A stretch of DNA of 29,310 nt, from contig JBDKTL010000018.1 in assembly GCA_039698055.1 (NCBI GenBank), forward strand, positions 1 through 29,310, given 5' to 3'. This DNA comes from Methanoregula sp. (GTDB taxonomy: Archaea > Halobacteriota > Methanomicrobia > Methanomicrobiales > Methanospirillaceae). Below, piece after piece: positions 1 to 29,310 of this stretch. The notes below the pieces were generated by a model. The model saw only the letters and a list, made by a program, of their open reading frames with translations. It had not been told where the DNA came from and did not search any database. The stretch's first letter is position 1. Each line of letters begins with the position of its first letter. A program made the translations under genes and the position numbers.

Positions 1-82
1 CACGAGATATCTCGGCAACCGGCTTTCCCCTCAGCCATTGCTTGATCATTCTCGCAATGTCTCGATCTGATAACTTACTCAC
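1..82 (-). CDS. IS481-like transposase, N-terminal HTH region (partial, truncated by the window edge)
   Basis: Manual translation from GTG at 82 gives MSKLSDRDIARMIKQWLRGKPVAEISR..., which resembles N-termini of archaeal IS481/ISA0963 transposases. Not in the ORF track. Confidence 0.6.
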   Translation of the reverse strand, partial: MSKLSDRDIARMIKQWLRGKPVAEISR

Positions 83-125
83 ATCGATATTTAGATTCGA
101 TGTCAAATGATTTCGGGATACTACA
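1..125 (-). mobile_element. Left end of an IS481-family (ISA0963-like) insertion sequence, continuing off the window
   Basis: On the minus strand the element starts 5'-TGTAGTATCCCGAAATCATTTGACA at 125; a 5'-TGT terminus is typical of IS481. A transposase-like ORF starts 43 bp inside. The other end is outside the window, so the IR and TSD cannot be confirmed. Confidence 0.6.
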
Positions 126-134
126 AAAAAGAAT

Positions 135-404
135 TCAACGGGCGGGTGCCGGTTGGAGAAGGATGCGCCCCGCTGAATTGAGCCTGAGCAGGATCTCGCT
201 CGTGGACTTTCCCCCGTCAAGATATCGCCTGGAGAGGAGGACCCGGACACCGGACCGGACACTGCTCTCGCTGTGGCCCGGGTACAGGTTCTGGACAACC
301 TGGTTGATGTGGCAGCTCTGGTGGTCTGCGACAGCCCGGAGGATGTCAAGCTGGGTAGGGGTCGGCACAAAAACTTCAGGCGTTTCAAAGGTAATTGCTT
401 GCAT
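135..404 (-). CDS. Small winged-helix-like hypothetical protein (~89 aa; alternative start 419)
   Basis: PTPTQLDILRAV...SESSVRSGVRVLLSRRYLD...LRLNSAGRILL follows a wHTH/MarR-like pattern. A T-tract follows the stop. Confidence 0.6.
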   Translation of the reverse strand: MQAITFETPEVFVPTPTQLDILRAVADHQSCHINQVVQNLYPGHSESSVRSGVRVLLSRRYLDGGKSTSEILLRLNSAGRILLQPAPAR

Positions 405-633
405 AGTAGTGTTTTTCATACGGCGTCCTGATACAAGATAAAATACTGATCGGTTCCGGTTACAGAAATCAAATCATTATAATAATATATGCTGTATGAG
501 ATGAAGTAATCGTGCCTGCTTCCGGTTCGATGCCGGTCGTGTCGGACATCGCAATATCTCCCACGCCAATTTATAAGACGTCTCATTCATCCCGACGAAA
601 AAAATCTCCCCTCACACCCGGCCCCCTGCCATG

Positions 634-735
634 ATTCCCGCCGGCAATTGATGTGAAAACTATTCAGATCTTACCCCAAAAACAGCCCTTTTTTCCCCGT
701 TATCCCGCTTTTTTTGGCCATCGACAAGAAAACCG
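634..735. repeat. Dispersed intergenic repeat, copy similar to 29177-29276
   Basis: ATTCCCGCCGGCAATTGATGTGAAAACTATTCAGATCTTACCCCAAAAACAGCCC aligns by eye with ATTCCCGCCGACACCCGACGTGAAGACCATCGGATCTTACCCCCAAAACACCCCC. Confidence 0.6.
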
Positions 736-902
736 TAATGGTTCTTTGACGTTCATGCCGGTTTTGACAATAAAAATCCGGGTGAGTCGACACGTGCTGG
801 TTGTTGCGATACTTTTTCCTGCACTCCCAAAACTCATATGAGGCCCTGCGGCGAACAACATACTGTTTTCATCAAAAAGAGAGGTTCGGGAGTGAATTAT
901 CA

Positions 903-1121
903 ATGAAGGTTACCCAGCTACAACTGAAAATGATTGCAATCGGGCTCATCCCGGTTTTCTTCATACTCACCTTTATCATGCCAGATACCACCACGAAAAC
1001 CATTCTTTTGGCGATGGTGATGATCACCGCCATGGTGGTTTCTTTTATCGGGTGGTCAATGGAGAAGCGGGAACCGGGGAAGGACGACGACCTGCTCGCC
1101 ATTCCTCCAAAGAGACCATAA
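903..1121 (+). CDS. Small membrane protein (72 aa, two predicted TM helices)
   Basis: ATG at 903, two hydrophobic segments (MIAIGLIPVFFILTFIM; ILLAMVMITAMVVSFIGW), a charged tail and a T-tract after the stop. Confidence 0.7.
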   Translation: MKVTQLQLKMIAIGLIPVFFILTFIMPDTTTKTILLAMVMITAMVVSFIGWSMEKREPGKDDDLLAIPPKRP

Positions 1122-1247
1122 TTATCTCACCTTTTTTTAAACCACAGGGAAACAAAGCAATTTAAAAACTAGCGGTAGGCCAACGATATATCTTTTACGT
1201 GCAGACCGTACAGTTCAGCATTATACAAAAAATGTGAGGAACTACCT

Positions 1248-1685
1248 ATGGACGATCTCCTGAAGATTATCAGGGCCCGGCATTCGGCAAGGGCACTCTT
1301 TGATCCAAAGAAAAAAGTGCCCGTTCGCGACATAAAGAAGATCATAGAAGCGGGCCGGTGGGCACCGACTGCCCACAACATGCAGAATTTTTAAGATACC
1401 TGTTGTCGATAACCGGCATGTCCTTGACTTAGCTCGGGAACATCACGACATACCCGTCACCGGACTTTATTAAGGAAAAGTTTGAACAGTTGTCGATGTC
1501 AGAAATGTCCTGAAAATACCAGACCCTATGGCGATATCCTTTGCCGTCCGGCCGTGGGGTATCCCGCTGCACAACCCGGCTACCTGAGGGTGCGCAGGGA
1601 CAGCCGATCCTTCACGTACCATAAGGGGACGGGAAAACCGGGTAACCGGTTGCATTGCCGCCACCGGCAAAAAAGCACCTCCTAA
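1248..1685 (+). pseudogene. Nitroreductase-family pseudogene (frameshifts plus internal deletion)
   Basis: MDDLLKIIRARHSARALFDPKKKVPVRDIKKIIEAGRWAPTAHNMQNF ends in an early TAA. Shifted frames continue KIPVVD / LGNITTYPSPDFIKEKFEQLS / IPDPMAISFAVR / VGYPAAQPGYLRVRRD, giving the R-x-S-x-R, WAPTAHN-x-Q and GYP nitroreductase motifs. Confidence 0.8.
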
Positions 1686-1830
1686 AAGTTTTGCTGATGA
1701 GGGGGCACTATCATTTTTGAAACGGTAAAAATGTCCGGCAGCCCAGTCCGCAGTATGGCAGAACCGGCCCCTCGCTTTTCCCCGGCAACAAATACAAAAG
1801 ATAATCGCCCGGTACCGGTAACATACTTTT

Positions 1831-2262
1831 ATGACGCTTTCAGAAGCAAGGATTGAGGAAGTAAAAAAGACGATGGATGCGTATGCCGGGGCATACCAGA
1901 AAAAGGATATCCGGACATTATCGGCGATATTCTCTCATAATATCACCGGCTTCGGGAGCGGACCTGATGAGGTTATCGGGAACCATAAGGACTTCATCCG
2001 CCAGATCAGGCGCGACATGAGCCAGGCAACGATCCTTTCGGTCGCGTTCACCGAACAGAAGATCTTCGGCGAAGGCAGGGTCGCATGGGCAACCTCAAAG
2101 AGCGCGATCACGTTCACGGTCGACGGGAAGGAGAAGCAGACGCTGCACGGCAGGTCGACCATGGTGCTTGCAGACACCGGAAACCGGTGGATCATCGAAC
2201 AGCTGCATTTCTCAATGCCCTTTGGCGGGCAGTCTGCGGGACAGTCGTTCCCCGGCGCATAA
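1831..2262 (+). CDS. SnoaL-like / NTF2-family protein
   Basis: 143 aa with the NTF2 pattern: N-terminal helix, GFGSGPDE, VAWA, RSTMVL...WIIEQLHFSMP. Confidence 0.85.
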   Translation: MTLSEARIEEVKKTMDAYAGAYQKKDIRTLSAIFSHNITGFGSGPDEVIGNHKDFIRQIRRDMSQATILSVAFTEQKIFGEGRVAWATSKSAITFTVDGKEKQTLHGRSTMVLADTGNRWIIEQLHFSMPFGGQSAGQSFPGA

Positions 2263-2621
2263 TTTTTTTTAAACTTTAAAAAATCAGGCCGTTGTAGATG
2301 AGAACCATATCGTCCGGCGCGAGGCAAGAGGTCTCTGCCATGGCTACTGCCTTAACCTTTTTGGAAATCCGGCTCGGAAGGTGGATTTGCGATAAAAGGA
2401 GTTGATGAAGCCAAAAAGGGGTGCAATAATTACCCGTTAAAAAAATCCCTGTCAATAAAAGCGGCCATGACGACGTGGACAGAGAGGGAGAGGCCTTTTT
2501 TTCCGGAGCCTGTGGCAACCGGATAATCACGGTTAAATAATGTAAACGGCAATATTCGTTTACGCCGGAAGCCCGGCCTGCAACAAGACGCCGGCTCTTG
2601 ATCGCGGAGAAAAAAATTACC

Positions 2622-4871
2622 ATGAAACTGCCCCGCCTGAACCTCACAATCTGGATACTGCTGGGGTTCAGCCTCGGGATTATCACCGGGCTGGTCTTTG
2701 GCGATCTCTGCTCGGTCATGAAACCCGCAAGCGAGGCATTCATCAAGATCTGGCAGATCACGATCCTGCCGTCTGTCGCGCTCTCCCTTATTGTCGGTAT
2801 CGGGAGCCTCAGACGGGACACGGCAAAAGCAATCGCGCTCAAGGCATTCCTGATCCTCCTTTTGTTCTGGATAATCTGTGTGATCGGGTATTTCTCGTTC
2901 CAGATGGCATTTCCCCCCCGGGTAGAAGCCTCGTTCTTCAGTACCCAGCAGCTGGCCGCAACAACACCCGTCAACCTCATCGACCAGTTCATACCGGCAA
3001 ATCCCTTCCTGTCGCTCGCGGACGGGATTATCCCTGCCACCGTCCTCTTCTGCCTGTTTCTTGGCTTTGCCCTGATGCTTGACGACGGGAGCGGGCCAAT
3101 CGTAAACATCCTCCGGACCCTTTTGCAGGCGCTCGACCGCATGACGCACATCATCGCAATGACCTTTCCGGTCGGCATCTTTGTCATCACTGCCGTCACG
3201 GCCGGGACCCTGACCTTCGAGGGGTTTTTGGATCTCCAGGTATTCCTCATTACCCTTGCGGCTGCTGCAGTCCTGCTCGGTCTTGTCGTCATGCCGCTTT
3301 TAATCACGTGTTTTACCACGTTTCGCTACCGGGACATCCTTGCCGCCGCCTCAAGGGCGATGCTCCTTGCATTCTCGACCGGCACCGAATTCATCACCCT
3401 GCCGCTTATCTCCGAAGGTGTGGAGAAACTATTCCGTGGCAGGGACTGGAACCCCGATACCCACAGCGTGAGCGACGACGAGGCAGATGACCGTAAAAAT
3501 GACCCGGGCAGAAAAGACGTCCGGTCGTACAGCGAGATCCTGGTCCCGGTCGCCTATACCTTCCCGCTGCTTGGCGGACTCGTCCCCTTTCTTTTTATTC
3601 TCTTCGTGGCATGGCTCTACAAGAACCCGCTGGATCTCATGGAACAGGTCCAGCTCGTCGTCGTTGGTATCCCCAGTTTCTTTGGCTCGTCCAAGCTCTC
3701 GGTGATATCGCTCCTTGACCTGATGCACCTTCCCGAAGATGCGTACAACCTGTACCTCAGCTCGGGGATCCTGCGGCAGGCGTTTGTTGCCCCCTTGAGC
3801 GTGATATCGATCTTCTCGTTCTCTGCCATCACCATCGCCCTCACCACGAACCGGGCCAAGTTCCGGTGGAAGAGGGCGGTCCTGTCGGTCATTACTGTCG
3901 TCGTTCTCGCCGCACTCCTGATTGCCGGGCTGCATGCCGGCTTTGCCCAGATGCTGACCGGTACGTATCACGGGGCTGACCAGATTGCCAAAATCGAGCT
4001 GCCCCTTGATCAGGAAGGACGGCGACTCGACACGGTCGTGAACACAACGGTCTGCCTGCACAAGGAGGATGTACCGGCGGTCGCCCCCCCGCCACCCGGC
4101 CCGCAGGATGAGATCCGGCAGATCCGGGAGAGGGGCGTCCTCCGCGTCGGGTATAACCAGAACAATGTCCCGTTCGTATTCTTCAACGGCAACGGCGAAC
4201 TGGTGGGGTACGACGTGGAGATGGCCTACGATCTTGCCCGGACCCTCAATATCTCCCGGATCGAGTTTGTTCCCATCACGGGAATCACCCTTGCTAAATC
4301 CCTTGACAGCGGTTACTGCGACATCGTCATGTCTGCGGTCGTGGTGAATGCGGACAGGCTCGACGCGATGAAATTCACCGACCCGACCGTTACCGTCCAC
4401 CTTGCGTTTGTTGTCCCGGATGGGAAAAAGGATGAGTTCACGCAGCTTTCTGACGTGAAAAAGATGGACGGACTGAGGGTTGCGGTGTACAACAACACGG
4501 CGCTTGTCCCGGTGGCACAGCAGCTGCTCCCCGGCGCGACGATCGTCCCGATCGATGCAAAGGAAGAGTTCTTTGAAGAGAGGAAGGCGGATATCCTCAT
4601 GATCCCCGCCGAGGAAGGGTATACCCTGACCCTGCAGTACCCGTTCTTCGATGTGGCCATCATCAAGCCGTACGATTCCTACCAGATGACGTACGGGTAC
4701 CCGATAGCAAAGGACAGCAGCGATTCCTACCTCCTCGCGCTCAACTACTGGATCAGGATGGAGAAGGACTACGGGATGCTTGATAAGAAGTACGATTACT
4801 GGGTGCTGGGTAAAATTCCGGGATCGGTCGAACCCCGCTGGTCCGTGGTGCGAAACGTGCTGCACTGGTAA
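2622..4871 (+). CDS. Dicarboxylate/amino acid:cation symporter (SDF/DAACS) fused to a C-terminal family-3 solute-binding domain
   Basis: Multi-TM N-terminal half (FIPANPFLSLADG, FPVGIF, AFSTG...TLPLI). The C-terminus has IRERGVLRVGY...PFVFFN...GELVGYDVEMAYDLA, the SBP_bac_3 signature. Confidence 0.9.
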   Translation: MKLPRLNLTIWILLGFSLGIITGLVFGDLCSVMKPASEAFIKIWQITILPSVALSLIVGIGSLRRDTAKAIALKAFLILLLFWIICVIGYFSFQMAFPPRVEASFFSTQQLAATTPVNLIDQFIPANPFLSLADGIIPATVLFCLFLGFALMLDDGSGPIVNILRTLLQALDRMTHIIAMTFPVGIFVITAVTAGTLTFEGFLDLQVFLITLAAAAVLLGLVVMPLLITCFTTFRYRDILAAASRAMLLAFSTGTEFITLPLISEGVEKLFRGRDWNPDTHSVSDDEADDRKNDPGRKDVRSYSEILVPVAYTFPLLGGLVPFLFILFVAWLYKNPLDLMEQVQLVVVGIPSFFGSSKLSVISLLDLMHLPEDAYNLYLSSGILRQAFVAPLSVISIFSFSAITIALTTNRAKFRWKRAVLSVITVVVLAALLIAGLHAGFAQMLTGTYHGADQIAKIELPLDQEGRRLDTVVNTTVCLHKEDVPAVAPPPPGPQDEIRQIRERGVLRVGYNQNNVPFVFFNGNGELVGYDVEMAYDLARTLNISRIEFVPITGITLAKSLDSGYCDIVMSAVVVNADRLDAMKFTDPTVTVHLAFVVPDGKKDEFTQLSDVKKMDGLRVAVYNNTALVPVAQQLLPGATIVPIDAKEEFFEERKADILMIPAEEGYTLTLQYPFFDVAIIKPYDSYQMTYGYPIAKDSSDSYLLALNYWIRMEKDYGMLDKKYDYWVLGKIPGSVEPRWSVVRNVLHW

Positions 4872-4890
4872 ACGTGATTTTTTTTTTAGC
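4854..4890 (+). repeat. 37-bp direct repeat, copy 1 (3' end and terminator of the symporter gene)
   Basis: AACGTGCTGCACTGGTAAACGTGA-T10-AGC; 36/37 identical to 9282-9318. Confidence 0.85.
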
Positions 4891-5050
4891 CGGGGCGCAA
4901 ATGGCCTTCTGTTGCACCTTTACGCCATTAGCTGCAAATCCCCCAACCTTAAGGAGATACGAAGGAGAATATGGACCGGGCGAATGCAGGTCCCGGTAAG
5001 CCCCAGTCCCGATCTCTTTTTATCCGGAGTTAACCACTCTTCCCGGGCAA

Positions 5051-6811
5051 TTACCCCCGGTTCGCCGGCTGCCTGCGCTCGCCGACCTGCTGGCGCCACA
5101 TTGCGTAATACAGGCCCTTCTGCTCAAGAAGACTCGCATGGGAACCAGTCTCGATAATCTTTCCCTGCTCCAGCACGTAGATGACATCCGCATGCATAAT
5201 TGTCGACAACCGGTGAGCGATCAACAGGGAGATCTGGTCCTTGCTCATCGAAATATTCCTGATGGTATTGGTGATATCCTCCTCGGTCAACGAGTCCAGT
5301 GCAGACGTCGCCTCATCAAAGATCAACAGGCGGGGATGACGCAAAAGGGCCCTTGCAATGGAAATCCGCTGCTTCTCGCCGCCCGACAGATTCATACCGC
5401 CCTCGCCGATAATCGTATCGATACCATGGGCAGAACCGGCGAGCAGGTTATCGCATGCAGCCTTGTGCAGCGCATCCATGATCTGCTCGTCGGTTGCGTC
5501 CGGCTGGACGAACAGGAGATTTTCCCTGATGGTACCGGCAAACAACTGGGGGTCCTGAGCCACAAAACCGATCTGCCGCCGCAACGGGTTATACCGTATC
5601 TGGGAAGAGGGATGGCCATTGAAATAAATCTCCCCGCTCACCGGGCTGTATAATCCCAGCAGGAGCTTGACAAGCGTGGACTTGCCCGCCCCCGAAGGCC
5701 CCACAAACGCGATCGTCTCACCGGTTTTTACCCGAAACGAAATCCCGTCAACGGCATTGAAATGTGCAGTCTTGTGATGGAACACGACATTTTCAAAACG
5801 GATTTCCGAGAGCTCAATGATCTCAATGGGGTTTTCCACGTTCTGTTCAATGGGCTTCTGCATCAGCTCGTCGAAATATGTCACGGACGCTTCGACCTCA
5901 TTATAGCTGATAATGATACTGCCAAGGTCCTGCAACGGCCCGAAAATGATCGTCGAGATGAACTGCATCGAGATCAATTCCCCGGTTGTTAAGAATTTCC
6001 TGAAAATCAGCCACAGGAGGATGAACAATATCGACTGCTTGAGGATCGCAAGCGTCGTTCCCTGCAGGAATGTCAGCAGGCGGATCCTCTTTACTTTTAT
6101 CATCTCTAAGTTGAAAATTTTCAGGTTGTTGTCCCAGATTCTGCGTATCTCGGGATACGTCAGGCCAAGGCTTTTGACAAGCTCGATGTTCCGGAGGGAT
6201 TCGGTAATCGCCCCCGATATTTTATAGGTTTCAAGATTGATCGACCGCTGCGTCACCTTGATCTGCTTGCTTAACAGCCCGGTGAGCGTCCCGAGCACGA
6301 CAATACCTACCACAAAAACCGGGATCAGCAGCCAGTTCTTGGTAACCGAATACACGATAAGAAAACAGATCCCGACGATTGAAGAGAAGACGACGTTGAT
6401 AAACAGGTTGATGAATACCTGGGTATCGGCTCGCACATTCTGCAGTACCGATAGCGTCTCGCCGCTCCGCTGCTTCTCGTACTCATCGTAGGTTAAACGA
6501 AGCGTCTGCTGCAGCCCGTCATTGAAGATCTGCATGCCAAATTTTTTTACTGCCAGTCGTGAGAAATAGTCCTGGAACGCTGTTGTCACCTGGGCCAGCA
6601 CGGCAACAGAGACCGCTATTGCCAGCCAGAACAGCACCCCCTTAATCAGGAGTTCTTCGGGGCTGTTTGCCGGGTTTAAGGCATAATCGTCAATAATCTT
6701 CCCGAAAATGAGCGGATCGACAAGGTTTAAGAGCTCGCTGATGCCTGCAAGGATGAGTGCGACAACAATGAGCCATTTCTGCGGCTTTAAGTACTTCCAG
6801 AGGATACTCAT
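5051..6811 (-). CDS. ABC exporter, fused permease plus ATP-binding domain (multidrug/MdlB-like half transporter)
   Basis: N-terminal TM domain, Walker A GPSGAGKST, signature LSGGEKQR, Walker B LLIFDEATSALD, H-loop IAHRLST. Confidence 0.95.
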   Translation of the reverse strand: MSILWKYLKPQKWLIVVALILAGISELLNLVDPLIFGKIIDDYALNPANSPEELLIKGVLFWLAIAVSVAVLAQVTTAFQDYFSRLAVKKFGMQIFNDGLQQTLRLTYDEYEKQRSGETLSVLQNVRADTQVFINLFINVVFSSIVGICFLIVYSVTKNWLLIPVFVVGIVVLGTLTGLLSKQIKVTQRSINLETYKISGAITESLRNIELVKSLGLTYPEIRRIWDNNLKIFNLEMIKVKRIRLLTFLQGTTLAILKQSILFILLWLIFRKFLTTGELISMQFISTIIFGPLQDLGSIIISYNEVEASVTYFDELMQKPIEQNVENPIEIIELSEIRFENVVFHHKTAHFNAVDGISFRVKTGETIAFVGPSGAGKSTLVKLLLGLYSPVSGEIYFNGHPSSQIRYNPLRRQIGFVAQDPQLFAGTIRENLLFVQPDATDEQIMDALHKAACDNLLAGSAHGIDTIIGEGGMNLSGGEKQRISIARALLRHPRLLIFDEATSALDSLTEEDITNTIRNISMSKDQISLLIAHRLSTIMHADVIYVLEQGKIIETGSHASLLEQKGLYYAMWRQQVGERRQPANRG

Positions 6812-7161
6812 TTTCGGTGGATAATGACGTTACGGGTTGAGGTGCAGCACACAACAATTGTGCAGATTCTGTTCTGAGTTTTTTATACATTTCATTATAG
6901 GATGTGGATCCCTTTAAAAACGGGATATAGGATGAAGAGAGAATAAAAGGTATTGTCTGCCGGGGTAAAAACCCTGCCCATCCACTTGGCCAGACAGGAG
7001 GCCCTGCTCCACCAGGTAAAGAGCATACAATAGCGTTTGACGGTGCCCCGCAAAATGCTCCGATTGGAGTAAATCCTATGTAAAATGAGACTTTTTTTTA
7101 AAGTGTATAAAAGTGTACGGTTTTTTGCATGAAATTTATCACCGGTTTTTTCTAAAAAAAA

Positions 7162-8016
7162 GGGTAATGTACTATTTTAGCCCCTAAATCCAAGAAGGAT
7201 TTACGGAGTGAAAAATGGTAAAAATTGCATGCCCAAAATGCAATTCAAAAAAGTTATACAAAATGAGTAGTGGAAAAAGACGCTGCTCTGAATGCAAGTA
7301 TGACTTCATTCCTCACAATTTACCCTTGAGATTAACGAGGGAAGAATGGAAACAGATCATTCATTTATTCCTCATGGAACAGAATTCCAACTCTATTATT
7401 GAACGAACTCGGTTCGAGAGACGTCGTGTATTCAGGGCATTAACCAAGATCCGAATTGTCTTGGCCACAGATGTACCTAAGATTTTTTCCGGCACAGTAG
7501 AAGTTGATGAAACATATGTCGGGGGTCAATGGAAAAACAAACGAAAGTCGATTCGTGATCACGGTACAAAACGAGGCCGAGGTACTAAGAAACAACCGGT
7601 ATTTGGAATCCTTTGTCGGAATGGTCAGGTCTGGGCCGAAGTCGTTGATGACGTTGAAGCTGACACGCTTCAACCACTTATCTCAAGAAAAGTATCAACT
7701 GGATCTACCGTCTGCTCTGATACCTGGAAAGCTTATACCGGAATCGCTGCCAGAGGATATGTCCATCGCCTCGTCAATCACGGTGAACGACAATACTCGG
7801 ATGGAAAAGGAAATCATATCAATGGTCTGGAGGGATTCTGGGGATTTCTCAAACGAAAACTCGCTTCGAAAGGTGGGATAACCAAACAGAAACTTCCACT
7901 TTATCTCGCTGAATACATCTGGAGATACAATCATCGCAACGATTCTGATAAGATTAAGATGCAGAGAATCTTACTCTTGTTGGAAAATTGTTAGGGGCTG
8001 GATTGGTACTTTACCC
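7162..8016 (+). mobile_element. Complete IS1595-family insertion sequence (855 bp)
   Basis: 26-bp imperfect terminal IRs: 7162-7187 GGGTAATGTACTATTTTAGCCCCTAA versus the reverse complement of 7991-8016 GGGTAAAGTACCAATCCAGCCCCTAA (21/26). Both sides carry A8 (7154-7161, 8017-8024), consistent with an 8-bp TSD. Confidence 0.92.
7215..7994 (+). CDS. IS1595-family (ISXO2-like) DDE transposase with N-terminal Zn ribbon
   Basis: CPKC...CSEC, VEVDETYVGG, KRGRGT, SDTWKAY, VNHG, HINGLEGFWGFLKR, YLAEYIWRYN. Confidence 0.95.
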   Translation: MVKIACPKCNSKKLYKMSSGKRRCSECKYDFIPHNLPLRLTREEWKQIIHLFLMEQNSNSIIERTRFERRRVFRALTKIRIVLATDVPKIFSGTVEVDETYVGGQWKNKRKSIRDHGTKRGRGTKKQPVFGILCRNGQVWAEVVDDVEADTLQPLISRKVSTGSTVCSDTWKAYTGIAARGYVHRLVNHGERQYSDGKGNHINGLEGFWGFLKRKLASKGGITKQKLPLYLAEYIWRYNHRNDSDKIKMQRILLLLENC

Positions 8017-8370
8017 AAAAAAAAATTTGAGCAGGACTTACGGGAAAAATTTCCAATGATTTCCTAAAAAAAAATCCCATGATCTTGTCACCCCAACCAT
8101 CCGCCAACATCACGGCCTCCGCCCCCTCAAAAGTACCACAACAAAACCCAAAACCCCCCCGGTCCTGTGAAGATCCCCCGATACCAGATAGACAACTCCT
8201 GGAGAAATTACCCGAAGAGGGGGGCCGAAAAAAGCGTTTTATGGGCATAATTAAAAATACGGTCGGGTAACCATCCAGCTTGAACATCCGCAAAGAAACG
8301 GAATTATATCAAGGCAATCCCCATGTACTATTTGACTCATCGATAAGGATAATCCGGATAGGAATGGTGC

Positions 8371-9129
8371 ATGGGATTGGATCTCATATCGTTTTTCCAG
8401 GAACAGGGAATCGACGTCTTTGCCGAAGTCCGTCTTGACAACCTTTCCGATGAAGACAGAGCCTCCATAGTGCAATTTTTCCCGGCCGCCCAATCCGTGA
8501 TCGTTTTTGGCAGGGAAGTTCCGGTCCTGGTATACCGTATGGCTCCAAAGGAAAAAACCAGGGGAATGCTCCGGATTGCAGAGGCGCTGGACACCACCGC
8601 AGCCCGGCTCGCCAGTCGCCTGGAAAAAGAGCAGTTCCCGGCCCGGGCGGTTCCGCTGTACCTGCCCGTCAGAATTGCCGGGGGCAACGTGCAGGGGGTT
8701 GTCCGGTTAAAGCATGTCGCCGTGGCCGGGGGGCTCGGGTCACAAGGCAAAAATACCGTCCTTCTTAATCCCCGGTTCGGTCCGCGGCTTTTGCTGAGCG
8801 GTGTTGTGACCGGGCGCCGTGCCCGGGAATCAGGGCACACGAAAAGTAGTACCGGAGAACAAAAAGCCCCGACCTGCACCGGATGCGGACGCTGCATCAG
8901 CGTATGCCCCGGGGGAGCACTGGGGCCACACGGCGTCGATGTGTTCCGCTGCCGGACCGTGAGTACCTGGGTTCACCCCGTCCTTGTTCCGGCAGTGAAG
9001 TGGATGCTCAAACGAACGTTATTATTGAAATGCATCGCCCCCCTTGCGCCGTGGATCGCCCGGACGGCAACGATCCGGTGCAGCCTCTGTGTCACAGAGT
9101 GCCCGACTTTTTCCGGAGACGGGTGTTAA
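8371..9129 (+). CDS. Epoxyqueuosine reductase (QueG)-like / 4Fe-4S cobamide-binding family protein
   Basis: FPAAQSVIVFG, LKHVAVAGGLGSQGKNTVLLNPRFGPRLLLSGVVT, and Fe-S motifs CTGCGRCISVCP and C...CSLCVTECP. Confidence 0.8.
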   Translation: MGLDLISFFQEQGIDVFAEVRLDNLSDEDRASIVQFFPAAQSVIVFGREVPVLVYRMAPKEKTRGMLRIAEALDTTAARLASRLEKEQFPARAVPLYLPVRIAGGNVQGVVRLKHVAVAGGLGSQGKNTVLLNPRFGPRLLLSGVVTGRRARESGHTKSSTGEQKAPTCTGCGRCISVCPGGALGPHGVDVFRCRTVSTWVHPVLVPAVKWMLKRTLLLKCIAPLAPWIARTATIRCSLCVTECPTFSGDGC

Positions 9130-9134
9130 AAACC

Positions 9135-9296
9135 ATAATCTCTCTCGGTTGTGCCGGGGTATGCAGGTCCACAACCCGGGTGGCGTGGCAACGTACGGGT
9201 ACATGATTTACAATGACGGAAAAAGTAAAAAGTTGATGCGAGTGGTTGGCTCTGGTGCCGGGATGACGACCACCGTGGCGGAACGTGCTGCACTGG
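9135..9296 (+). pseudogene. Degenerate 5' fragment of an archaeal-type ribonuclease HI gene
   Basis: IISLGCAGVCRS (frameshift) NPGGVATYGYMIYNDGK...VVGSGAGMTTTVAE matches the RNase HI pattern DGLC-x2-NPGGVATYGYVIY...G-x-G-MTNNVAEY. There is no start codon, the catalytic Asp is lost and the fragment is truncated. Confidence 0.7.
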
Positions 9297-9318
9297 GAAA
9301 CGTGATTTTTTTTTTAGC
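9282..9318 (+). repeat. 37-bp direct repeat, copy 2
   Basis: AACGTGCTGCACTGGGAAACGTGA-T10-AGC; one mismatch to 4854-4890. Confidence 0.85.
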
Positions 9319-9349
9319 GCCCCTCTGTCAAAGGAAAAAAAACCTGCAA

Positions 9350-10987
9350 TCAATCGGCTTGTTTCTGCAAGATTTCCTGGTAGATTGTCTCCTGTAATGC
9401 CAGGAACCGGGAAAACACTTCCATCTGGTGTGCCGGAAGACTGGCAGTACTGTGCAGGACTTCATCCTGGAAATCCGTGTCATCGATGATCCTCAGGTCC
9501 GCCAGCAGCTGTGCAATGCCCCGCTGTTCGGGTTCTGAACTTTGTTCCATGGAGAGCATACCAATCTCCAGTATTTTTCGTTCGAATATGCTTTTCTCCA
9601 CCGATCCTTTTTCTATCGTATCTTTTTTGGCGGTACAGACAAGACCGGACAATTCCAAAAATGTCGATGTGGAAGGGAGAACCGGAAGGGCTCTCTGCCA
9701 CAGGTCGAATACTTTGTCGGCAATGTAATACAGGGGAAATATGATGTCCTGCTTAAGACTGTATTCCCCAATCGATTTGAGATATACCAGTGAATCATCC
9801 ACAATGCCGGGCTGCCCGGTAGTTATTCCAAGACCGATAAATTCGGTTAAGGAATCTATCGAGTGTTCCAGGATCATCGAATATACCGAATGGCTGTCAA
9901 GCGGAGTGATTTCATCGATGGCATGCTTTGCAATCGTATCCTGGCAGAACATGATCCTTCGCGGGGTTTCCTGGAATTTTTTCTCAATGGAAATTTGCCC
10001 GATGGACCGGATCAACGCCCGCACCCGGTTAAGAGAACCCGGGAAATGTCTTTCAGCAACAAATTTCTCAACTTCACTGATGACCGTGATGATCTGCAGG
10101 GTCGGATTATCCAGCCCGTTCGTGGCGCAATGGATCCCGAGGTTTTCAAACTGGTCGAGGATGATGCCAAGCATCACTTCATCGTGCAGGTAAATTGCCT
10201 GGCGGGCAGACCGTTCAAGATGAGCACAGTACACCGCAACCATATCACTGTTTTCATTCGGGGCATTTTGTACCGATACCTGATCGCTCACCCGGGTAGT
10301 TACCAGGTCAAGACCATAGCGGATCGTGGAGATATCGTACTTCATGACAGAATTGTGCGTGACATCGAAGACAAGGTTCAGGATATCATTTTTCTTCTGC
10401 TGGAGAATCGCATCTTTGTTCAGGTGAAGAGACACTCTTTTGATAAACGTCTCCGGATTCATCGAATCAAAGATATAAAAAATATAGGGGATCAGTGCAA
10501 TGCCAAGAAAAATGGTCAGCCAGTATGCACCGGCGATAAATACCTCCATCGTATGGGGGACAAACCCGTCAATCCCGCTCACCAGCTGGAGAAGGATTGC
10601 GCTATACGCGATCGAGATGAGATAGATCCCAAGGAGCAGGTACATGTGAGGACTGTTGACAAAAATGTTTGCCACTCGTGGAGTGTAGGAAGATGCCGCC
10701 AGCTGGACTGCGACCAGCGTTAACGTGATAACAAGAGCGATGATGGTTGCTTCACTCTGGATGAGCGCACTGATCAGGAACCTTGCCCCGTCTATTGTTG
10801 TATGATTCGGGTTAAGGTACGTTGCAAAAACAAATGCGCAGATAAATGCTGCAATGATAAAAGAACCGTAATACGATGTCCAGAACACCCAGCGATGGTC
10901 TGAGATAAATTCCCCAAACAGGTCATCCATCGAGGGTAATTTTCTTTCGGGCGATCTCAAAACGATCTTCTCCTGCATGGGAACCAA
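9350..10987 (-). CDS. DUF2254-like membrane protein with a large helical C-terminal domain (start may be 10978)
   Basis: ARFLISALIQSEATIIALVITLTLVAVQLAASSYTPRVANIF plus further TM helices, then NPETFIK and a helical-repeat region. Confidence 0.75.
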   Translation of the reverse strand: MVPMQEKIVLRSPERKLPSMDDLFGEFISDHRWVFWTSYYGSFIIAAFICAFVFATYLNPNHTTIDGARFLISALIQSEATIIALVITLTLVAVQLAASSYTPRVANIFVNSPHMYLLLGIYLISIAYSAILLQLVSGIDGFVPHTMEVFIAGAYWLTIFLGIALIPYIFYIFDSMNPETFIKRVSLHLNKDAILQQKKNDILNLVFDVTHNSVMKYDISTIRYGLDLVTTRVSDQVSVQNAPNENSDMVAVYCAHLERSARQAIYLHDEVMLGIILDQFENLGIHCATNGLDNPTLQIITVISEVEKFVAERHFPGSLNRVRALIRSIGQISIEKKFQETPRRIMFCQDTIAKHAIDEITPLDSHSVYSMILEHSIDSLTEFIGLGITTGQPGIVDDSLVYLKSIGEYSLKQDIIFPLYYIADKVFDLWQRALPVLPSTSTFLELSGLVCTAKKDTIEKGSVEKSIFERKILEIGMLSMEQSSEPEQRGIAQLLADLRIIDDTDFQDEVLHSTASLPAHQMEVFSRFLALQETIYQEILQKQAD

Positions 10988-11465
10988 CCTTTCTGCTACC
11001 GTACAATTGCTGATATAATAAAATCGCGGGTATTTTGCAAATTTTTACTTTTGAAAAAAAACCTTGATCCCGATAAATTGTGTAACCCTGTCAGGGTCGG
11101 CGGGAATATCGTACAGGAGATTTTTATTTTTCCTGGATCGGGAATAACCGTGAGTTTTCAGGCCGGCCCGATTCAACTGCATCCCGGGCAATGACCTTGC
11201 GGATTTTGCATTACCCCCGTAAACCTTTATAGATGAACAGTGAATGCAGATCTTAAAAAAAAAGAAATGGAGCCCCAAGCGGGACAGCAGAAGCCTGCGG
11301 AGAGGTTTATTACCGCGGGAAACGCTAAAAAGCATCCAGACTTTTTGGGTCTTCAGGTACCTGGCAGTCATGTCATGCAGGCTGTCCAGGTATCGTCAGC
11401 GTGGAGAATTTTGTGACACGAAAGAAAATACTATTCGAGAATAAAATCAGGACAGGGAGGTACAG

Positions 11466-11648
11466 ATGACGAACGTAAACCGGATAGAGATCGTGACAAT
11501 TATCGAGGGCATTTTAATCGTATTATTCGGTGCCGGGATCTATTTTGCATTGCCGATGGTTATCACGGGATTGCTGGGGGCTGTATTCATCATCGTGGGC
11601 ATATATGTTGTTATTAACGGGTTTTTTAAAAAGTTCAGAAATCCCTAA
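11466..11648 (+). CDS. Small membrane protein (60 aa, 2 TM)
   Basis: Strong RBS GGGAGG upstream, two hydrophobic helices and a basic C-terminus. Confidence 0.7.
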   Translation: MTNVNRIEIVTIIEGILIVLFGAGIYFALPMVITGLLGAVFIIVGIYVVINGFFKKFRNP

Positions 11649-11859
11649 AAACGATCCGGTAATTTTTTTTGGTAATTGTCCGGGCAGACCAGGCCTTATC
11701 GCATCAAATCCCGGGAAATACGGAGCAGGCACAGACAGCCCCGCATGGAGATCCCAATATCAGATCCGATTGATCCGAGGCATTGTCATCGCAAGCGCTA
11801 TCAGTGAGAACGATCACCACATTACTAAGAAACGTAATTCATCGGGAACGGATCATCTC

Positions 11860-12171
11860 ATGCACCGCATCATCGAACAGAACCTAAACGACATTATCAG
11901 GATATGCACTCACCGCAGGGTCCGTCGTCTCGCAGCATTCGGTTCTGCAACTGATGACCGGTTTGATCCCGACAGAAGCGATCTTGATCTGCTCGTAGAG
12001 TTTGAGGATATGCAACCCGCGGAGCATGCAGATCAGTACTTCGGGCTTACCGAGGATCTCGAACAGCTGCTCAACCGGCCAGTTGATCTTGTCGAGCCGG
12101 GAGGAGTCCGTAATCCGTATTTCCGAAAGTCCTTTGAAGAAACGCAGGTTGAAATTTATGCAGCCGCATGA
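11860..12171 (+). CDS. Minimal nucleotidyltransferase (MNT/MntA-type antitoxin)
   Basis: ATG at 11860; RRLAAFGSATDDRFDPDRSDLDLLVEF (GS...DxD) and RPVDLV...RNPYF. Confidence 0.9.
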   Translation: MHRIIEQNLNDIIRICTHRRVRRLAAFGSATDDRFDPDRSDLDLLVEFEDMQPAEHADQYFGLTEDLEQLLNRPVDLVEPGGVRNPYFRKSFEETQVEIYAAA

Positions 12172-12502
12172 AATAAAAAAATATTTTTTCGATATCGCGG
12201 AAGCATGCGATCTGATTGCGCAGTTTACCTCCGGTAAAACTCTGGCTGATTACCAGAACGATCCATTACTTCGATCGGGTGTCGAGCGCCAGTTTGAAAT
12301 CATGGGCGAGGCGCTCAACCAGGCAATACAATACGACCCCTCTGTTGCAGAATTGATCAGCAATTCATCGCGGATTAGTTCTTTCCGTAACCGGCTGATT
12401 CACGGGTACGCAACAATTTCAGACAGCGTTGTATGGGGTGTATTGGAAACCAACCTGCCCGTGCTCAGCCGTGAAGTAAAGGAACTGCTGGACAGCGACT
12501 GA
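12158..12502 (+). CDS. HEPN (DUF86/HepT-like) RNase toxin
   Basis: Overlaps the MNT 3' end; VERQFEIMGEA and the R-x4-H-x-Y motif RNRLIHGY. Confidence 0.9.
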   Translation: MQPHEIKKYFFDIAEACDLIAQFTSGKTLADYQNDPLLRSGVERQFEIMGEALNQAIQYDPSVAELISNSSRISSFRNRLIHGYATISDSVVWGVLETNLPVLSREVKELLDSD

Positions 12503-12631
12503 TTCATAATTATAATCGTTACACTTTTAAAAGCGTCGATACGGGTATGAACCTTTATAGCTCGTCTTTGTACTTACCAGTCAAATCCCCCATCTACTTA
12601 CTATTCCCTACAATCACCCCATCCCCAACCC

Positions 12632-12665
12632 GATCCTCCCCCCAATAACATCTATTAGCGTCCAT
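12632..12665. repeat. Dispersed intergenic repeat segment similar to 29271-29304
   Basis: GATCCTCCCCCCAATAACATCTATTAGCGTCCAT versus GATCCGCCCACCAAAAGCCGCTATTAGCGTACAT (27/34). Confidence 0.5.
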
Positions 12666-12951
12666 CATCAGAGCCCAAAAACCTCCGAATCCAGCCAATC
12701 GGGGCACAATTGCCCCGAATTTCAAAAACAAAGCTCAATCCGGCCCCCCGTTTTTCCCCTGACCGTGCCAACCCTCTAACCCTCCCTCGCTTCGCAGGAA
12801 CAAGTGAGGCCTCTGTATCGAGCCCTCACATTTCCCCAAGAGCAGCTGAAATTCCCGGTCCGCAACAAAACGATACCCATATTGGGAATAATATACAAAT
12901 GGCAGTTTGGATCGGATCTTTTTCCTTGTGTTCCGGCCCGTGGTGAACCTG

Positions 12952-14628
12952 ATGAAATCGTGTGTTACTCTCGTTCCTGCCGTTTTGTTGATCCTGCTGA
13001 TAATCGCCGTTCCGGTATCCGGAGCGGTGGTCTGCACCTCCCCCGCCAGATGCCTCACCCCGCAGCAGGCGGCAGAGCAGTTCGGCGCCGGAAATTATGT
13101 CCTTACATCCCGCGATGTGTGCGGTTACCTCACCGATCCCACCGGTGCCCGTACCGCCCAGTACTGCTATGCCCCGGTGGCAACCGTGGTCACGACTACC
13201 GTCCCTTTGAGGATAGTGCCAAGGACAACGCAGACGACCGCAGGCTCCGGCCTGATCGCACCGGCCGTTACGACAACGGAGCCGACAAACGTCACAACAA
13301 CGGTTCCTGTACTTACCACGCTCACTACACTGCCTGCCCGAACGATCGCTACAGTAACACAAACTCCCGCCCAGCCGGTGAAGACAACGGCACCGGGTGT
13401 TGTCCCGGCAGCAGTCCCGGCAGGAGTGACTCCTTTGGCGAGTAACGGGACAAACAGTTCTGCACAGGGACCTGCTGGTCCGGGGCAGGCACAGCCAGAC
13501 CAGGGAGGACTCCCCGGTGTTTACCTGGTTGTCGGGGGTCTGCTTGGCCTTGGTATCATCGGAGGACTCGCATACCATGGACTCACAAAAAAACCCGGAG
13601 AACTCAAGGGCAAGGCCGGGTTTATCGATCCCGCCAGTGGAGGAGACATAGATCCTGCCGGTAAAGAATTTGGCGATGGCGACGGAGATTTCTCAGGACC
13701 GGGTGGCAATGGAATGGGACATGGGGGTGGATTCTCGGGACCGGGAGGTAAAGGTCTGGGAGATGGCGGGGACTTCTCGGGACCGGGGGGGAGTGGCATA
13801 GGACACGGTGGTGGATTCTCGGGACCGGGAGGTGTCGGACCCGGAGATGGCGGAGATTTCTCCGGACCGGGGGGCAGTGGCATAGGACACGGTGGTGGAT
13901 TCTCTGGACCAGGAGGTATTGGACCCGGAGATGGCGGAGGTTTCACCACGCCGGGTGGTAGTGGGCCTGATGACGGAACCGGTTTCTCCGGGCCGGGGGG
14001 TATCGGACCCGGGGATGGCGGTGGATTTGGCGGCCTTGGCGGGTCGCTGTCCGGTCTCACGCTTCCCGAGGCGCGTGACGCCCTGATCAATCTCTGGATG
14101 ACCAACGGGTCATTCAGTCAGGGCATGGGTACCGATCCCATCGGAACCTTAGAAAATCTCGGTCTCAAATTTGGTGATGAAGAAAAAGGCATCATAAAAA
14201 AGATCAACTGGAGCGGGTTAAACCAGAAAAAAATGGAAGATGGGGGAGACGACGGGGGAGGAGATGATGGCGGTGGAGAAGGAGGAGACGATGGCGGTGG
14301 AGATGGAGGAGATGATGGCGGCGGGGATGATGGCGGCGATGGTGGGGACGGCGGAGACGATGGGGGAGGAGACGACGGAGGAGATAGTGGAGACGGGGGT
14401 AATGGAGGCGATGACGGTGGGGGAGATAACGGTGGAGGAGACGGAGGAGAGGGTGGAGATGGCGGTAACGGGGGTGACGGTGGAGAAGGAGGCGATGTTG
14501 GCGGCGGCGGAGGTGGAGAAATCGGGGGCGGCGGCGGAGTTAAGGATGTCAACCCGGCAGGAGCGGATCAAAAACTCATAGAAAAGCTGCTCGATATGCA
14601 AAAAGGTAGCGGGGGAAATAGTATCTGA
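12952..14628 (+). CDS. Single-pass membrane protein: signal peptide, 4-Cys ectodomain, Thr/Pro stalk, TM helix, Gly-rich repeats, NHLP/Nif11-leader-like module, Gly/Asp tail (558 aa)
   Basis: RBS GGTGA then MKSCVTLVPAVLLILLIIAVPVSG; CTSPARC...VCGY...QYCY; T/P-rich linker; TM VYLVVGGLLGLGIIGGLAY followed by KK; PEARDALINLWMTNGSFSQGMGTDPIGTLENLGLKFGDEEKGIIKKINWS. Confidence 0.75.
   Translation: MKSCVTLVPAVLLILLIIAVPVSGAVVCTSPARCLTPQQAAEQFGAGNYVLTSRDVCGYLTDPTGARTAQYCYAPVATVVTTTVPLRIVPRTTQTTAGSGLIAPAVTTTEPTNVTTTVPVLTTLTTLPARTIATVTQTPAQPVKTTAPGVVPAAVPAGVTPLASNGTNSSAQGPAGPGQAQPDQGGLPGVYLVVGGLLGLGIIGGLAYHGLTKKPGELKGKAGFIDPASGGDIDPAGKEFGDGDGDFSGPGGNGMGHGGGFSGPGGKGLGDGGDFSGPGGSGIGHGGGFSGPGGVGPGDGGDFSGPGGSGIGHGGGFSGPGGIGPGDGGGFTTPGGSGPDDGTGFSGPGGIGPGDGGGFGGLGGSLSGLTLPEARDALINLWMTNGSFSQGMGTDPIGTLENLGLKFGDEEKGIIKKINWSGLNQKKMEDGGDDGGGDDGGGEGGDDGGGDGGDDGGGDDGGDGGDGGDDGGGDDGGDSGDGGNGGDDGGGDNGGGDGGEGGDGGNGGDGGEGGDVGGGGGGEIGGGGGVKDVNPAGADQKLIEKLLDMQKGSGGNSI
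13690..14025 (+). repeat. Coding tandem repeat: 8 x 42 bp (FSGPGGxGxG[H/D]GG[G/D])
   Basis: Units FSGPGGNGMGHGGG, FSGPGGKGLGDGGD, FSGPGGSGIGHGGG, FSGPGGVGPGDGGD, FSGPGGSGIGHGGG, FSGPGGIGPGDGGG, FTTPGGSGPDDGTG, FSGPGGIGPGDGGG. H and D alternate in the first six units, giving an 84-bp higher-order period. Confidence 0.95.
14236..14538 (+). repeat. Low-complexity Gly/Asp(Glu) coding tract (GGD/GGGDD repeats, ~100 aa)
   Basis: EDGGDDGGGDDGGGEGGDDGGGDGGDD...GGGGG with varied codons. Confidence 0.9.
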
Positions 14629-14633
14629 TAGTG

Positions 14634-15617
14634 TCAGTCATGGTTTGTGGAAAAGAACGAATGTCTCGTGATCAGTGATCGCAATTCACCAGCGGAAGGA
14701 CGGGCAGAGCCCAGCATATCGAGGTGCATAAGGGCCTCCCCGCAATACATTTCCGTGATGCATGCCATTTTTTGCAGGACACCCCCCTCAATCAGGCGCC
14801 CGCGAACGACTTCCTGCATACGACGGTCGGTTCGTGCCAGCGCCAGGATCTTCAATACGTCCTCCCGCCCTGCTTCATCGAGGGAATCCAGGTAAAGAGC
14901 GACGGGCAGGGTGCGGGTGCCCTTTGCCAGGTCCCTGCTCCAGGGAGCCACAAATATATCAATAGCATCGGAAACAAGTTGCATCGCGGTTCCAAAAGAT
15001 TTCCCAAGAGCTGCACAGCGATCCACTGATTCATCCGGCGCATCGGCATACAGGGCGGCAAGTCGTGCAAACGTCGCAAGTTCTTCACCGGTTTTCAACA
15101 TCACGGACTCCTCGACCGTTTTTGGCGACACGGTTGCCGCTCCGGTGTAAAACAGGTCAGTGTGCTGGCCGGATGCCATCGCGAAAAAACCATTCGCAAG
15201 TACAGCCTGCATCTTCGATTTTGTGATCTCTTTTGTCTTCAGGTCCCCGACTGCACGCAGGGGAAGACTGAAAAACAGGGTCGCCGCAGCAAGACTGACT
15301 TCCTCATCCCCTGCACCTTCCCATACCTCCTGTGGCAGGTCCCCGTCAGCGACATCATCGAAGAGATCGATTCCCATGAAAAAAAGCGTAGTCACTCCCG
15401 TCATGGGGACAGCAGGCCGGATATCATCGCAAAAAAGACCATACACGAGACGCGGGAAGTGAATGAACAGGGGAAAATCCGGGTCTTTGGCCCGTGCCCC
15501 GGTAAAGGCTCTCTTTAAGAGTTCCCGTTGGCGTCCCGAGGTCGCATGGCTCATCGCAGACGTTTCTGCCCAGACAAAGGCTTCCTCACGGTATTCCGGT
15601 AATAAGACTGAGCTCAT
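14634..15617 (-). CDS. Polyprenyl-synthetase-fold protein, ComQ-like putative peptide (Trp) prenyltransferase (alternative GTG start 15638)
   Basis: FARM DLFDDVADGD, GQHTDL, KTG, degenerate second motif QLVSDAIDI, SRDL-x2-G-x-RTLP. It lacks the N-terminal GKRxR and the post-FARM RRG used by chain-elongating IPP synthases. Confidence 0.75.
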   Translation of the reverse strand: MSSVLLPEYREEAFVWAETSAMSHATSGRQRELLKRAFTGARAKDPDFPLFIHFPRLVYGLFCDDIRPAVPMTGVTTLFFMGIDLFDDVADGDLPQEVWEGAGDEEVSLAAATLFFSLPLRAVGDLKTKEITKSKMQAVLANGFFAMASGQHTDLFYTGAATVSPKTVEESVMLKTGEELATFARLAALYADAPDESVDRCAALGKSFGTAMQLVSDAIDIFVAPWSRDLAKGTRTLPVALYLDSLDEAGREDVLKILALARTDRRMQEVVRGRLIEGGVLQKMACITEMYCGEALMHLDMLGSARPSAGELRSLITRHSFFSTNHD

Positions 15618-16013
15618 CTTCCCATGCCCGGTATACACAACCGGAGATGGTTCACCTCATTTTTGTAGTTACCATTCATTTCAGGGACTAAAACATTAAT
15701 TATTTGGATTTTGGTTTTTTCGTATCCCGGATTTTTTTTTAATATTGGGCCCGGGAAAAGAAGAGCGGGTTGAAACGACACAGGTTTGTGAGATGTACTG
15801 ACCCTGAGGTAAATGTTTTCATCCGGTTTTAAAAAACGACCGGCGGTACAGGAAAATAATGAGGATTCACAACAGGGATTACATCATGACCCGGATTCCG
15901 GTAACGACCGTGCCTTTCGACGATGTGATGATAAGGTACAGGGAATGTGGTTGCGGGTCCACGGTGTTTTTTCATCTTTACCCCAAGCATTTTGGGGAGT
16001 AGTAAAAAAAAGT

Positions 16014-16259
16014 CTAGCGCCGGACGCAGAAATACCCGCCACGGAGATGGTGCCTGGTGAAGAGCTCGCAGGCCGGGCAGAAGCAGCCGATGATTTTCAT
16101 GGATGTAGCCGAGGATGTTCCGCAGCCGCAGAAAAGTTCTTTTGGCTCGTGTTTTTCAAGGGAATGATGCTTGTAGTTCTGGCAGTTCAGACAGTACTTC
16201 CGGCAGATCTGCCGGTTCTCTTCGGTGTTCTCTACAACAGGCTTGTCAGAATTAATCAT
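16014..16259 (-). CDS. DUF2769-like Cys-rich small protein (81 aa)
   Basis: VENTEENRQIC...CLNCQNY...LFCGCGTS...GCFCPAC...GGYFC, the pattern of methanogen DUF2769 proteins. Confidence 0.8.
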   Translation of the reverse strand: MINSDKPVVENTEENRQICRKYCLNCQNYKHHSLEKHEPKELFCGCGTSSATSMKIIGCFCPACELFTRHHLRGGYFCVRR

Positions 16260-16562
16260 GCTTTCATCAGGTTTGCGATGATGGATAATAGGTTTTTTTA
16301 CTTGGGTTTTTTTTAAGTGTGCCAAAAACCGACCGGGCCACTCGTTATCTTCCTGCTGGTCCACCACCCGGCCCGGATTCCCGCTCCGCACTCATTCCCC
16401 GAGCCCTGGCCCAACGAACCCAGCCCACGACTGTACCTCTATGCGGGAACCGGCCAGCCATTTGACTCCAGTAAGGAGGGATGGGACTCTGCCCGGGCAC
16501 CTCCCAAAAAGCTGCCCGAAAGAGGATTTTAATCTCAAAGGGGGGAGAATTATCCCCAATCT

Positions 16563-16901
16563 TCAGTCTGCATCATCAAGAATAATATGCAGTCCATCAA
16601 TGACAAGAGGGATTTTCTTGATAATGGTCTCCCACAGGAGCTCATAATCCACACCGATATACCCATGGATCACTTTGTCCCGCAGGCCAGCAATGCTCCG
16701 CCAGGGAATATCCGGATACTCTGCACGTACCTGTTCCGGTAAAAGTTTTGTGGCCTCGCCCATAACCGCAAACTTGTACAGCACCGCGGAACGTGTCTTA
16801 TCATCAGCAACGAAAACTTCCCGGGACATCCCTTGGGTAAATTCCCGGATATCTTTTGCAGCCAGTAAGATATCCTGCAGGAGCAGGAGATACTCCCTCA
16901 T
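16563..16901 (-). CDS. HEPN (DUF86/HepT-like) RNase toxin
   Basis: AVLYKFAVMGEATK, YPDIPWRSIAGLRDKVIHGY; ATGA overlap with the upstream MNT. Confidence 0.92.
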   Translation of the reverse strand: MREYLLLLQDILLAAKDIREFTQGMSREVFVADDKTRSAVLYKFAVMGEATKLLPEQVRAEYPDIPWRSIAGLRDKVIHGYIGVDYELLWETIIKKIPLVIDGLHIILDDAD

Positions 16902-17197
16902 GCGTACACAACATCCCGATAAATTCCGTCACGGATTTCGGGCCGGAGCGCCCGTGGGGTCGCAAGATCGACGTGTCTTCCAATTTTTTCTTCAAGATAC
17001 TGCGAAAGATCAATGAGATCGAGGAGATCTGCACCTTCATTAAAATCGACAAGGATGTCCACATCGCTGTCATCCCGTGCATCTTTGCGGGCAAACGAGC
17101 CGAACACTCCAATCCGGCGGACTTTATACCGTGCGGTAAGATCACTTTGCAAGGACCTGAGCAAATCGAGAATCTCATCACGGGTTGTCATTATCAT
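16898..17197 (-). CDS. Minimal nucleotidyltransferase (MNT/MntA-type antitoxin)
   Basis: RRIGVFGSFARKDARDDSDVDILVDF and LEEKIGRHVDL. Confidence 0.92.
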   Translation of the reverse strand: MIMTTRDEILDLLRSLQSDLTARYKVRRIGVFGSFARKDARDDSDVDILVDFNEGADLLDLIDLSQYLEEKIGRHVDLATPRALRPEIRDGIYRDVVYA

Positions 17198-17475
17198 TAT
17201 CCTGTTCCTATCTGGTGTGCCTCACAATAATCATTTCCCTTAATAGGAAAGCATCTTTTTTCCTCTCACTCACTCTCAAAAAAACACCTGCATGTGCACG
17301 TCCGCAAGCCGGGTCCCGGCACTCCGTCCATAGTTGCAGGGTTACCAACCACCAGAGCGGACAAGCCTTCCCGTAGTGCCCGCCCGGGAGAATGATCTTT
17401 TAAGCCGGTCTCCGCTGCCGGTCACGGTGGCCTGCGGTTGTACGACCCGGCAGGGAAAAAAGGAGGGCGGTTTTT

Positions 17476-19347
17476 TCAGACCTTCTCGTAATCGATAACG
17501 CTTGCAATCGGATTCCTGAAGAGATAGCCGGAGGGGAGACGGTACAGTGCGTCCGTCGCGGGGATGAAACCCCCTTTGGCGGTGTTGGGATAGATCGTGG
17601 GTGAAATGCCGTCCATGTAGACTTTGGAGAACAGGTCCCGGTCCGCATAATTTGACCAGGGGATCTGGACAAAGGCATAATAGATGTTTTCCAGGACGAG
17701 GCGGTTTGATTCGGACGCAATGTGCGTGTGATGGGATATTGCCCGGTTATATTTGTCAACAACACTCTTTTCTCCAGGATAAGCGCTCAGTACACTACCG
17801 TTTGAGTCGAAGGTGAAGAGAACCGGGATATGCGTGAACATCGTTATGGTCACACCGTCCTCGCGGTCTTTGACCGCAGCACCTAAAAGTGCGGCGACAT
17901 TCACGCTCCGGGACAGGGTCTTCTCGTCGAGGGGCTTATCGTAGCAGGCGTTCTCATCAACCCCATGGAAGAACAGGTCACCCGAGTAACAGGCCGAATC
18001 AAATACCCCGGTTTTCTGGTAATTCTCCCAGTCGAGGTTGACATTTGTCCTGTCCCGTGAATAGATTTGAGTGCCGGCCGTGGTATTGAGAATGGAACGG
18101 AAATTGGTTTTTACATCCCGGTATTCATTGTACTTGCCCTTGTACCCGGCAGCGATATACTCTGTCAGGGTTGGGAGGATGCCATGTTGCACCATCTCGT
18201 CCCGCATCTCCCGTAAGGTCGTGAGGGAGACAAAACTCCACTCGAAATCCGCGATCTCCATCGGGCTGTGATAGAACTCGCTCTCCCACGAGGGATGTTT
18301 CCATGGCTGGTAATCCGGCGGGTACTTCTCATCGTTCCTTGTGTAAGGATAGGGGCGCATCGTCCCTGCCGCTCCCCACAGGAGAATCATATCTGCTTCA
18401 AGAGGATAATCCGCAGCCTGCCAGTTGACCCCCTTTTCTTTGAGCAGCCGGTCAGTCTCAACCGTATAGGCGACCTGATCTTTCACGTAGCCCGGAAGGT
18501 ATGCCCGGACGTCCGGATTGCCGATTGTCTCCACGGCCCCGTAATCGATGCCGGCAGCAAGGGCAACCCGGTAGTATCCGGGTGAGACATCTGATGTGTT
18601 CAGGAGATCCAAAAGGACACTGAGCTGGGTGTTGTACGCGGGGACGGGATAAGTAAAACGGGTCTTGTCGGGAACGCCGTACTCATCAATAAGGTAAAGC
18701 CCCTTCCTCAGCTCGTAGTCGCCGGCTGATGTGCTGATGATAGACTTTAATGCCTCCTTTGCCTTTGGGTCAACCGGGCCTTTTGCCGATTCGATTACCT
18801 GCATGTCATCGGTAAGGTAGCCATAATCCCCGGCGGGAAACGAGGCATCTGCTGCCCACCCGGCTTCACTGTCGCCAACCCCGTCCATTGCCCATTTTGT
18901 CACAAGGATGCGCATGGGATCATCTTTTTTCACAACCGCATCCACAAACTTATTTTCCGCACCGGAGATCTTCCGGTCCTCCGCAAAGAGGCCCATGCCG
19001 ACTGCCCACTGTGCAGCGCCCGGGTCTTTTGTATTGAGCGTATCGATAAGATCCCTGTACCGGTCAGCCGTTGCCGGGTCCATATTCCCGCTCCTGATCT
19101 CCGGCAGTTCTGGCAGCCCGGCCCGGTAATCGTACGGGCTTGCCGACAGGGCAGGGACGGTGGGACTGATGGTCGTATTATTGCCAGCTATCTCATTTAC
19201 ACTGGCAGCCTGGACCGATGACTGGTTTTTGGGGATATCCTGACTGGAAGTGCAGCCACCCGTAAAGATCAGCGCGATAACAATGAGAAAAAAGAGACAG
19301 AAAAGGCTCGCATTCCTTCCTGTGCATTGTCTGTACCCTTCGTTCAT
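17476..19347 (-). CDS. Large predicted lipoprotein of unknown function (~623 aa), possibly with a divergent transglutaminase-like core
   Basis: ATG at 19347, hydrophobic signal ending in lipobox IFTGGC, Ser/Thr linker, then a long globular region. Confidence 0.7.
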   Translation of the reverse strand: MNEGYRQCTGRNASLFCLFFLIVIALIFTGGCTSSQDIPKNQSSVQAASVNEIAGNNTTISPTVPALSASPYDYRAGLPELPEIRSGNMDPATADRYRDLIDTLNTKDPGAAQWAVGMGLFAEDRKISGAENKFVDAVVKKDDPMRILVTKWAMDGVGDSEAGWAADASFPAGDYGYLTDDMQVIESAKGPVDPKAKEALKSIISTSAGDYELRKGLYLIDEYGVPDKTRFTYPVPAYNTQLSVLLDLLNTSDVSPGYYRVALAAGIDYGAVETIGNPDVRAYLPGYVKDQVAYTVETDRLLKEKGVNWQAADYPLEADMILLWGAAGTMRPYPYTRNDEKYPPDYQPWKHPSWESEFYHSPMEIADFEWSFVSLTTLREMRDEMVQHGILPTLTEYIAAGYKGKYNEYRDVKTNFRSILNTTAGTQIYSRDRTNVNLDWENYQKTGVFDSACYSGDLFFHGVDENACYDKPLDEKTLSRSVNVAALLGAAVKDREDGVTITMFTHIPVLFTFDSNGSVLSAYPGEKSVVDKYNRAISHHTHIASESNRLVLENIYYAFVQIPWSNYADRDLFSKVYMDGISPTIYPNTAKGGFIPATDALYRLPSGYLFRNPIASVIDYEKV

Positions 19348-19627
19348 CCGGTTCCCCTTTTTATGTTCCCATTTGGTTGTTATATCCGGTTGTATTATAT
19401 ATTCCCTTTTGGATTTGTGCGTATATCCGGGCTCCACATCCGGCTCCGGAATATCTCAAAGCCTCCTGATACCGCTCACTCGCACGAAAATTCCCGGTAA
19501 ACTACCTGTTCCGGAGCCCACTCGTCCCCTGAAGTGAAGATCTGGAACGTCATTTGTAAAAAATCACTTCCCAATCTTAATCAGGGAATACTCCTGTGAT
19601 GTATGTATCCCACACACCAGGTGCATC

Positions 19628-21139
19628 ATGAAAAAAATCCTGACCCTTACGATCCTCCTTATCTGTGTAACCGCGATCCTCGCTGCAGGCTGTACAACCG
19701 CACCGGCACCTGCACCGAAATCACCGGGAGACACTCTTTTTTCCCAGGCAGAAAAAGAGTTCCAGGACAACAACCTGCACGCTGCCGAACATATCTTCAG
19801 ACTTGCGCAGGAGAACTATACCGCAGCCGGTGATACTGCTGCTGCCTTAACCGCCCGGGACAGGGCGATGACGGCACGGATGATGACCTTTGAATTCTCA
19901 AGCAACCGCACTGTCATGGACCAGAAAATTGCCGCCATCATTCCCTCTTCCTCGGCCACAGAGAGAGCCGGCTGGCTGGACGGTAACGGGACGGTAACTC
20001 TCCGAAGCGACGGGGAAGTGTGGTATCACGATGACACCGTATCAAATATTTTCTGGCACAACATGACCCTGATGCGCACGGTAAATGCCGCGATGCACTC
20101 TACCCCGTTCTACGACAAACTTGCCCCATTGGCGTTTGCAACACCGAAGAGCGGGGCTGGTCCCTACAGCGAGCCGGTCACATGGGAAGGGCTTGAAGTA
20201 CTCTCGGTCCCCCGCGAGAACCTCCCGGAAAACGGCACGCTGAAACTCTGGATACCCCTGCCCATCGAGAGCGGTCCCCAGACAAACGTGACCATCCTCT
20301 CGGTGGAACCGGCCCGGTACGTCAAATCCATGACCGGCACCCGTGCAGACCTTGGCCTTGCATACTTCGAGATCCCGCTTGACGAGATTAAGGACCCGTT
20401 CCTCAATGTCACGGCAAAATTCAGTTTCGTCCAGCACGAAGAGCACTACAGCATCGATCCCGCGAAGGTGCAGCCCTACACCACGGGTTTTGTCGAGTAC
20501 CGGAAGTACACGGCGCCCGGGAAAAATACCGCCATCACGCCGGAAATGAAGAAGAAGGCGCAGGAGATTGTGGGAAACGAGACAAACCCGTATCTCCAGG
20601 CACAGAAGATTTACGGGTATATCGTGGATACTCTCCCCTACAGTCATCCCCCCCATCTCCTGCTTGAAATGACCAATACGCCGGAGTCTTCCTATGTCCT
20701 TTCGACCGGTATCGGCGACTGTGGTGCCCAGAGCCAGTACTTTGCCGCCCTCTGCCGCTCGCTGGGTATTCCCGCACGGGTACCTGCCGGCTACCAGATG
20801 ATCGAGGGAACAGGAGGCACCCATGTCTGGGCAGAGTATTACCTTGAAGGGTATGGCTGGATCCCGGTTGACGTTACCGTCGCAGAAGGCGCCGACTGGT
20901 CGTATAATGCCACCGAAAACCAGCGGCACCAGTACAAAGAATATTTCTTTGGCAGCCTCGACCCGTACCGCTACATCATCCAGAAGGATACCGACATCCC
21001 GCTCACTCCCGGCCCCGGCGATGCGGTAGTACTGACCCGCAATGTTATCCAGTTCCCTGATGCGGTCTGCGATACCTGCGCCGATAATCCGGCAATCCTT
21101 TTCGCCGAAAACTGGAAGGTTACGGTAACACAAGGATAA
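19628..21139 (+). CDS. Transglutaminase-like domain lipoprotein
   Basis: Signal with lipobox LAAGC; catalytic triad in GDCGAQSQYFAALCRSLGIPAR, THVWAEYY and GWIPVDVT. Confidence 0.92.
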   Translation: MKKILTLTILLICVTAILAAGCTTAPAPAPKSPGDTLFSQAEKEFQDNNLHAAEHIFRLAQENYTAAGDTAAALTARDRAMTARMMTFEFSSNRTVMDQKIAAIIPSSSATERAGWLDGNGTVTLRSDGEVWYHDDTVSNIFWHNMTLMRTVNAAMHSTPFYDKLAPLAFATPKSGAGPYSEPVTWEGLEVLSVPRENLPENGTLKLWIPLPIESGPQTNVTILSVEPARYVKSMTGTRADLGLAYFEIPLDEIKDPFLNVTAKFSFVQHEEHYSIDPAKVQPYTTGFVEYRKYTAPGKNTAITPEMKKKAQEIVGNETNPYLQAQKIYGYIVDTLPYSHPPHLLLEMTNTPESSYVLSTGIGDCGAQSQYFAALCRSLGIPARVPAGYQMIEGTGGTHVWAEYYLEGYGWIPVDVTVAEGADWSYNATENQRHQYKEYFFGSLDPYRYIIQKDTDIPLTPGPGDAVVLTRNVIQFPDAVCDTCADNPAILFAENWKVTVTQG

Positions 21140-21332
21140 GACAAAAATTTTCTTTTTCACGGGCATGCGGCGGGCCCGGTCTTTTGTGCTCCTTTTTCTC
21201 CGGACTTCACGGTACCGGCCAGCCCCCGGATCAAAAACCATAAAATTTTTTTTTATTTTGACATCTTAAAAAAGACATCTCATAAAGGTTATCCATTAGT
21301 CTTATGCTTCCATGAACGACATACAAAGGAAG

Positions 21333-21887
21333 ATGACGGATAAAAAATACGAATCATTGAAAATTGAGAATATCGTTGCATCCGGTACCATCGCAGAATC
21401 CATCGATCTTGCTGAACTATCAAGTAAGGTCGAGAACTGCGATCTCAATAAGAAACGATTTCCCGGTGCCGTATATCATATTGCGGACCCAAAGATTGCG
21501 TGCCTGATCTTCTCGTCGGGTAAAGTCGTGATCACGGGACTCCGTACCGATGCGGCGCTTGCAAAAGGAATAGCAATTCTCAAAAAGAAATTAAAGGAAG
21601 TGGGAATTGAGCCCCTCAAAGAGCCCCGGATTGCGATCACCAACATGGTCTGCTCGTACAACCTGGGCAGGTACATCAATCTCAACAAGCTGACCGTCAC
21701 GCTCAACGTCGAAAATGTCGAGTACGAACCAGAACAGTTCCCCGGGCTGGTATTCCGTATCGCTGACCCGAAGATTGTTGTCCTGATTTTCTCGTCCGGG
21801 AAGATCATTCTCACGGGGGGTAAAACCCTTGAAGATGTCAGGAAGGGACTTGATGTCCTCGAAAAGAAGCTTGAAAGCGTGGTATAA
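21333..21887 (+). CDS. tbp: TATA-box-binding protein (alternative start 21312)
   Basis: Two TBP repeats: IENIVASG...FPGAVY...LIFSSGKVVITG and ITNMVCS...YEPEQFPGLVFR...LIFSSGKIILTG. Confidence 0.97.
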   Translation: MTDKKYESLKIENIVASGTIAESIDLAELSSKVENCDLNKKRFPGAVYHIADPKIACLIFSSGKVVITGLRTDAALAKGIAILKKKLKEVGIEPLKEPRIAITNMVCSYNLGRYINLNKLTVTLNVENVEYEPEQFPGLVFRIADPKIVVLIFSSGKIILTGGKTLEDVRKGLDVLEKKLESVV

Positions 21888-22221
21888 AAAATATTTTCAC
21901 CCGCAATTTTTTTGCAGAACGCCGACGCTTTGTTCGTGAACACCGGTTCCGGGATCCTGCATTCGTCTCTTTTTTCCTGTCCGCCCCTCCCCCGCAGGCA
22001 ACGGAATATAAAAACGCACGCAAGCCGGCCAGATATAAGATTATGACCGGAAGCAACGTCAAGGGGTAGTACCGGAGAACTCCGGTATCCCTTCGGAAAT
22101 GAGCACGGGCGTGAGACAGCCCCCGCGTCTTTTTTCTCGTATGACCTGTTGCCTGTCTCACCAGGGAGTCGATCCTTATCAGCATCAGGGTGGATAAATG
22201 CGATCGGGCCGGGCAAACGGA

Positions 22222-23112
22222 TTACCGGAAAAGGTCATGGAGATTGAACCGGTACTGCCCGAGTTTCCCGTCAAAATGCGATGCCCCGATGTACATCACG
22301 GCCCCGGTTTCTGTGGCAGCCTCGATGCCGGTTTTCATTGCCTGCCGGATGGATGGCTCATCGATGCCGTTTAAGACAATCTCGTACACCGATGCCACCC
22401 CTTCCGGGACCAGCGAATCGGGGATGCGGTGCTTTAAGGTCGGGCACCAGCGATGACTGGTGCTTGCCGGCATCGGGAAACGGTAATTGGTGCACCCGAC
22501 CTTGGAACCGCTCGCAACAATACCCCCGGGAAAACTGCTGATGACGCCCGGCATCCCGGTTATTTTGTCCCGGGCCGCTTCAGCACCGGCAAGCGCCGAC
22601 TGCTGGTCTTTACCCATGATGAGGAAGTTGCCGCCGGCAATGCCCTTCACGGTCCCAAACCGTTCCTCTCCCACGTACCCGCCTGCCATCACCGGGATCT
22701 TCCAGCACCTCCGGCCGCCGACCATGCACGGCTCTTCATACCGGTCCCCGAAATAGTGCATCCGGGTATAAAACCGGGACGCGGCACCGGGAAAACCGTC
22801 AAAGGCAGATGCGGTCGGTGCCGGGAGAATGCACTGGGAGATCCTCGCGGCAACATTGGACCGCATGTTCTTCTTATCGGCACAGACAAGGATCGCGATC
22901 CCGGCCCGGCCATCCGGGGTCTCTTCCGGCAGGAGGTCGCGTTCGATCCCGGCCTCGCAGGGACAGCCGATTTTCGAAGTCGCAAAACCGGTCGCTTCAA
23001 CTGCTGCCCGATACGCCCAGTCTCTTGTCGCTGCCGTGATGATGACCCGGGACAGCCAGACCGGGAATGCCTCGGCAAACGTGTCAAGTATTCTTGCGCC
23101 GTTGATCTCCAC
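22222..23112 (-). CDS. ftr: Formylmethanofuran:tetrahydromethanopterin formyltransferase-like protein (divergent Ftr paralogue)
   Basis: GTG start after RBS GGAGG; VEINGARILDTFAEAF, ATGFATS-x3-CPCEAGIE, ETPDGR, GIAGGNFLI, FPGGIVASGSKVG, GKLG. Confidence 0.85.
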   Translation of the reverse strand: MEINGARILDTFAEAFPVWLSRVIITAATRDWAYRAAVEATGFATSKIGCPCEAGIERDLLPEETPDGRAGIAILVCADKKNMRSNVAARISQCILPAPTASAFDGFPGAASRFYTRMHYFGDRYEEPCMVGGRRCWKIPVMAGGYVGEERFGTVKGIAGGNFLIMGKDQQSALAGAEAARDKITGMPGVISSFPGGIVASGSKVGCTNYRFPMPASTSHRWCPTLKHRIPDSLVPEGVASVYEIVLNGIDEPSIRQAMKTGIEAATETGAVMYIGASHFDGKLGQYRFNLHDLFR

Positions 23113-23686
23113 TGCGCACCCCTCCGGGTGGATACACACTACCATCCTCGGTGATAATACAGTCCATCCGGATATCGTTTTCATCCACGGGCAGGTTCTT
23201 GAATTCCTGGCAGGCAAATGCAATCCCGATCGTGTGCAGTTTCCGGTTTTGCGAGAGGAACCGGTCATAGTAGCCGGCACCGTACCCGATTCTTCCTCCC
23301 GTCCGGTCAAACCCGAGCATCGGGAGGATGATCGTGTCAAGATCCTCAGGGAGCGCCGGGATTTCGCTGCCGATGGGTTCAGGAACGCCAAACGTGCTGG
23401 GGACAAGTGCGGAGAAATCCCGCAGGTACGACAGGCGCAGGCTTACGTCTTCCTGCACGATAATCGGGACAACGACCGGATTTCCCTGCTCAAAGAGTGC
23501 CATGATTAATGGCCGGGTATTGACCTCTTTTTCCTTGGACGTAAAGACCATGACGGTCTCGCCTTTCCTGATACGTCCCATAAGGTGACGACAGATACTC
23601 TGGCTTTTACTGAGCCGGTCTTCTGGTATCATCGCGTCCTTGCGCCGGCGCAGGATATCCCGCACGCGGGATTTTTCTTCACTCAT
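23084..23686 (-). CDS. 5-formyltetrahydrofolate cyclo-ligase
   Basis: EKSRVR...EVNT, FGVPEP, PMLGFDRTGGRIGYGAGYYDRFL, IGIAFACQ, DIRMDCIITE. Confidence 0.95.
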   Translation of the reverse strand: MSEEKSRVRDILRRRKDAMIPEDRLSKSQSICRHLMGRIRKGETVMVFTSKEKEVNTRPLIMALFEQGNPVVVPIIVQEDVSLRLSYLRDFSALVPSTFGVPEPIGSEIPALPEDLDTIILPMLGFDRTGGRIGYGAGYYDRFLSQNRKLHTIGIAFACQEFKNLPVDENDIRMDCIITEDGSVYPPGGVRSGDQRRKNT

Positions 23687-23843
23687 GGGCAGTAGTATAG
23701 CGCAAGTGTATTTATCGTTTTATCTTTTTTTTGGTAGTATGGGCAGGTATTTTGGGTCACGGCCATCCGGCAGGGAAATTTGGGGGAGAGAGAAAGATCC
23801 GGGATGATTCTCCTGTAGTCTCGTTTAACAAAAAAAGTCGTTA

Positions 23844-24551
23844 TTATCTCTTTGTGCATACGTAGGTTGCCTGAACACCATTGCTGTATTCTGCGGAACT
23901 GATATCAAATCCGCTTTGTTTGATCAATCCTTCCATAATCCAGTCATAGGTGCTGAACTCATTCCTGACATGAATAATGCCTTCCTGTGCCAGCCGGTCA
24001 TTAACCATTGTCCCGACAGAATTGATCCACGCATCGATTACCCCGTCTATGGAATCCGTCCCCGAGGGAAACACGATATCGAATACCATGAATCGGCCTC
24101 CGGGTTTGAGCATGCCACAAACTCTGGTGAGTGCAACCTGTTTCCAGAAGTCCGGAAGATGGTGGAGCACGGCAACGCAGACAGCGGCATCTGCCGGTTC
24201 GCCAGTGTGCTCGTACGTGAGCAGGCCGCTGTGGCAATACACGATGTTGCTGATGCCTTTGTGTTCTGCCTGTTTTTTACAGTAATCAAGCATTGCTTCA
24301 GAAATATCAACGGCGTATATGGTGCGGCATTTGTTTGCAGCGTGAAGGGCAAATGCTCCCGTGCCACACCCGAGATCGATGACCGTGCTTGTAGAATCCA
24401 GGGATAAACGGCGGATGATGGCTTCGCTTGTCCGGGCATAATCGCGAAGCTTCTGGTGCATGGAGTCATATGCAGCCACTTCCTCCACAGAGGAAAAATC
24501 AACGCCGGAGCATTTCATCTCGTCATAGAGCCAGAGAGGTTTTTTTGTCAT
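23844..24551 (-). CDS. Class I SAM-dependent methyltransferase
   Basis: VIDLGCGTG, YAVDISEAML, VLHHLPDFWKQ, LKPGGRF. Confidence 0.92.
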   Translation of the reverse strand: MTKKPLWLYDEMKCSGVDFSSVEEVAAYDSMHQKLRDYARTSEAIIRRLSLDSTSTVIDLGCGTGAFALHAANKCRTIYAVDISEAMLDYCKKQAEHKGISNIVYCHSGLLTYEHTGEPADAAVCVAVLHHLPDFWKQVALTRVCGMLKPGGRFMVFDIVFPSGTDSIDGVIDAWINSVGTMVNDRLAQEGIIHVRNEFSTYDWIMEGLIKQSGFDISSAEYSNGVQATYVCTKR

Positions 24552-24996
24552 ACACAGGTTTCCTTTTTTTTAATTGCGATCCCCGTACCGGCCGATCGTG
24601 CGGCTTTTTTTGGGAATTGCCGGGTTGGCTGATCCAAGGGAGAATGGAAGCGTGCGGGAATTGTGTTTTGTGTTTTTTATTGAGAGGGAGGGCAGCCGCA
24701 TATGAGATATTTGTGTTTTTTTATAATAATTAGTTTCTTTCTGAGAAATACCATAAAGATATCATTATCCAGCGGAGGGATCTCCGATAGAGAAAATGGG
24801 TTGTGGGGGATCAGGGCTCCGGGTACCGGGGTGCAGGCCCGGGGCTTGACCATATTGAAAAAGATCGCCCGCGTGGGTGAGGGCATCTTTGTTTTTGCTG
24901 GATTATTGCACCGGTCGCTGTGAGGAAATTATCGGACACCGGTTTCTCGCGGGGGTTTGTGCGGGTCTCTGGGTTGAGGTGGTTGCGATTGAGCGT

Positions 24997-25027
24997 TGCG
25001 GTGGCGGGCCGGCGGTGCGAGCGGTTG
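24997..25027. repeat. 31-bp GC-rich direct repeat, copy 1 (abuts the KilA-N stop codon)
   Basis: TGCGGTGGCGGGCCGGCGGTGCGAGCGGTTG; 29/31 identical to 25989-26019. Confidence 0.85.
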
Positions 25028-25843
25028 TTACACCCTCCCGATCTTCCTGATTTCTGCATCATCCGTCAATAGTTTCATCTGGTGAATCGCTATGCTGTTC
25101 AGCTTCACGAGCCGTTCCTGCTGGGAAAGAGTCTCGTTGATAAACAGGGCATTTAAGTTTTCCAGATTAGAGAGACACACGAGTTGCGAGATGTCAGCAT
25201 AATCCCGAATATTTCCGGTCTTGTCAGCGTTCGCCTCCTGCCATTCCTTTGCAGTGATACCGAATAATGCCATGTTGAGCACATCCGCTTCGGATGCGTA
25301 AATCGTAGTAATCTGCTGACGGGTAAGTTCAGCCGGTATCAGGTTCTCTTTGATAGCATCCGTATGGATCCGGTAATTGATCTTTGCCAGATTGCGCCGG
25401 ATATCCCAGCCAAGCTGTTTGCGTTCTTCATCTTTGAGCCGCTGGAATTCTTTGATAAGATAGAGTTTGAATTCGACTGAGATCCAGGACGCGAATTCAT
25501 ACGCGATATCTTTGTGAGCGTACGTTCCTCCATACCGTCCCGGTTTTGAGATGAGACCAATGGCAGCAGTCTTCTCGATCCATTGTTTGGGAGTGAGGAT
25601 AAAACTGTTGAGCCCTGAAAGTTTCCTAAACCCATCGAATTCGATGGGATTAAAATCCGGATTGTTGAGACGCTCCCATATTCCTAAGAATTCTATGGTA
25701 TTTCTGTTCCGTAACCAGTTCTGAATAATATAATCAGTCCTGTCCGGATCTTTATATCGTGCAATGTCAGTAATGCAGATATAATCCTCATCATTGAGTG
25801 TATAAATGGAAATTTCGTTATCCAGCACGTGGATCTTTGCCAT
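25028..25843 (-). CDS. KilA-N domain DNA-binding protein
   Basis: ATG at 25843; DYICITDIARYK, IIQNWLRNRNTIEFLG, GRYGGTYAHKDIAYEFASWIS, NYRIHTDAIK. Confidence 0.9.
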   Translation of the reverse strand: MAKIHVLDNEISIYTLNDEDYICITDIARYKDPDRTDYIIQNWLRNRNTIEFLGIWERLNNPDFNPIEFDGFRKLSGLNSFILTPKQWIEKTAAIGLISKPGRYGGTYAHKDIAYEFASWISVEFKLYLIKEFQRLKDEERKQLGWDIRRNLAKINYRIHTDAIKENLIPAELTRQQITTIYASEADVLNMALFGITAKEWQEANADKTGNIRDYADISQLVCLSNLENLNALFINETLSQQERLVKLNSIAIHQMKLLTDDAEIRKIGRV

Positions 25844-25893
25844 TATCGCTCTCCAATATAATCCCCAGTTTTTCTGGTGATAAAGGATCAAGT

Positions 25894-25919
25894 GCGGGGG
25901 GTGAAAGAGAGATTTCACT
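25894..25919 (-). promoter_or_regulatory. Putative operator with dyad GTGAA-N8-TTCAC upstream of the KilA-N TATA box
   Basis: 23/26 identical to 29111-29136; 51 bp from the ATG; TATA-like TTTATCA on the minus strand at 25878-25884. Confidence 0.55.
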
Positions 25920-25988
25920 CACTCAACTACCCCCCACTCCCCATTCCGGGCAGCCCGGTCATCCACCATGTTTCACTCATATCCGGCG

Positions 25989-26019
25989 TGCGGCGGCGGG
26001 CCGGCGATGCGAGCGGTTG
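25989..26019. repeat. 31-bp GC-rich direct repeat, copy 2
   Basis: TGCGGCGGCGGGCCGGCGATGCGAGCGGTTG. Confidence 0.85.
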
Positions 26020-26139
26020 ACCCAGGCGGTGCTGGGGAAGGCGTTCAGATGGGAAGTTGTGAAAATACTTTTCTTTATTGAGATTTTCATAAAAAAACGA
26101 ACCCGGAACACCAAAAATAAAAGATAATTTATCGGTGTG

Positions 26140-26514
26140 TTATCCGGGAGTAAGTATCTGGGTTACCCCTTTTATCATAAGGCTCGTGAGTACTTCCTTT
26201 GCCACATCGAATGTCACTCCCCCTGCTTTATTGAAAATTTCTTTGGCCTTTGTCCAACGGGCCTCATCCCGACAAGCGTCGAGGAAATCGTAACCCGCCC
26301 ATGTCATTTGTGTCGGAATCGCTTCAGGCCCGAAAGAGTCGTACGTTGTAACGTCAGATCCCTCGATCAATCCAGCCTGCATCATAATTATTACATGAAA
26401 CCCTATTTGATCAGAAGTGTATCCCTCAAAACAGAGCCTGCCATTGAAGTCCCCGCTGGGCTCTGCTTCCATTGCCAACAAAATATTTCTTACCAGATCC
26501 ATATCTCGCTTCAA
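26140..26514 (-). CDS. DUF2513 family (wHTH-like) protein
   Basis: TTG start after GGAGG; KRDMDLVRNILLAME, FHVIIMMQAGLI, MTWAGYDFLDACRD-x3-W-x-KAK. Confidence 0.85.
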   Translation of the reverse strand: MKRDMDLVRNILLAMEAEPSGDFNGRLCFEGYTSDQIGFHVIIMMQAGLIEGSDVTTYDSFGPEAIPTQMTWAGYDFLDACRDEARWTKAKEIFNKAGGVTFDVAKEVLTSLMIKGVTQILTPG

Positions 26515-26587
26515 GACCTCGCCTCCTGCCACACTTTAGTATTTACTGTCGACTTTTTCCGCATACCATGTAAGATGTTCTTTCTGT

Positions 26588-27181
26588 TTACCCCAAGCCC
26601 CGTCCCACCCTCTCGTACATCAACGCAACAAAATCCACCGGCTCACCGGTAATGCTGACCTGAGAAATATCGAAAAAAGAATCGACCAGCTCCCGCTCCA
26701 GATCCTCGTTTGCCTGCAATTTCATATCCGGACAAATATGAATTACAGAAATGCCTTTTAATTGGAGAACCGGCGAGATCAAAGCAAACCGGTGACATCG
26801 CTCCGGTTCCTTCTCGGCGCACATCAGCGCGATCTTCTTCCCGCTGGAAATTATCGATAGTACTTCGTTGATGCCTTCCTGGAATTTTTCCGTATTCTGA
26901 ACTTTCCGGTAATTGACAATTCCGTCAGGAAAGAGCAGCCCGGGATCGGTATACCTTCCTCCAATCTTATCGCCCATATACCGGTAACCGATGTCACTCC
27001 GGTTTAAGGATTTTTCAAGATTTTCCCGGTTAAAATGCGGATTGAACCGGCTGTATGGGGAACTCCGGACATCGATGATCGCATCGATGCTGAGATCCTG
27101 TAAAAAAGTGATGAACCGGTCGAACGGGTAATTCCCGTAGCCGATAGTGTAGCATTGTTTTGGTGGCGGTTGATGCATCAT
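26588..27181 (-). CDS. DUF488 family protein
   Basis: YTIGYG, IIDVRSSPYSRFNPHFNRENL, ALMCAEKEPERCHR; ATGA overlap with the ASCH stop. Confidence 0.9.
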   Translation of the reverse strand: MMHQPPPKQCYTIGYGNYPFDRFITFLQDLSIDAIIDVRSSPYSRFNPHFNRENLEKSLNRSDIGYRYMGDKIGGRYTDPGLLFPDGIVNYRKVQNTEKFQEGINEVLSIISSGKKIALMCAEKEPERCHRFALISPVLQLKGISVIHICPDMKLQANEDLERELVDSFFDISQVSITGEPVDFVALMYERVGRGLG

Positions 27182-27579
27182 AGGGGGGCTGCTAAACATT
27201 TTTCCCCATCCATATAGCAATACGACTGCGGCGGCACAAACCCCGGCACTGTTTCATATGGATTGATGGGATCGTTAAATTCCTGCAGGTTCTGGATCTC
27301 AATTGCAAATGCCCGTGACTTTCCCTCAAAGTATGCAAAGAAATCCCGGTTATCGATACCGGCGAATTCCTTCACCGTATCCCAGAGATCAACCGGATGG
27401 TCTTCCAGGATTCCCCCGATCTCAAACGCCCCCACGATTTTTTTCACCGGTGATGATGAATAGATGTAGATCCGGTTAATCTCACGGTTTTTGAAAATGG
27501 TCTTCCGGAACTCGTACCGTTTGTCGCCCTCAATAATGGACTTTACGTATTTCGGTTTAATTGACAGTAAAACGTCCAT
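27178..27579 (-). CDS. Stand-alone ASCH-domain protein
   Basis: LLSIKPKY-x3-I-x2-G-x-K-x2-EFRK, IYSSSPVKKIVG, PPQSYCY. Confidence 0.9.
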   Translation of the reverse strand: MDVLLSIKPKYVKSIIEGDKRYEFRKTIFKNREINRIYIYSSSPVKKIVGAFEIGGILEDHPVDLWDTVKEFAGIDNRDFFAYFEGKSRAFAIEIQNLQEFNDPINPYETVPGFVPPQSYCYMDGEKCLAAPL

Positions 27580-29059
27580 CGATGCCTCCGAGGCTCTTAA
27601 TCACGTTATATTTCTCATCGCTTATCTGCATTATGGATTGCGGGGGGCCGTTAAAAATCCCGGATGCCAATAAGGCGGTCAGTTTTAATGGATTCTTTAA
27701 ATGGAAATGGTGCCGGAAGAGTATGACTGTGAGGGGTTTTGGACTTGTTTCGATCTCGTCCCGGGTATAAACCGTCCGCTTGCCGACAAACCGGATGATC
27801 TCATCGGTCTCTGTCATGCCAACGTTGACTTCTTCGATAACCCCGATTGACGTAATGGACTGGTCGTCCTTCGACCGGTAAAAGAGAGGAATATCGCCAG
27901 GCTTGAGCTGCTTAATCCGGGAATGACTGAGATACGCTTTCTTAATGGCATTCCCTTCCACGATGAACTCATTGGCATGTTCCAAAAGTATCGTCTGCCG
28001 ATCACGATAATCGGTAAAAAGCCGGGTGTGGAACTCCGGGTATATCGGAACGATCCATTTCTTCACTGCAGTACCGTCATAGTAAGAAGGATAATACTTT
28101 TTGAAGATCTCGGTCAGCGGTAATCCAATAATATCACGCGATTCAGGAACCAGTTTCTTCAGGTAGATCTCTTCACCCCGAAAATTAACTCCGGCTTTTA
28201 CAAAACCATATTCACTTATGAGCTCAACCAGTCGATCGTTCTCTTCGGTAAAATGGGTAAGGAAAATCTCATCGCAACCGTTTTGTATGGTAAGATCGAT
28301 GGAGATCTTCAGGAGAAGTTCGCCGATTTTATTCCCGACATGCGTAACTTTGAGTGTCGCTATCTTCATCCGTTTCTTCTGCGGCAATGGCGGTGTGATC
28401 TCAATTACATCATCCTCAAATTTATAAATGAGAAGGGCCCCGATGCTCCCATCACCACGATAACTGACGTAACATTTCCGGTGCTCAAGAGATTTTTTCC
28501 TGAACCATTCGGAAAACTCCGGATAATCGTGTTTGAGAGAGTCAAAGATTGGATCGTTAAGTTTCAGATTGTACATGAAATCTTCTTTGAGTCCCGGAGG
28601 GGAGGAGATTCTTTCTTTTTTAGGGATGAACTGCCGAAAAAATTGGATCGCATCATCAATATGGAGAACACGATCATCGACGCCCGCGGCAAAAGATTTA
28701 CGATGAATCCCTACGTCTTCAGTCAGGAGAAAATCGATTGCCCCACGGTAGACCGAATAAAGGATTTCATTGTCCACGCAGTCTTGCGGTGAATGTGGGC
28801 TTCCGACCATCCTGATAAAATCTGCATCTCCTGCCGAGGAGGGGGGACTTGGCAATTGCCGGTATATCCCGATTTTTGAGAGCATGACATTTCTTCTACG
28901 CTCATCTGTATCCCGCTGAATATCGGTCAAAGATGCAGGATGAATAAATACCTCTACCGGTATCTTTTGCAGGAGTCCGAAAAGATCCCCCACATTTTGT
29001 GAGACGACACGATCATCCTCACGATAAATGAAAATGTTGGTATCAATGAGTAAATGCAT
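27557..29059 (-). CDS. PIN-GNAT-PUA/ASCH fusion protein (500 aa)
   Basis: ATG after RBS AGGAG. PIN: LLIDTNIFI...DNEIL...LLTED. GNAT: DPIFDSLKHDYPEFSEWF...KIATLKV...GNKIGELLLK...YGF. PUA-like: IVPIYPEFHTRLF...GNAIKKAYLS...PGD-x3-FYRS...PPQSI. Confidence 0.85.
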   Translation of the reverse strand: MHLLIDTNIFIYREDDRVVSQNVGDLFGLLQKIPVEVFIHPASLTDIQRDTDERRRNVMLSKIGIYRQLPSPPSSAGDADFIRMVGSPHSPQDCVDNEILYSVYRGAIDFLLTEDVGIHRKSFAAGVDDRVLHIDDAIQFFRQFIPKKERISSPPGLKEDFMYNLKLNDPIFDSLKHDYPEFSEWFRKKSLEHRKCYVSYRGDGSIGALLIYKFEDDVIEITPPLPQKKRMKIATLKVTHVGNKIGELLLKISIDLTIQNGCDEIFLTHFTEENDRLVELISEYGFVKAGVNFRGEEIYLKKLVPESRDIIGLPLTEIFKKYYPSYYDGTAVKKWIVPIYPEFHTRLFTDYRDRQTILLEHANEFIVEGNAIKKAYLSHSRIKQLKPGDIPLFYRSKDDQSITSIGVIEEVNVGMTETDEIIRFVGKRTVYTRDEIETSPKPLTVILFRHHFHLKNPLKLTALLASGIFNGPPQSIMQISDEKYNVIKSLGGIDGRFTVN

Positions 29060-29110
29060 GTGAGACTCCTGATTCAAACATTTTTTTTATGAAATATAAA
29101 AGGCAGATGA

Positions 29111-29136
29111 GCGGAGGGTGAAAGAGAAAATTCACT
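29111..29136 (-). promoter_or_regulatory. Putative operator with dyad GTGAA-N8-TTCAC upstream of the PIN-GNAT-ASCH TATA box
   Basis: GCGGAGGGTGAAAGAGAAAATTCACT, 52 bp from the ATG; minus-strand TTTTATAT at 29094-29101. Confidence 0.55.
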
Positions 29137-29176
29137 TCTTCAATTGTTGTATCATGCCTCAATCCCCTACACCAAA

Positions 29177-29304
29177 ATTCCCGCCGACACCCGACGTGAA
29201 GACCATCGGATCTTACCCCCAAAACACCCCCTTTTCTCCATTCACCCCCACTTCAGGTCACCTCAAAGGAGATCCGCCCACCAAAAGCCGCTATTAGCGT
29301 ACAT
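29177..29304. repeat. Dispersed intergenic repeat (shares segments with 634-735 and 12632-12665)
   Basis: By-eye alignments given under the partner copies. Confidence 0.55.
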
Positions 29305-29310
29305 TTCCAA

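What the first reader, a model, noticed from the sequence alone, without database searches (positions are those of the whole stretch)
12952..15617. Candidate archaeal ComQ-like peptide-prenylation system acting on a membrane-tethered RiPP-leader-like protein
Seen: two genes converge with stops 5 bp apart (14628 and 14634). One encodes an isoprenyl-diphosphate-synthase-fold protein with DDVAD but no RRG or GKRxR and a degenerate second motif (SDAID). The other encodes a single-pass membrane protein whose post-TM part contains PEARDALINLWMTNGSFSQGMGTDPIGTLENLGLKFGDEEKGIIKKINWS. Known: Bacillus ComQ has this kind of degenerate IPP-synthase fold and prenylates a Trp of the ComX peptide. The pattern A-x2-L-I-x2-W-x4-F-x6-DP-x7-G-x5-EE-x7-W-S resembles NHLP/Nif11-clan RiPP leader domains, which normally occur as short free peptides in bacteria. 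Inference: this methanogen has fused the precursor/leader module to a surface receptor-like protein. The enzyme could prenylate one of the protein's only two Trp residues (codons 14095 and 14209, both inside this module), giving lipidation-dependent signalling or anchoring, or a protease-released pheromone. I know of no described archaeal equivalent.
Basis: partly seen in the sequence, partly recalled or inferred. Interest (0 to 1): 0.88.

Follow-up and report, generated by a model that had tools for sequence, protein, structure and literature searches.

The report
Archaeal prenyltransferase beside membrane-tethered NHLP module
A methanogen carries a prenyl-transfer enzyme that has lost its chain-building site, next to a membrane protein whose inner tail holds a copy of the peptide-leader domain that bacterial relatives of the enzyme are always encoded beside, so the enzyme probably attaches a lipid to that protein.

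Summary
Gene B (14634-15617, minus strand) has a trans-isoprenyl-diphosphate-synthase fold. It keeps the donor-binding DDVAD motif but has lost all the basic motifs that bind IPP. A normal housekeeping synthase lies elsewhere in the genome. Gene A (12952-14628, plus strand) has a signal peptide, a surface domain native to the genus, one membrane helix and a cytoplasmic tail. The tail holds a 50-60 residue module related to Os1348-type NHLP-clan peptides. In 7 of 8 bacterial loci with close homologues of gene B, one to four free peptides of this type lie beside the enzyme. A cNMP-binding, M50-like protease gene usually follows. A profile built only from those bacterial peptides finds one significant hit in the whole 2.26 Mb genome: gene A. 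A complex prediction gave weak support. The kind is already known from bacteria (PalQ/PalX, ComQ/ComX). This is a separate, uncharacterised clade, and the embedding of the module in an archaeal membrane protein was not found in print. Neither the chemistry nor the acceptor residue has been tested.

The parts
12952..14628 (+). Gene A: 558-aa type-I membrane protein carrying the NHLP-like module in its cytoplasmic tail
   Evidence: ORF; no Pfam family; orthologue P0016 (498 aa) has the same architecture; pieces are present in RNA-library contigs
12952..13032 (+). N-terminal hydrophobic signal sequence (residues 1-27)
   Evidence: Hydropathy above 2 over residues 1-14 and the sequence MKSCVTLVPAVLLILLIIAVPVSGAVV; cleavage is inferred
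13033..13191 (+). Four-Cys extracellular domain (residues 28-80), native to the genus
   Evidence: Cys at residues 28, 34, 57 and 72; found at 27-42% identity in 10 of 60 other genomes of the same genus
13192..13515 (+). Thr/Pro/Val/Ala-rich stalk with three N-x-S/T sequons
   Evidence: Composition and sequons at residues 113, 165 and 168
13516..13584 (+). Membrane helix (residues 189-211) followed by TKKPGELKGK; by the positive-inside rule the rest of the protein is cytoplasmic
   Evidence: Hydropathy windows 185-193 score above 1.6; the topology is inferred
13612..14049 (+). Gly-rich FSGPGG-type repeat linker (70 Gly in 146 residues)
   Evidence: Composition
14050..14244 (+). NHLP-clan (Os1348-like) module, residues 367-431; the NF038399 match covers residues 377-425
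   Evidence: AF2 model with 5 helices, pLDDT 83
14095..14097 (+). Trp382, invariant in all 13 aligned modules; also the W of the nitrile-hydratase-type W-x-DP-x-F signature
   Evidence: Invariant column W18 in A2; nitrile hydratase alignments
14209..14211 (+). Trp420 (INWS), invariant in all 13 aligned modules and present in P0016 and P0018-P0020; the favoured candidate acceptor (inferred)
   Evidence: Invariant column W56 in A2; alignment
14245..14532 (+). Acidic GGDD repeat (60 Gly and 26 Asp in 96 residues)
   Evidence: Composition; the length differs in P0016
14533..14625 (+). Conserved C-terminal tail ...DQKLIEKLLDMQKGSGGNSI
   Evidence: Aligned with the tail of P0016
14629..14633 (.). 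5-nt spacer between the convergent stop codons
14634..15617 (-). Gene B: trans-IDS-like prenyltransferase, 327 aa, with no IPP site
   Evidence: PF00348 at 51.8 bits; AF2 pLDDT 92.2; Foldseek TM 0.79-0.82 to GGPP and polyprenyl synthases; motif losses
15345..15359 (-). First Asp-rich motif D87-D-V-A-D91 (prenyl-diphosphate/Mg site)
   Evidence: D87 and D91 are invariant in 18 of 18 sequences
14958..14981 (-). Q213-L-V-S216-D217-A-I-D220, the altered second motif
   Evidence: Q213 and D217 are invariant, S216 is present in at least 90%; housekeeping enzymes have FQIQDDLID here

Best explanation
Gene B derives from a trans-isoprenyl diphosphate synthase but can no longer bind IPP. It acts as a prenyl-group transferase. 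It docks on the folded NHLP-like module in the cytoplasmic tail of gene A and transfers an isoprenyl group (chain length unknown) from a prenyl diphosphate onto that protein. The most likely acceptor is one of the two invariant Trp of the module, with Trp420 favoured. This would add a lipid to the cytoplasmic tail of a surface-exposed membrane protein.

Shown: the fold; retention of the donor site; loss of the IPP site; kinship of the module with Os1348-type NHLP peptides; linkage of the two families across bacterial phyla; uniqueness of both genes in this genome.

Inferred: binding, transfer, acceptor residue, topology and physiological role.
For: Enzyme. PF00348 scores 51.8 bits. The AF2 model has pLDDT 92.2 and pTM 0.91. 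The best PDB neighbours are GGPP and polyprenyl synthases at TM 0.79-0.82; the free-Trp farnesyltransferase Ord1 is at rank 48 with TM 0.74. Against five housekeeping IdsA proteins of relatives, the family has lost GGKRLRP, RRG and GK(D), but keeps DDxxD, GQxxD, K175 and Q213. The genome has a separate housekeeping IdsA on contig C11 (580 bits to the IdsA profile). Gene B scores 36 bits to that profile and 361 bits to a profile of its homologues of 45% identity or less: P0009-P0013, whose organisms are unknown, and six bacterial loci. On the tree the family splits from IdsA with 100/99 support.

Linkage. Sixteen loci with enzyme relatives were scanned. The 8 close homologues (32-43% identity, near full length) include 7 with one to four adjacent module peptides (12 peptides in all). 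These come from Chloroflexota, Armatimonadota, Elusimicrobiota, Rhizonema and three metagenome contigs. Three of 3 peptides tested pass the NF038399 cut-off at 61-62 bits. A cNMP-binding gene follows in 6 of the 8 loci. In 5 it is complete with an M50-type domain; of these, the 3 scanned with NCBIfam also show a PqqD-like domain and a daptide-HExxH-like protease domain.

Module. NF038399 at E 9.5e-5. The bacterial-only profile gives a single genome-wide hit, gene A, at E 3.1e-5 with the next hit at E 1.1. hhalign gives 96.6%. The A2 profile hits the 85-aa crystal entry 6lk7, labelled 'nitrile hydratase, alpha chain', at E 1.2e-7; I take this to be Os1348.

Complex prediction: weak support. Median score 0.56 (runs 0.66, 0.56, 0.23); best of 3 controls 0.00. 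The mark was reached by 58 of 80 solved complexes and 2 of 110 mismatched pairs. At 0.60 or under it was reached by only 7 of those 80 solved complexes and by both mismatches that passed. The runs agree in at least 10% of contacts, and the partner's pLDDT is at least 61.

Presence in RNA libraries. Both genes occur at 99% identity or more in contigs of four metatranscriptome runs (at most 2 samples, 1 study). This does not prove transcription.

Precedent. PalQ prenylates the NHLP-type precursor PalX, and the NHLP domain enhances the reaction (PMC10853753, section 2 read). According to the 2026 review, all characterised trans-IDS-like peptide prenyltransferases target Trp (PMC13290415, section 2.4).
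Against: There is no biochemical evidence. The genes are convergent, not an operon. No archaeal orthologue pair could be examined for adjacency: the orthologues P0002-P0007 and P0016 lie on contigs of 1.5-4 kb that I could not fetch.

The module is below the NF038399 cut-off (22.4 bits against 40), and Foldseek found no structural match (best E 6.5).

The first Asp of the second motif is Ser here. The review says that Asp pairs with the conserved Gln to recognise the Trp indole. Q213 is also present in ordinary IdsA, so it does not discriminate. Both Trp may simply be core residues of the helical bundle.

The bacterial clusters carry a protease, and one carries exporter genes. No such protease was found in this genome, which is 93% complete.

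The nearest module relatives, P0018-P0020, follow apparent export signals. In those proteins the module may be outside the cell, away from a cytoplasmic enzyme.

The complex score is in the band where passes are more often wrong than right unless the guess was already likely.
Confidence: 0.55

Rival explanations
1. Docking only. The module recruits gene B to the membrane protein, but the prenyl acceptor is something else: another part of gene A such as the conserved C-terminal tail, another protein, or a membrane or small-molecule acceptor.
For: NHLP/Nif11 leaders are folded recognition domains that bind the modifying enzyme, while the modified residues lie outside them (abstract of bioRxiv 10.64898/2026.10.04.756588; PalX core follows its NHLP domain). 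The tail of gene A is conserved with P0016. The altered second motif (Ser for the first Asp) departs from the Trp-recognition pair described in the review.
Against: In the 12 bacterial peptides the stretch after the conserved ...R-x-S/N-K is only 1-8 residues in most, and it is variable (VA, GA, C, F, LFV, AFG, SGV...). No conserved acceptor lies outside the module. Trp is the only invariant nucleophilic residue type.
Confidence: 0.2
2. A remnant of a transferred bacterial RiPP cluster that no longer works in the archaeon. The enzyme and the module persist without protease or exporter and have no joint function.
For: No orthologue of gene B was found in 60 relatives or in 400 genomes of the phylum. 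No module was found in the 60 relatives. The pair sits among an IS1595 transposase and two HepT/MNT pairs. No protease was found.
Against: Both reading frames are intact. The catalytic Asp residues are invariant. Orthologues at 54-72% identity (P0002-P0007) and P0016, which is 80% identical in the module, show purifying conservation while the repeats around the module vary. The module is spliced into a protein with a genus-native N-terminal domain. Both genes appear in RNA-library contigs.
Confidence: 0.12
3. Gene B is a small-molecule enzyme, either a terpene synthase or cyclase or a prenyltransferase for a free metabolite such as Trp (as with Ord1). The NHLP-like proteins are regulators or chaperones, not substrates.
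For: Ord1 has the same fold and acts on free Trp (review; Foldseek rank 48). The very short tails of the bacterial peptides are unusual for RiPP cores.
Against: The bacterial synteny with RiPP-type genes is consistent: a cNMP-binding gene follows in 6 of 8 loci, complete with an M50-type domain in 5, and with a PqqD-like recognition element in the 3 scanned with NCBIfam. The predicted enzyme-module interface scored 0.56 against 0.00 for the best control, which the tool rates as weak support.
Confidence: 0.1
4. Gene B is an ordinary geranylgeranyl diphosphate synthase, as some sources name its homologues.
For: The JGI names for P0005-P0007 and P0012; the PF00348 match.
Against: All IPP-binding basic motifs are lost. 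All 13 NCBIfam synthase models score far below their cut-offs; the best is 63 bits against 450. The genome has a true IdsA.
Confidence: 0.03

Closest known systems
PalQ / PalX of Paenibacillus alvei (PMC10853753; abstract and section 2 read)
   Same: A prenyltransferase of the isoprenoid-synthase superfamily is encoded beside a precursor that carries an NHLP-type domain. The domain enhances prenylation. The complex was first proposed from a structure prediction.
   Different: PalX is a free peptide with a C-terminal Trp core (DNVRRFFW). PalQ needs the Trp at the very C-terminus. PalQ has Asp at both ends of its second motif (D200, D204), about 111 residues after the first motif, according to the paper's numbering. 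Here the motif is S216-D217-x-x-D220, about 129 residues after D87. The Trp residues are internal. The module is embedded in a 558-aa membrane protein. The organism is an archaeon. Whether the two enzymes fall in one sequence cluster could not be tested.
ComQ / ComX of Bacillus (review PMC13290415, section 2.4 read; PMC5331326 seen in a search listing only)
   Same: A trans-IDS-like enzyme prenylates an internal Trp of a ribosomal peptide, and the second Asp-rich region is repurposed for the acceptor.
   Different: ComX has no NHLP domain and is a secreted pheromone within a ComQXPA quorum-sensing operon. No kinase or regulator lies beside the pair here. No ComQ-named model appeared among the NCBIfam hits.
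Os1348 cluster of Pseudomonas sp. Os17 (PMC7726476; abstract, genomic-structure section and discussion read)
   Same: The small-protein family that names NF038399, the only family the module hits. The profile of the enzyme-linked peptides hits the 85-aa crystal entry 6lk7.
   Different: The partners of Os1348 are a GNAT acetyltransferase, an HExxH peptidase and a SagB-type dehydrogenase, with no prenyltransferase (Table 1 of the paper).
P domain of ChrPC (Hubrich et al. 2024, known to me only through the review; the paper itself was not held)
   Same: A trans-IDS-like domain that prenylates an internal Trp of a ribosomal peptide with C10-C20 donors.
   Different: It is fused to a terpene cyclase domain. 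The relationship to gene B was not tested.
Housekeeping archaeal IdsA (GGPP synthase)
   Same: Fold, first Asp-rich motif, GQxxD, the KT lysine and the Gln before the second motif.
   Different: IdsA carries GGKRLRP, RRG, DDxxD and GK(D); gene B does not. Identity is 21-28%.

Membership tests
trans-isoprenyl diphosphate synthase superfamily (Pfam PF00348) | Profile match above the curated cut-off | tested here: met
   51.8 bits against a cut-off of 27, E 8.3e-14
trans-isoprenyl diphosphate synthase superfamily (Pfam PF00348) | All-helical isoprenoid synthase fold | tested here: met
   AF2 pLDDT 92.2; Foldseek TM 0.79-0.82 to 1wy0, 4dhd and 3nf2
chain-elongating IDS (GGPP/FPP synthases) | IPP-binding basic motifs (GKRxR before the first motif, RRG after it, GK after the second motif) and a DDxxD second motif | tested here: not met
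   All are absent or altered in the alignment with five IdsA of relatives. NCBIfam synthase equivalogs score 12-40 bits against cut-offs of 275-600.
trans-IDS-like peptide prenyltransferases (ComQ, PalQ, ChrPC-P) | First Asp-rich motif retained for the prenyl donor | tested here: met
   D87 and D91 are invariant in 18 of 18 sequences
trans-IDS-like peptide prenyltransferases (ComQ, PalQ, ChrPC-P) | Gln just before the second motif, paired with the first Asp of that motif (Trp recognition, per the review) | tested here: inconclusive
   Q213 is invariant but also present in housekeeping IdsA. The first Asp is replaced by Ser216 (Glu in L014).
trans-IDS-like peptide prenyltransferases (ComQ, PalQ, ChrPC-P) | Encoded beside its precursor peptide | tested here: met
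   7 of 8 close bacterial homologues. In the window the only module in the genome lies 5 nt away.
trans-IDS-like peptide prenyltransferases (ComQ, PalQ, ChrPC-P) | Sequence membership in the ComQ (IPR033965), PalQ or ChrPC clusters | not testable with these tools
   No PalQ, ComQ or ChrPC sequence could be obtained from a tool. The supplements with the PalQ homologue alignment are closed.
trans-IDS-like peptide prenyltransferases (ComQ, PalQ, ChrPC-P) | Transfers a prenyl group to Trp of the peptide | not testable with these tools
   Needs biochemistry
Os1348 family, NHLP clan (NCBIfam NF038399) | Score at or above the 40-bit cut-off | tested here: not met
   Window module 22.4 bits (E 9.5e-5); whole protein 16.7 bits. 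Bacterial neighbours score 61.2-62.3 bits, 3 of 3 tested.
Os1348 family, NHLP clan (NCBIfam NF038399) | Profile-level homology to family members | tested here: met
   hhalign 96.6%, E 5.8e-10 over 51 columns. The bacterial-only HMM gives E 3.1e-5 genome-wide.
Os1348 family, NHLP clan (NCBIfam NF038399) | Small helical-bundle fold like the solved member | tested here: inconclusive
   The AF2 model has 5 helices and pLDDT 83. Foldseek against the PDB gave no hit below E 6.5.
Os1348 family, NHLP clan (NCBIfam NF038399) | Free-standing small protein or peptide | tested here: not met
   The module is residues 367-431 of a 558-aa membrane protein
RiPP biosynthetic gene cluster | Leader protease and/or exporter with the precursor and modifying enzyme | tested here: not met
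   A profile of 5 bacterial cNMP-M50 proteases finds nothing in the genome at E 0.01 or below. A single-protein search gives only an 18.7-bit hit on another contig. The genome is 93% complete.

The most novel reading that the evidence does not exclude
A RiPP leader domain has been domesticated. Instead of heading a disposable peptide, it is built into the cytoplasmic tail of an archaeal surface membrane protein as an in-cis docking site. A trans-IDS-derived enzyme uses it to prenylate a Trp of a full-length protein. This would be the first protein Trp-prenylation system in Archaea and the first case of RiPP machinery repurposed for lipidation of a membrane protein. The same uncharacterised enzyme clade in bacteria would define a new prenylated-peptide family with an intramembrane protease.
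Probability: 0.35. Interest if true: 0.8.

Novelty: new variant of a known kind. Interest (0 to 1): 0.62.

Why it matters
Prenylation of ribosomal peptides by synthase-derived enzymes is known from only a few bacterial systems: ComQ, PalQ and ChrPC. All act on free peptides. This locus points to a further enzyme clade that spans at least four bacterial phyla and a methanogen. In the methanogen the recognition domain sits inside a real membrane protein. If confirmed, the locus would extend Trp (or other) prenylation to Archaea and to whole proteins. It would show how a RiPP leader can evolve into a protein-modification tag. It would also offer a compact, two-gene, leader-guided lipidation tool. 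The bacterial three-gene clusters (peptide, enzyme, cNMP-M50 protease, with a PqqD-like recognition element in the three scanned for it) are directly testable by heterologous expression.

Tried and rejected
Fold match of the module. Foldseek of the AF2 module model against the PDB gave 4 hits, all at E 6.5 or above. There is therefore no structural support; small helical domains are hard for this method.

Atlas search of the enzyme. It returned only generic 'polyprenyl synthetase' clusters.

Archaeal orthologues. None was found in 60 relatives with the enzyme (only housekeeping IdsA at 21-28% identity), none in the 60 relatives with the module, and none in 400 genomes of the phylum at E 1e-15. 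Cluster look-up of P0016, P0002-P0007 and P0010 gave no accessions and only short contigs.

Representative search with the module. It returned 5 hits. One, P0017, is a low-complexity repeat protein and I discarded it as spurious.

Protease. No orthologue was found in the genome.

RNA runs. Contigs of the four RNA libraries left 12400-12533, the two repeat regions and 15348-16400 uncovered.

Direction of transfer. The tree does not resolve the root within the family, so I make no claim about a donor. Rows left out of the tree: P0001 (99% identical), P0008 (fragment), P0014 (28% identical) and L022 (truncated).

Literature. Searches for 'Os1348', ComQ+RiPP+prenyltransferase, 'nitrile hydratase leader peptide'+polyprenyl (0 papers), ChrPC, NHLP+prenyl (12 papers), 'ribosomal peptides'+'polycyclic isoprenoid' and archaea/RiPP/prenyltransferase/IDS turned up no description of this clade or of an archaeal case. 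Only listings and abstracts of most hits were seen. Hubrich et al. 2024 was not held.

Full report
**What is there.** The window is a whole 29.3-kb contig (C18) of a 2.26-Mb genome that is 93% complete. The genome encodes methyl-coenzyme M reductase alpha. The contig itself carries an archaeal TBP and formylmethanofuran:H4MPT formyltransferase, so it belongs to a methanogen.

Gene A (12952-14628, plus strand, 558 aa) and gene B (14634-15617, minus strand, 327 aa) converge. Their TGA stops are 5 nt apart. This includes the two Trp codons at 14095 and 14209, which are the only Trp in gene A.

**Gene B.**
- It matches Pfam PF00348 at 51.8 bits.
- It folds with high confidence (pLDDT 92.2) into the trans-isoprenyl diphosphate synthase fold. 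TM is 0.79-0.82 to archaeal and bacterial GGPP and polyprenyl synthases. Ord1, which farnesylates free Trp, is at rank 48.
- Aligned with five housekeeping IdsA proteins from relatives, gene B and its homologues keep the first Asp-rich motif (D87, D91), GQxxD, the KT lysine and the Gln before the second motif.
- They have lost GGKRLRP, the RRG after the first motif and the GK(D) after the second. The second motif reads S-D-x-x-D. By established knowledge of these enzymes, the lost residues hold the diphosphate of IPP, so chain elongation is not expected.
- The genome has a normal IdsA on contig C11, which scores 580 bits to an IdsA profile. Gene B scores 36 bits to that profile and 361 bits to a profile of its own homologues of 45% identity or less (P0009-P0013, organisms unknown, plus six bacterial loci).
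- The family is rare: 14 proteins in the 5.8-billion-sequence search.
- It is separated from IdsA on the tree with 100/99 support.

**Gene A.** It consists of the following parts:
- a hydrophobic signal sequence;
- a four-Cys domain, which recurs at 27-42% identity in 10 of 60 other genomes of the same genus;
- a Thr/Pro-rich stalk with N-glycosylation sequons;
- one membrane helix followed by a Lys-rich stretch;
- a tail made of a Gly-rich repeat, the module, an acidic GGDD repeat and a short conserved end.

By the positive-inside rule the tail is cytoplasmic. That places it in the same compartment as gene B, which has no hydrophobic segment. This topology is inferred. An orthologue from a metagenome, P0016, has the same architecture. 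It is 80% identical in the module and has different repeat numbers.

**The module.**
- Alone, it hits a single NCBIfam model, NF038399 (Os1348 family, NHLP clan), at E 9.5e-5. The score of 22.4 bits is below the 40-bit cut-off.
- hhalign of window+P0016 against the 12 bacterial peptides gives 96.6% probability.
- The joint profile hits the 85-aa crystal entry 6lk7 at E 1.2e-7 and true nitrile hydratase alpha chains weakly.
- The AF2 model has five helices and pLDDT 83. Foldseek found nothing significant.

**The decisive comparison.** Scans of species genomes and metagenomes returned 16 loci with relatives of gene B.
- Eight are close, at 32-43% identity over nearly the whole protein: Chloroflexota, Armatimonadota, two sister Rhizonema MAGs, Elusimicrobiota and three metagenome contigs.
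- A module profile found one to four small ORFs of 62-82 aa beside the enzyme in 7 of these 8 loci, and in none of the 8 distant loci. The peptides of L014 and L015 were in the training set; the other nine were new hits.
- The exception, L016, has only 634 nt upstream of the enzyme. In its sister locus L017 the peptide lies about 1.1 kb upstream.
- Three of 3 peptides tested pass the NF038399 cut-off.
- A cNMP-binding gene follows in 6 of the 8 loci. It is complete with an M50-type domain in 5. The 3 of these scanned with NCBIfam also show a PqqD-like recognition element and a protease domain related to the daptide and YydH/LiaK RiPP proteases. In L021 the gene is cut by the contig end.
- L018 instead has HlyD, FtsX and ABC-GAF transport genes upstream.
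- Conversely, a profile built only from the 12 bacterial peptides, run against all 43,463 six-frame ORFs of the methanogen genome, finds gene A at E 3.1e-5 and nothing else below E 1.1.

So the only module in the genome lies 5 nt from the only member of the enzyme clade.

**Binding.** A complex prediction of the enzyme with the module gave weak support. The median score was 0.56 (runs 0.66, 0.56, 0.23), and the best of three controls was 0.00. The mark was reached by 58 of 80 solved complexes and 2 of 110 mismatched pairs. At 0.60 or under it was reached by only 7 of the 80 solved complexes and by both mismatches that passed. The runs agree in at least 10% of contacts, and the partner's pLDDT is at least 61. 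No contacts were given, so the prediction does not point to a residue.

**Mechanism proposed.** Gene B binds a prenyl diphosphate at the retained Asp-rich motif. It docks on the folded module and transfers the prenyl cation to an acceptor on gene A. Across 13 aligned modules the only invariant residues are W18, F24, G40, E47 and W56; these two Trp are W382 and W420 of gene A. The 2026 review states that all characterised trans-IDS-like peptide prenyltransferases target Trp. W382 belongs to the W-x-DP-x-F signature shared with nitrile hydratases and may be structural. I therefore favour W420, but with low confidence. The replacement of the first Asp of the second motif by Ser departs from the Gln-Asp pair that the review links to indole recognition.

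The bacterial peptides end 1-8 residues after a conserved R-x-S/N-K in most cases. They have almost no variable core. This argues that the conserved part is itself the substrate.

**Comparison with the known.** The kind is known. PalQ prenylates PalX, a precursor with an NHLP domain that enhances the reaction (PMC10853753). ComQ prenylates ComX, and the P domain of ChrPC prenylates an internal Trp (review). Os1348 itself has different partner enzymes (PMC7726476).

The differences are these:
- an enzyme clade much closer to true synthases, with a different second motif and different motif spacing from PalQ by the paper's residue numbers;
- Os1348-type peptides with minimal tails;
- a cNMP-M50 protease partner in bacteria;
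- in the archaeon, the module embedded in a membrane protein with no protease found.

My seven literature searches found no description of this clade or of an archaeal case. Supplements and the ChrPC paper could not be read.

**Status in the organism.** The pair looks like an accessory island. No orthologue was found in 60 relatives or in 400 genomes of the phylum. An IS1595 transposase and two HepT/MNT pairs lie nearby. Both genes appear at 99% identity or more in contigs of four metatranscriptome runs from one study. This shows presence in RNA libraries, not proven transcription.

**Verdict.** My confidence that gene B prenylates gene A is about 0.55. The acceptor and the role are open.

Noticed in passing
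window 11530-12502 and 16563-17197: Two MNT-type nucleotidyltransferase / HepT-like ribonuclease pairs (toxin-antitoxin type) flank the gene pair, one on each side.
   Followed up: no
window 7215-7994: An IS1595-family transposase (DDE_Tnp_IS1595, E 2e-35) lies about 5 kb upstream. Together with the toxin-antitoxin pairs it suggests a variable island.
   Followed up: no
P0018, P0019, P0020 (proteins): These 121-154 aa proteins have an apparent N-terminal export signal, a linker and then the same module. They are the closest relatives of the window's module (hhalign 98.8%). Their genomic context and organisms are unknown. If the module is exported in them, it is not always a cytoplasmic enzyme tag.
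   Followed up: partly
L019:5895-6827, L023, L026, L028 and the other distant loci: A second divergent trans-IDS-like subfamily has FDDVADAD and L-L-N-D-A-R-D motifs and also lacks GKR and RRG. No module peptide lies nearby (0 of 8 loci). Its function is unknown.
   Followed up: no
L017:5995-8789: In Rhizonema the peptide-enzyme-protease cluster is followed by a SAM methyltransferase and a cytochrome P450. These may be further tailoring steps.
   Followed up: no
L018:17903-19579: A squalene/phytoene synthase gene (PF00494, E 2.8e-70) lies about 7 kb from the Elusimicrobiota cluster, which has four peptide genes.
   Followed up: no
window 2598-4871: A 757-aa ORF fuses a sodium:dicarboxylate symporter domain with a family-3 solute-binding domain.
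   Followed up: no
window 17476-19437 and 19628-21139: A 653-aa protein with no Pfam family lies next to a transglutaminase-like protein.
   Followed up: no
window 12907-12951: The 15 codons upstream of the ATG at 12952, starting from an in-frame TTG, are conserved at the protein level in P0016, which begins LDRIYRLVFRPVVNLMK. The true start of gene A may therefore be 12907.
   Followed up: no
window 25028-25918: A KilA-N domain protein (E 8e-23), a domain common in viruses and mobile elements.
   Followed up: no
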